From positions 10,765 to 74,764 of the forward strand of contig DASPSV010000032.1 in the NCBI GenBank assembly GCA_035623755.1: a DNA stretch of 64,000 nucleotides, given 5' to 3'. Under the pieces are notes generated by a model. The model did not search any database, was not told the origin of the DNA, and worked only from the letters and a program-made list of their open reading frames with translations. The translations under genes and the position numbers were made by a program. Positions 1-64,000 of this stretch are shown here, piece after piece. The DNA comes from Gemmatimonadales bacterium (GTDB taxonomy: Bacteria; Gemmatimonadota; Gemmatimonadetes; Gemmatimonadales; JACORV01). Positions within the stretch are counted from its first letter, which is position 1; each line of letters opens with the position of its first letter.

Positions 1-1950
1 TCGCGCGCGCCGCCTCGGCGCTGCGCACGGCGTCCCGCACCTGCAGCGTGAGCACGTAGTGCCCCGGCGGCAGGCGTCCGGGATCGACCACGAGCGTCTC
101 GATCGCGGGATCGTCGGCCGGCAGCTCGCGCCGGAAGGCGATGCTCGTCACGTGCTCCCGCGAGAGGAAGCGCAGCAGGCCGCGGCGCGCGCGCGCGAAC
201 CGGTAGACGGCGTCGTAACGGGCGACCCCGGCGTCGTCGGCGAGCCCGTAGACCTCGGCGTACACCCGCAGCGACCCGGCGCCGGAGATCCGCAGCGCCG
301 GCGGCGCCGCGGCCTCGAGCCGCGGACGGGACGGCGGGGCGTCGCCGGGCGCGATCAGCAGGCTCGAGACCGCGAGCGAATCGGTCGCGAAGCGCAGGAC
401 CGGGAGGCTGCCGCGGAACCGGCCCGTCCGCCCGCCGCGCTCGGCGTCGATCGCGAGTACGTAGAGACCCGGCGGCGCCGCGAGGTGTAACGGGCCGGCG
501 GCGGCGGAGTCGCGCGACGCCTCGCGGCCCTGCGCGTCGTAGAGCACCGCGGTGGCGGCCACGCCGTCCGGGAACAGGACGACGTCCGTGGTCCGGCCGG
601 TCCCGCGCCGGAACTCCGCCGGCCAGAACGCGAAGCCGAGGGGTGCGGGGGCGCCGGAGCGGTCCGTGCGCAGGAGGTAGTCGGCCGCCTGCGCCTCGCC
701 CGCCACCACGGGCGTGACGACCTGGTCGCCGCCGCCGTCGGAGGTGCGGCGCACGAACGTCACCTGCAGCGGCCCCTGCGCCAGGTCGTAGCGCCACGTC
801 TCCGCGTCGTTGCTCCAGAAGTACCGCTCGTCCGGATTGCCGTAGCGCACCAGGATCCGGCCGCGGTCGTCGAGACCGTCCTCGAGGTTCAGGGTCTCCT
901 CGGTCGTGTCGTCGACCCGCGGAGCGACGCCGGCCGCGACGGCAACGTCACCCGCCCGGGGGGCGCGGGTCGTGGCGATCGCCGCCCGCACGTCGCCGAG
1001 CTGTGCCGAGTCGGAGAGGCCGACGCCGCCCTGCAGCGTCCGCCACAGGCGCGAGTGATGCCAGCGCGAGAGCGGGTGCAGGAGCGCGAACAGGCGCCGG
1101 GCCTCGGCGAGGCGGCGGAAGTGCTCACCGATCCGCCCGTTGACGGTGTCGCGCACGTCGGGATTGCGAAGCGCCCAGAACACGCGCAGGAACGCCTCGC
1201 GCTCGCCGGGCGCGAGGGCGGCGTGGGCCACGCGCTCGTCGGGCGCCGCGATGCCGCGCACCTGGCGCCACAGCAGGTCGCCGGTGTCGTTCACCGCCCG
1301 CACCAGGGCGGCGTCGTAGTCCTGCGCGCCCTCCGCGTCCCGGGCCTGTTCGAAGCGCGCGCGCGCCAGCCAGGCCCACGGCGCCGGGTCGCCGGGGTGG
1401 GCCGCGGCGAGGGAATCGAGCAACGGCTCGGCCTCCGCGTAGCGTCGCAACTCCACGAGCAGCTGGGCGCGCCACTGGTCGGCGGGGAATGCGCCCGCGT
1501 GACGGGCGAGCGCGTCCGCGGCGGCTGCGCGCTCGTCGTCGCCGCGGTACAGCCCGGTCCACAGCGCCCAGGCGTCCCGGTAGTCGGGCTGCAGGGCGAG
1601 GACGCGGACGAGGGCGTCGCGGGCGATCGCCTCGCCCTCGTCACCGGCCAGCCGCAGGCCGACCTGCGCGAGGTAGTAGAACGGGCCCGGACGGTCCGGA
1701 GCGAGCGCCCCGGCGCGGGCGAAGAGCGACTCGGCGTGGTAGCGGCCGAACACCGGCCAGGCCAGCCAGACGCGGCCGAGGAGCGTCAGGGCGGCAGGAT
1801 CGTCCGGCCGGTCGCGCGCCGCGCCCTCGGCGAGCTCCCGCGCCTCCCGGAGGCGGCCCGCGCCGAGGAGCGACTCCGCCCGGACGAGGACCGGCGCCGC
1901 GGGGGCCTGCTGCAGGGCGAGGACGGCGGCCGCTAGGGCGAGCGTGCGAG
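1..1950 (-). CDS. GWxTD-like domain protein with N-terminal TPR-like repeats (3' end runs off the left edge; start codon unresolved)
   Basis: Absent from the ORF track because it has no stop inside the window. My reverse-strand translation of 781-1980 is one unbroken frame: ..RTLALAAAVLALQQAPAAPVLVRAESLLGAGRLREARELAEG..YYLAQVGLRLAGDEGEAIARDALVRVLALQPDYRDAWALW..EREAFLRVFWALRNPDVRDTVNGRIGEHFRRLAEARRLF..EDGLDDRGRILVRYGNPDERYFWSNDAETWRYDL. This matches the pattern of GWxTD-domain proteins. No ATG/GTG/TTG lies near the signal-like N-terminus. Confidence 0.6.
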
Positions 1951-2427
1951 CACCTCCTGGATGGCTGCGGCGTCCTCGGCGGTGTAGCCGTAGAGCACCA
2001 CGTCCACGTGCACCCGCTCGCGCTCCGCGTCGCGCGCCGCCGCCACCATCGTCTCCACCGCCCGCCGGAAGGGGAAGCCGCCCACGCCGGTGCCGAGGAT
2101 GGGGAACGCCACGTCCGCAATGCGGTGGCGGGCCGCGAGCCGCAGCGCGGCCAGGGTCGCGTCGCGGATGCTGCGCTCGCTCACCGGCTCGTCGCCCATC
2201 GCGGCCGCGTGGATGACGTACCGGCAGGGCAGGTCGCCGGCCCCCGTGAGCGCGGCCTCGCCGACCCGGATGGGGCCGTGGCGGTCGCACTCGTCCTGGA
2301 TCGACGGGCCGCCGCGCCGCGCGATCGCGCCGGCGACGCCCGCGCCCAGGATCAGGTGGTTGTTCGCCGCGTTGACGATGGCGCTGCCGGCGTACGTGGT
2401 GATGTCGCCCCGCGCCGCCCGCAGCAT
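1933..2427 (-). CDS. Macro domain protein (ADP-ribose binding / O-acetyl-ADP-ribose deacetylase family)
   Basis: 164-aa ORF. Contains GDITTYAGSAIVNAANNHLILGAGVAGAI and FPILGTGVGGFP, the hallmark macro-domain motifs. Confidence 0.9.
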   Translation of the reverse strand: MLRAARGDITTYAGSAIVNAANNHLILGAGVAGAIARRGGPSIQDECDRHGPIRVGEAALTGAGDLPCRYVIHAAAMGDEPVSERSIRDATLAALRLAARHRIADVAFPILGTGVGGFPFRRAVETMVAAARDAERERVHVDVVLYGYTAEDAAAIQEVLARSP

Positions 2428-2428
2428 G

Positions 2429-3262
2429 TCAGGGCTCTTGCTTGAACCGCTTGCTCATCTCGTCGAGGAACCGGCGCTCCTCGGGCGTGAGGCTCGAGAG
2501 GCCGCCGGCGGAGATCTTGTCCAGCACGCGATCGACCTCCTTCAGCGCCTTGGGGTCGGCGCCGCGGCGCCGCAGGCCGAAGGGCGCCGCGCGCCTGGCG
2601 TGGTGGGCCGCCGCAGGGTGCACCAGGACTGCGGAGCCGGCGCCGACCGGCGTCCGGCGCCCCAGGCCGCCGACGAGCCGGCCGCCCCGCAGGTACAGGA
2701 ACGCCGCGCCGAACCCGCCGAGGTGGGCGAGGTGCGCGATGCCGTCGTGCGAACGCAGCACGACCGGCAGGAGGTCCATCGCGGCGAAGAACAGGATGAG
2801 CCACTTCGCCTTGACCGGCACCGGAAGCGGGAAGACGAAGATCGGCGCGTCCGGCCACTCGAACACGAAGCCGAGCATCACGCCGAAGATCGCGCCCGAA
2901 GCGCCGATGATCACCGCGTCGCCCGCCAGCGGCAGCAGCGCCAGGCTGAGCAGCGCCCCGCCGAGCGCCGACACGAGGTACAGCCGCAGGAACCGCGCGC
3001 CGCCGAGCCGGTCCTCGACCAGCGGACCGAACATGAACAGCGCGAGCATGTTGAAGAAGATGTGCAGGAAATCGTCGTGCAGGAACGCGTAGCTGAGCAT
3101 GCTCCACGGGTGCGCGAGCACGGCCGACGGCCGGAAGCCGAACATCTCCCTCAGCCACGGGCCGGTGAAGACCGTGAGCTGAAGGAGGTACACCAGGCCG
3201 TTGGCGACGAGGAGTCGCCGGACCCAGCGGGTCAGGAAGAACGGCGTGCCGTCGTAGCGCAT
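2429..3262 (-). CDS. Rhomboid family intramembrane serine protease
   Basis: C-terminal 277 aa of track ORF 2429..3595, with start reset to M112 (MRYDGTPFF). Multiple TM helices, catalytic GASGAIFG and downstream HLAHLGG. The upstream extension is R/G-rich and overlaps ddl. Confidence 0.85.
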   Translation of the reverse strand: MRYDGTPFFLTRWVRRLLVANGLVYLLQLTVFTGPWLREMFGFRPSAVLAHPWSMLSYAFLHDDFLHIFFNMLALFMFGPLVEDRLGGARFLRLYLVSALGGALLSLALLPLAGDAVIIGASGAIFGVMLGFVFEWPDAPIFVFPLPVPVKAKWLILFFAAMDLLPVVLRSHDGIAHLAHLGGFGAAFLYLRGGRLVGGLGRRTPVGAGSAVLVHPAAAHHARRAAPFGLRRRGADPKALKEVDRVLDKISAGGLSSLTPEERRFLDEMSKRFKQEP

Positions 3263-3291
3263 GCGCTCCACCGGACAGGTATCCCCGGGGC

Positions 3292-4304
3292 CTACGGCTT
3301 TGTTCCGCGGCGCGCGAGCGCCAGCCGGCAGACCGATTCCGCGAAGGCGGGGAACCCCATGCCGGCGGCCCGCGCCGCCTTGGGGATGAGGCTGGCGGCC
3401 GTCATCCCCGGCGCGGTGTTGGCCTCGAGGAAGACCGGGACGCCGCCCTCGCCGACGCGGAAGTCGACCCGGCTGTAGCCGCCGAGCTTGAGCGCGCGGT
3501 GCGCGCGCTGCGCGGCGTCCTGGGTCCGCGTCGCCAACGCCGCCTCGATCGGCGCCGGGCAGATCTCCTCGGACATGCCGGGCTGGTACTTGCACTCGTA
3601 GTCGAACATCTCGTGCTGCGGGCGGATCTCGATGACGGGCAGCGCCTCGTCGCCCAGGATGCCGACGGTCAGCTCGGTGCCGCCGACGAAGCGCTCGATC
3701 ATCACCTCGTCGTCGAAGCGCTCGGCGAGCGCGACGGCGGCGGCCAGCTCCGCCTCGCGCTTGACCAGCGTGAGACCGACCGAGGAGCCCTGCTTGGACG
3801 GCTTCACCACGCAGGGGAACCCCACCGCCCGGCGCACCGCGTCGGCCGTGGCCGGTCCCATCAGCCAGTCGGGCACCGCGATGCCGTTGTCCCGCACCAC
3901 CCGCTTGGCGAGGTCCTTGTCCATCGCCAGGGCGGACGCGAGGTGGCCGCTGCCGGTGTAGGGGACGCCGATGACGTCGAGCACGGCCTGGACGGTACCG
4001 TCCTCGCCCTGGCCGCCGTGCAGCGCGATGAACACGACCTCGGCGTCGCGCACCGCGGGCACTTCGCCCAGGCCCGCCGACAACATGCCGCGCTCGAGCG
4101 CCTTGAGCCGCTCGAGCGGCGGCGGCTCGCGCCCCACGCCGGCGGGCAGCAGGGCGGCCTCGTGCTCGGCGGGCACGTAGCCGGTGGCGAGGTCCACCAC
4201 GTGGACCGTGTGGCCGAGCGAGCGCAGGGCGGCGGTGATCTGCAGACCGGAGGCGAGCGCCACGTCGCGCTCGGCCGAGGTGCCGCCGGTCAGGACCGCG
4301 ACCC

Positions 4305-4308
<4 letters not shown>
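3292..4308 (-). CDS. ddl: D-alanine--D-alanine ligase
   Basis: 338 aa. N-terminus MRVAVLTGGTSAERDVALASG and an ATP-grasp body (VVKPSKQGSSVGLTLV, EANTAPGMT). Confidence 0.95.
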
Positions 4309-5686
<1,378 letters not shown>

Positions 5687-5690
<4 letters not shown>

Positions 5691-6103
5691 CGCGCCGGCC
5701 CGGCCGACGGCTCGGAGCCGTGGCGGAAGACGACCGGTTGATAGAACGCCATGCCTACGGGCCGGCCGTTGTGGTGGGCCGGTGCGAACTGCAGCAGGGC
5801 GGCGCCGTGCACGGCGGCGGTATCGAGCCCCGGCGTGCCCGACGACTCGGCCACGCGGGTGGACTCGGGGCGCACCCGGCCCGCCGAGTCCACGTAGAGG
5901 CGGAGCCGCACGTCCCCGTCCACGCCGTCGTCGTAGAGACTCGCCGGGTACTGGAACGGCGACTCGCCGTTGATCGCGACAGGCACGTCGTTCTCCATGC
6001 TGGGCGGCGCCTGGGCCTGCTCGCGACCGCGGCAGGCGGCGGCCGCGAGCGCGGCGGCGGCCGCGGCGCGGCACAGGGAGCGCAGCGTTGGTCGGCTCAT
6101 CAC
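5687..6103 (-). CDS. TonB C-terminal-domain lipoprotein
   Basis: 138 aa. Signal plus lipobox-like AAAACRG, then PFQYPASLYDDGVDGDVRLRLYVDSAGRV..NGRPVGMAFYQPVVF, typical of the TonB_C fold. Confidence 0.7.
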
Positions 6104-8679
6104 GCCTCCTTGGGGGCGCGGGGCGCGGCGCCGCCCTGCGCCCGGCGCTGCAGGTCCGCTAGCCGCGCCAGCGCCTCGCGCGGCGTGAGGCCGTCGAGGT
6201 CGAGCGCGCGGAGCTCGGCGAGGAGCGGATCCTCGGCCGGGGTGAACAGCGCCAGCTGGTCGGCGGGCGAGGGCGTCGTGGCCACGCGGTGCCCGGCTTC
6301 GAGCGAGCGCAGGACGGCACGCGCGCGGTCGAGCACCTCCGGCGGCAGCCCGGCGAGCCGCCCCACGTGGATGCCGTAGGAGCGGTCGGCCCCGCCCGGA
6401 CGCAGCCGGTGAAGGAAGATGACCTCGTCGCCGGACTCGTGGACGGCGACGTTGAAGTTCACGACCCGCGCGTACCGGTCGGCCAGCTGCGTGAGCTCGT
6501 GGTAGTGGGTGGCGAACACCGCCTTGCAGCCCACCCGCTCGTGCAGGTGCTCCGCCACCGCCCAGGCGATCGCGACGCCGTCGTAGGTCGAGGTGCCGCG
6601 GCCGATCTCGTCGAGCAGCACCAGGCTGCGCCGGGTCGCGTTGTGGAGAATGGACGCCGTCTCGCTCATCTCCACCAGGAACGTGCTCTGGCCCCGCGCC
6701 AGGTCGTCGCTGGCGCCGACCCGCGTGAACAGGCGGTCCACCACGCCGATCCGCGCGGCGCGCGCGGGAACGAACGAGCCGGCCTGGGCCAGGATCACCA
6801 GCAGCGCGACCTGGCGCAGCACGGTGCTCTTGCCCGCCATGTTCGGTCCCGTGACGATCATGATCTGGTGATCGACGTCGAGCCGGAGGTCGTTGGGGAT
6901 GAACGCCTCGCGCGGCATCACGCGCTCGACCACCGGGTGCCGCCCCGCCTCGATCTCGAGCGCGAAGCCGTCCCCGACCTCGGGCCGCGTGTAGCCGCCC
7001 TGGGCCGCGACGTCGGCGAGGCTCGCGACCACGTCCGCCGCGGCGATCCGCGCCGCCGTGTCCTGGGTTCTCCGGATCGCCCGCCCCACCACGTCGCGCA
7101 CCTCGCCGAAGACGCGCTCCTCGAGGGCCGCGATCTGCTCCTCGGCTCCGAGCACCTTGGCCTCGTACGCCTTGAGCTCCGGCGTCACGTAGCGCTCGGC
7201 GCCGGTGAGCGTCTGGCGCCGCTCGTAGTCGGCGGGCACCGCGTCCCGGTTGGCGTGGGTGACCTCGATGTAGTACCCGAACACCTTGTTGTAGCCGACC
7301 TTGAGCGAGCCGATGCCGGTGCGGGCGCGCTCCCGGGCCTGGAGCGAGGCGATGTAGGCGCGCCCGCCGTCACGCAGCGAGCGCAGTTCGTCGAGTGCGG
7401 CGCTGTGGCCGGGCCGGATCGCGTCGCCGTCGCCGAGCGCCGCGGGAGGACGGTCCACCAGCGCCGCGGCGAGCGCGGCGGCGACGTCCGCCAGCAAATC
7501 GAATCCGGCGCCGAGGTCGTACAGATCGCCCAGCACCGCCGTGAGGGCCGGCAGGCGCTCGAGCGACGAGCGCAGCGCGCCGAGGTCGCGCGGCGTGGCG
7601 CGGCGCGCCGCCGCCTTGGCGCCCAGGCGCTCCACGTCGCGTACGCCGTCCAGCGCCTCGCGGAGCGCGGCGCGGCGCGGCTCGTCGGCGACCAGCGCGC
7701 CGACGGCGTCGAGCCGGGCGGCGATCGCCGCCGGGTCGGTGAGCGGAGCCAGGAGCCAGCCGCGCAACAGGCGCGCGCCCATCGGCGTCATGGTGTGGTC
7801 CACGACCGCGAGGAGCGTCGCCTGCTCGCCGCCCGCGCGCAGCGGCTCCACCAGCTCGAGGTTGCGGCGCGTCATCGCGTCCACGTGGAGCTGTCCCTCC
7901 ACGCGCCGGGCCACCGGCCGGCGCAGCTGCGGCAGGCCACCCGGCTGGAGCTCGCCCAGGTAGCGGAGCAGGGCTCCGGCCGCCCCCACCGCGAGCGCGT
8001 CGTCGGGTCCGAGGCCGAGGCCGTCCAGCGAGGCGAGCTCGAAGCGCCGGGCCAGGTCCTCGCCCGCCAGGGACGGATCGAACTCCCACCGCTCCCGGCG
8101 CGTGACCAGCACGCCCTGCGGGGCGAGCGCGGCGGCGCCTTCGGGGACGATGACCTCGGACGGGTTGTAGCGCTGCAGCGCCGCCTCGAGCGCGGCGGCC
8201 GGGGCGCTCTCCAGGACGAACTCGCCCGTGGAGAGATCCGCCGCGGCGAAGCCGGTGCGTGCGCCGTCGGTCGCCAGGGCGACCAGGAACGTGTTGCGGC
8301 GCTCCTCGAGCAGGTCGTCGGCCATCACCGCGCCGGGGGTCACGACCTCGATCACCTCGCGGCGCACGATGCCCTTGGCGAGCTTCGGGTCCTCGACCTG
8401 CTCGCAGATGGCCACGCGGAAGCCCCGCTCCACCAGGCGCTTGATGTAGACGGGCGCGGCCTTGACGGGCACGCCGGCCAGCGGCACCTCCGACGCGCCG
8501 CCATTGTTGCGGGAGGTGAGCGTGAGGCCGAGCGCGCGCGCACCGACCTCCGCGTCGTCCTCGAACATCTCGTAGAAGTCGCCCATCCGGAACAGCAGGA
8601 TGGCGTCGCGGTGCCGCGCCTTGATCTCGCGGTACTGCTGCATCAGCGGCGTCGAGACGTCGATGCCGGGCAGGGTCAC
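6100..8679 (-). CDS. mutS: DNA mismatch repair protein MutS
   Basis: Start reset to GTG (V315 of ORF 6100..9621). TPLMQQYREIKARHRDAILLFRMGDFYEMF, Walker A GPNMAGKSTVLRQ, DEIGRGTSTYDG. Confidence 0.95.
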   Translation of the reverse strand: MTLPGIDVSTPLMQQYREIKARHRDAILLFRMGDFYEMFEDDAEVGARALGLTLTSRNNGGASEVPLAGVPVKAAPVYIKRLVERGFRVAICEQVEDPKLAKGIVRREVIEVVTPGAVMADDLLEERRNTFLVALATDGARTGFAAADLSTGEFVLESAPAAALEAALQRYNPSEVIVPEGAAALAPQGVLVTRRERWEFDPSLAGEDLARRFELASLDGLGLGPDDALAVGAAGALLRYLGELQPGGLPQLRRPVARRVEGQLHVDAMTRRNLELVEPLRAGGEQATLLAVVDHTMTPMGARLLRGWLLAPLTDPAAIAARLDAVGALVADEPRRAALREALDGVRDVERLGAKAAARRATPRDLGALRSSLERLPALTAVLGDLYDLGAGFDLLADVAAALAAALVDRPPAALGDGDAIRPGHSAALDELRSLRDGGRAYIASLQARERARTGIGSLKVGYNKVFGYYIEVTHANRDAVPADYERRQTLTGAERYVTPELKAYEAKVLGAEEQIAALEERVFGEVRDVVGRAIRRTQDTAARIAAADVVASLADVAAQGGYTRPEVGDGFALEIEAGRHPVVERVMPREAFIPNDLRLDVDHQIMIVTGPNMAGKSTVLRQVALLVILAQAGSFVPARAARIGVVDRLFTRVGASDDLARGQSTFLVEMSETASILHNATRRSLVLLDEIGRGTSTYDGVAIAWAVAEHLHERVGCKAVFATHYHELTQLADRYARVVNFNVAVHESGDEVIFLHRLRPGGADRSYGIHVGRLAGLPPEVLDRARAVLRSLEAGHRVATTPSPADQLALFTPAEDPLLAELRALDLDGLTPREALARLADLQRRAQGGAAPRAPKEA

Positions 8680-9599
8680 GGGATCGGCACCACGAAGGGG
8701 TGCCCGCCGGCCAGGCGCTTCAGGCGCGTCGCCGCGGTGTCGGCCTGCGCGTCGGTTGGGAACGGGCCCACCCGCAGACGCAGGAGTCCATCCGCGCCCT
8801 TGACGATGTGACCGTGCTCGCCGGCGCGCTTGAGGCGGGCGAGCAGCGCCTGCGCCGTGCGACTGGACCGGGTGGCCGTGACCTGGACTTCGTACTGCGT
8901 CGCCGGCGCTCCGGCGGCGGTGTCCTTCGGCGCCCGAGCGGCGCCCGGCGCGGACCTGGCCGGCGCGCGGCCGGTGTCCCCCGGGGAAGCCGAGTCGGCG
9001 CGCGGCAGGTTGGCGCAGCGGCTGCGATAGAAGGCGACCTGGTTCAGGAACTCCACGTCGCCTGACGACTCGGTGCGCGCGGAGTCGAGCAGGGCGCAGG
9101 CGGTCGCCGGATCGCCGGCTTCGAAGGCGGCGCGCCCGGCCCACAGGGCCGCACGGCCGCGAAGCGGGCTCGTGGGATAGTCGTTCCTCAGCCGTTGGGC
9201 GAGCTGCAGCGCTCCCGCGCTGTTGCCGGCCGCCATCGCCAGCTGCGCGAGCTGCAGCAGGGCCTCGTCCGCGTACGGCGACGTGGAGTACTCGATGGCC
9301 ACGCGCCGCAGGTCCCGCTCGGCGCTGTCCCCCGACGCCGCCAGCCGCCCGCGCCAATAGAGCGCCTCGACGTAGGCCGGGTCGCCCGGACTGGCCTTCG
9401 CCAGCTCCGCCGCCACCAGATGCCGGGCCGAGTCGCCGCGCCCTTCGGCGGCGAGCTGCACCGCCGTGCGGAGCGCGGGATTGTCCTGCGCGAGGCAAGG
9501 ACGCACGGGCGCCCAGGCGCACCAGAGGCCGGCGCCGAGCACCGACCACCGAATCCGCCGGGCGCCGGCGCGCGTGTGCGCCCGTGCCGCCGTCTTCAC
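8676..9599 (-). CDS. TPR-repeat protein with C-terminal SPOR (peptidoglycan-binding) domain
   Basis: Start reset to GTG (V267 of ORF 8676..10397). Signal-like N-terminus, TPR-like repeats, and a C-terminal YEVQVTATRSSRTAQALLARLKRAG..LLRLRVGPFPTDAQADTAATRLK segment. Confidence 0.75.
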   Translation of the reverse strand: MKTAARAHTRAGARRIRWSVLGAGLWCAWAPVRPCLAQDNPALRTAVQLAAEGRGDSARHLVAAELAKASPGDPAYVEALYWRGRLAASGDSAERDLRRVAIEYSTSPYADEALLQLAQLAMAAGNSAGALQLAQRLRNDYPTSPLRGRAALWAGRAAFEAGDPATACALLDSARTESSGDVEFLNQVAFYRSRCANLPRADSASPGDTGRAPARSAPGAARAPKDTAAGAPATQYEVQVTATRSSRTAQALLARLKRAGEHGHIVKGADGLLRLRVGPFPTDAQADTAATRLKRLAGGHPFVVPIP

Positions 9600-10669
9600 G
9601 CCACCGCCCCGGCGGCGACACCGAGCGACAGCACGACCTCGGCGACGACGCTCTCCTCGTCCGACAGCGCGGTGCTCTTGAGCCTCGCGTCGGCCTTGAG
9701 CAGCGCCGCCAGCCCCGCGTCCAGCTCCTCGGCCGACCAGCGGGCGGCCTCTCGGACCCAGGCCGCGGCCTCGTCGCCCCAGTTCCTCAGGCCGAAGGGC
9801 CGCGCGGCCTGGATCGCGCGGAAGACCCGGTCCCGCGTGGCGGCGCTCGAGTCGCCCGCGTCGAGGTGGGACCGGGCGAGCGAGAGGCCCACGAGCGCGG
9901 TACCGAGTGCCGAGACCAGGCGCACGCCCGACGTACCGGGGCTCGCCAGGAGCTGCGGGACCATGGCGGCGGCGTCGGTGAAGCGCCGCGCGGTCACCGC
10001 GCCGACGAAGTCGGCCGCGGTCTCCCCGTGACGCACGCCCACCAGGGCGGTGACGTCCGCGACCGTCACGGCGCGGCCCTGGGCGGCACCGGACAGCTTG
10101 GCCACCTCGGCCGCGAGCTGGGCGAGATCGTCGCCGACCGCCTCCTGGAGATGGCGCGCCGCGTCCTCCTCGAACGTGATGCCGGACTGCTTGGCGTGAT
10201 GGTGGATCCACTTGAGCACCCGCCCCGGCTCCAGCACCTCGAAGTCCACGCCGGCGCCGGCCTGCTCCAGTCCGGCATCGGGCGGCGTGCCCGCCGACTG
10301 CACCAGCACCAGGACCGTCTCGGGGAGCGGCCGCCCGACGTAGGCCAGGACCGCGCCCCGGAGCGCCTGCTGCCGGGCCCGCTTCTGCTGCAGGCACTCC
10401 ACCTCGCTCACCACCACGCAGCGCCGCGCCGCGAGCATGGGCGGCGTCTCGACCAGCGAACGGAACTGATCGGCCGACAGCTCGGGCGCCCGCCGGCGAT
10501 CGAGGTTGAAGTCCCGGGTGGCCGCGTCGACGGCGAGCTCCGTGATCCGGCGCACCGCCTCGTCCTTCAATAGTTCTTCTTCGCCAAAGAAGTAGTAGAC
10601 AGGCTGGACCTCGCCCTTGGCGAGGGAGCGCTGCAACGCATCGAACGACCGGCCCGGCATCGGGCGCAA
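9596..10669 (-). CDS. holA: DNA polymerase III delta subunit
   Basis: 357 aa. N-terminus ..VYYFFGEEELLKDEAVRRI.. and overall HolA-like layout. Confidence 0.85.
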   Translation of the reverse strand: MRPMPGRSFDALQRSLAKGEVQPVYYFFGEEELLKDEAVRRITELAVDAATRDFNLDRRRAPELSADQFRSLVETPPMLAARRCVVVSEVECLQQKRARQQALRGAVLAYVGRPLPETVLVLVQSAGTPPDAGLEQAGAGVDFEVLEPGRVLKWIHHHAKQSGITFEEDAARHLQEAVGDDLAQLAAEVAKLSGAAQGRAVTVADVTALVGVRHGETAADFVGAVTARRFTDAAAMVPQLLASPGTSGVRLVSALGTALVGLSLARSHLDAGDSSAATRDRVFRAIQAARPFGLRNWGDEAAAWVREAARWSAEELDAGLAALLKADARLKSTALSDEESVVAEVVLSLGVAAGAVA

Positions 10670-10708
10670 CTTAGCCCGAAACGGAGGACCGCAAAAGGTT
10701 GGTCGGCG

Positions 10709-11275
10709 CTACGGCCCGCCCCAGACCGCGGGCACGTCGAATCGAACGGGATCCTGCCCCGGCGCGGGGGGAGACGGCTCGATCACGAGGATCGCATTCA
10801 ACGGGTGGAAGGTCACGAACGGGAGGCGGGGAAGGTCGACGGGTGTCATCGGGGGAAGGGGACGCGGCTGCGCGGCGACGGGCATCAACGGGACCGGCGT
10901 GTGCGTCGAGGCCACGGCGACCCAGGCGGCCGCGGCGCCGCGGCGCGTGGCCCGCGTCTGCAGCCAATCCCAGCCGATCAGGCCCGCGGTCGCCACGACG
11001 AGAAGCGTTGCGACCGCCCCCGACCAGCGGATGGCCCCTGGGATCCGTACCGCCAGCTCGCCGCGCAGGCGGCGGCGCAGGGCGGGACCGAAGGCGCGTG
11101 AGACGCTGACGGATGGAAGCTCACGCAGCATGTCCACGCCGGCCCGCAGCGCCCGGTCGAAACGCCGGCATGCGCCGCAGCCGGCCAGGTGCGCATCCGC
11201 CTCCGCCTTCCGGCGAGGCGTCAGCAGGCCGTCTGCGAACTCGGAGTAATTCTCTCGGAACTCACAACAGTCCAT
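10709..11275 (-). CDS. Anti-sigma factor (zf-HC2 type, single TM)
   Basis: Start reset to M237 (MDCCEF) of ORF 10709..11983. C-x..HLAGCGACRRF zinc-finger motif, a central TM helix, and a position immediately downstream of the ECF sigma gene. Confidence 0.7.
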   Translation of the reverse strand: MDCCEFRENYSEFADGLLTPRRKAEADAHLAGCGACRRFDRALRAGVDMLRELPSVSVSRAFGPALRRRLRGELAVRIPGAIRWSGAVATLLVVATAGLIGWDWLQTRATRRGAAAAWVAVASTHTPVPLMPVAAQPRPLPPMTPVDLPRLPFVTFHPLNAILVIEPSPPAPGQDPVRFDVPAVWGGP

Positions 11276-11306
11276 GCGGGTCCTGGCAAAGACCCTTGTC
11301 TTACCG

Positions 11307-11339
11307 CCGGGGGGGCCGCCTGTTCCGCGGCCCCCCCGG
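11307..11339 (-). other. Perfect 13-bp GC hairpin between the sigma and anti-sigma genes
   Basis: CCGGGGGGGCCGC-CTGTTCC-GCGGCCCCCCCGG in the 68-nt intercistronic gap. Confidence 0.7.
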
Positions 11340-11343
11340 GGCG

Positions 11344-11976
11344 TCAGTCGAGGTGGGGCTGGATGATGGCCGCGAAGTTGTTCCGGGCGCGATTCAGCCG
11401 GCTCTTCACCGTGCCAAGATTGCAGCCCGTAATCTCGGAGATCTCCTCGTACGTCTTGCCCTCGAGCTCGCGCAGGACGAAGACCACGCGGTGATGCTCG
11501 GGGAGCTGGGATACCGACTGCTCCACCAGCTCGCGAAGGTGGCGCTTGCGGAACAGGTCGTCGGGCCGGGAGCTCGAGTCCTCGAACTGCAGCGGCCGAT
11601 GGTCGGCCTCCCAGTGACGCTTGATGGTCTGGAAGAGCACCAGCGGGTTGCGGCTGCGGTTCCGGAGCTCGTTCTTGGCCAGGTTCGACGCGATCGTGTA
11701 CGCCCAAGTCGAGAACTTCTTGGTCTGGTCGAAGCGGTGGAGGTGCCGGTAGATCCTGATGAACACTTCCTGCACCAGGTCCTCGGCGCGCTCCCGGTCG
11801 CCCACGGTGCGGTAGATGAAGTTCAGCAGCCGGATCTGGTACCGGGAAACCAGCTCGTCGAAGGCCCGGTCGTTGCCGTCGAGGAACGCCTGCACCACCT
11901 GGCCGTCCTCGAGGGCCGCGAACGGCGTGGCAGCCTGACGGGAGCTGCGGAGGCCGTCCTTCAACGCCAGGGTCAT
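11344..11976 (-). CDS. ECF-type RNA polymerase sigma-70 factor
   Basis: Start reset to M51 of ORF 11344..12126. Region 2 is DLVQEVFIRIYRHLHRFD..FSTWAYTIASNLAKN. Region 4 is YEEISEITGCNLGTVKSRLNRAR. Confidence 0.9.
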   Translation of the reverse strand: MTLALKDGLRSSRQAATPFAALEDGQVVQAFLDGNDRAFDELVSRYQIRLLNFIYRTVGDRERAEDLVQEVFIRIYRHLHRFDQTKKFSTWAYTIASNLAKNELRNRSRNPLVLFQTIKRHWEADHRPLQFEDSSSRPDDLFRKRHLRELVEQSVSQLPEHHRVVFVLRELEGKTYEEISEITGCNLGTVKSRLNRARNNFAAIIQPHLD

Positions 11977-12144
11977 GTGCCACCCGCTCTTAATGGGGAG
12001 TGCCGCACTCCCTACGAGCAGGAACCATACCGGGTTGCTCTGCCCAACTGGCATACCTGCCAAGGTGTTGCAGCGAAAAAGCTTGTCGTCAGTCTCGCCT
12101 TCCGGGCGGGGCAAGCGCCCCGGCATCCGGTCGTCCTCTAAAGG

Positions 12145-12720
12145 CTACAGTTCAAGCTGGAAACCTGCGAAAAAGAGAACAGCCACGACCGTCTTCCCGT
12201 CCACGAGCTCGCCGTCGCGGATCATGCTCAGGGCCCGGCTCGTCAGGACCGGCTTCAGCTCCAGGAACTCGTCCGCCTCGTGTCGCTGGTCCTCGGGCCG
12301 CACGACGAGGTCGTGGGCGACGAACAGGTGGATCTGCTCGTCGGTGAAGCCGGGCGTCGTGTAGATCGTCGTCAGGCGCTGCCACCGGCCGGCGGTGGCG
12401 CCGGCCTCCTCGAGCAGCTCGCGGCGCGCGCACTGCTCGGGCGATTCGCCGGGCTCGAGCCTCCCGGCCGGGATCTCCCAGATGGGACCGCCGGCGGCGT
12501 AGCGGTACTGGTGGATCAACAGCAGCTGCGGGTCGTCGCCTCCCGAGAGCAGGGGGATCACGGCGGCCGCGCCCGGGTGCCGGATCATCTCCAGCTCTCC
12601 ACTCTCCCCGTTGGGAAACCGCACCGTGTCCACGTCGAGGTTCAGCACGCGGCCGGAGTAGATCCGCCGCGTGGCGGTCCGGTCCTTCGGCGCTCCGCTC
12701 ACCGGACGGTCTGGCCCCAC
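12145..12720 (-). CDS. NUDIX hydrolase (ADP-ribose pyrophosphatase-like)
   Basis: Nudix box GRLEPGESPEQCARRELLEEAG. An alternative GTG start at 12702 would give a GTGA overlap with the upstream gene. Confidence 0.85.
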   Translation of the reverse strand: MGPDRPVSGAPKDRTATRRIYSGRVLNLDVDTVRFPNGESGELEMIRHPGAAAVIPLLSGGDDPQLLLIHQYRYAAGGPIWEIPAGRLEPGESPEQCARRELLEEAGATAGRWQRLTTIYTTPGFTDEQIHLFVAHDLVVRPEDQRHEADEFLELKPVLTSRALSMIRDGELVDGKTVVAVLFFAGFQLEL

Positions 12721-14147
12721 ATGTCGCGCGCCACGACGGGACCCTCGTGGAGCGCCTCGAGCCCGGCCTGGATCTGGGTCCGGTCTCCGACCACGACGAT
12801 GTCGATGTGGTCGAGGTCCAGGTACTGCCGTGCCACCCGCTGGACGTCGGCGGCCGTGACCGCCTCGATGTGCGGGATGTAGGTGTCGTAGTAGTCGAGC
12901 GGCAGGCCGAACTGGAGCAGCTCGGCGAACTGCTGCGCCGCAGCCGCCGTGGTCTCGAACTCGGCCGGCAGGCCCAGCGTGACGTAGGCCTTCGCCTTGG
13001 CGAGCTCCGCGTCAGGCACCGCCTCGTCGCGGATGCGGCGCAGCTCGCGCATGAACTCGATCAGGCCGCTGTCGGTCTTGGCGGTCACGATGGAGGAGGC
13101 GGCCACGAACGGGCCGGCCTGTCGACGCATCACGAACTGGGAGCTGGCGCCGTAGGTGTAGCCGTGGGTCTCCCGGAGGTTCTGGTTCAGGCGCGAGGTG
13201 AACGAGCCGCCGAGGATGGTGTTGAGAACTTCGAGCGCGAAGTAGTCGGGCGTCGCGCGGCTCACGCCGACGAGGCCGATGCGGAAGACCGACTGCGCGG
13301 CCCCCGGCTTGTCCACGAGGTAGATCGTGCGCGCGGCGGCCGCCGGGGCCGGCGCCTCCGCGACGGCGGGCACGTCCGCGCGCTCCCACCCGCCAAACCG
13401 CGCGGTGACCAGCGCGGCGGCCTCGGCGGGCGTGACGTCGCCCACGACCAGCAGCCGCGCGGAGTTCGGCCGGTAGTACGACCGGTAGAACTGCGTGACG
13501 CGCTCGCGCGTCAGCGCCGCCGCGGACGCCTCGGTGCCGCTCACCGGCCGGCCGTACGGGTGCGCCGCGCCGAACACGGTCGCGGCGAAGGCGATGTTGG
13601 CCATCGCCATGGGCTGGTCGCGCTGCTGGAGAATCTGGGTCCGCCGCAGGTCGCGCTGGCGCGCGATCTCCGAATCCGGGAACGTCGGGCGCAGCACGAC
13701 GTCGGCCAGCAGGTCCAGGGCCGGGCCGAGGCGTCGCGTGGGCACGTGGAGCGAGGCGACGGCCGCGTCGTAGCTCGCGCTGGTGGCCAGCGAGGCGCCG
13801 AGATAGGCGGCCTGGTCGGCGATGTCCAGCGCGCCGCGGGCCCCGGCGCCCTGCTGCAGCATGGTCGCGGTGAAGGTGGCGAGGCCGGCCAGCGAGTCGG
13901 GATCGCGGACCGCCCCGGCGTCGATCAGCAGCGTCACGTCCACCACCGGGACCTTGTGCATCTCGACCACGGCCACCTGCAGGCCGTTGGGGAGCGTCGT
14001 GACCTGCACGGCGGGCACCCGGAGCGCCGGCGGCGGCGGCAGCACGGGGGGGTGCGAGCGGTCGGGCTGCTGGGCGGAGAGCCGCGCGAGCGGCAGGCCG
14101 GCCATCAGGGCGGCCACGGCCACGAGACGGGCGCGAGGCGCGGTCAT
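12699..14147 (-). CDS. M16 (pitrilysin) family peptidase, probable non-catalytic partner subunit
   Basis: 482 aa with a signal peptide and M16 N- and C-domains, but no HxxEH motif. ATGA overlap with the upstream M16 gene. Confidence 0.85.
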   Translation of the reverse strand: MTAPRARLVAVAALMAGLPLARLSAQQPDRSHPPVLPPPPALRVPAVQVTTLPNGLQVAVVEMHKVPVVDVTLLIDAGAVRDPDSLAGLATFTATMLQQGAGARGALDIADQAAYLGASLATSASYDAAVASLHVPTRRLGPALDLLADVVLRPTFPDSEIARQRDLRRTQILQQRDQPMAMANIAFAATVFGAAHPYGRPVSGTEASAAALTRERVTQFYRSYYRPNSARLLVVGDVTPAEAAALVTARFGGWERADVPAVAEAPAPAAAARTIYLVDKPGAAQSVFRIGLVGVSRATPDYFALEVLNTILGGSFTSRLNQNLRETHGYTYGASSQFVMRRQAGPFVAASSIVTAKTDSGLIEFMRELRRIRDEAVPDAELAKAKAYVTLGLPAEFETTAAAAQQFAELLQFGLPLDYYDTYIPHIEAVTAADVQRVARQYLDLDHIDIVVVGDRTQIQAGLEALHEGPVVARDMWGQTVR

Positions 14148-15571
14148 CGGGAAGCTCCTTGGGTCGCGGCGAGCTCGGTATGGCCCTCGGGCACGACGCT
14201 CAGCACCACCCGGTGCGGGCGGACCAGGTAGGCCTGCGCGAGGCGCCGCACGTCGGCCGCCGTCACGTGGCGATAGCGGTCGAGGTCGCGCTCGAAGAAG
14301 TCGGGCGCGCCCACGAAGTAGTCGTAGTAGTCGAGCTGGTCCGCCTTGCCGAGGACCCGCTCCATGCGGTCGAGGAAGTCCGCCTCGATCGAGTTCCGGA
14401 CCCGCTCCACCTCACGCGGCGTGGGCCCCGAATCGGCCAGTGCGCGGACCACCTCGTCGATCACGCGCGACAGCTCGTTGAGGTCGTGGCCCGGCCGGGC
14501 GGTGGCGACGATCTCGAACTTCCCGTCGATCCGCCCACCGTCCTGGTAGGCCGAGACCTGGGTGGCGATCTGCAGCTCGTACACCAGGCGCTTGTAGAGC
14601 CGCGACGCCTTCCCGTCGGCCAGGATGGCGCCCAGGACTTCGAGTCCCGCGTCGTCGGACGCGAAGGCCTTCACCGTGTGCCACGCGTCGTACACGCGCG
14701 GGAGCTGCACCCGGTCCTCCAGCGTCCCGTACACGTCCGCCGGCAGGCTCACGGCCGGCGGGGCCGTGCGCGTCACGGCCGGCCCGCGCGCGAGGCCGCC
14801 GAACCACCGCTCGACGAGCGAGCGGACCTCGGGGACCGTCACGTCGCCGGCCACGACCATGGTCGCGTTGCTGGGCGTGTAGAAGCTCCGGGAGAACTGC
14901 TGGACGTCCTCGATGCTGGCGGCGTTGAGATCCGCCATCGAGCCGATCACGGGCCAGCTGTACGGGTGGTCGGCCGGATACAGCCGCTTGAGGATGTTCT
15001 CCTGCGCGAGGCCGTAGGGCTGGTTCTCGTAGCTCTGGCGCCGCTCGTTCTGGACCACGCCGCGCTGCAGGTCGACCTTGGGCGGCGTGATCTCCGGCAA
15101 CAGGAACCCCATCCGGTCGGAGTCGAGGTACAGCATCAGCGCCAGTGCGTTCGACGGCCCGCTCTCGTAGTAGTTGGTGCGGTCCGCGGTGGTCGAGCCG
15201 TTGTTGTCGGCGCCGGCCGCCTCGAGCAGCTGGTCGAACTGTCCGGTGGCCACGTGCTCGGAGCCCATGAACATCAGGTGCTCGAACAGGTGGGCGAACC
15301 CGGTGCGGCCCGCCCGCTCGTCGGACGATCCCACGTGGTACCAGGTGTCCACCGTGACGATCGGGACCGAGTGGTCCTCGTGCACGATCACCTTCAGGCC
15401 GTTGCCCAGCGTGAAGGACGCGTACGGGACGTGCAGCGCCTGGGCGGCCAGCGGGCGGCCGGACGCCGCGACCAGCAACACCGTGGTCGCCAGGGCCCAC
15501 GGGAGGGTGCCCCGCCGGGCCACGTGAACGCGAGCGGTCATCTTCACCTCGACGCGAGTAGGGCGATGCAA
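14144..15571 (-). CDS. M16 family zinc peptidase (catalytic subunit)
   Basis: Inverted zincin motif in GFAHLFEHLMFMGSEH. Signal peptide present. A likelier start is M11 at 15541 (MTARVHVARRG). Confidence 0.9.
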   Translation of the reverse strand: MHRPTRVEVKMTARVHVARRGTLPWALATTVLLVAASGRPLAAQALHVPYASFTLGNGLKVIVHEDHSVPIVTVDTWYHVGSSDERAGRTGFAHLFEHLMFMGSEHVATGQFDQLLEAAGADNNGSTTADRTNYYESGPSNALALMLYLDSDRMGFLLPEITPPKVDLQRGVVQNERRQSYENQPYGLAQENILKRLYPADHPYSWPVIGSMADLNAASIEDVQQFSRSFYTPSNATMVVAGDVTVPEVRSLVERWFGGLARGPAVTRTAPPAVSLPADVYGTLEDRVQLPRVYDAWHTVKAFASDDAGLEVLGAILADGKASRLYKRLVYELQIATQVSAYQDGGRIDGKFEIVATARPGHDLNELSRVIDEVVRALADSGPTPREVERVRNSIEADFLDRMERVLGKADQLDYYDYFVGAPDFFERDLDRYRHVTAADVRRLAQAYLVRPHRVVLSVVPEGHTELAATQGASR

Positions 15572-15590
15572 CGGGCGCCGGACGGGCCGG

Positions 15591-16973
15591 CTAGATCTCG
15601 AACGGCTCGCCGAGCTTGGGGACGTCTGCCTGCTTGACGCCCAGCTCGCGCAGCAGGCCCGCCATCGCCTGCAGCTGCTCGGTCTCGCCGTGCACCGTGA
15701 AGGCCCGTTTGGGAGTCTCTCCGAGGCCTACGACCCACTGCCGCAGTTCGTTTCGGTCGGCGTGCCCCGAGTATCCGCCGATGGTCGCGACCTCGCAGCG
15801 GACCGGCACCATCTCGCCGAAGATCCGCACCTCCTTGTCGCCTTCCTGCAGCCGGTGGCCGAGCGTGTAGCTCGCCTGGAAGCCGACGATCAGGACCAGG
15901 TTGCGGTGGTCGCCCACGCCGTTGCGGAGGTGGTGGAGGATGCGCCCGGACTCGGCCATGCCCGAGGCCGCGATGATGATGGCGGGCCCGCGGATCCCGT
16001 TCAGCGCCTTCGACTCCTCGACCGAGCGCACGTATTTCACCATCGGGAAGCGGAACAGGTCGTCGGTCTCGCGCACCAGCCGCTCGGACGGATCGAACGC
16101 CTCGGGGTGGAGGCGGAAGACGTCGGTGGCGTTCACCGCCAGCGGCGAGTCCACGTAGATCGGGATCTTCGGGATCGCGTTGTCGCGTGCCAGGCCGTGC
16201 AGCTCGTAGATCAGCTCCTGCGCGCGCTCGATGGCGAAGGCCGGGATGAAGATCTTCCCGCCCCGGGCGGCGACCTTGTTCACGTACCCGGCCAGCATGC
16301 TCTGCGCTTCCATCACCGACTCGTGGACCTTGTTCGCGTACGTGCTCTCCACGATGAGCACGTCGGCGAGGCCCCGGGGCGGCTGCGGGTCGCGGATGAT
16401 CGGCAGGCCCCAGCGCCCGATGTCGCCCGAGAACACGACGCGGCGCTTGGCGCCGGCGGCGTCGATGTCCAGCACCACCGAGGCGGAGCCGAGCATGTGG
16501 CCCGCGTCGCTGTAGGTGAGGCGGATGCCGGGCGCGACGTCGAGCGGCTTGTCGTACGGCAGGCTCACCATGTGGTCCACGACCCGGGTGGCGTCCTGCG
16601 CCGTGTACAGCGGCTCGGCCAGGTGGTTGCCGCCCCGCTTCTTCAGGAACTCGAAGTCCTTCTCCTGGATGAAGCCGGAGTCCGGCAGCATCACGCTCGC
16701 GAGGTCGCGCGTGGCGGAGGTGCAGAAGATCGAGCCCTGGTAGCCCAGCTTCACCAGCAGCGGCAGCCGGCCGGTGTGGTCGATGTGGGCGTGACTCACG
16801 ATCACCGCGTCGATGTCGCCCACCGCGAGCGGGAAATGCTCGTTCTTCCGCCGCGCCTCTTCCCGCCGTCCCTGGAACATCCCGCAGTCGAGCAGCAGGC
16901 GCTTGGGCCCGATCTCGAGCAGGTGCATGGACCCGGTGACCTCGCCGGCGGCCCCCCAGCACGTCAGGCGCAT
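15591..16973 (-). CDS. MBL-fold / beta-CASP RNA-metabolising hydrolase
   Basis: 460 aa. LLLDCGMFQG, VIVSHAHIDHTGRLP, and beta-CASP-type C-terminal motifs (GYSGHAD). Confidence 0.85.
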   Translation of the reverse strand: MRLTCWGAAGEVTGSMHLLEIGPKRLLLDCGMFQGRREEARRKNEHFPLAVGDIDAVIVSHAHIDHTGRLPLLVKLGYQGSIFCTSATRDLASVMLPDSGFIQEKDFEFLKKRGGNHLAEPLYTAQDATRVVDHMVSLPYDKPLDVAPGIRLTYSDAGHMLGSASVVLDIDAAGAKRRVVFSGDIGRWGLPIIRDPQPPRGLADVLIVESTYANKVHESVMEAQSMLAGYVNKVAARGGKIFIPAFAIERAQELIYELHGLARDNAIPKIPIYVDSPLAVNATDVFRLHPEAFDPSERLVRETDDLFRFPMVKYVRSVEESKALNGIRGPAIIIAASGMAESGRILHHLRNGVGDHRNLVLIVGFQASYTLGHRLQEGDKEVRIFGEMVPVRCEVATIGGYSGHADRNELRQWVVGLGETPKRAFTVHGETEQLQAMAGLLRELGVKQADVPKLGEPFEI

Positions 16974-16974
16974 G

Positions 16975-17142
16975 TCAGCTCTCCCGTTGAAAGACGGCGA
17001 GCAGCCGGCGCGGCCCGAGGGCCACCAGCTCGACGAGGGTCCAGCCGCCGCGGCGGCGCTCGTTCAGCTCGTCGGTGAGGGCCTCTTCGTCGGCGAGGCC
17101 CCGGCCCGAGAGCCGGATGATCGCGGTCTGGTACTCGGTCAT
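16975..17142 (-). CDS. Small DUF4177-like protein
   Basis: Start reset to M69 of ORF 16975..17346: MTEYQTAIIRLSGRG..GGWTLVELVALGPRRLLAVFQRE. Wedged between upp and the beta-CASP gene. Confidence 0.55.
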   Translation of the reverse strand: MTEYQTAIIRLSGRGLADEEALTDELNERRRGGWTLVELVALGPRRLLAVFQRES

Positions 17143-17144
17143 GG

Positions 17145-17783
<639 letters not shown>

Positions 17784-17869
17784 GCCCCTAAACTGCGCAC
17801 CGGACGCGGATTCGGGAAGACAGCGGGCGGTGCCACTCCGCCGCCCGTGCCGCTATCTTTGGTGCCGCC

Positions 17870-17942
<73 letters not shown>

Positions 17943-17951
17943 TTCGCAGGC

Positions 17952-18710
17952 CTAGAACAGGTTCGCCGCCCGCACGCGGAAGTCCACGTTGTCCTTCATC
18001 CACGTCCACAGGTCGTGCTGCCCCGCCAGCGGCAGGGCGGCCCGGTACTGCATGTGCCAGCCCGCCATGACCTGCTGCTCCTCCGTCCACAGGCGGACGC
18101 GCCGGCGCGGGATGAGCGTCTTCCAGTCCTCGCCCACCGTCGGGTTCGCGTACAGCAGGCGCACGGTCACGCTGCGGGCGAGGAACTCGAGCGGGCCGAG
18201 GTCGATGCGCGCGTACGGGTTCTCGTGCGCCGCGAGCCGCGTGCCCGGCGGCACGTCCGGCACGCCGTCCGAGAGCACGACCACGTTGAGCGGCGTCATC
18301 ACCAGGCCCCGCTCCTTGACCAGGGTCGCCACCCGCTGGAAGAAGGCGTTGAAGTCGGTGTACGCATCGGTCTCCGGGAACCAGCGCCTGAGGTCCGCCG
18401 CGATCTCGTCCGGGGTCCGGCCCGCGAAGTCGTTGATGGGGTGGAACGGCTTCGGCTCGCCGGGCCGCTCGCCGCCCACCGACCCGACGAACAGCGCGCT
18501 GGGCGGCTGGAGGCCGTCGTAGCCGCCCAGGTGCGAGGCGATGTAGATCGCCGCGAACTGCACGGCGTCGTCGTACAGCCGCGCCTCGCGGAACGAGCCG
18601 CTCACGTCGATGCCGACGACCAGCGTGCCGGGGGCCGGCTGCCCGGCCTGGTCGCCCCGGCTGCACGCACCGAGCAGGGCGAGGGCGACGATCGCCGCGC
18701 GGCGGGTCAT
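17952..18710 (-). CDS. VWA-like domain lipoprotein, function unknown
   Basis: Start reset to M458 of ORF 17952..20081. Lipobox ALALLGAC, MIDAS-like VVGIDVSGS (DxSxS), and later VVVLSDG. Confidence 0.7.
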   Translation of the reverse strand: MTRRAAIVALALLGACSRGDQAGQPAPGTLVVGIDVSGSFREARLYDDAVQFAAIYIASHLGGYDGLQPPSALFVGSVGGERPGEPKPFHPINDFAGRTPDEIAADLRRWFPETDAYTDFNAFFQRVATLVKERGLVMTPLNVVVLSDGVPDVPPGTRLAAHENPYARIDLGPLEFLARSVTVRLLYANPTVGEDWKTLIPRRRVRLWTEEQQVMAGWHMQYRAALPLAGQHDLWTWMKDNVDFRVRAANLF

Positions 18711-19939
18711 GCGCTGGCCCGGGCCACGGACTGCGCCGCCGGCGCACCGATCTGCGGGGTGCCGGCGAGCACCTGGTCCAGCGACCGGAGTGGCAGCGTG
18801 AACAGCGGCCGGCCGAGGATCACCACCACCGCGCAGTTGATCCCCGCGGCCAGGAGCTGCAGCACGGGCAGCGTGAGGAGCTCGAACACGCGCCGCGCCT
18901 CGGCCTGGAACCAGTCGGACTCCGCCTTGAGCGCCGCGACGGGGCCGCGCCAGAACTCGACGTCCAGCTCGCCCGCCGTGGCCGTGCCCGGCCGCGCGCC
19001 CGGCATGCTGTGGCGCGCGAGGATGCTCAGGAACGTCGGCGTCCCGAACCGCCCGAACAGGAACCACGTCATCGCGCGGACGCCGGCCCAGCCGAACGAG
19101 GCCAGCAGCAGCGTCGAGACGAAGCCCAGCTTCACCCCGGTCTGGTTCGCGATCCAGGGCGTGATGGCGTCGATCAGCTCGCGGTACAGGAACACCACCT
19201 CGAAGAACATCACCGCGGCCTCGGCGATCACCATCCCGGCGATCTGGGTCGCGTTGCGGGACTTGATCGCCTCGGACAGCACCTGGATGGCCGCGAAGCT
19301 GCCCGACACGACGACGAACAGGAACGGCCAGAGGACCAGGCCCACCCCCACGCTCCACAGCTGCCGCCCGGTGATGTCCGCCATCAGCTCCGAGACGGTG
19401 GGCATCAGGGCGAAGGTGAAGATCGTCGCCTCGAGCGCGGACCACGCCAGGATGAACAGGAACGCGAGCCACGGCACGCCCGGCTGGAAGTACTGGCGCG
19501 TGGTCCAGTCGAGCAGGGCGAACGGGCGCGTCAGGATGAACTTGAGGAGTCGCCACAGCAGCGAGGCGGCGAGCTTCAGCAGGCCCCACACCCAGCCCGC
19601 GAGGACGACGGCGAGGCGCGCGAGCCCGGCCCAGTAGAACCAGATCATCCGACCGGCATCCCACCAGGCGACCAGCAGCGTGGTGAGGAAGCCGCCGCGG
19701 CCGGAGCGGAACGGCAGCGTGTAGAGCGACGCCATCGTGCACCACAGCGCGGCCACGAGCAGCGCCGCGGGCAGGAGCAGCAGCACGGCCTTCGCCGCCC
19801 CCTCCGCCGCCGTCGTGCCCGTCACCGTGAAGGGCAGCACGAGCCGCTGGAAGTCGAGGATCCAGGTGAAACCGGATGCGATCACCCGGAACGTCTGCTG
19901 CCACTGTTCCGGGACCGTCTGCTGCAGGGACGCGAGCAT
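18707..19939 (-). CDS. Polytopic inner-membrane protein, function unknown
   Basis: Start reset to M62 (MLASLQQTV) of ORF 18707..20122. About 9 hydrophobic helices rich in W/F/L. ATGA overlap with the VWA lipoprotein gene. Confidence 0.65.
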   Translation of the reverse strand: MLASLQQTVPEQWQQTFRVIASGFTWILDFQRLVLPFTVTGTTAAEGAAKAVLLLLPAALLVAALWCTMASLYTLPFRSGRGGFLTTLLVAWWDAGRMIWFYWAGLARLAVVLAGWVWGLLKLAASLLWRLLKFILTRPFALLDWTTRQYFQPGVPWLAFLFILAWSALEATIFTFALMPTVSELMADITGRQLWSVGVGLVLWPFLFVVVSGSFAAIQVLSEAIKSRNATQIAGMVIAEAAVMFFEVVFLYRELIDAITPWIANQTGVKLGFVSTLLLASFGWAGVRAMTWFLFGRFGTPTFLSILARHSMPGARPGTATAGELDVEFWRGPVAALKAESDWFQAEARRVFELLTLPVLQLLAAGINCAVVVILGRPLFTLPLRSLDQVLAGTPQIGAPAAQSVARASA

Positions 19940-20164
19940 TGTCGCACCTCCGGCGCGAGAGGCACGCCAGCGCGATGGGGGTTGCCGGGATGACCCGGGG
20001 AGGGCTCGCGCCGTAACCGGCGGTGCCACGCGGAGCGCGTCGCCGGGAGTGGACAGCGCCCGTGCCCCTGAGGCGCAGCAAGGAGTTAGCCCCGGTCGCG
20101 CGGCGGCCGGGGCGGATGGCATGTTGCAGATTTGTGACGTCGTCCGGTCGCCCGGACGGTCAGC

Positions 20165-20911
20165 TCACGGGTCCTCGCCGAGCGTCGCGTAGTAGCTGGC
20201 GACACGGTCGCGCGCGCCGGCCCGGGTGTACACGTCGGGCCGCCGCGACGCGATCACGCCGGCGATGACGGCCGCGACCTCCTCAGCGCTCTGGGAGTCG
20301 GGCAACTGCCGCGAGTCGGGCCCGCCGTGGAGCGCGTTCAGGCCGAAGTCGGTGCGCACCACGGGCGGCGAGACCAGGGAGAACTGGATCCCCGGGTGCG
20401 TCTGCTGCACCTCGGCCCGGAACGTGGCGGTGAGCGCATTGAGGAAGTGCTTGGCGCCGCAGTAGGCGGACCGGATGACCGCGAACGGGATCCGTCCCAG
20501 CATCGAGGAGACGTTGATGACGTGGCCGGCGCCGCGCTCCTTGAAGTGGGGCAGCACCTCCTGCATGCCGTACAGCGCCGACTTGACGTTCTGGCGCATC
20601 ACCATGTCCACGTCGTCGTCGGTGAGCGCCGACGGCGGGCGGGAGATGCCCTGGCCGGCGTTGTTGATCCACACGTCGATGCGGCCGAAGCGGGCCAGCG
20701 CCTCCGCGACGACGCGGTGGACCTGCGCGCGGTCGGCGACGTCCGCGACCACGACCGCGGCGTGTCCGCCGCAGCGCGCGGCCACGGCCTCGAGCGCGTC
20801 CCGGCGGCGCGCCACGAGGACGACCGACATGCCCCGGCCCGCCAGCAGCTGAGCCGTCGCCGCGCCGATGCCGGCGCTCGCGCCGGTGATGACCACCACC
20901 TTCTCGTCCAT
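20165..20911 (-). CDS. Short-chain dehydrogenase/reductase (SDR)
   Basis: C-terminal 248 aa of ORF 20165..22003. VVVITGASAGIG, NNAG, and the catalytic YCGAK. Confidence 0.9.
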   Translation of the reverse strand: MDEKVVVITGASAGIGAATAQLLAGRGMSVVLVARRRDALEAVAARCGGHAAVVVADVADRAQVHRVVAEALARFGRIDVWINNAGQGISRPPSALTDDDVDMVMRQNVKSALYGMQEVLPHFKERGAGHVINVSSMLGRIPFAVIRSAYCGAKHFLNALTATFRAEVQQTHPGIQFSLVSPPVVRTDFGLNALHGGPDSRQLPDSQSAEEVAAVIAGVIASRRPDVYTRAGARDRVASYYATLGEDP

Positions 20912-21052
20912 CTCGGGCCTCGTGCGAAGTCGAAGTGGGTGCCGCGCGGCGGCGCGCGTGCGGCGCCGGGCGCGGCGAAGCTGTCGAGGTCCTTCCTGGT
21001 GCGGTAGACTATCCGGGCCGGCGCTCGTGAACAACCGGCAGGGGAGCGCGTC

Positions 21053-22189
21053 GTGAGCAGGATTCTCGTCCTCGGCGGTGGGCTGGTCGGTCGCGTGATC
21101 GCGCGGGACCTTGCCCGCGAGAAGGATTTCCAGGTCACGGTGGCGGACGCCGCGGAGGCGACGCGCGAGCGGCTGGAGGCCGAGGGGCTCCAGGCCGTGG
21201 CGCTCGACCTCACGGACGACGCCGCGGTCCGCCGCGCCGTCGCCGGCGCCGACGTGGTCGTGGGCGCCGCGCCGGGCCACATGGGCTTCCGCCTGCTGCG
21301 CCTCGTCGTCGAGGCGGGCAAGCCGTACGCGGACATCGCCTTCATGCCCGAGGACTTCCTCGCGCTCGACGGCCTCGCGCGGGAGCGCGGCGTCACCGCC
21401 GTGGTGGATTGCGGCGTGGCGCCCGGCCTGTCGAACCTGCTGTGCGGCCGGGCGGCGCACGAGTTCGACGCCGCGGAGCGGATGCTCATCCTGGTGGGCG
21501 GGCTGCCCAAGCATCGCGTCTGGCCGTTCGAGTACCGGGTCGTCTTCTCGGCGGTGGACGTGATCGAGGAGTACACGCGGCCGGCGCGCTGGGTCGAGCA
21601 CGGCCAGCTCGTGACCAAGCCCGCGCTGACCGACGTGGAGCCGGTGGACCTGCCGCGGGTCGGCACGGTCGAAGCCTTCAACACCGACGGCCTGCGCAGC
21701 CTCGCGACGACGCTTCACGCGCCGTTCATGAAGGAGAAAACGCTGCGCTGGCCGGGCCACGTGGAGAAGATGCGCATGCTGCGCGAGACCGGGTTCCTGT
21801 CGCTCGAGGCCATCGACGTGGGCGGCGCGAAGGTCCGCCCCTACGACGTGACGACCCGGCTGCTGTTCGACGCGTGGCGTCTCCCCGACGGCGAGGCGGA
21901 CCTCACCGTGATGCGCGTCGAGGCGACGGGCACGGTCGGCGGCGCGCGGCAGACGTGGACCTGGGATCTCTACGACGAGGCCGATCCGGCGACGGGCTTC
22001 CACTCGATGGCGCGCACCACCGGCTTCCCCTGCGCGATCGCGGCGCGGCTGCTCGCCCGCGGCGAGCTGAAACGCCCGGGCATTCAGCCACCGGAGCGCC
22101 TCGCCGGCGACGATCGCTTCTTCACGGCGATGATGGACGGGCTGCGCGAGCGCGGTGTGACGCTGACCAGGACGGTCGCGCGGGCCTGA
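21053..22189 (+). CDS. Saccharopine dehydrogenase family NAD(P)-binding protein
   Basis: 378 aa. ILVLGGGLVGRVIARDL Rossmann motif, VDCGVAPGLSN. Confidence 0.85.
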   Translation: MSRILVLGGGLVGRVIARDLAREKDFQVTVADAAEATRERLEAEGLQAVALDLTDDAAVRRAVAGADVVVGAAPGHMGFRLLRLVVEAGKPYADIAFMPEDFLALDGLARERGVTAVVDCGVAPGLSNLLCGRAAHEFDAAERMLILVGGLPKHRVWPFEYRVVFSAVDVIEEYTRPARWVEHGQLVTKPALTDVEPVDLPRVGTVEAFNTDGLRSLATTLHAPFMKEKTLRWPGHVEKMRMLRETGFLSLEAIDVGGAKVRPYDVTTRLLFDAWRLPDGEADLTVMRVEATGTVGGARQTWTWDLYDEADPATGFHSMARTTGFPCAIAARLLARGELKRPGIQPPERLAGDDRFFTAMMDGLRERGVTLTRTVARA

Positions 22190-22198
22190 CGCCGCGGC

Positions 22199-23449
22199 TC
22201 AGCGCGCCGGATACAGCCCCGCGGTCTTCGCCGCGTCGAGGCTCAGCGGATAGGCCACGACGTCGGCGGACCAGACCTCGACATACTCGCCGCGGTTCAG
22301 CGATCCTTCCTGCAGCAGCATGTAGTAGGGGCTCGCGGCCCCGTCGGGGCCGCACGTCCCGGCACCGCCGCCGTTGCACCCCGCCCCCGTCCCGCCGTGC
22401 TTGTTCGACTGCCAGCCCACGGAATCGGCGTTCTGGGACGCGAGGGTCGTGACCTCCGGCAGGATCGCCTGCGTGTCGAGGAAATCCGCCTGCACCTGCA
22501 CCCGGCCCGGCGCGAGGCGCGAGACCGCCTGGACGATGCCGGACGCGACGGTGCCCGGCGCGTCACCCGTCAGGTTCGGGAAGTCGATGCCGGTCGTGGA
22601 CGGATTGAAGAGGCTGAGGCCGAGGAAGCGGTCCGGAAAGGCGCGCGCGAAGGCGCCCGCGATCGCGGCGAACCCGTTCACGACGGCCGTGTCCGAGTAG
22701 CCATGCGCCCGCCAGGCGGCGGTGTCCGCGTCGGTGAGGACGGTGGGATAGGCGGGCCGACCGTCCGGGCAGGGCAGCGTGTCCGCCGTGGTGGGCGCCG
22801 GGCGCCCGGTCGGCAGGCGGATCTCCTCGTCGTACACGCTGAGCCCGGGCACGTGCACCAGGGTCAGGGAGGCGTAGGCGCCGATCGCCTGCAGGTGGGC
22901 GGCCAGCGCCGTGGCGGCGGCACTCCAGAACGCCTGCACGTTGGGGACCCACGGGAGGAGCACGTAAGCGCTGATGCAGCGGTCGGCGGCGCCGCCGGTG
23001 GTCCACACGTCGAACAGCGGCGCGCAGCCGGCCCCGCAGGCCGCCGCGAATCCCGACGGCAGCGACTGCAGGTACGTGCTGCCGGACTGGTACCCGGTTT
23101 CCAGCTCGATCGAGAACTTCTTCTGGTGCGACAGCGCGGCCTGCACGAGGGTGTCGAGGTAGCCCCAGCTCCAGTTGAACTGGCCCCAGGTCGTGACGGC
23201 GGGCAGGATCTTGGCGATGGGCACGAAGACCGCGTGGCCCGTCACGTCGTTGAGGTACGCTTCGGACGTGGCGAGGCCCGCCGCGTAGGCGGTGGCCGCC
23301 GGAGCCTCGTTGCTCGGGTCGTTCAGCACGTAGATCCCGGAGGGAATCGGGACTTTGGCGCCGCCGCCCGACGTTGTCTGCTCGGAGTGGCAACACACCG
23401 TGGACGCCGCGACGACGCAGACGAGCGGCAGGAACCGCTTGGCGGTCAT
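22199..23449 (-). CDS. Secreted hypothetical protein (possibly a glycoside-hydrolase-like barrel)
   Basis: Start reset to M134 (MTAKRFLPLVCVVAAS) of ORF 22199..23848. Signal peptide, several Cys pairs, good GC3 bias. No motif I can name with confidence. Confidence 0.55.
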   Translation of the reverse strand: MTAKRFLPLVCVVAASTVCCHSEQTTSGGGAKVPIPSGIYVLNDPSNEAPAATAYAAGLATSEAYLNDVTGHAVFVPIAKILPAVTTWGQFNWSWGYLDTLVQAALSHQKKFSIELETGYQSGSTYLQSLPSGFAAACGAGCAPLFDVWTTGGAADRCISAYVLLPWVPNVQAFWSAAATALAAHLQAIGAYASLTLVHVPGLSVYDEEIRLPTGRPAPTTADTLPCPDGRPAYPTVLTDADTAAWRAHGYSDTAVVNGFAAIAGAFARAFPDRFLGLSLFNPSTTGIDFPNLTGDAPGTVASGIVQAVSRLAPGRVQVQADFLDTQAILPEVTTLASQNADSVGWQSNKHGGTGAGCNGGGAGTCGPDGAASPYYMLLQEGSLNRGEYVEVWSADVVAYPLSLDAAKTAGLYPAR

Positions 23450-23606
23450 GGAGCCTTCCCGGAAGTGGCGTGAGGGACGCGGACACGCTCGGCAGGACGC
23501 ACCGTCGCCGTCAAGTGGGCGGGGCTCTTGATTCGCGGGGGCGCCGCGCCAGAATTGGTGCGCATCCCGATGACCCGCGGAGCCCAATGACTCAACGCAC
23601 CGCATC

Positions 23607-23984
23607 GTGAAGGCGCGGCGCCTGCCGGCGGACGTGGTGGCCACCCTGCGCGAGGCCAAGCTGCTCGAGATCCGGGCCGGGTCCCGCCGGCACCGCTTCA
23701 TCGGCATCTGGGTCGTCGTGGTCGAGGGCCGGGCGTTCGTGCGGTCGTGGAGCCTCAAGCCGCGCAGCTGGTGGCGGACGTTCCAGGCGGATCCGCGTGG
23801 GGCGATCCGGGTCGCCGGCCGGTCCATCGCGGTCCGCGCGGTGCACACGCGGAGCGAGCGCCTGAAGCGCGCCGTCGACCGCGCCTACCTGGCGAAGTAC
23901 GGCACCGGAGGGTCGCGCCGCTTCGCCGTTGATCTCGGCAGGCCGGTGTCGAAGGCGACCACGACGGAGCTGGTGCCCTCCTGA
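23607..23984 (+). CDS. DUF2255-like small protein
   Basis: 125 aa. ..HRFIGIWVVVVEGRAFVRSWSLKPRSWWRTF..VDRAYLAKYG resembles the DUF2255 family as I remember it. Confidence 0.65.
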   Translation: MKARRLPADVVATLREAKLLEIRAGSRRHRFIGIWVVVVEGRAFVRSWSLKPRSWWRTFQADPRGAIRVAGRSIAVRAVHTRSERLKRAVDRAYLAKYGTGGSRRFAVDLGRPVSKATTTELVPS

Positions 23985-24028
23985 AGCCCCGGCACCGTGC
24001 GGCCCTGACCGTCGGGCCGCTCGTCGCG

Positions 24029-25306
24029 GTGATGTTCTTCAACGTCTCCGGCGGGCCGTTCGGCGTCGAAGGGCTGGTCGGCAGCGTCGGCCCGGGCGTC
24101 GCCGTCGTGCTGCTCCTCGCCACGCCCCTGCTGTACAGCGTCCCCGAGACCCTGATCATCGGCGAGCTGGCGTCGATGCTCCCCGCCGAGGGCGGCTACT
24201 ACGTGTGGGTCACGCGCGCCTTCGGACGCTTCTGGGGCTTCACCAACGGGTGGCTGAGCTGGATGTACTCGCTGATCGACATGGCGATCTACCCGGTGCT
24301 GTTTCTCCAGTACCTCCGCTTCTTCGCCGGCGACCTCGGGGCGCTCGGCGGCTGGCTGCTGGCGCTCGCGCTGATCTGGGGTGCGACCTGGCTCAACCTC
24401 CGCGGCACGCGCGTCGTGGGCGCCGCGTCCGGCTGGTTCACCGCGGCGGTGCTGGCGCCCTTCGCCGCGCTCGCCGCCGTCGCCCTGGTCCGGTGGATGG
24501 CGGCGGGCCATGCGGCGGCGCTGGCGCACGAGCCGTTCCGGGCGGCCGGCGCATCGTTCGCCGGCGCGCTCGGCCTGGGCATCTCCCAGAGCGTGTGGAA
24601 CTACAGCGGGTGGGACAACGCATCGACGATCGGCGGCGAGATCCGCGACGCGAGCGCGACCTACCCGCGGGCGCTGGTGCGCGCGCTGCCGCTGGTGACC
24701 GCGGCCTACCTGGTGGCCGTTGTTCCCGCGCTCGCCGTCACCGGGTGGCGCGCCTGGACGGACGGCGCCTGGCCCGCCATCGCGGCGGCGGTGGCGGGGC
24801 CGTGGCTGGCCGGGTGGATCGCGCTCGCGGGCATGGTCAGCGCGTTCGCCCTGTTCAACGCGCTGCTCCTGGTCTACTCGCGCGTCCCGCTGGTCCTCGC
24901 CCGGGACGGCTTCCTGCCGGCGGCGCTCGCCGCGACCGACGAGCGGGGCACGCCCCGACGCGCGGTGGTGGCGTCGGCGCTGGGCTACTCCGTGTTCGCG
25001 CTGCTGTCCTTCGGCGGGCTGCTCGCGGCCGACGTGCTGCTCTACACCGCGGCGCTCGTGCTCGAGTTCGCGGCGCTGATCGCACTCCGGCGCCGCGAGC
25101 CCGCGCTCCGGGGCGCCTTCCGCATCCCGCTCGGCGAGGCCGCGCTGGTGGTGCTCGCGGCGCTGCCCGCGCTCGTCCTGTGCGCGGCCGTCGCCCTCGA
25201 GGTCCAGAGCCGCACCGTCGGGCTGGTCGGGGTGGGTGTCGCGGCCGCGTTCGGCCTCGCGGGACCGCTCGCCTACCCGGCGCTCGGCCGGCGCGCCCGC
25301 ACCTGA
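24029..25306 (+). CDS. APC-family amino acid/polyamine permease
   Basis: 425 aa. FNVSGGPFGVEGLV, GELASMLPAEGGYYVWV, and about 12 TM helices. The frame is open a few codons upstream, so the true start may be slightly earlier. Confidence 0.85.
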   Translation: MMFFNVSGGPFGVEGLVGSVGPGVAVVLLLATPLLYSVPETLIIGELASMLPAEGGYYVWVTRAFGRFWGFTNGWLSWMYSLIDMAIYPVLFLQYLRFFAGDLGALGGWLLALALIWGATWLNLRGTRVVGAASGWFTAAVLAPFAALAAVALVRWMAAGHAAALAHEPFRAAGASFAGALGLGISQSVWNYSGWDNASTIGGEIRDASATYPRALVRALPLVTAAYLVAVVPALAVTGWRAWTDGAWPAIAAAVAGPWLAGWIALAGMVSAFALFNALLLVYSRVPLVLARDGFLPAALAATDERGTPRRAVVASALGYSVFALLSFGGLLAADVLLYTAALVLEFAALIALRRREPALRGAFRIPLGEAALVVLAALPALVLCAAVALEVQSRTVGLVGVGVAAAFGLAGPLAYPALGRRART

Positions 25307-25328
25307 GTCCGGGCGCTGCCCGGCGGCC

Positions 25329-26843
25329 TCAGCCCGGGAGCGCGGCGGCGAGCCGCCGGATGCCGGCCCGCAGCGCCTCCGGCGGGTAGCCGGCGTAGCC
25401 CAGCAGGAGCCCGCCGCGGCGGAGGGGCCGGATGGCGTAGGACGAGAGCGGCGGCGCCTCCACGCCGGCCGCGAGCAGGCGCCGCGAGACGTCCCGGTCG
25501 CTGACGCCGGGTGGCAGCCAGGCCAACGCCAGCATGCCGGCGGCCGTGTCGCCGAAGGCGACGCGCTCCCCGAGCGCCTCGCGGGCCGCCGCGAGCAGCG
25601 CGTCGCGCCGCTCCTCGTACAGCGCCCGCATCCGGCGCACGTGCCGGGCGAAGTGCCCGAGGACGATGAAGTCCGCGAGCACGGCCTGCTCGATGCCCGG
25701 CGGCTGGCGGTCGCTCACGGCGCGCGCCTCGCCGAACGCGTCCACCAGGTCCTCCGGCACGATCACGTAGCCCAGTCGGAGCCCCGGGAACACTGTCTTG
25801 CTGAACGTGCCCACGTAGATGACGCGACCGGCGTCGTCGAGACCCTGGAGGCAGGGCAGCGGCCGGCTGGCGTAGCGGAACTCGCTGTCATAGTCGTCCT
25901 CCACGATCCAGACCCGGCCGGCTGCCGCCCAGCGCAGAAGCTCGAGCCGGCGCGCCGCGCTCATCGTGATGCCGGTCGGGTACTGCCGCGACGGCGTCAC
26001 GTAGACGGCGCGCGGAGTCCGCCCCACGGGCGCGGCGGCACGCTGCAGGCCGTCGGCGTCGAGAGCGACGGGAACGATCCGCGCTCCGGCGGCGGTGAAG
26101 GCGCCGCGGGCGGACGGGTAACCCGGATCTTCGAGCCAGACCACGTCGTCGGGATCGACCAGCACGCGCGCCACGAGGTCGAGGCCCTGCTGGGCCCCGG
26201 CCGTCACCACGATCTGGTCCGCCGTGCAGCGTGCGCCGCGCGCCGCGGCCACGTACGCCGCGATGGCCTGGCGCAGCGGGAGATGTCCCGCCACCGGACC
26301 GTAGCCGGACAGGTCGGCGCCCGCGCGGCGGGCGCGGCTGCCGAACAGCCTCGCCCACAGGGCCCACGGGAAGGCGTCCAGCGCCGGCACGCCGGTCTGG
26401 AACGGACGCGCCGGCTGGACGAGGCTGCGGCCGGCGGAAAGCGGCAGGCGGGCGAGCGCCGCGCTGCGTGCCGACGGCCGGGGGGCCGGCGCAGGCCGCG
26501 GGCGCTCGCGCCGGGGGCGTGGCCCCGGCGCCCCGCGGCCGGGCCGGCCCGCGCGCAGCCCGGCGTCCGGGAGCCGCTCGTTCACGAAGGTGCCGGTGCG
26601 CGGCCGGGCGACGACGTAGCCTTCGGCGCGCAGCAGCGCGAGCGCGCCGTTCACGGTGTTCCGCGACACGCCGAGGTCCGAGGCCAGCACGCGGGTGCCC
26701 GGAATGTGGGAGCCCGGCGCCAGCCGGCCGGCGACGATCGCCTCGCGCAGCGAGTCGCAGATCTGCCGGTACGCCGGAGGCCCGGCGGACGCGTCGAGCT
26801 GCACCAACGTCGCCGGGGCGCTCGAGGCCAGCCGCGGGCTCAC
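25329..26843 (-). CDS. MocR/PdxR-type regulator (GntR HTH fused to an aminotransferase-like domain)
   Basis: 504 aa. YRQICDSLREAIVAGRLAPGSHIPGTRVLASDLGVSRNTV (wHTH), followed by a fold-type-I aminotransferase body (YVGTFSKTVFPGLRLGY). Confidence 0.9.
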   Translation of the reverse strand: MSPRLASSAPATLVQLDASAGPPAYRQICDSLREAIVAGRLAPGSHIPGTRVLASDLGVSRNTVNGALALLRAEGYVVARPRTGTFVNERLPDAGLRAGRPGRGAPGPRPRRERPRPAPAPRPSARSAALARLPLSAGRSLVQPARPFQTGVPALDAFPWALWARLFGSRARRAGADLSGYGPVAGHLPLRQAIAAYVAAARGARCTADQIVVTAGAQQGLDLVARVLVDPDDVVWLEDPGYPSARGAFTAAGARIVPVALDADGLQRAAAPVGRTPRAVYVTPSRQYPTGITMSAARRLELLRWAAAGRVWIVEDDYDSEFRYASRPLPCLQGLDDAGRVIYVGTFSKTVFPGLRLGYVIVPEDLVDAFGEARAVSDRQPPGIEQAVLADFIVLGHFARHVRRMRALYEERRDALLAAAREALGERVAFGDTAAGMLALAWLPPGVSDRDVSRRLLAAGVEAPPLSSYAIRPLRRGGLLLGYAGYPPEALRAGIRRLAAALPG

Positions 26844-26859
26844 GGGCGCCCCGCCCGGC

Positions 26860-26902
26860 TGGTACCATCATAGATCCGAATCTGGCTCTTTTCGTGGTAC
26901 CA
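26860..26902. promoter_or_regulatory. Candidate MocR operator: two TGGTACCA boxes about 35 bp apart
   Basis: TGGTACCA at about 26860-26867 and 26895-26902. Both lie in the 127-bp divergent region between the MocR gene and the PNPOx-like gene. Confidence 0.45.
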
Positions 26903-26970
26903 CATGCGCCCTAAGTTAACCGGGCCGGCCGTCCCGACCAGAGCCCGTCGAAACCGGAGGATGTGAGCCG

Positions 26971-27900
26971 ATGACCGCGAAAGGGTCCCCAGCCCGGGCG
27001 CCGCTGCCCGCCCACGCCGCAATCGCCGCCCACCCCGAGCGCGACCGGACGGCGGACGCGCCGCACCTGCTGGCCGGCGGCCTCGTCGCCCACGTCGGTT
27101 TCCACGACGGGGGCCGTCCGGTGGTGATCCCGATGACCTACCAGTACGCCGAGAACGAGCCCCGCCGCCTGTACCTGCACGGAGGCGTGCACGGCCGGCT
27201 GATGACGCACCTCGCCACCGGCGCGCCGGTGTGCGTGGCGGTCACCGAGCTGGACGGCCTGGTCTATTCGCGGACCGCGCTCAATCACTCGGTCAACTAC
27301 CGGTCCGTGGTGACCTTCGCCCGGGCCGCCGCGGAGCAGCCGGATGCGGCCGCGCGGGAGCGCATTCTCGCGGCGATGATCGCACGGTACTTCCCCGGCC
27401 GGGCGCCCGGCGTGGACTACGAGGCCCCGACGTCCGCCCAGCTCGCCGCCACGGCACTGGTGGCGCTCGAGATCGAGGCGTGGAGCGCCAAGGTGCGGGA
27501 CGCCGGCGCGAACGGGCCGGGCGACGACGATCCGACGCAGCCCGGCAGCGCGGGCGTGATTCCGCTGGGCCGGGACCGTGCGCCGGCGCGGCGCGGGAGC
27601 GCACCGGACCGGTATTTCGCCGTGCGCCTGCGCCACGGGCCGGCCTGGGACGCCGCGGTACCGATGCGGGCACAGTCCGGATGGTCCGAGCACGCGGCCT
27701 GCATGGACGGAATGGTCGCCGACGGGTTCATCGTGCTGGGCGGCCCGCTCGCCGGCGACGAGGCGGTACTTCTCGTCGTCGCCGCCGAGAGCGAGAGCGC
27801 GCTCCGGGCTCGCCTGGCCGCCGATCCGTGGCACCGCTCGGGGCACCTGCTGGTCGAGCGGGTCGAGCCGTGGCGGATCCTGCTCGACGGACGGAGCTGA
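26971..27900 (+). CDS. Fusion protein: pyridoxamine-5'-phosphate-oxidase-like FMN-binding domain plus YciI-like domain
   Basis: 309 aa. N-terminal half VAHVGFHDGGRPVVIPMTYQY..LYLHG..NYRSVV. C-terminal about 95 aa YFAVRLRHGPAW..GFIVLGGPL..DPWH, typical of YCII. SD GGAGGA lies 9 nt upstream of the ATG. Confidence 0.75.
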   Translation: MTAKGSPARAPLPAHAAIAAHPERDRTADAPHLLAGGLVAHVGFHDGGRPVVIPMTYQYAENEPRRLYLHGGVHGRLMTHLATGAPVCVAVTELDGLVYSRTALNHSVNYRSVVTFARAAAEQPDAAARERILAAMIARYFPGRAPGVDYEAPTSAQLAATALVALEIEAWSAKVRDAGANGPGDDDPTQPGSAGVIPLGRDRAPARRGSAPDRYFAVRLRHGPAWDAAVPMRAQSGWSEHAACMDGMVADGFIVLGGPLAGDEAVLLVVAAESESALRARLAADPWHRSGHLLVERVEPWRILLDGRS

Positions 27901-27905
27901 CGCGC

Positions 27906-28868
27906 GTGCCTCGCGACCAGCGCGTCCGCCTGGTGCTGGCGTTCGCCGCGATCTACGTGGTGTGGGGCTCGACGTACCTCGCGATCCGCTACGCCGTCGC
28001 GACCATCCCGCCGCACCTGATGGCGGCGCTCCGCTACGCGTCCGCGGGCGGCATCCTGGTGGCGCTGGCGCGCCTGCGGGGCGCGGCCTGGCCGACGCGG
28101 CGCGAGTGGGGCGTCGCCGTCGTGGCGGGGCTCCTGCTCCTCACCTTCGGCAACGGGAGCCTGTCGTGGGCCGAGCAGCGGGTCCCGTCGGGTCTGGCGG
28201 CGCTGATTCTCGCCGGCGTGCCGCTGGCCACCGTGGGTGCGGACTGGCTCCGGCCCGGAGGATCGCGCCCGGCCGCCTCCGCTCTGCTGGGGCTGCTGGT
28301 CGGCCTGGTGGGCGTGGCCGTGCTCGTCGATCCGGGCGCCCGCGACGCCGCGCGCGTCGATCCCGTCGGCGCCGCGGGGCTCGCGGTCGCGACGCTGTCC
28401 TGGGCCGTCGGCACCGTGTACTCGCGCCACGTGCACGGGGCGCCGTCGCCGCTGATGGGGGCGGGCGCGAGCATGCTGACGGGGAGCGCCGGACTGTTCG
28501 TGATGGCCGTCGTGCTCGGCCAGACCGCGAGCGTGCACCTGCGGGACGTGAGTGCGCGCTCCTTGCTCGCGCTCGCCTATCTGTCCGTGTTCGGCGCCGT
28601 GCTCGGGTTCACCGCCTACTTCTGGCTCGTGCGGCATACGACGCCCGCCCTGGTGACCACCTACGCGTACGTGAACCCGGTCGTGGCGCTGCTCCTGGGC
28701 TGGGCGATCGAGGGGGAGCCGGTGACCGCGCGCGTGCTGCTGTCCGCGACGGTCATCCTGGGCGGCGTGCTGATCGTCACGACTCTGCCGCAGCGCGGAC
28801 CCCGGCGCGCCGCCCGCCGGAGCGGCCGGGCGCCGGAGTCTGCCGCGGCGGCCCGATCGTCGTCCTGA
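27906..28868 (+). CDS. EamA/DMT-family transporter
   Basis: GTG start within ORF 27231..28868. LAFAAIYVVWGSTYLAIRY, 10 TM helices, two EamA repeats. Confidence 0.85.
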   Translation: MPRDQRVRLVLAFAAIYVVWGSTYLAIRYAVATIPPHLMAALRYASAGGILVALARLRGAAWPTRREWGVAVVAGLLLLTFGNGSLSWAEQRVPSGLAALILAGVPLATVGADWLRPGGSRPAASALLGLLVGLVGVAVLVDPGARDAARVDPVGAAGLAVATLSWAVGTVYSRHVHGAPSPLMGAGASMLTGSAGLFVMAVVLGQTASVHLRDVSARSLLALAYLSVFGAVLGFTAYFWLVRHTTPALVTTYAYVNPVVALLLGWAIEGEPVTARVLLSATVILGGVLIVTTLPQRGPRRAARRSGRAPESAAAARSSS

Positions 28869-28953
28869 CCCGTGGCGCCGTCGCGCGGCGCCGTCCCGCA
28901 GCCCGCGGGTTAGGTTTCCGCTCACCGCCCACTCCCCGCACCCGGAGGCCCCG

Positions 28954-29475
28954 ATGGCCGACCTGCAATACCCGGTGGGCCGCTTCACCAAGCCGACCAC
29001 GCTCACGCCGGCGCAGCGCGCGGAATGCATCGAGCAGATCGCGGCCGCGCCGGGACTGCTGCGGCGCGCCGTGGCGGGCCTGGACCAGCGGCAGCTCGAC
29101 ACCCCGTACCGGGCGGGTGGCTGGACCGTGCGGCAGGTGGTGCACCATGTCCCCGAGAGCCACATGAACGCGTACGTGCGCGTCAAGCTCCTGCTCACCG
29201 AGGACGTGCCGACGATCAAGCCGTACGATCAGTCGAAGTGGGCGGAGACGCCCGACACCCGCGCCCCCGTCGAGGTCTCGCTCACGCTGCTCACGGCGCT
29301 GCACGAGAAGTGGACGCTGCTGCTCAAGGGCATCGGCCCGGAGGCGTTCGCGCGGCGCCTCAACCATCCCGAGAACGGCCCGATGACGCTGGACGACGTG
29401 GTCGCGATGTACGCGTGGCACGGGCGCCACCACACGGCCCACGTCACCGGCCTGCGCGAGCGGATGGGCTGGTGA
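28954..29475 (+). CDS. DinB/YfiT-family metal-dependent (thiol-transferase-like) protein
   Basis: 173 aa. GWTVRQVVHHVPESHMNAY and WHGRHHTAH, the His triad of the YfiT/DinB fold. Confidence 0.85.
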   Translation: MADLQYPVGRFTKPTTLTPAQRAECIEQIAAAPGLLRRAVAGLDQRQLDTPYRAGGWTVRQVVHHVPESHMNAYVRVKLLLTEDVPTIKPYDQSKWAETPDTRAPVEVSLTLLTALHEKWTLLLKGIGPEAFARRLNHPENGPMTLDDVVAMYAWHGRHHTAHVTGLRERMGW

Positions 29476-30836
29476 GACGGGCGGCGCGGCGCGGGCCGCT
29501 GTGGGCCGCGGCCGTGCTGGCGCTGGCGGTGCTCGCGCCGCCGTCACGCGCGCAGGAGGCGCCCGGGCAGGAGGCGGCGGCGATCCGGGAGGCGTTTTTG
29601 CACGCCTGGACCGGCTACGAGCGCTACGCGTGGGGGCACGACGAGCTGCTGCCGCTCTCGCGCGGCTTCCGCGACTGGCATCCGGCGCCGCTGCTCATGA
29701 CGCCGGTGGACGCGTACGACACCATGCTGCTGCTGGGCCTCACGGACCAGGCGGCGCGCGCCAAGGCGCTGATCCTCGACTCGCTTTCCTTCGACCGCGA
29801 CTTCGACGTCCAGGTGTTCGAGATCACGATCCGGCTCCTGGGCGGACTGCTCAGCGCCCACCAACTGGACGGCGACCCGCGCTTCCTGGCCCTCGCGCGG
29901 GACCTCGGCAATCGCCTGCTGCCGGCGTTCGGCTCGCCGACAGGCATGCCGTACCGGTTCGTGAACCTCCGGACCGGCGCGGTGAGCGGACCGGTGAGCA
30001 ATCCCGCCGAGGTCGGTACCCTGATGCTGGAGTTCGGCACGCTCTCGAAGCTCACCGGCGATCCGCGGTTCTACGACGCGGCCAAGCGGGCGGTGGTCGC
30101 GCTGTACCAGCGCCGCTCGCCCGTGGGGCTGGTGGGCAGCACGATCGACGTGCGCACCGGCGGGTGGGTCGACCGGGACAGCCACGTCAGCGGGGGCATC
30201 GACTCGTACTACGAGTATCTGCTGAAAGCGTGGCTGCTGTTCCGCGACCCCGACTTCCAGGCGATGTGGGACACCAGCATCGCGGCGGTGAATCGCTGGC
30301 TGGCCGACCGGCGTCCGGACGGACTGTGGTACGGCCACGCGGACATGGACACCGGCGCGCGCACGGCGACGCACTACGGCGCGCTCGACGCCTACTTCGC
30401 CGCCGTCCTCGCCAGGAGCGGGGACACCGCGCGGGCGGGGCAGCTGATGGAATCGATCTTCCGGATGTGGACGACGTTCGGCATCGAGCCGGAGGAGCTC
30501 GACTACGTCACGATGCGGCCGGTGTCGGCGGGGTACGAGCTGCGGCCGGAGGGGCTCGAGTCGGCGTACTACCTGTATCGGATCACCGGCGACGCGCGCT
30601 GGCGCACGATGGGGCGGATGATGCTGGACAGCCTGTTCCGCTACAGCCGGGCGGAGACGGGATTCACGGCGCTGGCGAGCGTGGTGACGAAGGAGCGCCG
30701 CGACCGGATGGAGAGCTACTTCCTCGCCGAGACGCTGAAGTACGCCTACCTGCTGTTCGCGCCTGCGTCCACGCTCGACTTCGACGCGGTGGTCTTCAAC
30801 ACCGAGGCGCACCCGCTCCGGCGCACCTGGCCGTAG
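29472..30836 (+). CDS. Glycoside hydrolase family 47 (class I alpha-1,2-mannosidase-like), secreted
   Basis: GTG start (V150 of ORF 29025..30836) in a GTGA overlap with the DinB gene. Signal peptide present. GH47 signatures FEITIRLLGGLLSAH, GGIDSYYEYLLKAW, ESYFLAETLKYAYLLF. Confidence 0.85.
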   Translation: MRRAARRGPLWAAAVLALAVLAPPSRAQEAPGQEAAAIREAFLHAWTGYERYAWGHDELLPLSRGFRDWHPAPLLMTPVDAYDTMLLLGLTDQAARAKALILDSLSFDRDFDVQVFEITIRLLGGLLSAHQLDGDPRFLALARDLGNRLLPAFGSPTGMPYRFVNLRTGAVSGPVSNPAEVGTLMLEFGTLSKLTGDPRFYDAAKRAVVALYQRRSPVGLVGSTIDVRTGGWVDRDSHVSGGIDSYYEYLLKAWLLFRDPDFQAMWDTSIAAVNRWLADRRPDGLWYGHADMDTGARTATHYGALDAYFAAVLARSGDTARAGQLMESIFRMWTTFGIEPEELDYVTMRPVSAGYELRPEGLESAYYLYRITGDARWRTMGRMMLDSLFRYSRAETGFTALASVVTKERRDRMESYFLAETLKYAYLLFAPASTLDFDAVVFNTEAHPLRRTWP

Positions 30837-30843
30837 CGCCGCG

Positions 30844-32100
30844 TCAGGGCGTGGCCGGATCCATCATCCGGCCGATGAACAGGATCGTGCCGGAGAAACG
30901 CTCCCGGATGGCGAACAGGAAGGGGCGGTCGATGGCGATCGGCGGCCGCGCGGCCGTGATCCCGATCCCCACCGACGTGGCGGCTGCGGCTTCCGTCCCC
31001 TCCTCGTTCACGTCCACGAACGTCTTGTGCATCACCTCGCTGATGAACAGGTCCCGCTCGGGGCGCATCCGCGTGAAGTCGGCGCAGTCCGGCGTGCCCG
31101 GACACGGGACGAAAGCCACGCCCATCCCGAGGGCCGTCAACACGTCGTTCATCCGCAGGGCGTACCGCATCGTGAACTTGGGCAGGACCACCTGGGACGT
31201 CCCGGAGTCGAGGCCGGCGATCCAGCCGTCCCAGCGCTGGCGCGTGAGGCCGGCGAGGAGCGAGTCCATGCCGCCGGCGTCCCGCGGCATCACGATCGTC
31301 ATGCTGTAGGCCCCGCCGCCGTAGCGGAGGTCGAGCACCTGCACCGCGGCGTCGCCGCCCGTGCGCACCGGGGCCTCGCTCGCGTACCGCATCATCGGCA
31401 CCGACACGCCGGCACCGTCGAACCGCGTGAACGTCCCCGGCGCCGTCCGGCTCGGGTCGAACTGCGTCACCCAGGCGCCCTTGAAGTACACGGCATTGAT
31501 CAGGTACATGACGACGTCGGTCGGGATCACGTCCGGAACGATGGTCGGGATCCTCCCGCCGGTCTGCGCGCTCACCCACGCGTTGATCGTGGGGGCGGCA
31601 CCGGAGGAAGAGAAGTCGAGGCCGCGCACCGCCGCGTCGAAGTAGGTGGCGCACGTGTCCAGGAAGGCCTGCTCGAACGTGACGCCCTGCCGGTACCAGA
31701 TGGAGTTCGCGAGCGTGAAGTCCACCCGCGGATCGAGGCCCCGCAGGAGGTCGATCACGCCGCGATACGACCGGTTCACCTCGCCGAGGGACATGCCGTC
31801 GAGGCCGAGGACGCCCTGCATCGCGGCCTGCGTCGTTCCCGCGGCGCCGTTGTAGGTCATCCCGAGTGCCATGCCGACGCTGAGCGGAGAGAGGAACAGG
31901 TTCGAGTCCGGGCCCGATTGCGCGGCGACCGCGCGGAACAGCGCGAACGCGAAGTCGTTCCCGCGCGAGACCAGCTGCGTCTCCGAGGGCGTGAGCTCGC
32001 GCGGCAGACCGGCGATGGGACCGGTGACGGGACCGTGGTCGGCGCAGCCGGCGGCCGCGGCGAGGCACGCGGCGGCGACGGACGAACGGAGACGCTTCAT
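30844..32100 (-). CDS. Serpin (serine protease inhibitor) lipoprotein
   Basis: 418 aa. Lipobox AAAAGC, NLFLSPLSV, and an inhibitory-type hinge/RCL in FVDVNEEGTEAAAATSVGIGITAARPPIAIDRPFLF. Confidence 0.9.
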   Translation of the reverse strand: MKRLRSSVAAACLAAAAGCADHGPVTGPIAGLPRELTPSETQLVSRGNDFAFALFRAVAAQSGPDSNLFLSPLSVGMALGMTYNGAAGTTQAAMQGVLGLDGMSLGEVNRSYRGVIDLLRGLDPRVDFTLANSIWYRQGVTFEQAFLDTCATYFDAAVRGLDFSSSGAAPTINAWVSAQTGGRIPTIVPDVIPTDVVMYLINAVYFKGAWVTQFDPSRTAPGTFTRFDGAGVSVPMMRYASEAPVRTGGDAAVQVLDLRYGGGAYSMTIVMPRDAGGMDSLLAGLTRQRWDGWIAGLDSGTSQVVLPKFTMRYALRMNDVLTALGMGVAFVPCPGTPDCADFTRMRPERDLFISEVMHKTFVDVNEEGTEAAAATSVGIGITAARPPIAIDRPFLFAIRERFSGTILFIGRMMDPATP

Positions 32101-32163
32101 GGATCCCCCCGGGGGTAGACCCCGGGACCGGCGGCATGCGTCACATGGTCGGCGGGGCGGCCG

Positions 32164-33687
<1,524 letters not shown>

Positions 33688-33781
33688 CTGCTCGCTGAGG
33701 CGCAGCGGGACCGCCACGGACGGCGCGGTCACGACGGTCTCGGGGGTGCGATCGGGGCGCTGCTCATGCGGTCCTCCTCCG

Positions 33782-34387
33782 TCAAACGGCGACGTCCAGG
33801 GCGGCCAGATCCTGCCGCAGCCGCTCCGCGCCGGTGTAGCGGATCGCGCGCATGCCGAGCGCGCGCGCCGGGGGAAGGTTCTGCTCGCGGTCATCGATCA
33901 GTACCGAGGCGGCGGGCTCCGCCTGCGACATCGCGAGCGCCAGCTCGTAGATCTGCCGCGCCGGCTTGGCCACCCCGAGCCAGCAGGAGCTGAAGAACGC
34001 GGTGAAGATCGGCCTCAGGCCGAAGGTCCGCAGCCGGTGGGCGTTCAGCTCCGCGGACTCGTTGTTGATCGTCGCCATCCGGTAGCGTCCGCTGGCGGCC
34101 AGGGCGGCCGCAAGCGCGACGGCCTCCGGGTGCGGGTGGCTCTGGGCGAGCATGAAGGCCCTGAACGCCTCCCGCCCGAACGGCCGCGGCACGTCGAAGA
34201 CCGTGCAGTCCAGGTACTCGTCCAGCGACAGCCGGCCCTCTTCCCACCGGCCCACGACCTCGCGGTGCCGGCGGTCGAAGTCCTCGCCGTCTAGGCCGAA
34301 CCGCTCCACGGCGAGGGCGCGCGCGTCCCCGCCCCACCCGCTGCTGCCGAGCACGCCGCCCACGTCGAAGAACAGGTGGGTGATCAT
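33782..34387 (-). CDS. HAD-superfamily hydrolase
   Basis: Start reset to M155 of ORF 33782..34849. Motif I is LFFDVGGVL. The later VLIDDRE is motif-IV-like. Confidence 0.8.
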   Translation of the reverse strand: MITHLFFDVGGVLGSSGWGGDARALAVERFGLDGEDFDRRHREVVGRWEEGRLSLDEYLDCTVFDVPRPFGREAFRAFMLAQSHPHPEAVALAAALAASGRYRMATINNESAELNAHRLRTFGLRPIFTAFFSSCWLGVAKPARQIYELALAMSQAEPAASVLIDDREQNLPPARALGMRAIRYTGAERLRQDLAALDVAV

Positions 34388-35358
34388 CGCGCGGCGCACG
34401 CCGCGGCGCCGAGCAGGCCGACGTCCGGACTGGTGATGACCTGCACGGGGATCCGGGCGGCCAGGTCCGAGAGCCGCCCCTGGTGGCGGAACGCCGCGAC
34501 GAACCCGCCGTCCTGGAGCTTGGCGACGATGCGGGGGGCGATGCCTCCCGCCACGTAGACGCCGCCGGTCGCGAGCACGGTCAGGGCGAGACTTCCGGCC
34601 TGCTCGCCATAGACGGACGCGAAGACGTCCAGCGCCTTCACCGAGAGGGCGTCGTCCTTCGCGAGGGCGTGACGCGTGACGACGGCGGCGGGATCCTCGC
34701 CCTCCATCTCGCGCCGCACCGCCGGCTGCTCGGCCGCGAAGCCGGTCGTCGCGAGGTACTGGTAGACGCGGGCGAGGCCCGCCCCCGACAGGATGCGCTC
34801 GTACGAGACGTGGCCGAACTCGTCGACCAGCGTGTTCCGGAGGCCCCATTCGATCGCGTCGCGCGCCGCGAAAGCCACGTGCCCGCCCTCGGAGGAGTGC
34901 ACGCGGTACGCGTCACCGTCCCACACCAGGAACCCCTGCCCGAGCCCGGTGCCGGCGCCGATCAGCGCGATGGTGCCGTGAGGTGTCGGCACGCCCGCCT
35001 GGAGCGGGACGAGGTCGCCCGGACCGAGCAGGCCGACGCCGTAGCCGACGGCCTCGAAGTCGTTGATGATGGTCGTCGCCGCGATGCCGATCTCGCCGGC
35101 GAGCACGCGGGCGCTCACGGTCCAGGGCAGGTTCGGCGTCCGGCACTCGCCATCGACCACGGGGCCCGCGATGCCGAAGCAGGCGCGCTCCGGCCCGGGC
35201 CCCGCCTCGTCGAGGAACCGCCGCACGATCGGGCCGAGCGTCGGCGCGCTCCGGCTCGGGTAGCGCCGCTCGAGGGCGATGCGGGCGGTGGTGCCCGCCA
35301 CGTCCACGACGGCGAGGCGGGCGTTGGTGCCGCCGACGTCTCCGGCGAGGACCTTCAC
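34384..35358 (-). CDS. glk: Glucokinase
   Basis: GTG start. VLAGDVGGTNARLAVV, INDFEAVGYG, GAGTGLG. Confidence 0.9.
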   Translation of the reverse strand: MKVLAGDVGGTNARLAVVDVAGTTARIALERRYPSRSAPTLGPIVRRFLDEAGPGPERACFGIAGPVVDGECRTPNLPWTVSARVLAGEIGIAATTIINDFEAVGYGVGLLGPGDLVPLQAGVPTPHGTIALIGAGTGLGQGFLVWDGDAYRVHSSEGGHVAFAARDAIEWGLRNTLVDEFGHVSYERILSGAGLARVYQYLATTGFAAEQPAVRREMEGEDPAAVVTRHALAKDDALSVKALDVFASVYGEQAGSLALTVLATGGVYVAGGIAPRIVAKLQDGGFVAAFRHQGRLSDLAARIPVQVITSPDVGLLGAAACAAR

Positions 35359-36071
35359 GGCACGGCGCTCCCCAGCCGGCCGGCCGCGGCGTGGTCGACG
35401 AACCACACGCCGCCGCGGGCCAGCTGGACGGGGACGTCGCGCGGCTCGAGCGGTCCCTCGAGCGCGCGCACCAGGGCGGCGGCCTTGCCGGCGCCCGCGA
35501 CCAGGACCACGACCCGGCGCGCCGCGGCGATCACCGGCGGGGTGATGGTCAGCCGGTCGACGGGTGGCTTGGGCCCGGTGACGGGGACGACGCGGCGGAC
35601 GCGCTCCGCGCAGGCCGGCGAGCCCGGGAACAGCGACGCCGTGTGGCCGTCGGCGCCCATCCCGAGGATCAGGAGGTCCAGGCGCTCGGGCAGGGCGTTC
35701 GCGTAGTCCTGCGCTGCGGCGTCGCGGTCCGGCCGCTCGGCCTCGAGCCGGTGCACCCGGGACGCGGCGGCCGGGGCCCTGGCGAGCAGTGCGGCCATCG
35801 CCATGCCGTAATTGCTCTCCGGATCGCCGGGCGGCACGGCGCGCTCGTCGCCGAAGAAGACGTCCACGTCGCGCCAGCGGATCCGCGTCGCGCGCGACGC
35901 TTCGGCGAGGCGCTCGTACACCGGCCGCGGCGTTTCGCCGCCGGACAGGGCGATGGCGCAGTGCCCGGACGCGCGAAGGTCGGCCTCGAGAGCGGCCGCG
36001 ATCCAATCCGCCGCCGTCGCGGCGAAGCGCGAGGCCGGCTCGACGTGGAGCTCGAGGGCGGACGCGCTCAC
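35355..36071 (-). CDS. pgl: 6-phosphogluconolactonase
   Basis: GTG start. ALSGGETPRPVY, VFFGDERAVPP, LLILGMGADGHTASLFPG. Confidence 0.85.
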   Translation of the reverse strand: MSASALELHVEPASRFAATAADWIAAALEADLRASGHCAIALSGGETPRPVYERLAEASRATRIRWRDVDVFFGDERAVPPGDPESNYGMAMAALLARAPAAASRVHRLEAERPDRDAAAQDYANALPERLDLLILGMGADGHTASLFPGSPACAERVRRVVPVTGPKPPVDRLTITPPVIAAARRVVVLVAGAGKAAALVRALEGPLEPRDVPVQLARGGVWFVDHAAAGRLGSAVP

Positions 36072-38101
36072 ATCACGGCCGGCGCGTCGGCGGGACGGGG
36101 CTGCCCGCAGGTGGGGCACGCGGAGAGCCGGAGCACCCGCTCGCGGTAGGCCTCCACCGCGAACACGAACGCCGCCTGGCTCCAGGTGAGCGGCGAGACC
36201 GACAGCGGCTCGCCGGTGTACGGGTGCAGCTGCTCGGCCATCACGCCCGAGGGCAGCGCGTGGCGGGCGGCCCACCCGATGAGGTCGAGCCCCTTCGCCA
36301 GCTCGCCCGGCGCCTGCGCGCGCATCAGGTGGTAGCGCGCCAGCCACAGGGTGCTGACGAACCACGGATTGCCCGGCACCCGCGCCGTGTCCTGCTTCTC
36401 GACCTGCTGGTAGGGGTCGTTCTCGTACCGCGCCAGCCCGCCCACGTCCGTCTGCACGCGGAGCCGCTCCTCCACCTGCCGCATGGTGGACGCGACCTGC
36501 GGGTCGTCGGGGGGGAGGACGTCGAGCTCGACCACCCCGAAGACGCTGGCGTCGATCGTGGAATCGCCCTGGTAGCCGGTCGGAACGGGCGCGACCATGC
36601 GCAGGAACCGCCCGTCCCGCTCGCTCCACAGCACGGCACGCATCGCCGCGAGCATCCGGTCCCCGGCGCCGCGGTAGCGGGCCGCGCGTTCGTCCTCGCC
36701 GAAGGCGGCCGCCAGCCGCGCGGCCGCCCGCAGTCCGGCGATGACGGCGCCGACCGTGAAGAGGTGCACGCCCCACCGCTCCTCCCACAGATCGTAGGAG
36801 GGCAGCGGCAGCCCCGTGCGCTCGTCCACGTACTTCGCCAGGAAGTCGCCCGGGCGCGTGACCAGCGGACGGTAGAACGGCGCGATCGTCTCGACGCGGT
36901 GGGAGCGGTCGAAGTACTCGCCGAGCGCCCACACCACCAGCGCGGTCTCGTCCTCCTGGATGGGCAGCACCGGCTTGCCCTCGCGGACGTAGCCGTGCCA
37001 CGACGACGCCAGCGTGCCATCGGGGTTGTACTTGTGCCGCAGGAATCCCTCGGGGGAGATGATGCGGGCGCAGAACTCGAGGAACCGCTCCGCCGCCACG
37101 GCGTGTCCCGAGCGCAGGAGGGCGACGCTCGCCAGCGCGCCGTCGCGGGGCCAGGCGTAGGAGTACGTGTCGCGGTTGAAGCGGACGATGTCGGTGTCGT
37201 TCGCCGCCAGGACCGCGCCCTCGGCGTCGATCTGGGAGCGGATGATGAGCAGGCTCTGGCAGTACCGGTCCACCACGTCGCGCGGCAGGTCCGCGAAGTC
37301 GCGTCCCTCGCGGGTGACCCAGAGCTGCCAGTAGCGCTGGGTGCGCCGCAGCAGCTCCGCCGGCGTCTTGTCCCGGACCACGGCGTCGATGGTCGCGACC
37401 TCGTGAAAGTCGCGGCCGGCCGCCATCCAGGTGTAGAACTCGCCGGTATCGCCCGCGCCGACGGTGAGCGTCACGCCGATGGTCGAGTCCACCGAGCCCT
37501 GGGCGATGGGGTTCCCCCCCAGCACGCCGTCCTCGGCGTCGCGCCACGTTCCCTCGGCACCGGCCACCTCCTTCTGCCCGCAGGCGTAGTGCTGCACGCC
37601 GACGGCGCCCCCCGCCAGGCAGTTGACCAGGAAGTACCGGTCGTCCTTGTAGTGCAGCACCGCCGCGATCTCCGGCGAGAACAGGGCGGTGTCCCCGACG
37701 TCGTTCTCCTTGAGGTGGAAGTCGTGGTGGAGGAAGACGCGGATCTCCCGTGCGGCGGCGCTCGTGTTGGTGACGCGGATGCGCCGCACCAGCACGTTCT
37801 CGTAGAAGTCGACCGCGTCGGTGAACTGGAGCGCCACGCCGAGGGCGTCGCTCGCGGCGGTCACGCCCGTGGCCAGGGTGGGGTCGGCGTACCGCCGCTC
37901 CGGATGCCACCCGGCGTCGAGCCAGCCGAAGCGGCCGTCCACCCACACGCCCACGCGGAACGGATGGCCGACGGCGTGGTTCTCCATCCCGACGTGCGGG
38001 AAGTACACGTCGCGGATGCGGTACTCGAGGTCGAACGCTACGAGCAGCGTCCCGTTGGAGAGCGGCAGGTCGCGCGGCATTTTCGGTCGGTGTCGAACCA
38101 A
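36068..38101 (-). CDS. Glycoside hydrolase family 15 (glucoamylase/glucodextranase/trehalase-like)
   Basis: 677 aa. YSYAWPRDGA, LPIQEDETALVVWAL, DLWEERWG. An alternative start is M8 at 38080. Confidence 0.85.
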   Translation of the reverse strand: MVRHRPKMPRDLPLSNGTLLVAFDLEYRIRDVYFPHVGMENHAVGHPFRVGVWVDGRFGWLDAGWHPERRYADPTLATGVTAASDALGVALQFTDAVDFYENVLVRRIRVTNTSAAAREIRVFLHHDFHLKENDVGDTALFSPEIAAVLHYKDDRYFLVNCLAGGAVGVQHYACGQKEVAGAEGTWRDAEDGVLGGNPIAQGSVDSTIGVTLTVGAGDTGEFYTWMAAGRDFHEVATIDAVVRDKTPAELLRRTQRYWQLWVTREGRDFADLPRDVVDRYCQSLLIIRSQIDAEGAVLAANDTDIVRFNRDTYSYAWPRDGALASVALLRSGHAVAAERFLEFCARIISPEGFLRHKYNPDGTLASSWHGYVREGKPVLPIQEDETALVVWALGEYFDRSHRVETIAPFYRPLVTRPGDFLAKYVDERTGLPLPSYDLWEERWGVHLFTVGAVIAGLRAAARLAAAFGEDERAARYRGAGDRMLAAMRAVLWSERDGRFLRMVAPVPTGYQGDSTIDASVFGVVELDVLPPDDPQVASTMRQVEERLRVQTDVGGLARYENDPYQQVEKQDTARVPGNPWFVSTLWLARYHLMRAQAPGELAKGLDLIGWAARHALPSGVMAEQLHPYTGEPLSVSPLTWSQAAFVFAVEAYRERVLRLSACPTCGQPRPADAPAVM

Positions 38102-38176
38102 TATAACCGCGCGCCGCGGCGCCGCCGCGCGATCTCCAACGCCCCCGGCCGGGCCGCCGTATGTTGCTCAACGTCC

Positions 38177-38953
38177 ATGCGTGCTTGCCTGCTCCTGTGT
38201 GCCTGCCTCGCCGCGGCGCTGCGGCCGACCGCGGCCCGCGCGCAGGACAACTACGAGATCCAGGTGTACGGGGCGAGCCTGGTGCCCGCCGCCCGCACCA
38301 TGGTCGAGCTGCACTCCAACTTCACCGCGGACGGCCGGACCGGTGTGGTGGACGGGCTGCAGCCCACCGAGCACGCCTTCCACGAGACCCTCGAGATCAC
38401 GCACGGCTTCGCGCCGTGGCTGGAGGTGGGCTTCTACGTGTTCACCAGCGCGCGGGACGGCGACGGCTGGAGCTGGGTCGGCGACCACGTCCGCCCGCGG
38501 ATCGCCGTGCCCGAGAGCTGGCACTGGCCGGTGGGCGTGAGCCTCTCGACCGAGGTCGGCTACCAGCGGCGCGCCTTTTCCACGGACACCTGGACCTGGG
38601 AGATCCGGCCCATCGTCGACCAGCAGCTGGGCCGCTGGTACTGGGCCGTGAACCCTGCCCTCGAGCGCTCGCTCTCGGGCGAGAACGCCGGGCGCGGCTG
38701 GGAGTTCTCGCCGGCCGCGGCGCTGACCTACGACGCGAGCCCGGTCGTGACGGCGGGGCTCGAATACTACGGCTCCCTCGGTCCCGTGAGCGGGTTCGAT
38801 CCGGGGCCCCTGCAGGAGCAGCAGCTGTTCGCCGCGCTGGACCTGAACGTGTCGCCCCGGTGGGAGATCAACCTGGGCGTGGGGCGCGGCTTCACCGCGA
38901 GCACGGACCGGCTGCTCATCAAGACGATCTTCGGGTACCGCCTGCCTTTCTAG
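38177..38953 (+). CDS. Outer-membrane beta-barrel protein, function unknown
   Basis: Only the last 258 aa of ORF 35789..38953 look real. Signal peptide ending ARAQ, alternating beta-strand pattern, C-terminal ..GYRLPF. Confidence 0.6.
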   Translation: MRACLLLCACLAAALRPTAARAQDNYEIQVYGASLVPAARTMVELHSNFTADGRTGVVDGLQPTEHAFHETLEITHGFAPWLEVGFYVFTSARDGDGWSWVGDHVRPRIAVPESWHWPVGVSLSTEVGYQRRAFSTDTWTWEIRPIVDQQLGRWYWAVNPALERSLSGENAGRGWEFSPAAALTYDASPVVTAGLEYYGSLGPVSGFDPGPLQEQQLFAALDLNVSPRWEINLGVGRGFTASTDRLLIKTIFGYRLPF

Positions 38954-38986
38954 TCCGCGGGTCTCGCGCCATCTTGTGGTGCGACC

Positions 38987-39682
38987 GTGAAGCCGTCCGT
39001 CGAAGACCTGAAGCGCGCCGCCGCGGCGCGCGCCGTCGAGTTCATCGAGAGCGGCACCGCGATCGGCCTGGGCACCGGATCGACCGTGCGCCCGCTGCTC
39101 GAGCTGCTGGCCGAGCGCCTGCGGGCGCGCCTCCTGACCGATGTCGTGGCGGTGCCCACCTCGGCCGACACCGAGCAGCGGTGCCGCGCGCTCGGCATCC
39201 CGCTCGTGACGCTCGAGGAGCACCCGGTGCTGTCCCTGGTCATCGACGGGGCCGACGAGGTCGGCCCGCGCCTCGCCCTGATCAAGGGCGGGGGCGGCGC
39301 ACTGCTCCGCGAGAAGGTGGTGGCGACCGCGGCGAAGCGGTTCGTGGTGGTCGCCGACGAGTCGAAGCTCGTCCGCCGGCTGGGCACGCGCGTGCCGCTG
39401 CCCGTCGAAGTGATCCCGTTCGGCTGGAGCGGACTGCTGGCCTTCTTCGCGTCGCTGGGCGCGGAGCCGGTGCTGCGGCGCGGGCCCGACGGCGCGCCGG
39501 TCGTGACCGACAACGGCAACTACCTCGTGGATTGCCGTTTCCCGCGGGGGATCGCCGATCCCGCCGCGCTCGCGCGGGCGCTCGCCCGCCGCACCGGCGT
39601 GGTGGAGGACGGCCTGTTCCTGCGCCTGGCCCGGGTGGCCGTCGTGGCCGGCGCGCGAGGCGTGCGCCTCCTCAAGCCCTGA
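38987..39682 (+). CDS. rpiA: Ribose-5-phosphate isomerase A
   Basis: 231 aa. IGLGTGSTV, VIDGADEV, LIKGGGGALLREK. Confidence 0.9.
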   Translation: MKPSVEDLKRAAAARAVEFIESGTAIGLGTGSTVRPLLELLAERLRARLLTDVVAVPTSADTEQRCRALGIPLVTLEEHPVLSLVIDGADEVGPRLALIKGGGGALLREKVVATAAKRFVVVADESKLVRRLGTRVPLPVEVIPFGWSGLLAFFASLGAEPVLRRGPDGAPVVTDNGNYLVDCRFPRGIADPAALARALARRTGVVEDGLFLRLARVAVVAGARGVRLLKP

Positions 39683-39695
39683 GCCTGCCCGTCCG

Positions 39696-41981
39696 GTGAC
39701 CGCGTCCTGGCTGCTCCTCGCCACGCTGCTGTCCTGGTGGCACGCCGTCGGCGCGCTCGTGCCGCGCGCCGCCCCCGTACCCGCCGACTCGTGCGCGCCG
39801 CCGGCCGCGGCCGGACCCGAGAGCCTGCTCGCCGCCGGACGCTTCTGGCACGCGTCGCGGGTGGCGCCGGCCGTTCCCGCGGCGCCGCATCCCGTGCCGC
39901 TGCGCGTGGCGCTGCTGCGGCTCGCCATCGGCGAGGGCCTCGGGCGCATGGGTACGGCGACCGGGGTCCTCGCGCGCGTGCGCGGTGCGGACACGGCCGC
40001 GGAGCTCCTGGCACTGGCCGCCCGCGACGACGGGCGCGCGGGGCGATGGGGCGCGGCCGCGGCCGGGGACCGGCGGCTCGCCGCGCTGCCCGGAGCGCGG
40101 CCCGCCGAGCGGGCCGCCGGCGCGGTGCGCCTGGCGGTCGCCCTCGGCGAGCTGCACGAGACGGACTCGGCGGCCGCCGCCTGGAGCCGGGCTGCGCTGC
40201 TGCTGCCCGATCTCGCCGACTGGCTCGCCATTCGCCGGGCCGCTCTCGATCCCGACACGGCGTCCGCGTTCGCAGCGATGGCCGACGCGCGCACGCCCGG
40301 CGCCGCCGAGTTCGCCGACAGCCTGGTGGCCGAGCGCCGCGAGGCCGCGGGGAACCTCCGCGGCGCGCTCGCCGTCTATCTCCGGCGCGGCCGGGTGCTG
40401 GACGCGGCGCGGGTCGAGATCCAGCTCGGCCACGCCGACGTGGCGCGGGCCCGGGTCGGCGCGCTGCTCACCGCGGACCCCTCGCGGCCCGTCGCGCTCC
40501 TCGCGGCCAGCTTCATTGTCGATCAGTGGTCGGCGCCGACGGCCGAAGAGCTGACGGCGATCGCCCGGGCGTACCGCGCGCGGGGCGATGCGAGGTCGGC
40601 GCAGCGGTACCTCGAACGGCTGGTCGCCGCGCGGGATACCTCCGCGGTGGCGTGGCTCGAGCTCGCCCAGGTGGCCGCCGCCCGGCACCGGATCCAGGTG
40701 GCCCGAAGCGCCCTGGCCCACGCGCGCGAGCGGCTGCGGCAGCGCCCCGACGCGGCGGCGCTGGAGGCGAAGGCGACGGCGCAGGTGCTGGGGTCCCAGG
40801 GGCGGTGGCTGGAAGCCGATTCGCTGGTCGCGGGCATGGCGCAGACCTTCCCGGGTGACACCGGCGTCGCGGCGGCGGCCCTGATGCTCGCCGACCACGA
40901 GCGCTGGCAGGGAACGTCGGAGTCCGAGCGCCCGTGGTACGAGCTGCTGGTGCGGCTGTTCGGCGCCACCCCGGCGGCGAACGTGGCGCGCTTCCGCCTG
41001 GCCCTCATGGCCTACGCCGCGGGCTTCGCCGATTCGGCCGCAACCGGCGTCGCCGCGGCGCTCGCCGGGGACTCGGCACATCGGCTCGGGCCGGCGCCGC
41101 GCTACTGGGCCGCGCGGCTCGCGTTCGAACGGCATGAGACCGCCGGGGCCGACACGCTGCGCCGGATCGCCGCCGAGGATCCGACCGGCTACTACGGCGT
41201 CCGCGCGCGGGAGCTGGTGGGCGACTCCCTTCCCCTGGGGCCGGATTCGCTGCTGCCGTCCCCGGCTCCAGGCGGTTTCTCTCCCACGCGCGCGGCGGAC
41301 CGCATCGAGCTGCTGGCCGCGGCGGGCCTCACCGCGGAGGCTCGCGCCGAAGCGGTGGCGTGGATCCGGGACACGAGCGCCTCGCCCCAGCTGCTGACCG
41401 CGGCGGCGGCCGCGGCCACGCGCGCCGGCTTCGCCCAGGAGGCGATCTTCCTCGGCCTCGCCGCGCGGAGCCGCGGCCCGATCACCCGGGGGGTCGCGGA
41501 GGCGCTCTTTCCGTTGCCCTTCCGGCCGGTGATCACTGCGGAAGCCGCCGAGCAGTGCGTCGATCCGATGCTGCTGGCCGCGATCGTCCGGCAGGAGTCG
41601 AGGTTTCAGCCGAAGGCGCGCTCGCGGGTCGGCGCGCGGGGGCTGAGCCAGCTCCTGCCGGTGACCGCGCGGCAGATGAGCCGGCGCTTCGGGCCGTGGG
41701 ATCCATCGCTGCTGGACGTCCCGGACTTCAACCTGCACTTCGGCGCGCGGTACCTGCGCGACCGGATCGCGCGTGACTCGGTCCCGCTGTACGCGGTCGT
41801 CGCCAGCTACGACGCCGGCCCGCAGCACCTGGCGCGGTGGCGGGCGTGGCCGGAGATGCGCGACGCCGACCTGTTCGTCGAGCGCCTGCCGATCGCGGAA
41901 ACCCGCGACTACGTGCGCAGCGTGTACGCGAACCACGCCTGGTATCGCCGGGTCTACGGCGCGGGGACCGGACCGGGATGA
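39696..41981 (+). CDS. Soluble lytic murein transglycosylase (Slt70-like)
   Basis: 761 aa. Long superhelical Ala/Arg-rich N-domain. C-terminal SLT domain LLAAIVRQESRFQPKARSRVGARGLSQLLP..ASYDAGP. Confidence 0.8.
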   Translation: MTASWLLLATLLSWWHAVGALVPRAAPVPADSCAPPAAAGPESLLAAGRFWHASRVAPAVPAAPHPVPLRVALLRLAIGEGLGRMGTATGVLARVRGADTAAELLALAARDDGRAGRWGAAAAGDRRLAALPGARPAERAAGAVRLAVALGELHETDSAAAAWSRAALLLPDLADWLAIRRAALDPDTASAFAAMADARTPGAAEFADSLVAERREAAGNLRGALAVYLRRGRVLDAARVEIQLGHADVARARVGALLTADPSRPVALLAASFIVDQWSAPTAEELTAIARAYRARGDARSAQRYLERLVAARDTSAVAWLELAQVAAARHRIQVARSALAHARERLRQRPDAAALEAKATAQVLGSQGRWLEADSLVAGMAQTFPGDTGVAAAALMLADHERWQGTSESERPWYELLVRLFGATPAANVARFRLALMAYAAGFADSAATGVAAALAGDSAHRLGPAPRYWAARLAFERHETAGADTLRRIAAEDPTGYYGVRARELVGDSLPLGPDSLLPSPAPGGFSPTRAADRIELLAAAGLTAEARAEAVAWIRDTSASPQLLTAAAAAATRAGFAQEAIFLGLAARSRGPITRGVAEALFPLPFRPVITAEAAEQCVDPMLLAAIVRQESRFQPKARSRVGARGLSQLLPVTARQMSRRFGPWDPSLLDVPDFNLHFGARYLRDRIARDSVPLYAVVASYDAGPQHLARWRAWPEMRDADLFVERLPIAETRDYVRSVYANHAWYRRVYGAGTGPG

Positions 41982-42637
41982 GCGGCGGCTCGCGGGCGGC
42001 GGGCGTGGTCGGCGCGGCCCTGGCGCTGGTGCTGGGGTGCGCGCGGGACCGCACCGCCGGCTCCGACGCGGGGAGTGCCGAAGAGCGGCTGTTGCTCCAG
42101 GCGCGGGCGACCTACCGGTCGCCGGACGCGGTGGCGGCCGCCGCCTACACCTGGACCGCGCCGACCGGCGTGCCGTTCGTGCTCGTGGACGTCGAGTCGG
42201 GCGTCCCGGGCGTGGTGCAGGCGCGCGCCGACCTCTGGGCGGCGGGCGACAGCGCGCCGGTGCGGCTCGGGCGCTCGGACGTGCTGCCGTCGGCGGCCAC
42301 GATCGGCGCCTTCGCGTTCGAGGACGTGACGGGAGACGGCCTGCCCGACCTCCTGGGCTACGTCGCCGACTCGTCGGGCGCCGCGTATCCGGTCTTCCTG
42401 CCGGGCGCGCGCGGCATGATGGCGGAACAGCTCGAGCCGGCGGCGGCCGGCTATCGTCTGTCCGCCGAGCCCGAGGAGGCGCCTCGCGTGTTCGCCGGCC
42501 CGCACGGGCCGTGCGCCCTCCTGCTGTGGGCCGAGGCGCCCGCGCCGGACGCCGGACCGGCGGGGTGGCGCTATCTGGCGCTGCGAAGCTCCGGAGAGCT
42601 GGCGCCGCCGAGCATGCAGCCGCCTCCGTGTCCGTAG
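41978..42637 (+). CDS. Hypothetical lipoprotein
   Basis: Start reset to MSGGSRAAGVVGAALALVLGC (lipobox), in an ATGA overlap with slt. Contains an FG-GAP-like FEDVTGDGLPDLL. Confidence 0.5.
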   Translation: MSGGSRAAGVVGAALALVLGCARDRTAGSDAGSAEERLLLQARATYRSPDAVAAAAYTWTAPTGVPFVLVDVESGVPGVVQARADLWAAGDSAPVRLGRSDVLPSAATIGAFAFEDVTGDGLPDLLGYVADSSGAAYPVFLPGARGMMAEQLEPAAAGYRLSAEPEEAPRVFAGPHGPCALLLWAEAPAPDAGPAGWRYLALRSSGELAPPSMQPPPCP

Positions 42638-42684
42638 TGCAGCGGAGTTGGTGGCCCTCCGAAGGCCCGGTTAGAATTGTGGCC

Positions 42685-43758
42685 ATGTTCCCGAGATCCA
42701 CCGCAGTGGCAGCCGTGCTGGCCGCGGCGCTGTCGGCCGCCGCCGCCGCCCAGCAGCCGGATTCGGCGCGGGCGCCGGCCTGGCGCCCGGTGCAGCCCGA
42801 GTCCGGCGAAGTCCACCTGGCCAACGTCCGGCAGCTGACCTTCGGCGGCCAGAACGCCGAGGCGTACTTCTCCGCGGACGGCAGCAAGATCGTCTTCCAG
42901 AGCACCCGGGGCGATCGACCGTGCGACCAGGAGTACGTGATGAACGTGGACGGCTCGGACGTGCACCGCGTGTCCGACGGCCGGGGGCGGACCACGTGCG
43001 GCTACTTCTTCGACCACGACCGCAAGGTGCTGTTCGCCTCGACGTCGGCGACGGGGCCGGATTGCCCGAAGCCCCCCGACTACTCGCACGGCTACGTCTG
43101 GGCGGTGGAGGACTTCGACATCTGGACGGCCGACGCGGACGGGTCGCACCTGCGCCGGCTGACGCGGAACCCGGGCTACAACGCCGAGGCCGTCGTCTCG
43201 CCGGACGGCAAGTCCGTCGTGTTCACGTCGTCGCGCCACGGCGACCTCGACATCTACACCATGCGGATCGACGGCTCGCACGTGCGCCAGCTCACTCACG
43301 AGCTGGGCTACGACGGCGGGCCGTGGTGGTCGCACGACGGCCGGCGCATCGTGTACCGCGCCTACCACCCGGCCACGGCGGCCGATTCGGCGAAGTATCG
43401 CCAGCTGTACGCGCAGCACCTGGTGCAGCCGCTGGAGATGGAGCTGTGGGTGATGAACGCCGACGGCACCGACCGCCACCAGATCACGCACCTGGGCGGC
43501 GCGAACTTCGCGCCGTACTTCACGCCCGACGACCGGAAGATCATCTTCGCGTCCAACGCCCGCGATCCGCGCGGCCGCAACTTCGATCTCTACCTGGTCA
43601 ACGTCGACGGCACGGGGCTCGAGCAGGTGACGACGTACCCGGACTTCGACAGCTTCCCCATGTTCTCCCCCGACGGCAAGCAGCTGGTCTGGGCGTCCAA
43701 CCGGCACGGCACGCAGCCGCACGAAACGAACATCTTCATCGCCGACTGGGTACCCTGA
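42685..43758 (+). CDS. TolB-like PD40 beta-propeller protein, secreted
   Basis: Last 357 aa of ORF 41773..43758. Signal peptide present. Repeated PD40 units (SPDGKSVVFTS, FSPDGKQLVWASNR, DIYTM, DLYLV). Confidence 0.8.
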   Translation: MFPRSTAVAAVLAAALSAAAAAQQPDSARAPAWRPVQPESGEVHLANVRQLTFGGQNAEAYFSADGSKIVFQSTRGDRPCDQEYVMNVDGSDVHRVSDGRGRTTCGYFFDHDRKVLFASTSATGPDCPKPPDYSHGYVWAVEDFDIWTADADGSHLRRLTRNPGYNAEAVVSPDGKSVVFTSSRHGDLDIYTMRIDGSHVRQLTHELGYDGGPWWSHDGRRIVYRAYHPATAADSAKYRQLYAQHLVQPLEMELWVMNADGTDRHQITHLGGANFAPYFTPDDRKIIFASNARDPRGRNFDLYLVNVDGTGLEQVTTYPDFDSFPMFSPDGKQLVWASNRHGTQPHETNIFIADWVP

Positions 43759-43799
43759 AGACTGGTTGCCAGACGCGAGGGAACGGAGACAGGACGGAC

Positions 43800-44546
43800 A
43801 TGAGCGAGGCGCAGCAGGGAAAGACCGACCAGCCGGAGAAGCCCGGGCAGCCGAAGAAGTCCCTCCGCCATTCGACGTGGGAGTGGGTGAAGTCCCTCGC
43901 GGTCGCGCTGGTCATCTGGTTCGTGCTGCGCACGCTGCTGGTGGAGGCGTTCCGGATCCCCTCGAGCAGCATGGAGCGCACGCTGCTGGTGGGGGACTTC
44001 CTGTTCGTGAACAAGGCGCTGTACGGCGCCGAGGTCCCGCTCATCCACACCCACCTGCCCGCGATCCGCGAGCCGCGGCGCGGCGACATCGTGGTGTTCG
44101 ACTCGCGCACCGAGCCCGGCGTGAAGGTGGTCAAGCGCGTCGTGGGGATGCCGGGCGACACCCTGCTGATGAAGCACGCGATCCTGTGGCGGAACGGCGT
44201 GGCGCAGCAGGAGGGCTACGTCGAGCACGTGGACTCGTCCGACGACACGAGCGACCCGGGGATGCGCGACTGGCAGCTCGACTACCTGCCGCCCAGCGTG
44301 AGCCACGACACCTATCGTCCGACGCGCGACAACTGGGGGCCGCTGGTGGTCCCGCCCGGGCAGTACTTCGTGATGGGGGACAACCGGGACAACTCGTACG
44401 ACTCGCGGTACTGGGGGTTCGTGCCTCGCGGCGTCATCCGCGGGCGCCCCATGTTCATCTACTACTCGTTCGACCACGACTCCTGGCGGGCGCTGCCGTT
44501 CCTGACGGCGATCCGCTGGGCCCGCATCGGGCACCAGCCGCGCTAG
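43800..44546 (+). CDS. lepB: Signal peptidase I
   Basis: Last 248 aa of ORF 42921..44546. IPSSSMERTL (catalytic Ser), KRVVGMPGD (Lys), GDNRDNSYDSRYWGFV. Confidence 0.9.
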   Translation: MSEAQQGKTDQPEKPGQPKKSLRHSTWEWVKSLAVALVIWFVLRTLLVEAFRIPSSSMERTLLVGDFLFVNKALYGAEVPLIHTHLPAIREPRRGDIVVFDSRTEPGVKVVKRVVGMPGDTLLMKHAILWRNGVAQQEGYVEHVDSSDDTSDPGMRDWQLDYLPPSVSHDTYRPTRDNWGPLVVPPGQYFVMGDNRDNSYDSRYWGFVPRGVIRGRPMFIYYSFDHDSWRALPFLTAIRWARIGHQPR

Positions 44547-45685
44547 AGCGCGGCCGGCGCGGCGCGGCGCCCGCGAGCCAGCATCAGCGCCGCACCCATC
44601 CCTAGCAGTCCCAGCACCGCCCCCGCCCAGAACGGCGCGCGCAGCCCGGACGCGCCGATGAGGAAGCCTGCCAGCGTGGGGCCCACGATCCGGCCGAGCG
44701 TGGACGCCGTCTGGGTGACGCCCAGCGCCGCCCCCTGCTGCGCGGCCGACGCGCGGCGGCTCACCACGGCGTAGACGCTCGGCGTCGCCAGGGCCGAGCC
44801 GGCGGACAGGAGCCCCAGGGCCGCGTACAGCGACCAGCGCGCGGTCGCCCCGGGCACGAGTGCCAGCCCGAGCGCGAGCAGCGCCGCCCCGGCCGCCGCC
44901 AGCCGCTCCTCGCCCACGCGGGACGCGAGGCGGCCCACCAGCCCGCCCTGCACCGCGGCGGACACGACGCCCATGTAGGCGAACAGCATTCCCATCCGCC
45001 GCGTGCTGTCGCCCCACACGTCGCGGCCGAACAGGGGCAGCGTGACGTGGATGACGGCGAACGCGGCGGTCAGGAGAAAGCTGGCCGCGAGCGGCGCGGC
45101 CATCGCGCGGAGGCGGTCCCGCTCGGCGGGCGAGGCGCCGCGCCGCGGGGTCTCGGGGAGCCACGCGGCGGCGCCGAGCGCGTTGGCGGCACACAGCGCG
45201 GCCGCGACGACGCCGGCGCTGCTGTAGCTGTGCGCCGACAGCGCGCCGCCCAGCGCGGGCCCCAGGATGAAGCCCATCGCGAACGCGGCGCCGAGCACGC
45301 CCATCGCGTGGGCGCGCCGCTCCGGCGGCGTGACGTCGGCGATGTACGCCTGCGCGACGCCCACCGTGGCCCCCATCGCGCCGGCCACGATGCGCGACAC
45401 CAGGAGGACCCAGTAGCTGCCGGCCAGTGCGAACAGCACGTAGGAGACCGTGGAGCCCACCAGCCCCACGATCAGCACCGGTCGGCGGCCGAACCGGTCC
45501 GAGAGGCTGCCCCACAACGGCACCGCCACGAGCTGCAGCAACGAGAAGCTCGTGACCAGGAATCCGATGGCCGTCGGCGACACGTGGAACAGCGTCGCGT
45601 ACGTGGGCAGCAACGGCAGGACGATCCCGAAGCCGAGGAGATCGACGAAGACGACTGCGAAGACGATGCCGAGCTGCTTGGTCAC
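44543..45685 (-). CDS. MFS transporter
   Basis: 380 aa. 12 TM helices and the GSLSDRFGRRPVL motif-A loop. Confidence 0.85.
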   Translation of the reverse strand: MTKQLGIVFAVVFVDLLGFGIVLPLLPTYATLFHVSPTAIGFLVTSFSLLQLVAVPLWGSLSDRFGRRPVLIVGLVGSTVSYVLFALAGSYWVLLVSRIVAGAMGATVGVAQAYIADVTPPERRAHAMGVLGAAFAMGFILGPALGGALSAHSYSSAGVVAAALCAANALGAAAWLPETPRRGASPAERDRLRAMAAPLAASFLLTAAFAVIHVTLPLFGRDVWGDSTRRMGMLFAYMGVVSAAVQGGLVGRLASRVGEERLAAAGAALLALGLALVPGATARWSLYAALGLLSAGSALATPSVYAVVSRRASAAQQGAALGVTQTASTLGRIVGPTLAGFLIGASGLRAPFWAGAVLGLLGMGAALMLARGRRAAPAAL

Positions 45686-45716
45686 GCGGAGCGGATCAGG
45701 ACGGGGGCGCCACCGG

Positions 45717-45932
45717 TCACTTGTAGCGGTAGGTGATGCGGCCCCGGGTCAGGTCGTAGGGCGACAGCTCGACGGCGACCCGGTCGCCGCGCAGGATGCG
45801 GATGTAGTTCTTGCGCATCTTCCCCGAGACGTAGGCCAGGATCTGGTGGCCGTTCTCCAGCTCCACGCGGAACGTGGTGTTGGGGAGCACCTCGGTGATC
45901 GTACCCATCATCTGGATCGCGTCGCCTGCCAC
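45717..45932 (-). CDS. infA: Translation initiation factor IF-1
   Basis: 71 aa. [51 protein letters not shown]. Confidence 0.95.
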
Positions 45933-46061
45933 GTCCCGAGCCCGCCTCTGGCTGAAGGGGAGTCGCCGGGCCTCGACTCCGCCACGGCAACCCCTAACCT
46001 AGCCGCCCGTCAGGGGCGGCGCAAAGGGGTTTCCCACAGGGCCTTGCGGATTTCCGATACC

Positions 46062-46079
46062 TTGTGAATCAATTCACAA
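46062..46079. promoter_or_regulatory. CRP/FNR-family binding-site candidate
   Basis: Perfect 18-bp palindrome TTGTGAATCAATTCACAA, which is TGTGA-N6-TCACA, in the infA/cupredoxin divergent region. Confidence 0.5.
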
Positions 46080-46165
46080 CAACCAGCAATCGCCACTTCG
46101 CGGCAGCGGCGGGGTAGCACCCGGCCGTTCGTCGAGGCAATCTCCAACTGGAGGAACAGGTCGCA

Positions 46166-46585
46166 ATGAACCGCTGGTCACTGGCAGCTCTCCCGATCCT
46201 CGCCCTCGGCGCCGCCGCGTTCGCCCGGCCGTCGACGCACGCCGCGCCCCCGGCGACGCATCACGTGACGATGGTGCAGCAGGGCGCGAAGTACCTCTTC
46301 GTCCCGGCCAACTTCACCATCGCCTCCGGCGACATCGTCGAGTTCGAGAACGTGTCCGGCGGTCCGCACAACGTCGCCTTCGACAAGGACCACATCCCGG
46401 CCGGCGCGCGGGACGTCCTGAATGGCGCCATGGCGCGGCGGCAGGGCGATCTGATGGGGCCGTTCCTCACCACGCCGCACGAGAAGTACACGATCACGTT
46501 CACGGGCGCCCCCAAGGGCACCTACAGCTACTTCTGCCTGCCCCACCGGGCGCTGGGCATGGTGGGCGTCATCACGGTCCAGTAG
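46166..46585 (+). CDS. Plastocyanin/azurin-family blue-copper protein (cupredoxin)
   Basis: 139 aa. Signal peptide present. Cu ligands GGPHNVAF ... YSYFCLPHRALGMVG (H..C..H..M). SD GGAGGA lies upstream. Confidence 0.85.
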   Translation: MNRWSLAALPILALGAAAFARPSTHAAPPATHHVTMVQQGAKYLFVPANFTIASGDIVEFENVSGGPHNVAFDKDHIPAGARDVLNGAMARRQGDLMGPFLTTPHEKYTITFTGAPKGTYSYFCLPHRALGMVGVITVQ

Positions 46586-46607
46586 CGCCTTCCGAGCGCG
46601 GCTTGCG

Positions 46608-46647
46608 GCCCCTCCCGCCCCGGAGTAAGTCTGGCGGCGGGAGGGGC
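46608..46647 (+). other. 12-bp hairpin downstream of the cupredoxin gene, overlapping the SD of the next small ORF
   Basis: GCCCCTCCCGCC ... GGCGGGAGGGGC. The 3' arm contains GGGAGGGG, 7-8 nt upstream of the ATG at 46654. Confidence 0.6.
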
Positions 46648-46653
46648 TTCCGT

Positions 46654-46902
46654 ATGGTGCCAGAGCCAACGGCTGAGAACTTCGACCTCCTCGCCGACGT
46701 CCCGATCGAGGAGGTACGGGCCACACCGGAGGGGTTCGTGCTGGAGGGTCACGGAAGCGACCGCTCGGGGTACCGTCTCGAGATGCACATCGACTGGCCG
46801 GTCGATCCGCGCACCAAGAAGGTGTTGAGCGAAATCCTCGCGCAGGCTGAGGTTAGGGTCATGCGGTGGCGGTCGCCGCCGAGGCGGGGGCGCGCGCACT
46901 AG
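46654..46902 (+). CDS. Small hypothetical protein
   Basis: Start reset to M18 of ORF 46603..46902 (MVPEPTAENFDLL..). GC3 bias is acceptable and no family was recognised. Confidence 0.4.
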   Translation: MVPEPTAENFDLLADVPIEEVRATPEGFVLEGHGSDRSGYRLEMHIDWPVDPRTKKVLSEILAQAEVRVMRWRSPPRRGRAH

Positions 46903-47037
46903 CCGGGGCGTGACTCGTGTCACGGCAGCGGCGGCGGGGGACGTGGTAGTCTGGCTGTTCGGGACCTGGCGGCGAGAGCTTGCCGGCGTTTTTCGGCGCC
47001 TGCATACTTGAGCCGTCCCGTCTGTCGCACACTCCAT

Positions 47038-48411
47038 ATGAGGTATCGCCTGATGAGGCCTGCGCTGCACGGCCACAGGGTCCTTCGTCTCGCCGTGGTT
47101 CTCGCCTGTGGCGCGTGCGCCACCGGCGGCGGCGGCGCGATCCGGGTGAGCGACGTGACGCCGCAGTCCATCGCGTCGCTGGAGGCGGAACGCAGTCAGC
47201 GCCCGCACGACGCGAACACGCTCACCCGGCTGGGCGTGGCGTACTTCAAGGCCGGACGCTACAAGGACGCCCGTCCGGTGCTCGACACGGCGGCGACCGG
47301 CGACCCCAGCAGCGGCGTGGCGGCCGTCTACCTGGGCATGACCGCGGAGCAGCTCGGTGACTTCGCCGCGGCGCGGGCGGCGTACCAGCGCTACATCGGC
47401 ATCGCCACCAACCCCGACCTCAAGCGCACCGCGCAACAGCGGCTGGCGCTGGTGGATCGCAACGAGCTGACCTACCAGGCGCACCAGGCGCTCGCCAACG
47501 AGTCGAGCATCGCGGCGATGCCGCCCGAGTCGAACACGGTCGCGGTGATGCCGTTCCTGTACTCCGGCCGGGATTCGACGATCCAGCCGCTCGGGCGCGG
47601 CCTGGCCCAGCTGCTGGTGACCGACCTGGCCAAGTCGCGGCAGATCCGGGTCCTCGAGCGGGAGCGGATGCAGGCGATCCTCGGCGAGCTGAAGCTCTCC
47701 GATTCGGCGCAGGCCGATCCCTCGACCGCGCTGCGGAGCGGCCACCTGCTGCGGGCCGCGCGCGTCGTCCAGGGCGCGATCGCGGGTCTGCCCGGCAATC
47801 AGCTGCAGGTGGACGCGGCGGTCGTTGACGTCTCCAGCTCCGGCGTGGCGCCCACCGCGCAGCAGCGGAGTACGCTGGCCCGCCTGTTCGACCTCGAGAA
47901 GCAGCTGGCGTACGGCCTGTTCAACAGCATGGGGATCCAGCTCAGTCCGTCGGAGCAGTCCGCCATCGACCAGCGGCCGACGCAGAACCTGCAGGCGTTC
48001 CTGGTCTACAGCCGTGGGCTCGAGGCCCAGGACCGCGGAGACTACGCGTCCGCGCAGGCGGATTTCAACCAGGCGACGACCCTCGACCCCACCTTCCGCG
48101 CCGCCAGCCAGAGCGCGGCCACGGCGACGAGCCTCTCGGCCGCGTCCCAGCAGTCGGTCAGCCAGGTCGAGACCGCGGTGTCGCAGAGCACGACCATCCC
48201 GGCGCCGCCGCCCCCGGCGCCGACCCAGGACATGCTGACGGCGGGCACCAACAGCGTCGCACCGACCACGACGACGACGACCGCGCAATCGACGAGCACG
48301 TCGACGACGCAGCCCACGACCGAGCGCTCCTCGCAGCCTGAGGTCACGGGTACGCTTGGCGGACAGCGGGCGACGGGCACGGTGGTGATCATCATCCAGA
48401 GGCCGAAGTGA
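47038..48411 (+). CDS. Lipoprotein with TPR repeats, a CsgG/TolB-N-like domain and a Thr/Ser/Gln-rich tail
   Basis: Lipobox LAVVLACGAC. TPR (LGVAYFKAGRYKDA). VAVMPFLYSG..LGRGLAQLLVTDLAKSRQIRVLERERMQAILGELKLS. Tail ..TTTTTTAQSTSTSTTQPTT.. The start could instead be 47008 or 47053. Confidence 0.65.
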   Translation: MRYRLMRPALHGHRVLRLAVVLACGACATGGGGAIRVSDVTPQSIASLEAERSQRPHDANTLTRLGVAYFKAGRYKDARPVLDTAATGDPSSGVAAVYLGMTAEQLGDFAAARAAYQRYIGIATNPDLKRTAQQRLALVDRNELTYQAHQALANESSIAAMPPESNTVAVMPFLYSGRDSTIQPLGRGLAQLLVTDLAKSRQIRVLERERMQAILGELKLSDSAQADPSTALRSGHLLRAARVVQGAIAGLPGNQLQVDAAVVDVSSSGVAPTAQQRSTLARLFDLEKQLAYGLFNSMGIQLSPSEQSAIDQRPTQNLQAFLVYSRGLEAQDRGDYASAQADFNQATTLDPTFRAASQSAATATSLSAASQQSVSQVETAVSQSTTIPAPPPPAPTQDMLTAGTNSVAPTTTTTTAQSTSTSTTQPTTERSSQPEVTGTLGGQRATGTVVIIIQRPK

Positions 48412-49523
48412 GCGCCCGGCACCTGGTCGTCCGCGCAGCGGCGGCGCTCGTCCTCCTCGTGCCCGCGCCGCTCCTGGCGCAGGGCCCGACGTGGCTCACC
48501 GGGGTGGAGGCGCGCGGGATCAGCTACCAGAGCCAGACGGGCTTCTTCATCAAGAGCGTGTCGGAAGTGTCGATTCCCGTGGCCGTGATCTGGCCCGTGA
48601 ATTCCCGCCTGGCCTTCGACGTGGGCGGCCGGTGGGCGACGGCCACGCGCAAGGGCACCGACACCACGGCGACGATCTCGGGCTTGACCGACATCCAGGC
48701 GCGGGGCGTCTACCAGATCGTCCCGGACCTGCTGGCGTTGACCGTCTCGGCGAACCTCCCGACGGGGAAGACCAACTTCACCGGCGGCCAGCTGCTGACC
48801 GCGGGCGCCATCGCTTCCGATCTCCTCCCGTACCCGGTCGCCAACTTCGGCTCGGGCTTCAACGTGACGAGCGGTCTCGCGGTCGCGGTTCCGGTGGGAG
48901 GCTGGGCCGTCGGCGTCGCCGGCAGCTACCGGGTGAACGGGAGCTTCACGTCCGCGGCCGGAAGCTACAGGGCTGGCGGGGAGTTCCGGGTGCGCGCCGG
49001 CGCGGACCGCATCATCGGACAGAGCCGCGTGTCTTTCGGGTTCACGTACTCGGGCTTCGGCGAGGACAACCTCGCCAGCTCGCCCATCTTCCAGTCGGGC
49101 AACCGCTACATCGGGCAGGGCTCCTGGAGCTTCCCCGTCGGCAACGTCGGCCTGCAGGTGTACGCGTGGGATCTGTACCGCGCGCCGGGCTCGCAGCTGT
49201 TCGGCTCCCCGGTTCCGATGCAGAAGTCGAACGTCCTGTCGTTCGGGACGGCGGCGTCGGTGCAGCTCGGCGCTAACGTGCTCCGGCCACAGGTCGAATT
49301 CCGCATGCACTGGCTCGGCGATTCGACGCTCGCCACCGCCGGCCGGCTGCTCGCCTTCGCGCTCCAGTACGAGATGACCCTCAACGCGCGGTTCTCCCTC
49401 CTGCCGTCGGTCCGATTCGACACGGGGAACGAGAACCTCATCGACGGCAACGGCAATCCGACCGCGCCGACGGCGAGCTTTACCGGCTGGAACGTGGGGC
49501 TGATGCTGCGCGCGAGGACGTAG
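48408..49523 (+). CDS. Outer-membrane beta-barrel protein, function unknown
   Basis: 371 aa. Signal peptide ..PLLAQG and amphipathic beta-strand periodicity throughout. GTGA overlap with the upstream lipoprotein gene. Confidence 0.6.
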   Translation: MSARHLVVRAAAALVLLVPAPLLAQGPTWLTGVEARGISYQSQTGFFIKSVSEVSIPVAVIWPVNSRLAFDVGGRWATATRKGTDTTATISGLTDIQARGVYQIVPDLLALTVSANLPTGKTNFTGGQLLTAGAIASDLLPYPVANFGSGFNVTSGLAVAVPVGGWAVGVAGSYRVNGSFTSAAGSYRAGGEFRVRAGADRIIGQSRVSFGFTYSGFGEDNLASSPIFQSGNRYIGQGSWSFPVGNVGLQVYAWDLYRAPGSQLFGSPVPMQKSNVLSFGTAASVQLGANVLRPQVEFRMHWLGDSTLATAGRLLAFALQYEMTLNARFSLLPSVRFDTGNENLIDGNGNPTAPTASFTGWNVGLMLRART

Positions 49524-49547
49524 CGGCATCGCGCGCCCACCCTCCGC

Positions 49548-49586
49548 GGCCCGGCAAGTGTAAGTGCTTGTCGGGCCGTTTGTTAT
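49548..49586 (+). terminator. Rho-independent terminator after the beta-barrel gene
   Basis: GGCCCGGCAAG-TGTAAGTG-CTTGTCGGGCC followed by GTTTGTTAT. Confidence 0.7.
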
Positions 49587-49622
49587 GGATGCTGCAGCCG
49601 GCAGGAATTGTGCTCCATCTCC

Positions 49623-49651
49623 TTGACGAAGCCCCCCCCGCTCGGTAGGTT
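49623..49651 (+). promoter_or_regulatory. Sigma70-like promoter candidate
   Basis: TTGACG-N17-TAGGTT, about 75 nt upstream of the 49728 ATG in a lower-GC intergenic stretch. Confidence 0.4.
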
Positions 49652-49727
49652 GGCCCTCGCCAGCCGCCACAGCGGGCAGCGTGCGCCATCAACCGGTGAC
49701 GGCGCGTAGCCTAACGCATTGTGGGAC

Positions 49728-50183
49728 ATGGAGATCGCCGTGGCAACCGAGCTGAGCAGCGGAGCCATCTCCAGCATTCTCGAGTCTGTTCCCGGCATCG
49801 CACACGTGCTGCGGAGTCCCGTCGCCGACGCGATGGTGAATCTGTCGCGGGCGGCGGCCGGCGTCGGGCAATTCCGCATCCAGGATGCGCGCGAGTTGAT
49901 CCGCTACGCCGTGCGGCGCGGCCTGATCGGGAGCGACGAAGGCGACCGCGTCACGGCCGAGATCGAGGGTGCCGCGGCCGTGAAGGCGGAGAAGGCCGCG
50001 ACGCGCAAGGCGGCGCGCGAGGAGCGGAAGCGGGTAGCCGCGCGCGCGATGCGCGGCCACGCGCGCGCCGGCGACAAGGGTCACAAGCCCCCGTCGGCGA
50101 AGAAGCCGGCGCATGCCGCGACGCGGGGCAAGCGCGGCGCGCACGCGGGCAAGTCGGCCGCTCGGGGCAAACACCACCGCTAG
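49728..50183 (+). CDS. Hypothetical protein with a Lys/Arg/Ala-rich (histone-H1-like) C-terminal tail
   Basis: The ATG lies 3 codons inside the TTG-initiated ORF 49719..50183. High GC3. Tail AAVKAEKAATRKAAREERKRVAARAMRGHARAGDKGHKPPSAKKPAHAATRGKRGAHAGKSAARGKHHR. Confidence 0.55.
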   Translation: MEIAVATELSSGAISSILESVPGIAHVLRSPVADAMVNLSRAAAGVGQFRIQDARELIRYAVRRGLIGSDEGDRVTAEIEGAAAVKAEKAATRKAAREERKRVAARAMRGHARAGDKGHKPPSAKKPAHAATRGKRGAHAGKSAARGKHHR

Positions 50184-50434
50184 TGCCCGGGGCCGGGCGG
50201 CGCCTCGGCCCGTAAGGAAGTGACGCGCGGTGGGAGCGTGCCGCACGCGAGCGGTGGCCCGATTCGGGTGGCATCCGCCGGGCGGGCCCCACCGCGCGTC
50301 GCGTCAAACGGTAATGAGCGGCCGCCGCGCATCGCCGCCCGAGCGTTGCAGCGCGCGCCCTCCCGTTGCCGCGCGGTGGCATCGGATGGGCGCGGCGATT
50401 ACTCTCACGGGAAGCGGTTCGTCGAGGTGCTGCC

Positions 50435-51232
50435 ATGATGCGCGGAACGGTTCTGCTCGTGTCCCTCATCGTCGCCGGTGGCGTACGGTCGTCGCTCGAG
50501 GCCCAGAAGGCGCCGCCGTCGTCCACCCAGCATCCGGCTCAGCCCGCCACGCAGCCCCCCGCGGCCCAGCCGACGGCGACGGCCCCGGCGAATCCGCAGC
50601 CCGTCACGCCGCAGTCCACGAGACCCGCTCCGACCCCGGCGGCGGCGCCGAGCTACACGGCAGGGCTGGCGATGGCCGCGTACGCCGGCAGCACGCAGCA
50701 GGAGGCGCTGGACTACGCGGCGCGCCTGGGGCGCATGCTCGATTCCACGATCGTGACGCTGGTCTCCACGTTCCGGAACACGTCGGGACAGCCGATGATC
50801 GGTGCGAGCAGTCCGGCGAGCCTGTCGCAGCGGGAGCGCGACCGCTGGACCCGCTGCCGGAACGTATACTGGGACCTCACCACCTACGCGTCGGCGATGG
50901 ATCCGCTGCGGCAGGCCCTCGGATCGGATCCGGCGCTCCAGCGGGCGGTGGCCGACCTGGACTCGGCGTTCGACCGGAGCGTGGCCACCGTCGAGTGCGA
51001 CAACGTGGCGAGCATGATCGACGCGCCGGACCGGTGGACGCCGTGGGCGGACCAGTACGAGTCGGCGGCCCGCCACTTCTACCGCGACTTCTACGCCCAG
51101 GTCCGGGACGTCCACGAGAAGGACCGGGCCCTGGTCAACGAGCTGAACCGGTTCCTCGGCTCGGGGCACCGCGTCACTCCTCCGCCTGCGCTGCCGCCGA
51201 ATCCGCCTTTCGCGGGCGCCGCACCCGGCTGA
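50435..51232 (+). CDS. Secreted hypothetical protein with a Pro/Gln/Thr-rich linker
   Basis: Start reset to MMRGTVLLVSLIVAGG (signal) within ORF 50366..51232. No family recognised. Confidence 0.55.
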   Translation: MMRGTVLLVSLIVAGGVRSSLEAQKAPPSSTQHPAQPATQPPAAQPTATAPANPQPVTPQSTRPAPTPAAAPSYTAGLAMAAYAGSTQQEALDYAARLGRMLDSTIVTLVSTFRNTSGQPMIGASSPASLSQRERDRWTRCRNVYWDLTTYASAMDPLRQALGSDPALQRAVADLDSAFDRSVATVECDNVASMIDAPDRWTPWADQYESAARHFYRDFYAQVRDVHEKDRALVNELNRFLGSGHRVTPPPALPPNPPFAGAAPG

Positions 51233-51466
51233 TCCCGCGCCCGGGCCGCCGCGGCGGCGTCCGGGCCCTCCCCGATTCGCATCGACGACCACCGACGCGG
51301 GGTTGCGCCGCGGCGCCGCGCACGCGCCAAGCGCAAGCGTCCACACGGAATTCCATTCCACATGTCGACATCGTGGGGAAAGGCGGCGGAACTCCTTCGC
51401 CCCAGCGCGGTTGGAGTCCACATCCACCGCACATGAAAATGGCGTAACCCGAAGCAAATCCGGCAC

Positions 51467-51494
51467 TTGCATTGCGATCGGACGACGGTATATT
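51467..51494 (+). promoter_or_regulatory. Sigma70-like promoter candidate for the putative ncRNA
   Basis: TTGCAT-N16-TATATT. The -10 element sits in the loop of the inverted repeat GACGACGG/CCGTCGTC. Confidence 0.35.
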
Positions 51495-51499
51495 CGCAC

Positions 51500-51924
51500 C
51501 GTCGTCGGCGGGGAAGGGATCGGGCTCTGCTTGGTCTACGCCTGCTGACGGGCCCGAGCGACAGCTTGGGGGAGGGCGCCGATGCAAACAAGGGCACAGG
51601 CGCCCGTCGATCCCAGGGCACCCGTTGACTCGGGTAGGTGAGGCCAATCGCGCGCCTCACTCCACCTCGCCATGGCGCAGCGGGGTGCACTGCGAGAGGC
51701 TGGTACGCGATCCGGCCGGACTCGAAGCGCTCGGAGAGGTGAACCACGTGGCGCGGCCACGCTGCGTGGGGATCGAAGCCGGAGCTTCTGGCAGCCCTAC
51801 CGGGACCCTGACAACAGACAACCGGTGGCTGGTGGAAGAAAAACGGAGGAGCGATCCTCCGGCTCCGGGTAGCCACTTCGGCGACGGCCCGACTGGGGAG
51901 ACCCAGGCGGGCCGTCGTGTTTTC
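51500..51924 (+). ncRNA. Candidate structured non-coding RNA, class unknown
   Basis: Bounded by a TTGCAT-N16-TATATT promoter-like element and a 14-bp GAGA-loop hairpin plus U-tract. Dense nested GC helices with GNRA loops, and no ORF with genome-like codon bias. See finding 1. Confidence 0.35.
51883..51924 (+). terminator. Rho-independent terminator
   Basis: GACGGCCCGACTGGG-GAGA-CCCAGGCGGGCCGTC (14 bp, one A/G mismatch) followed by GTGTTTTC. A second hairpin CCGCCGCC-CGACCC-GGCGGCGG follows at 51930-51951. Confidence 0.7.
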
Positions 51925-51957
51925 GGCGTCCGCCGCCCGACCCGGCGGCGGTGACGA

Positions 51958-52596
51958 TCAGTCTTCCCGGGAGCTTCCGAGCTCGACGTACGCCCAGCCG
52001 CGGCTGCGGCGCTCGCCGAGCGTGGTGGGCGGGAACAGGAAGCCGGCGCCCGTGGTGGCGAACCACGCGGCGTGCAGGTGGTCGGCGCCCTCCGGCACGG
52101 GACCCTTGAACAGCTCCAGCAGCCAGCGTCGCACGTGCTCGAGCTCCGGGGCACGCGCCGCGAAGAGCGCGATGACGGCGCCGCGGCCCTGCGTGGTGAC
52201 GAGGAAGTGCGCGATGGCGTTCCAGCGCTCGGCGAACTCGTAGCCGAGGACGTACGCCTCGTCCACGACCGGGGTGCCGTCCACGGGCGTCTTCTGCGGC
52301 GCCTCGATCCGCGGGCCCAGAAAGCGGTAGACCGGCTTGTCGTCGACGACTCGCTCGATGACGGCCACCCCCGTCTCGGCCGCGAACCAGGCCGCGTGGA
52401 GGCGGTCGGACGGCTGGAACAGCCCCGTCTCCCCCGTCCACTGCAGCACCGCGAGGGCGTGGTAGAGCGGGCAGCCCGCGCTGTCGTCCACGGTGATGAG
52501 GCGGGGCGCCGTGCCCGCGGCGCGCAGGAACGCCGCGAGCGCGTCCGCACGCTCCGCGAACTCCTCGTCGGTGCGCCGGTCGCTCACCGGGGCCAT
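51958..52596 (-). CDS. Hypothetical protein with an internal ~85-aa duplication
   Basis: 212 aa. Both halves run ER..A.A.FL ... LHAAWFA (DRLHAAWFAAETG and DHLHAAWFATTGAG). High GC3. Confidence 0.55.
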   Translation of the reverse strand: MAPVSDRRTDEEFAERADALAAFLRAAGTAPRLITVDDSAGCPLYHALAVLQWTGETGLFQPSDRLHAAWFAAETGVAVIERVVDDKPVYRFLGPRIEAPQKTPVDGTPVVDEAYVLGYEFAERWNAIAHFLVTTQGRGAVIALFAARAPELEHVRRWLLELFKGPVPEGADHLHAAWFATTGAGFLFPPTTLGERRSRGWAYVELGSSRED

Positions 52597-52647
52597 CCGC
52601 TCAGCGCCCTTCGTCCCGCGCGCCGGCGGGCCTGCGCCGGGTGCGGC

Positions 52648-53613
52648 TCATGAGGTCCCCCGGTACACGCGCCGCCGGTCGAGCGCCCAGATCGGCTTCG
52701 ACACCGCATCGCCCTCGGCGAAATTCGCCGGCTCCCTGATCGCGGCGGCGATGTTCGCGGTGGCCGCCGAGGCGAGATCGGCGTAGTGCAGCACCTCCGC
52801 CTCGAGCGTCATCGGGCGCACCGGGCTGCCGAACTCCAGCTCGCCGTGGTGGCTGAGCACGAGGTGCTGGAGCACCAGGCGCTCGGCGTCGCTCGTGACC
52901 GGGGATTCCGGCTCGTCCAGTCGGCGGTCGAGCATCAGGGAACCCAGCACGACGTGCCCCAGCAGGCTGCCGGCCTCGGTCATCGCGAACAGCCCGTCCC
53001 AGCGGTACGCCTCCAGCTTGCCGACGTCGTGGAGCAGGACGCCCGAGAGCACGAGATCCCAGTTCGCGCCGCACGCCTTGGCCATGGGGCGGGCGATGGC
53101 GCCGACCTCGACGGTGTGCTTGAGCAGGCCGCCCAGCTCGGCGTGGTGGTTGGCGAGCGAGGCCGGGCAGCGCTCGTACCGGGCGCGGAAGTCCGGGTCG
53201 TCGAAGAACAGGGCGACGGCACGGCGCCACGCGCCGTCGGCCATGTCGCCGCGCCACTTCTCGACCGCGCTCCACCACGGCGCGACGTCGCCCACCGACG
53301 GCAGGAGCTGTGCCCAGTCCACCATCTCGCGCGCCACCGGCCTGAGGCCGGTCACCTTCAGCTGCCGGTCGGTGCGGTACATCCCGATCTCGCCGATGAC
53401 GCTGAGCGCGGCGCCTTTCTCGACGCCCTCGACCTTGTGGAGGTCGGAGGTCCAGAACGGCGCGGTCTTCAGCCGGCCCGTGCTGTTGGCGAGGGTGAGG
53501 ATGACGAAGGGATTGCCGTCGGCCTGGGTGCGCTGCTCCACGTCCCACACGAGAAACGTGCCTTCCACGCGGGCGCCGACGACGAGGTCGGGGAGGGAGA
53601 CGGGGGCGGGCAT
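52648..53613 (-). CDS. YhaM-like 3'-5' exoribonuclease (OB-fold plus HD domain)
   Basis: Start reset to M21 (MPAPVSLPDL) of ORF 52648..53673. N-terminal OB fold (GTFLVWDVEQRTQADGNPFVILTLANSTG). HD domain (HHAELGGLLKHT, LLHDVGK, SHHG). Confidence 0.8.
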   Translation of the reverse strand: MPAPVSLPDLVVGARVEGTFLVWDVEQRTQADGNPFVILTLANSTGRLKTAPFWTSDLHKVEGVEKGAALSVIGEIGMYRTDRQLKVTGLRPVAREMVDWAQLLPSVGDVAPWWSAVEKWRGDMADGAWRRAVALFFDDPDFRARYERCPASLANHHAELGGLLKHTVEVGAIARPMAKACGANWDLVLSGVLLHDVGKLEAYRWDGLFAMTEAGSLLGHVVLGSLMLDRRLDEPESPVTSDAERLVLQHLVLSHHGELEFGSPVRPMTLEAEVLHYADLASAATANIAAAIREPANFAEGDAVSKPIWALDRRRVYRGTS

Positions 53614-53627
53614 GTGAGTAATAAAGC

Positions 53628-53698
53628 GGGGGTAGGGTGCAGGGTGTAAGGGTGTGAGCCGGCGCGCCCACACCCTACACCCTACACCCTACACCCCT
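53628..53698. repeat. G-rich heptamer inverted repeat (hairpin or G-quadruplex-capable)
   Basis: Left arm GGGGGTAGGGTGCAGGGTGTAAGGGTGTG, loop AGCCGGCGCGCC, right arm CACACCCTACACCCTACACCCTACACCCC. The right arm contains 3 tandem CTACACC units. Confidence 0.8.
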
Positions 53699-55176
53699 CT
53701 CTTCTTCGGCTCCTTCAACCGGTGCAGGCTCGCGTCCCGGTCGTCGGCCGGCGTCATCCGGCGGATCACCGGCTCGGCCCCGGGCAGCAGGTGCGCGATC
53801 GAGTTGGCGTAGTACTCCAGCAGCGGCCGCTGGCGCGGCATGATGGCCACCGACGCGCCGGTGACCATGACGACGTGCCGCATCCGGAACATCCGGCGGG
53901 CGGTGGCCCACGTCGCCTCGATGGAGCGGTCGGCGCGCACGACCTTGGCGTTCACCTCGAGCAGGCGGTCCCGGAACTCGCGCATCCGCTCGAGCAGCTC
54001 GGGCAGCATGACGACGTGGCGCTCGAAGGAGAGCAGGGCCGCGGAGGCGAGCGCCACCGGCGTGACCGGCACGATGATGCGCACCCGCTCCATCGCGTCG
54101 TCCGCGAGACGCTGGACGTGCGGCAGCCGCGCCTGACGCGGCAGCGCCAGCACGTCGGTGGCCTGGGACGCGAGCCAGCCCCGGACCGACAGCGGGGTGC
54201 CGAAGTTCACCGCCGCCCGCCCGTAGCGCTTGAGGCGGCCGGAGACGAGGCGCGCGGTGTTGAGGAGCAGGTACTGCAGGACGCTGGAGGCCTGGCGCGT
54301 GCGCGAGAGGCGCAGCTCCGGGTCGAGGCACTCCTGGATCAGCACCCGGTCCTCGAGGGTGCGGTCGTAGTTGAGGGCCACCGGCACCAGCCAGATGTCG
54401 CGGTCGAACCCCGGCTCCCGCAGCGTGCCCACGATGTAGTCGAGCAGTCCGATCTTGGCGGGCTGGAGCTTCCCGTCGCGCGAGAGCCCGCCCTCGGGGA
54501 ACAGGCCCTGGGTGACCCCGTTGCGGGTGATGAGCTGGACGTAGCGCTCGAGCACCGCGTGGTAGAGGGGCTCGCGATAGCGGCGCCGGATGAAATACGA
54601 CCCGAACGACTTGAAGATCGTCTCCAGCGGCCAGACGCGGGCCCACTCGCCGACCGCGTAGCTGACCGCGACGCCGCGCGCCAGCACGAACGCCACGACG
54701 ACGTAGTCGGCGTTGGAGCGGTGGTTCATCAGGTAGACGACCACGTCGCGCCGGGGAATGCGCTCCAGCGCGGCCTCGTCCTGATAGTCCACCGTCACGT
54801 TGTAGAGCAGGTTGAGCGTCAGCCGCGCCAGGTTGTAGCCGAGCCGGTAGTAGGAGAGGACGTTGAAGAACGGCAGGATCTCGTCGATGTACCGCTCGAC
54901 CCGGACCCGCACCTCCAGCTCGGTCAGCCGCTCCTGCCGCAGGTGGTCGCGCATCGCCGCCACGACCACGGGGTCGAGCACCAGCTCGTCGTGGATGGCA
55001 CGGCGGGAGACGAGCTTGTAGCGCGCGATGCGCGCCTGGAAGTCGAGCAGGGTGCGGCGTCCCCAGCGGCGCATCCGCCCGCGGAACGCCGCGGTCGCGC
55101 GCCGGGTCAGCCACAGGGTCAGGCCGGCGGCCAGGACGACGGCGAGCGCGAAGAGCAGCCAGTCGAGAGCGCTCAT
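53689..55176 (-). CDS. PlsB-like glycerol-3-phosphate/glycerolipid acyltransferase
   Basis: 495 aa. N-terminal TM helix, HX4D box in YLMNHRSNADYVV, and FPEGGLSRDGK. Confidence 0.8.
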   Translation of the reverse strand: MSALDWLLFALAVVLAAGLTLWLTRRATAAFRGRMRRWGRRTLLDFQARIARYKLVSRRAIHDELVLDPVVVAAMRDHLRQERLTELEVRVRVERYIDEILPFFNVLSYYRLGYNLARLTLNLLYNVTVDYQDEAALERIPRRDVVVYLMNHRSNADYVVVAFVLARGVAVSYAVGEWARVWPLETIFKSFGSYFIRRRYREPLYHAVLERYVQLITRNGVTQGLFPEGGLSRDGKLQPAKIGLLDYIVGTLREPGFDRDIWLVPVALNYDRTLEDRVLIQECLDPELRLSRTRQASSVLQYLLLNTARLVSGRLKRYGRAAVNFGTPLSVRGWLASQATDVLALPRQARLPHVQRLADDAMERVRIIVPVTPVALASAALLSFERHVVMLPELLERMREFRDRLLEVNAKVVRADRSIEATWATARRMFRMRHVVMVTGASVAIMPRQRPLLEYYANSIAHLLPGAEPVIRRMTPADDRDASLHRLKEPKKRGV

Positions 55177-55194
55177 CGGCCGCGCGGCGGGGCG

Positions 55195-56220
55195 TCAGCT
55201 CGCCGGGAGCTGACCCGCGGCCTTCAGCTGTTGGAACGCCATGCCCTTCAGGCGGGTGATGCGCTTCGCCATGGGCGGGTGGGTCGCGAGGAGGTCCGCG
55301 AGCCGCCCGTCCTTCAGGTTGACGTCACGCCCGAGGGGATCCGCGATGCACAGGTGCGCGGCGCCTTCCTTGATGTGGGTGGTCGGCGCCTCGTGGGTCT
55401 CGATCTTCTGGAGCGCCGACGCAAGGGCCCCGGGGTTGCGCGTCAGCTCGGCGCCGGTCGCGTCGGCCAGGTACTCGCGGTCGCGCGAGACGGCCATGGC
55501 CATGATCCGCGAGATGAACGGCGCCAGGATCAGGGTGATCACCCACAGCACGAACACGATCGCCGCGGCGACGAGCAACGGACCGCCGCCTTTGCGGCCC
55601 CGGCCCCCGAGGAGGCTGCCGCTGCCCCGCAGCATCCGCCCCATCCCGTTCGACAGCACCACGATGACCCCGACGAGCGACGCGATCAGCGTCATCAGCC
55701 GGACGTCGAGGTTGCGCACGTGCCCCATCTCGTGCGCGACCACGGCCTGCAGCTCCTCGCGGTTGACCACGGCGAGGAGTCCCGTGGTCACGGCGATGCA
55801 GGCGGTGGTGGCGTCCCGGCCGGTGGCGAAGGCGTTGGGGTCGGGGTCGTCGATGACGTACGTCTTCGGCTTGGGCAGACCGGCCGCGATCGCCATCTCC
55901 TCGACCACGTTGACCAGCTGCTTCTCCTCGAGCGTCTGCGGGGCGACGAGCTCCCGCGCGCCGGTGGACCACAGCACCTGCTGCGGGCCCTTGCGCCACG
56001 ACACCCACGCGACGATCGCGGCGATGCTGGTGACCACCACGCCGATCCAGGGGAACCGGTACGCCACCTGGCCCTCGGTGCGCGAGGCCGCCGCGAGGTA
56101 GAACGCGAGGTCGCCGCCGAAGCCGAGCCAGGCGAAGAACAGGATGAACAGCGCCAGCCAGGCCACCGTCAGCCGGCGGTTCCTGGCCTGCTGCTCGAAG
56201 AGGTTCAGGCCCGCCGTCAC
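55195..56220 (-). CDS. M48-family (HtpX-like) zinc metalloprotease
   Basis: GTG start in a GTGA overlap with lemA. TM helices, and VVAHEMGHVRNLD (HExxH). Confidence 0.85.
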   Translation of the reverse strand: MTAGLNLFEQQARNRRLTVAWLALFILFFAWLGFGGDLAFYLAAASRTEGQVAYRFPWIGVVVTSIAAIVAWVSWRKGPQQVLWSTGARELVAPQTLEEKQLVNVVEEMAIAAGLPKPKTYVIDDPDPNAFATGRDATTACIAVTTGLLAVVNREELQAVVAHEMGHVRNLDVRLMTLIASLVGVIVVLSNGMGRMLRGSGSLLGGRGRKGGGPLLVAAAIVFVLWVITLILAPFISRIMAMAVSRDREYLADATGAELTRNPGALASALQKIETHEAPTTHIKEGAAHLCIADPLGRDVNLKDGRLADLLATHPPMAKRITRLKGMAFQQLKAAGQLPAS

Positions 56221-56792
56221 CCTTGCGGCTTCTGGAGCGAGAGGTCCACCTGCGGTACGGCACCCTCGGCCTTGTCCTCCAGCTCCCACAGCTCCGCGTG
56301 CTCGGCCTTCGCGAGCCCCGCCACCAGGTTGGTCGGGAACTGCTGCTGCTTGGTGTTGTAGCCGGTGGCCACGTCGTTGTAGAGCTGGCGCGCGAACGCG
56401 ATCTTGTTCTCGGTGCTGGACAGCTCCTCCTGGAGGTCGCGCACGTTCTGCGACGACTTCAGGTCGGGATAGCGCTCCATCACCACGAACAGCTTGCCCA
56501 GCGCCCCCGTGAGCGCGCCCTCGGCCGCGGCGGTCTCCCTGACGCCGCCGCCGCTGGCCATGGCCTTCGACCGCGCGTCCACGACCGCCTGCAGGGTGTC
56601 CTTCTCGAAGTTCATCGATCCCTTGACCGTGTTCACCAGGTTCGGGATCAGGTCGTGCCGGCGCTTGAGCTGCACGTCGATCTGCTTCCAGGCGTTCACC
56701 GTCTGGTTCTTGAGGGCGATCAGCCCGTTGTACGCGCTGGCCACCCACACCAGGACGACGACGACCACGATGAGGAAGACGATCAGGCCCAT
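56217..56792 (-). CDS. LemA family protein
   Basis: Start taken at M28 (MGLIVFLIVVV) of ORF 56217..56873. YNGLIALKNQTVNAWKQIDVQLKRRHDLIPNLV, ERYPDLKS. Confidence 0.85.
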   Translation of the reverse strand: MGLIVFLIVVVVVLVWVASAYNGLIALKNQTVNAWKQIDVQLKRRHDLIPNLVNTVKGSMNFEKDTLQAVVDARSKAMASGGGVRETAAAEGALTGALGKLFVVMERYPDLKSSQNVRDLQEELSSTENKIAFARQLYNDVATGYNTKQQQFPTNLVAGLAKAEHAELWELEDKAEGAVPQVDLSLQKPQG

Positions 56793-56936
56793 GATGCCCC
56801 GGTCTCCGGAGAGGTTGCTGCGAATGTGCGGGAGCCGCGGAAAGCTGGCAAGAGCGTGACGGGCGCGATACACTGTGAGGACTTCGGAACATCGGTCACC
56901 GGCGGCCAGGGGAGTTGCCAGACGGCAAGGCGCGCA

Positions 56937-59306
56937 GTGGTTACCCGTGGACGGAGGGCGGGCGCGAGAGTCGTCGCGCCCCTGCTCTCACTCCTCGCCT
57001 GTCTGCAGGCGACCGGGCGGCTCCGTGCCCAGGCGCCCCCCGCCCCCGCCCCCGACATCACCGTCGTCGCCACCCGCGACTTCCGGCCGACCGCCGTGCT
57101 CCTGTCCCACTTTCAGTTCTGGGTCGCGGTCGACAGCGCCGCCGGCGGCGTCGTCCTCCGGAGCGCTACGATCAACCCGGTCACGTTCACGGGGTGGATC
57201 CGCGTCGAGGGCTTCCAGCCCGGCGAGCGCGCTCCGGAGCTGGCCCGGTTCGCGGACAGCGTGCGGTTCTCCTCCGACGGGCGGGTGACGCTCCTGGTGG
57301 CGGACTCCGCCACCGGCGCGCCGCTCGCGGTGGAGGCGCAGGGCGACACCGCCGTGCCGGCGGGCAAGCTCGTGATCACGGCGCCCCGCTGGCCGTTCGG
57401 CCGCGTGGTGCTCGTGACGATCGACCCCGCCGACCTCTACGAGCACCGCTGGCGCTCGGTCGGCTACGGGGTGCGCGACCGGATCCGCGTGGACGACGCC
57501 CGCCATGTCGTCTTCCTGCAGGACACCACCATCGCCCGGACGGTGATCGCGATCGCCCCCGGGCGCGGCACCCGCGCCGCCATCCGGACCGAGAGCACGA
57601 CGTTGATGCGCAGCACCGAGTTCGGGGGGCGCGAGCGGAGGACGGTCGGACGCGTGGTGCTGGCGCTGGAGCCGTCACGCGACGCCGGGGGCCGGCTCCG
57701 GGTGGAGGTGGTCTTTGGTCGAGGCGAGACGGAGGACGCGGCCGCCGGCGCGGTGGCCCAGGCGATCCAGGATGATCCCGCGCCGTACACGCCCCCCGGC
57801 CTGCGGGTGGCCACCCCCTCCTCCGACGTCGGCGTGCTGCTCGCGCACGTGCTGGCCGCGGCGCACCCGATGCTGCGCTACGACCGCATCGCCACCTTCC
57901 GCAACGTGCCCGCCGGCTCCTACACCTTTCTCGCCGCGTTCGATCGCGACGGCTGGTACGGCGCAACCACGGCCCTGCAGCTCGGCGACGCCGAGGTGGT
58001 GTGTTCCGAGTACGCCCTCATGAAGCAGTACGCCGGGCCCGGCGGCGCCCAGCGCCACGAGGTCTGGAACCGTTTGGGCGCGCAGGGAACCTACGTGTGG
58101 ACCGACGACTGGGGCGGCCGGTGGATGGCGGACAAGGATCCGTACCAGATCCTGAAGGGCTACGCCTGCTACCGCGCGACGCGGGATGCCGCGTGGCTCG
58201 GCGAGGAGCTGCCGAATCTGCGGCGGATCGCCCGCTTCGTGCTCGGGACCGACTACCGCGCCGACGGGCTGGTGGAAGGCGTCAGCGACGGCACGTACTC
58301 GGAGCTGTCGCCGCTGTCGGCGTCGGGTCAGTCGTACCGGTCCGAGGATCCGTACGTGAATGCGCTCGCGGCCTACGCGCTCGACCGGCTCGCGGAGCTC
58401 GAGGACGAGGCGTCGCGGCGGCTGGCTGCCCCGGCTCTCGCCGACAGCGCGGCGGCGTGGCGCACCGCGGCGACGGGCATCCGCGCGGCCCTGCCCTCGC
58501 TGTGGCGGCCCGCGATGGGGTGGTTCGCCTACCACGTGCGGGCGGACAGCGCGGGGAGCTGGGACCATTTCCACCTCCAGCCGGTGGACGCCCTCGTGTT
58601 CGGCGCGGTCGCGGACACGGGGATGCGGGCGGCGATGGTCGGCACGATCCTGCGGCCCGAATTCTGGGACGCGCGCAATCGCGGGTTCACCGCGGTGCCG
58701 AGCGACGATCCGTGGTACGACCGGAGCGGCTACTGGACGGGATGGGGCTGGCACATCCTCGACTTCAAGGCCCTCGAGGCGCTGTTCCGCTACGGCACGG
58801 GCGAGCAGCGCCGGGTGGCGTGGCAGCGGCTCGACGACGAGGCGTCACGGATCGTGCACGTCAACTACGGGCGCCCCGGCGAGCGCGGTGACAACAACGG
58901 GCTCTTCATGTTCTCGGCCGGAGCGTACCTCGACCTCATGGCGCGGGGTCTGTTCGGCGTGGACGAGCACCTCGACTCGGTGGAGGTCGCGCCGCACGTC
59001 GACGGGATCGCGGACGACTCGACGTGGCGGCTGGACGGCTGGAGGCTGAGCCACGACTCGCTGAGCGTGGCGTACCGTCCGGCGGACCGCGCGGCGACCG
59101 CCGCGCTCGGCGCGGCCCGGCACGTGAGGCTGGTGGTGCGGTTCCCCTGGCTCGGGCCGGGCTCCTGCGCCGAGCTGCACCGCGGAAGCGCACCGGTCGA
59201 GCATCCCGAGGTGACGTACCGGCCCGACGGCTCCGCCTTCCTCGACATCCCCGGCCAGGCCAGGCCGGCGGTGCTCAGGCTGTCCGCGCGCCCCTGCGGC
59301 GGCTGA
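56937..59306 (+). CDS. Large secreted protein, probable (alpha/alpha)6-barrel glycoside-hydrolase-like enzyme
   Basis: In-frame GTG followed by a signal peptide (VVTRGRRAGARVVAPLLSLLACL) inside ORF 56223..59306. The C-terminal half is rich in W/Y/D motifs (GYWTGWGWHILD, DPYVNALAAYAL). Family not resolved. Confidence 0.5.
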   Translation: MVTRGRRAGARVVAPLLSLLACLQATGRLRAQAPPAPAPDITVVATRDFRPTAVLLSHFQFWVAVDSAAGGVVLRSATINPVTFTGWIRVEGFQPGERAPELARFADSVRFSSDGRVTLLVADSATGAPLAVEAQGDTAVPAGKLVITAPRWPFGRVVLVTIDPADLYEHRWRSVGYGVRDRIRVDDARHVVFLQDTTIARTVIAIAPGRGTRAAIRTESTTLMRSTEFGGRERRTVGRVVLALEPSRDAGGRLRVEVVFGRGETEDAAAGAVAQAIQDDPAPYTPPGLRVATPSSDVGVLLAHVLAAAHPMLRYDRIATFRNVPAGSYTFLAAFDRDGWYGATTALQLGDAEVVCSEYALMKQYAGPGGAQRHEVWNRLGAQGTYVWTDDWGGRWMADKDPYQILKGYACYRATRDAAWLGEELPNLRRIARFVLGTDYRADGLVEGVSDGTYSELSPLSASGQSYRSEDPYVNALAAYALDRLAELEDEASRRLAAPALADSAAAWRTAATGIRAALPSLWRPAMGWFAYHVRADSAGSWDHFHLQPVDALVFGAVADTGMRAAMVGTILRPEFWDARNRGFTAVPSDDPWYDRSGYWTGWGWHILDFKALEALFRYGTGEQRRVAWQRLDDEASRIVHVNYGRPGERGDNNGLFMFSAGAYLDLMARGLFGVDEHLDSVEVAPHVDGIADDSTWRLDGWRLSHDSLSVAYRPADRAATAALGAARHVRLVVRFPWLGPGSCAELHRGSAPVEHPEVTYRPDGSAFLDIPGQARPAVLRLSARPCGG

Positions 59307-60495
59307 GCGCCGCCGCCAGCCAGATCCAACCCAGCAGCGCCAGCGCGTGCGGCCGCGAGGCCGTGCGCAGCAGCAGCGCCAGGTTGACCGGGACGCTGAA
59401 CGCCGAGCCGAGCGGCGTCTCGGGAAGCCAGCGCCGCAGCGCGATCACCTGACTGCCGGAGACGCCGCCGGTTCGCAGCCGCGCGAGGATCGCACGCTGC
59501 AGGTCGGCGTCGCGCAGCGCCCGCCATCCTGGCAGCCGGACCAGGTTCCACACCGTGGCGGCGTTCCCGTAGCCGTGCATGTCGGTGGAGCCGAGCACGG
59601 GCCGGTGCTCCAGCCGCGACCACGAGATCACGGTGCGCCGTCCGGAGGGAGGCAGGTCCATCGCCTGGGGCGCGCTGGTCCAGATCTCGAAGCCGTCCAC
59701 GCCCCACTCGCTCAGCTGGCCGAACTCCGCGCCCGTATGACGTCGCCAGTCCTCGGGCAGGGTCGGCACCAGGAAGACGGAATCGGCGTGCAGCCGCCGC
59801 ACCAGCGCGCCGGTGGCGTCCCACGAGGCGTCCCACGGCCGGTTGGCGACCAGGGCGCTGTCTCCGAGCGCCAGCACGTGAATGCCGGCGAGCGAGATCT
59901 CCTCGCCGTCCAGCAGGCGCGGGAGCCCGGCCGGCGCCTCCGCGCGCCACGCCCTCGCCGCGCCGGCCGCGTTGTGGTCGGTGACGAACGCGACGTCGAA
60001 GCCCGCGCGGGCGTGCCAGGCGGCGTTCTGCGCGGCGCCGAAGCCGGGGCGCCCGTCGTGCGAGAGCGCCGTGTGCGAGTGGACGTCGAGCACCAGGTCG
60101 TCGGCGCTCGCCGCCACGAGGCGCGGGATCGGGCGCGGCAGCCAGTAGCCCCAGCCGGCGAACGCCGCGAGCGCGAGGAGGAAGGCCGCCGCGCCGAGCA
60201 TCTCCCGTCGCCAGGCCCGCCCGGCGGTGGCGCCGCGGGAGACGGCCAGCCGCACGAGCGCGTAGGCGACGATCGACCACAGGGCGAAGCCGATCAGGTC
60301 GCGCCGCGAGCCGCCGTTCAGCCAGTCCGCGAGCAGCGTGAGCGGGGCGAGGACGACGTGCCCGGCGGGATAGGCGAGGCGCGCCGTGGCGGGAGGCGTC
60401 CAGGCGACGACGTCGATCAGCGGAGGGAGCGCGAACGCCTGCGCGAGGACGACGCAGGCGGTGAGGGCCAGAGGAACGCGCCAGGGGAGGCGCAT
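59275..60495 (-). CDS. Membrane-anchored PHP-domain metal-dependent phosphoesterase
   Basis: 406 aa. N- and C-terminal TM helices. LVLDVHSHTALSHDG and FVTDHN PHP motifs. Confidence 0.7.
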   Translation of the reverse strand: MRLPWRVPLALTACVVLAQAFALPPLIDVVAWTPPATARLAYPAGHVVLAPLTLLADWLNGGSRRDLIGFALWSIVAYALVRLAVSRGATAGRAWRREMLGAAAFLLALAAFAGWGYWLPRPIPRLVAASADDLVLDVHSHTALSHDGRPGFGAAQNAAWHARAGFDVAFVTDHNAAGAARAWRAEAPAGLPRLLDGEEISLAGIHVLALGDSALVANRPWDASWDATGALVRRLHADSVFLVPTLPEDWRRHTGAEFGQLSEWGVDGFEIWTSAPQAMDLPPSGRRTVISWSRLEHRPVLGSTDMHGYGNAATVWNLVRLPGWRALRDADLQRAILARLRTGGVSGSQVIALRRWLPETPLGSAFSVPVNLALLLRTASRPHALALLGWIWLAAALSRRRGARTA

Positions 60496-60501
60496 GCGAC
60501 G

Positions 60502-61134
60502 CTACGACCCGGCGTCGGCCGCCGTGTCGCGGAGGGCGCGCGCGACGCGTTCCGCCACGCGCTGGCGCTGCGCGGCCGTGCGGGCCGCCGGATGGTCGTG
60601 GCGCAGCGAGACCTCGGCCTGCTCGTCGAGCGCGATGCGGTACCACGCCCCGACCGGTGCGTGAGCGGGCTCGCCGCCGTCGGGGGCCGTGCCGTTCGAC
60701 GGGCGGCGGCCCACCGCGCGTGCCACCCGTCCCCGCGGCGCGACCGCGCCGGCGAACGCGATCTCCTCGGGGACCGGGAGGGTGCCGAGCGCGGTCGCGA
60801 CCCGCTTCTCGAGCACGTCGCCGGGCGAATCGGCGATGTCCTTCGTGATGGTCGCCAGCGTGGCGCCTTCCATCTGCCGCAGCTTGATGGACAGCAGCTG
60901 AAGCAGGTGCCGGTAGTTGTACGTCGCGGCCGTCCCGCGGCCCTCGGGCGGGCTCATCAGGTGGCGCGTGACGTAGAACCGGATGGTGCGGTCGGACGGG
61001 TGCGACTGCGCGGCGGCGTTGATCGGCGTCACGCCCGAGGCGTCGAGGATGCCCCCGGAGATGGCCGCGAGGTCGCGGATGTTCCAGGGCGCGAGCTTGG
61101 CGTATTCGCGGAGCGCCAGAAGAGCGTCGCTCAT
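60502..61134 (-). CDS. MerR-like HTH domain protein
   Basis: 210 aa. RTIRFYVTRHLMSPPEGRGTAATYNYRHLLQLLSIKLRQMEGATLATI resembles the MerR wing-helix and dimerisation start. Confidence 0.5.
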   Translation of the reverse strand: MSDALLALREYAKLAPWNIRDLAAISGGILDASGVTPINAAAQSHPSDRTIRFYVTRHLMSPPEGRGTAATYNYRHLLQLLSIKLRQMEGATLATITKDIADSPGDVLEKRVATALGTLPVPEEIAFAGAVAPRGRVARAVGRRPSNGTAPDGGEPAHAPVGAWYRIALDEQAEVSLRHDHPAARTAAQRQRVAERVARALRDTAADAGS

Positions 61135-61316
61135 CGTGGTGCAGAGTTCATATCCCGCGGCACGGCGCAGCGCAAGGAGGGCGCGGAGCGGGAGGTCTTG
61201 ACGCGCGGCGTCCCGGCTGCCCGCGGTTGTGGCGCCCCGACAAGCCTTTGCCGGGCGCGGGCAAATCCGGCGCGGTTCTTGCTGTTTCCGCGGTCAGCCC
61301 CCAGGGAGCGGAGTGC

Positions 61317-62435
61317 ATGGCCCGGTACAGAATCGCGTGGCTGCCCGGCGACGGCATCGGCCAGGATGTGATGGAAGCGGCTCGGATCGTGCTGGATGCG
61401 ATCCGGCTCGACGCGGACTACGTGCCCGGCGACATCGGCTGGGACTTCTGGTGCCGCGAGGGCGACGCCCTGCCGCCGCGCACCGTCGCGCTGCTCGAGG
61501 GCGTGCACGCGGCGATGTTCGGTGCGATCACCTCGAAGCCGGCGCGGGCGGCGGAGGCCGAGCTGGTGCCCGGGCTGCGCGGCACCGGCCTGGTGTACCG
61601 GTCGCCCATCGTCCGGATGCGGCAGATGTTCGACCTGTACGTGTGCCTGCGACCGTGCAAGGCCTATCCGGGCAACCCGCTCAACTTCGGCGACGCGATC
61701 GACCTCGTGATCTTCCGCGAGAACACGGAGGATCTGTACGCCGGCGTCGAATTCGGCCCGGTGCCGGCCGAGCTCGCGGCGACGCTGGCCCGGCTCTCCA
61801 AGCCGTTCGCCCCGTTCCAGGGCCTGGCACCCGACGCCTACGCGATCTCGTGCAAGGTGAACACGCGCAAGGGCTCCGAGCGCATCGTCCGCGCCGCGTT
61901 CGAGTTCGCGAAGCGGAACGGGCGCCGCAAGGTCACCGTGGTCCACAAGGCGAACGTCGTGCGGGCCACCGACGGCCTGTTCCTCGAGGAAGCGAAGCGG
62001 GTGGCGGCGGAGTACCCGGGCATCGCGATGGACGACGCCAACGTGGACGCGATCTGCATGTGGCTGCTCAAGAACCCGCGCAGCTACGACGTGCTGGTCG
62101 CCCCGAACCTGTACGGGGACATCATCTCCGATCTCGCCGCCCAGATGGTGGGGGGGCTCGGCTTCGGCTGCTCCGGCAACATCGGCGAGAAGCTGGCGGT
62201 GTTCGAGCCCTCGCACGGGTCGGCGCCGAAGTACGCCGGCCAGTACAAGGTGAATCCGCTCGCCACGATCCTCGCGGCGAAGATGATGCTCGAGTGGCTG
62301 GGCGAGCAGGGGATGGCCGAGCGGCTCGAGCGCGCCGTGGCGACCGTGATCCGTGACGGGAAGGCCCGCACCTACGACATGGGCGGCTCGAGCACCACGC
62401 TCGAGGTGGCCCAGGCCGTGGCGGCGGCGCTGTAG
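61317..62435 (+). CDS. Isocitrate/isopropylmalate/tartrate dehydrogenase family enzyme
   Basis: Start reset to MARYRIAWLPGDGIGQDV inside ORF 61227..62435. NLYGDIISDLAAQMVGGLG signature. Confidence 0.85.
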   Translation: MARYRIAWLPGDGIGQDVMEAARIVLDAIRLDADYVPGDIGWDFWCREGDALPPRTVALLEGVHAAMFGAITSKPARAAEAELVPGLRGTGLVYRSPIVRMRQMFDLYVCLRPCKAYPGNPLNFGDAIDLVIFRENTEDLYAGVEFGPVPAELAATLARLSKPFAPFQGLAPDAYAISCKVNTRKGSERIVRAAFEFAKRNGRRKVTVVHKANVVRATDGLFLEEAKRVAAEYPGIAMDDANVDAICMWLLKNPRSYDVLVAPNLYGDIISDLAAQMVGGLGFGCSGNIGEKLAVFEPSHGSAPKYAGQYKVNPLATILAAKMMLEWLGEQGMAERLERAVATVIRDGKARTYDMGGSSTTLEVAQAVAAAL

Positions 62436-62443
62436 GCCGGGCG

Positions 62444-63364
62444 ATGCCCGACGCGCCGCGGCGGATCGTCCTCCACGAGGTGGGCCTGCGGGACGGGCTG
62501 CAGATGGAGCGCGAGGTCGTGCCCACCGCGCGCAAGGCGCAGTGGGCCCGCGACCTGGCCGCCTCGGGCCTCGACGTGGTGCAGCTCGGCTCGTTCGTCC
62601 ATCCGGGGAAGGTCCCGCAGATGGCCGACACCGACCGGCTGTTCGCCGAGATCGGCCGGCCCGCCGGCGCGACGCTGTCCGCCCTGGTGCTGAACGAGAA
62701 GGGTCTGGAGCGCGGCTTGGCCGCGGGCGTCGACCTCCTGTGCATGGGCGTGTCCGCGAGCGAGACGCACAGCCGGAAGAACACCGGCATGTCGGTGGGC
62801 GAGGCGACGGACCGCATCGTGGCCATCGCGCGGCGCGCCGAACAGGCGGGTCGGCAGGTCCAGGTCTCGGTGCAGTCGGCGTTCGGCTGCGGCTACGAAG
62901 GCGCCGTGCCCGAGCGCCGCGTCCTCGACCTGGTGCGCCGGTTCCTCGACGCGGGCCTCACCCGCGTCAGCCTGGCCGATACCGCCGGGCACGCGGTCCC
63001 CGACCAGGTCGAGCGGCTGTACGCCGCGGTGTTCGCCGCCGGCCCCGGCCTCGAGGCCGCGTGCCACTTCCACAACACCTACGGCCTCGCGCTCGCCAAC
63101 TGCTGGGCGGCCCTGCGCAGCGGCGTGACCTGGTTCGAGGGGTCGGTGGCCGGCCTGGGCGGGTGCCCCTTCACCAAGGTCGCGGGCGGCAACACCTGCA
63201 CGGAGGACCTCGTGCACATGCTCCAGCGCTCCGGACAGCGCACCGACGTCGCTCTCGACCGGTTGATCGCCGTGGCCCGCGATGTCGCGGCGTTCTTCGG
63301 CCGCGACCTGCCGGGCAGCGTGTACCGCACCGGCACGGTGCGCGACGCGGTGGCGGCCACGTGA
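62444..63364 (+). CDS. HMG-CoA-lyase-like (HMGL family) carbon-carbon lyase
   Basis: 306 aa. EVGLRDGLQ, CHFHNTYGLALAN, GLGGCPF. Confidence 0.85.
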   Translation: MPDAPRRIVLHEVGLRDGLQMEREVVPTARKAQWARDLAASGLDVVQLGSFVHPGKVPQMADTDRLFAEIGRPAGATLSALVLNEKGLERGLAAGVDLLCMGVSASETHSRKNTGMSVGEATDRIVAIARRAEQAGRQVQVSVQSAFGCGYEGAVPERRVLDLVRRFLDAGLTRVSLADTAGHAVPDQVERLYAAVFAAGPGLEAACHFHNTYGLALANCWAALRSGVTWFEGSVAGLGGCPFTKVAGGNTCTEDLVHMLQRSGQRTDVALDRLIAVARDVAAFFGRDLPGSVYRTGTVRDAVAAT

Positions 63365-64000
63365 GCGGCGCGAAACTGCTCGGCGGCATCCGGGTCCTCG
63401 ACCTCACGAACGTGCTGTCGGGCCCGTTCGCCACTTCGCTGCTCGCGCTGCTCGGCGCCGAGGTCGTCAAGATCGAGAACCCGGTGGACGGCGACCTGGC
63501 GCGGAAGCTGGGCAACGTCCCGGAGCTGAACGATCGCCTGATGGGCACCAGCTTCCTGGCGCAGAACGCGAACAAGAAGTCGCTCACGCTCAACCTCAAG
63601 GAGCCGGAGGCGCGCGAGATCTTCCTCAAGCTCGTGCGCACGGCCGACGTGGTGGTGGAGAACTTCCGGCCCGGCGTGATGGACCGCCTCGGCCTGTCCT
63701 ACGGCACCCTGGCCGCGGCCAATCCCCGGCTCGTCTACTGCGGCATCTCGGGGTTCGGACAGACGGGCCCCGACGCGCAGAAGCCCGCCTACGACCAGAT
63801 CATCCAGGGCCTGAGCGGCGTCATGGCGATCAACGGGGACGAGCGGTTGAATCCGCTCCGCTGCGGGTTCCCCGTGTGCGACACCGTGGGGGGCCTCAAC
63901 GCGGCGTTCGCCATCATGGCGGCGCTGTTCCACCGCGAGCGGACGGGCGAGGGCCAGGCCATCGACGTCGCCCTGGTGGACTCGATCATGCCGCTGATGG
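63361..64000 (+). CDS. Family III CoA-transferase (CaiB/BaiF), 3' end beyond the window
   Basis: Not in the track because it has no stop in the window. My translation from the GTG at 63361 reads VSGAKLLGGIRVLDLTNVLSGPFATSLLALLGAEVVKIENP..VVENFRPGVMDRLGL..PAYDQIIQGLSG. GTGA overlap with the lyase gene. Confidence 0.85.
   Translation, partial: MSGAKLLGGIRVLDLTNVLSGPFATSLLALLGAEVVKIENPVDGDLARKLGNVPELNDRLMGTSFLAQNANKKSLTLNLKEPEAREIFLKLVRTADVVVENFRPGVMDRLGLSYGTLAAANPRLVYCGISGFGQTGPDAQKPAYDQIIQGLSGVMAINGDERLNPLRCGFPVCDTVGGLNAAFAIMAALFHRERTGEGQAIDVALVDSIMPLM

What the first reader, a model, noticed from the sequence alone, without database searches (positions are those of the whole stretch)
51233..51957. 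Promoter-to-terminator unit for a ~425-nt multi-hairpin RNA inside a 725-bp coding desert
**Seen in the sequence**
- The gap between the convergent genes 50435..51232 (+) and 51958..52596 (-) is far longer than any other intergenic region in this tightly packed window.
- No frame looks coding. The longest ORF (51472..51954) has roughly 30% A/T-ending codons by eye, whereas flanking genes have almost none. Its peptide is R/G/P-rich noise.
- Local GC drops. The 60 nt from 51421 are about 53% GC.

**Transcription-unit signals on the plus strand**
- TTGCAT-N16-TATATT at 51467-51494.
- About 390 nt later, a 14-bp hairpin with a GAGA tetraloop followed by GUGUUUUC (51883-51924).

**Helices in between**
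- GGGAUCG (51516-22) pairs with CGAUCCC (51608-14). This encloses GGGCGCC (51574-80) / GGCGCCC (51599-605).
- GUGAGGC (51638-44) / GCCUCAC (51654-60).
- GUGGC-GCG-GCCAC.
- GAAGC-CGGA-GCUUC (51775-88).
- CGGAGGA-GCGA-UCCUCCG (51844-61), nested inside GGUGGCU (51824-30) / AGCCACU (51871-77).

**Interpretation**
- Several GNRA loops and long-range pairings are what large structured RNAs look like.
- No gene lies downstream in this orientation, so it is not a riboswitch leader.
- I could not match it by eye to RNase P, tmRNA, SRP, 6S or the cobalamin riboswitch. It may be an undescribed RNA class.
Basis: partly seen in the sequence, partly recalled or inferred. Interest (0 to 1): 0.7.

Follow-up and report, generated by a model that had tools for sequence, protein, structure and literature searches.

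The report
New large structured RNA in Gemmatimonadales
The 725-base gap holds a separately transcribed, roughly 425-nucleotide non-coding RNA that folds into about 18 conserved helices, matches no catalogued RNA family, and always sits next to one small protein of unknown function in uncultivated soil Gemmatimonadales bacteria.

Summary
Window 51233-51957 is the longest stretch of the 64 kb without codon periodicity. It contains a plus-strand transcription unit:
- a conserved sigma-70-type promoter (TTGCAT 51467-72, 16-nt spacer, TATATT 51489-94);
- an RNA body of about 425 nt (about 51498-51925);
- a -35 kcal/mol terminator hairpin followed by a U-tract.

I collected 59 distinct homologues from Gemmatimonadales MAGs and metagenomes, plus 6 full-length copies from a sister lineage (64-69% identical). 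The consensus fold has 144 base pairs in 19 helices. Of all cells, 97% are paired, and 55 pairs show changes on both sides, against 9-20 in slid controls. The sister lineage folds independently into the same helices in the same order.

Three are replaced by covariation-supported alternatives.

Nothing in Rfam 15 matches, even at E<=10. ARAGORN, plasmid, phage and literature searches are also negative.

The RNA gene is always adjacent to a 207-221-aa protein family with no Pfam or PDB match. The pair is convergent in the window's lineage and co-directional in the sister lineage.

Best reading: a new class of large trans-acting structured RNA, probably working with that protein. Function is inferred, not shown.

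The parts
51340..51422 (+). Cluster of three same-orientation TCCACA boxes (51340-45, 51357-62, 51417-22), with TCCACATGTCGACATCGTGGGGA at 51357-79. This is conserved upstream DNA and resembles DnaA boxes.
   Evidence: The boxes are invariant or nearly so in 55 distinct upstream sequences. Equivalent TGTGGAT/TCCACA/TGTGGA boxes occur in the sister lineage. No conserved RNA structure is found here: alifold gives -3.5 kcal/mol with 0 covarying pairs. TCCACA is not enriched in the window overall (19 found, 15 expected), but these three cluster within 83 nt.
51445..51466 (+). Promoter-proximal conserved element TAACCCGAAGCAAATCCGGCAC, lying directly upstream of the -35.
   Evidence: It is nearly invariant in both lineages. 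It occurs once in the window and never twice in any locus.
51467..51494 (+). Sigma-70-type promoter: -35 TTGCAT (51467-72), 16-nt spacer, -10 TATATT (51489-94).
   Evidence: The -35 is TTGCnn or TTGTnn in all. The spacer is 16 nt in 52 of 53 and varies in sequence. The -10 fits TAnnTT (TATATT 35, TAGATT 10, TATCTT 4, TACATT 2, TATGTT 2).
51498..51925 (+). The RNA itself, about 425 nt. The start is inferred as 4-7 nt after the -10. The end lies in the U-tract.
   Evidence: The profile hit spans 51489-51927 at E 9e-142 and is single copy. There are 144 conserved pairs in 19 helices. Several results argue against coding: 202 of 202 indels relative to the window are not multiples of 3, and variability is flat across codon positions.
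51503..51724 (+). 5' domain. It contains helices 2-11: hairpins and multi-helix arms at 51503-50, 51552-635, 51637-62, 51663-87 and 51693-724.
   Evidence: Per-helix covariation is. The same helices are predicted independently in the sister lineage.
51647..51652 (+). Loop of helix 8 (AUCGCG), proposed to kiss the loop of helix 11.
   Evidence: It is complementary to 51706-11. The core UCGC/GCGA is invariant. The outer pair is A-U in the window lineage and G-C in 5 of 6 sister sequences, with G-U in the sixth.
51706..51711 (+). Loop of helix 11 (CGCGAU), the partner of 51647-52.
51732..51880 (+). 3' domain, closed by helix 12 (51732-40 / 51872-80). It contains helices 13-18. The helix-18 loop at 51851-54 is a conserved GNRA tetraloop (GCGA, GCAA, GUGA, GAGA, GUAA). 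Invariant single strands include GAAAAACG and CCCUACCGGGA...CAACCGGUGGC.
   Evidence: The covariance-model alignment holds 64 copies, including 6 from the sister lineage. Cells are 95.3% paired, and 27 of 44 pairs change on both sides, against 7-11 in slid controls.
51881..51925 (+). Intrinsic terminator: a 16-bp hairpin with a GAGA loop (51881-51918), followed by GUGUUUUC.
   Evidence: It folds at -35.1 kcal/mol, z -5.5. Five of its pairs covary. The sister lineage has a different, longer hairpin followed by a U-tract at the same place. Conservation ends here.
51958..52596 (-). Gene for the 212-aa protein that always accompanies the RNA (p212 family).
   Evidence: It is adjacent and convergent in 52 of 52 loci found through the RNA alone and in all 14 genome loci. 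A 47%-identical sister family is adjacent and co-directional with the RNA in 26 of 29 loci. It has no Pfam, NCBIfam, PADLOC, PHROGs or PDB match.

Best explanation
**Shown**
- Window ~51498-51925 (+) is a stand-alone gene for a non-coding RNA of about 425 nt. It has its own conserved sigma-70-type promoter and an intrinsic terminator.
- The RNA folds into two multi-helix domains plus the terminator hairpin, 19 helices in all.
- The fold is maintained by compensatory substitutions across at least two Gemmatimonadales lineages.
- About 43% of the unpaired nucleotides are invariant.
- One loop-loop (kissing) contact has a compensatory change between lineages.
- The RNA belongs to no family in Rfam 15.
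- It is single copy and always lies next to a gene of one lineage-specific family of acidic 207-221-aa proteins (p212) of unknown fold. This holds even though the relative orientation of the two genes differs between lineages.

**Inferred**
- The RNA acts in trans as a stable, precisely folded molecule, either an RNP scaffold or a catalytic/architectural RNA, rather than as a base-pairing regulator.
- It acts in the same pathway as p212, most likely as its partner or substrate.
- Its transcription is controlled through the conserved upstream boxes: three DnaA-box-like TCCACA repeats and a 22-nt element abutting the -35.
- The biochemical activity is unknown.
For: **Transcription unit**
- The -35 TTG and the -10 TAnnTT are kept. 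The spacer is 16 nt in 52 of 53 sequences and varies in sequence.
- The terminator folds at -35.1 kcal/mol and is followed by a U-tract.
- Conservation is bounded by these two signals.

**Strand**
- MFE is -244 kcal/mol (z -6.4) on the plus strand and -206 (z -3.6) on the minus strand.
- 11.8% of paired cells are G-U.

**Structure**
- 97.2% of cells are paired.
- 55 of 144 pairs change on both sides, against a shuffle mean of 30.8 (0 of 500 shuffles reach the observed value) and 9-20 in slid controls.
- The 3' domain aligned by covariance model, including the sister lineage, gives 27 of 44 pairs against 7-11 in slid controls.
- An independent fold of the sister lineage gives the same helices and the same spacings.
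- The kissing loop changes from A-U to G-C between lineages.

**Non-coding**
- 202 of 202 indels are not multiples of 3, and there is no third-position bias.
- There is no codon periodicity.

**No known family**
- Rfam at gathering thresholds and at E<=10 on the window and on 6 divergent homologues finds nothing.
- ARAGORN is negative.
- Literature searches found nothing.

**Linkage with p212**
- The two genes are adjacent in 52 of 52 loci found via the RNA alone.
- The linkage is retained in the sister lineage with a changed orientation and sometimes an intervening gene.
- Other neighbours vary. The HD gene is absent in several loci, and upstream genes differ.
Against: - No transcript data exist. 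The 5' and 3' ends and expression itself are inferred from sequence.
- p212 is acidic (pI 5.3; family range 5.0-6.1) and has no recognisable RNA-binding fold. This is not what one expects of an RNA-binding partner.
- All sequences come from one order, so part of the conserved adjacency could be ordinary synteny.
- The cross-lineage evidence rests on only 6 full-length sister sequences.
- Distribution outside these two lineages could not be tested.
Confidence: 0.6

Rival explanations
1. The RNA works alone and self-assembles. It would form homo-oligomers through its self-complementary loops, as reported for ROOL, GOLLD and OLE RNAs. The adjacency to p212 would then be only synteny or co-regulation.
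For: Two invariant loops (AUCGCG and CGCGAU) are mutually complementary and contain the palindrome CGCG, so they could pair within or between molecules. p212 is acidic and has no RNA-binding fold. Large ornate bacterial RNAs have been shown to form RNA-only homo-oligomers (PMC12286853, abstract listed).
Against: The RNA-p212 adjacency survives an inversion of relative orientation and the insertion of another gene between two lineages. This is hard to explain without a functional link. There is no experimental evidence for oligomerisation.
Confidence: 0.15
2. The RNA is a decoy or sponge that titrates a global protein, working like 6S RNA, Ms1 or CsrB. It would be strongly transcribed from the elaborate conserved promoter.
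For: It has a stand-alone gene, a strong and highly conserved promoter with upstream factor sites, and many invariant unpaired nucleotides that could be protein-binding sites.
Against: The architecture is a two-domain, multi-junction fold. It is neither the single long hairpin with a central bubble of 6S RNA nor an array of repeated GGA hairpins. No repeated binding motif is evident. Rfam's 6S and CsrB-type models give no hit.
Confidence: 0.12
3. The RNA is an antisense or convergent-transcription regulator of the p212 operon, acting through overlapping 3' ends or a shared bidirectional terminator.
For: In the window lineage the RNA terminator ends -1 to 137 nt from the p212 stop codon on the opposite strand. 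The hairpin is also stable on the minus strand at -31.9 kcal/mol.
Against: In the sister lineage the RNA lies on the same strand as the p212-like gene, 190-270 nt downstream of it or of an extra gene. Antisense overlap therefore cannot be the conserved mechanism. Nineteen covarying helices are far more than such a role needs.
Confidence: 0.03
4. The RNA is a highly divergent member of a known housekeeping RNA family (RNase P RNA, tmRNA, SRP RNA or 6S RNA) that the Rfam models miss.
For: Its size is similar to RNase P RNA and tmRNA. By eye, a few 10-15-nt stretches resemble RNase P conserved regions, for example CCGGGUAGCUGCUU and ACAGACAACCGG. This is my own recollection of the E. coli M1 sequence, not a tool result.
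Against: No Rfam hit to any of these families even at E<=10 on 900 nt, nor on 6 divergent homologues. ARAGORN finds no tmRNA. The resembling stretches are not collinear with RNase P. The would-be P4 strands sit in other covariation-supported helices.
Confidence: 0.04
5. The region is not a functional RNA. It would be a long 3' UTR, a decayed gene, or a DNA-level element only.
For: No expression data are available.
Against: The region is 71-100% identical (median 80%) among 59 copies, while the neighbouring protein drops to 58-65% amino-acid identity. Base pairing is kept through compensatory changes. It has its own promoter and terminator.
Confidence: 0.01

Closest known systems
OLE RNA (ornate, large, extremophilic; Bacillota)
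   Same: It is a large (hundreds of nt), multi-helix bacterial non-coding RNA with many invariant unpaired nucleotides. Its biochemical function is unknown. It is restricted to one bacterial group and genetically linked to dedicated proteins of unknown function (OapA/B/C), as described in the abstracts of PMC9723947 and PMC11332333 listed.
   Different: There is no sequence or structure match to Rfam's OLE model. This RNA is about 425 nt against about 600 nt. It occurs in Gemmatimonadales, not Bacillota. It is transcribed from its own promoter rather than sitting inside an operon with its partner genes. The linked protein is unrelated to the Oap proteins.
ROOL and GOLLD RNAs
   Same: They are large ornate RNAs of unknown function whose complexity suggests more than regulation. 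A possible loop-loop contact here could, in principle, be intermolecular, as in their homo-oligomers (PMC12286853 abstract).
   Different: There is no Rfam match. This RNA is not phage- or plasmid-associated: it has 0 hits in viral contigs, phages and plasmids. It is smaller. Oligomerisation was not tested.
Bacterial RNase P RNA (type A)
   Same: It has a similar length, a two-domain multi-junction architecture and a stand-alone gene with its own promoter and terminator.
   Different: There is no hit to RF00010 or RF00011 at E<=10. The P4 pseudoknot and the CR-I to CR-V sequence blocks are not present in collinear order. This RNA is confined to one order rather than being universal.
6S RNA / Ms1 RNA
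   Same: They are trans-acting, stand-alone and probably abundant RNAs with strongly conserved promoters, and they act through shape rather than base pairing.
   Different: 6S RNA is a single extended hairpin of about 180 nt with a central bubble. This RNA is about 425 nt with 19 helices and several junctions. There is no Rfam hit.
Ro60 (Rsr) / Y RNA modules
   Same: A structured non-coding RNA gene is kept next to the gene of a dedicated protein. In some sister-lineage loci, RtcB and archease genes lie about 1 kb away, as in bacterial rsr-Y RNA-rtcB loci (from my own knowledge).
   Different: p212 is not a TROVE/Ro protein, having no Pfam match. The RNA is 2-4 times longer than Y RNAs and has no Y-RNA Rfam match. 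The RtcB proximity is seen in only one sub-group.

Membership tests
Any Rfam 15 family (4227 covariance models) | Score at or above the family's gathering threshold. | tested here: not met
   The only gathering-level hit in the 64 kb is tRNA-Phe at 17870. The best hit in 51150-52050 at E<=10 is ftsZ-DE on the minus strand of the terminator hairpin (21.5 bits against a threshold of 72.2, E 0.15). Nothing lies inside the RNA in 6 divergent homologue loci.
Bacterial RNase P RNA | Match to the RF00010/RF00011 models, which encode the P4 pseudoknot core with the CR-I and CR-V blocks. | tested here: not met
   No RNase P model is listed even at E<=10. The candidate strands are engaged in other covarying helices.
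Bacterial RNase P RNA | One essential copy per genome, so the canonical rnpB would be absent elsewhere if this RNA were it. | not testable with these tools
tmRNA | A tRNA-like domain plus a tag-peptide reading frame. | tested here: not met
   ARAGORN finds only tRNA-Phe in the window. There is no Rfam tmRNA hit.
6S RNA | A single extended hairpin of about 180 nt with a large central bubble. | tested here: not met
   The consensus fold is about 425 nt with 19 helices and several multi-helix junctions. There is no Rfam 6S hit.
   The only related hit is AdoCbl-II at 14.2 bits (threshold 36.5, E 6.1). It lies at 51362-51434, upstream of the RNA.
Riboswitch or cis-regulatory leader | Lies in the 5' UTR of a co-oriented regulated gene, with a conserved gene class downstream. 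| tested here: not met
   In the window lineage the next gene is convergent. In the sister lineage the downstream genes differ and have either orientation: LPG synthase, DUF4249, PlsB-like and amidohydrolase. A strong terminator ends the unit.
Independent non-coding RNA gene | Own promoter and own terminator bounding the conserved segment. | tested here: met
   The key -35 and -10 positions and the spacer length are conserved while the spacer sequence varies. The terminator hairpin is followed by a U-tract in both lineages. Conservation stops at both ends.
Independent non-coding RNA gene | A discrete transcript of the predicted size. | not testable with these tools
   No expression data are available.
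Conserved structured RNA | Base pairs maintained by compensatory substitutions beyond the controls. | tested here: met
   55 of 144 pairs change on both sides (427 cells), against a shuffle mean of 30.8 and 9-20 in slid controls. In the covariance-model alignment that includes the sister lineage, 27 of 44 pairs do so against 7-11.
Protein-coding gene | Frame-preserving indels, third-position variability and codon periodicity. | tested here: not met
   0 of 202 indels are multiples of 3. Variable columns are 0.58, 0.61 and 0.64 by codon position. There is no GC3 periodicity. No Pfam match exists for the two longest ORFs.
OLE / ROOL / GOLLD / raiA large RNAs | Match to the family covariance models. 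| tested here: not met
   No hits.
DnaA-box cluster (upstream DNA element) | Repeated 9-mers fitting TTATNCACA (consensus recalled from my own knowledge), bound by DnaA. | tested here: inconclusive
   Only the TCCACA core is invariant. Some loci read TTATCCAG|TCCACA or TGTGGAT. There is no GC-skew switch, so this is not an origin. Binding cannot be tested here.

The most novel reading that the evidence does not exclude
This is a previously unrecognised class of large, ornate bacterial RNA, about 425 nt with two multi-helix domains and a conserved kissing loop. It would be the functional core, catalytic or architectural, of a new ribonucleoprotein or RNA machine specific to soil Gemmatimonadales. 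Its dedicated partner would be the co-inherited 207-221-aa protein of novel fold. Its transcription would be tied to the cell cycle through DnaA-box-like sites.
Probability: 0.3. Interest if true: 0.85.

Novelty: categorically new. Interest (0 to 1): 0.74.

Why it matters
Bacterial non-coding RNAs of this size and structural complexity are rare. The known ones are ribosomal RNAs, RNase P, tmRNA, group I and II introns, and OLE, GOLLD and ROOL. Each has turned out to be a ribozyme, a machine component or an unexpected assembly.

This candidate comes with an unusually complete description:
- a defined promoter and terminator;
- a fold supported by covariation in two lineages;
- a candidate tertiary contact;
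- a single candidate partner protein.

It is therefore directly testable. It also comes from Gemmatimonadales, an abundant but barely cultivated soil group for which essentially no RNA biology is known.

The related protein families are large: 160 clusters in the window's lineage and more than 1,000 in the sister lineage. This suggests the RNA is widespread in soils and peat.

Tried and rejected
- **Replication origin.** The TCCACA boxes suggested one. I rejected it because there is no GC-skew switch and the genes converge rather than diverge.
- **Upstream block as part of the RNA.** I rejected this for 51340-51470. Alifold gives -3.5 kcal/mol with 0 covarying pairs, and the region has promoter-like spacing.
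- **Extra pseudoknots.** A loose Watson-Crick/MI scan was swamped by G/A-C/U phylogenetic signal. A strict stacked-helix scan gave only invariant candidates, for example GCUUGGGG 51564-71 with CUCCGGGU 63-70. These compete with supported helices.
- **More distant homologues among pattern matches.** The 63 metagenome pattern matches that lack the RNA share only the roughly 30-nt pattern and have a median GC of 0.55, so they are chance hits.
- **Mobile-element association.** There were no hits in viral contigs, phages or plasmids.
- **Function of p212.** PADLOC and PHROGs gave nothing. Foldseek against the PDB gave nothing better than E 0.12 and TM 0.24.
- **Literature.** Three full-text searches found no description of this RNA.
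- **Strict consensus scan.** It found no plus-strand promoter or terminator here. The -35 has 3 of 6 matches and the stem has one mismatch.
Full report
**1. The observation**

- GC of 51421-51480 is 0.533, against 0.728 for the window.
- ORF 51472-51954 has 29.8% A/T-ending codons, against 4-12.5% in the four neighbouring genes.
- TTGCAT (51467-72), 16 nt, then TATATT (51489-94) is present.
- So are all eight pairs of complementary strings.
- A scan of codon-position GC periodicity shows 51188-52007 as the longest non-periodic stretch in the 64 kb. It covers 820 positions; the next longest are 411 and 276. The "coding desert" is therefore real and exceptional for this window.
- The plus strand of 51495-51925 folds at -244.2 kcal/mol (z = -6.4 against dinucleotide shuffles). 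The minus strand folds at only -206.5 (z = -3.6).

**2. It is not coding**

Among 59 homologous copies, all 202 pairwise indels relative to the window are not multiples of three. The fraction of variable columns is flat across the three codon positions of the longest ORF, at 0.58, 0.61 and 0.64. The two longest ORFs have no Pfam match.

**3. Homologues**

- A genome scan with the adjacent 212-aa protein returned 14 Gemmatimonadales MAG loci. In all of them the intergenic DNA is 78-91% identical to window ~51330-51925, even where the protein is only 60-65% identical.
- An exact-pattern scan of metagenome contigs used two invariant RNA blocks (CAACCGGTGGC, 5-12 nt, GAAAAACG). It returned 120 loci, of which 57 carry the RNA. 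The other 63 share only the pattern and are chance matches.
- Viral contigs, phage records and plasmid records contain nothing similar.
- The RNA is single copy in the window and in every locus.
- This gave 59 distinct full-length sequences with pairwise identity of 71-100% (median 80%).

**4. Promoter and terminator**

In 55 distinct upstream sequences, the conserved positions are the ones that matter for a sigma-70 promoter.
- The -35 keeps TTG (TTGCnn or TTGTnn).
- The -10 keeps T, A and the final TT (TATATT 35, TAGATT 10, TATCTT 4, TACATT 2, TATGTT 2).
- The spacer is 16 nt in 52 of 53 sequences, while its sequence is free to vary.
- Conserved RNA sequence begins 6-8 nt after the -10.

Three further features lie upstream:
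- a nearly invariant 22-nt element (TAACCCGAAGCAAATCCGGCAC, 51445-66);
- three same-orientation TCCACA boxes (51340, 51357, 51417);
- a TCCACATnTCGACA...TGGGGA block.

This upstream segment has no conserved RNA structure. Alifold gives -3.5 kcal/mol with no covarying pair. It is therefore conserved as DNA, presumably as protein-binding sites.

At the other end, 51881-51918 is a 16-bp hairpin with a GAGA loop. It folds at -35.1 kcal/mol (z -5.5) and is followed by GUGUUUUC. Conservation stops immediately after it.

The simple consensus scanner missed both signals. The -35 has only 3 of 6 matches, and the stem has one internal mismatch.

**5. Secondary structure**

RNAalifold on the 59 sequences gives 144 pairs in 19 helices. 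Counting on the alignment gives:

| Measure | Observed | Controls |
|---|---|---|
| Cells that are standard pairs | 97.2% | 38-45% when the 3' partners are slid |
| Pairs with changes on both sides | 55 (427 cells) | shuffle mean 30.8 (0 of 500 reach the observed value); slid controls 9-20 |
| Covariation score | 0.242 | 0.04-0.07 |

- 11.8% of paired cells are G-U and 11 pairs are predominantly G-U. This fits the plus strand only.
- Unpaired columns are at least as conserved as paired ones: 43% against 38% invariant. This is typical of RNAs with tertiary or protein contacts.
- The helix-18 loop varies only within GNRA: GCGA, GCAA, GUGA, GAGA and GUAA.

Conserved pairings:
- GGGCGCC/GGCGCCC (helix 6)
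- GUGAGGC/GCCUCAC (helix 8, six covarying pairs)
- GUGGC..GCCAC (helix 13)
- CGGAGGA/UCCUCCG (helix 18)
- the terminator

Not the conserved pairings:
- **GGGAUCG/CGAUCCC.** GGGAUCG belongs to a local hairpin (helix 3). UCCCA pairs with UGGGG (helix 5), which changes G-C to C-G in the sister lineage.
- **GAAGC-CGGA-GCUUC.** It is replaced by GCCGGAG/CUCCGGG (helix 14) plus CUUC/GAAG (helix 15), and helix 15 covaries strongly.
- **GGUGGCU/AGCCACU.** This is a window-specific coincidence. The conserved partners form helices 12 and 16.

**6. A second lineage**

- A profile of the 212-aa family against 1.84 billion representative proteins found only 104 hits. Some were divergent full-length relatives, about 47% identical to the window protein.
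- One of these seeded a search that returned 1,088 clusters, all named Gemmatimonadales where a name exists.
- Of the 29 contigs fetched for six of these proteins, 26 carry a homologue of the RNA. The three without it have less than 200 nt of sequence beyond the genes.
- These RNAs are 64-69% identical to the window's.
- They have the same promoter architecture: TGTGGAT/TCCACA boxes, CTAACCCGAAGAAACATCGGCACTTGC, a 16-nt spacer and TATATT.
- Their terminator is a different, longer hairpin with a U-tract.
- Folded on their own, the six full-length sister sequences give the same helices in the same order. The inner distances are nearly identical: 28/29, 61/63, 39/39, 8/8, 6/6, 131/130, 78/75 and 4/4 nt. 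Many helices have different sequences, for example CGUCGGCGGG/CCUGCUGACG against CGGCUUGGAGG/CCUCCAAGACG, and CACCUCGC/GCGGGGUG against CACGUCGA/UCGACGUG.
- A covariance model of the 3' domain built from the first lineage aligns all six sister copies at E 1e-16 to 1e-22. On that alignment 95.3% of cells are paired, and 27 of 44 pairs change on both sides, against 7-11 in slid controls.
- A plain MAFFT alignment misplaces sister helices 2, 3 and the terminator. I did not re-align the 5' domain with a covariance model.

**7. A candidate tertiary contact**

The loop of helix 8 (AUCGCG, 51647-52) is complementary to the loop of helix 11 (CGCGAU, 51706-11). The core UCGC/GCGA is invariant in all 65 sequences. 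The outer pair is A-U in the window lineage and G-C in five of six sister sequences, with G-U in the sixth. That is one compensatory event, so the contact is suggestive and not proven. Whether it forms within or between molecules cannot be told from sequence.

**8. What it is not**

- Rfam 15 gives no gathering-level hit in the region.
- At E<=10, nothing recognisable hits the window segment.
- Nothing recognisable hits six divergent homologue loci either.
- ARAGORN finds no tmRNA.
- A few short stretches reminded me of RNase P conserved regions. They are not collinear with RNase P, and they lie in other supported helices.
- Full-text searches found no paper describing such an RNA in Gemmatimonadota.

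**9. Genomic context**

- In 52 of 52 loci found through the RNA alone and having at least 300 nt downstream, the 212-aa gene follows immediately and convergently. The gap is -1 to 137 nt, and 405 nt in one case.
- One locus has a 23S_rRNA_IVP gene inserted between the two.
- In the sister lineage the RNA lies on the same strand as the p212-like gene. It sits 190-270 nt after that gene, or after an extra 157-167-aa gene.
- Other neighbours change. The YhaM-like OB-HD exoribonuclease gene is absent in several loci, and upstream genes differ.
- The RNA and p212 are thus the only constant pair, and the link has survived a change of orientation. This argues for a functional connection and against an antisense mechanism.

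The protein p212 itself:
- has no Pfam, NCBIfam, PADLOC, PHROGs or PDB-sequence match;
- gives a confident AlphaFold model (pLDDT 85.9, pTM 0.85) with an internal beta-alpha-beta-alpha-beta3 duplication;
- has no structural match in the PDB, the best being E 0.12 and TM 0.24;
- is acidic, with pI 5.3 and a family range of 5.0-6.1, which is not what one expects of an RNA-binding protein.

**10. Interpretation**

*Shown:*
- an independently bounded, conserved, covarying, non-coding unit on the plus strand;
- no membership in any catalogued RNA family;
- strict genetic linkage to one orphan protein family.

*Inferred:*
- The RNA is transcribed from the predicted promoter to the predicted terminator.
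- It acts in trans through its shape.
- It works with or on p212.

The size, the number of junctions, the invariant single strands, the GNRA loop and the loop-loop contact point to an RNP core or a catalytic or architectural RNA. They do not point to a base-pairing regulator or a sponge. I put about 0.95 on "real structured RNA gene of a family not yet described". I put about 0.4 on "p212 is its direct partner".

**11. Limits**

- There are no expression data.
- Only six full-length sister sequences were available.
- Two structure libraries were unavailable.

Noticed in passing
window 51340-51422; sister loci, e.g. L142 ~1560-1640: Three TCCACA boxes lie 80-160 nt upstream of the RNA promoter. 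In other loci they read TTATCCAG|TCCACA, TGTGGAT or TCCACATCGTGTGGA. They resemble DnaA boxes (TTATNCACA, from my own knowledge). This could mean DnaA-dependent transcription or a DnaA-titrating site.
   Followed up: partly
window 51445-51466: The 22-nt element TAACCCGAAGCAAATCCGGCAC abuts the -35 and is almost invariant in both lineages. It is more conserved than most of the RNA. It is not A/T-rich like an UP element, and its binding factor is unknown.
   Followed up: partly
L018 3742-4107: A 121-aa 23S_rRNA_IVP (PF05635) gene is inserted between the 212-aa gene and the RNA in one metagenome contig. It is the only interruption of the pair seen in the window's lineage.
   Followed up: no
L149-L154 ~6328-8255: RtcB (RNA ligase) and archease genes lie about 1 kb downstream of the RNA in one sister sub-group. 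An LPG-synthase-TM gene sits in between. This is reminiscent of RNA-repair loci that carry Y RNAs.
   Followed up: no
window 53689-55176 (-); L145 5251-6483; L157 2838-3538; L149 5387-6331: Membrane-lipid genes recur within 0-2 genes of the RNA in both lineages. They include a PlsB-like acyltransferase (PF01553+PF19277) and an LPG_synthase_TM gene. This may be coincidence.
   Followed up: no
sister loci, e.g. L144 4627-5100, L142 1076-1579; L144 3432-3953 (-); L144 834-1034 (-): In the sister lineage the p212-like gene is translationally coupled to a 157-167-aa gene with no Pfam match. It is preceded by a divergent 173-220-aa secreted-looking protein and a cold-shock-domain gene. tblastn finds no homologue of the two orphan proteins in the window.
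   Followed up: partly
window 51958-52596 (-): The 212-aa protein has an internal duplication, with LHAAWFA appearing twice and two beta-alpha-beta-alpha-beta3 halves. It gives a confident AlphaFold model with no structural neighbour in the PDB, so it may be a new fold.
   Followed up: partly
window 52648-53673 (-): A 341-aa OB-fold plus HD-domain protein resembles the 3'-5' exoribonuclease YhaM (NF010007, E 2e-36, below cut-off). In most but not all loci of the window's lineage it is translationally coupled to the 212-aa gene.
   Followed up: partly
window 50111-50521: This is the second-longest stretch without codon periodicity. It covers the end of 49719-50183 and the start of the 288-aa ORF. 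That ORF has a TTG start at 50366 or an ATG at 50435, and it begins with a signal peptide and a low-complexity Pro/Ala/Gln region.
   Followed up: no
window 51564-51571 and 51863-51870: The invariant GCUUGGGG and CUCCGGGU are 8-nt complementary and could bridge the two domains. However, they compete with the supported helices 5 and 14, and there is no covariation to decide between them.
   Followed up: partly
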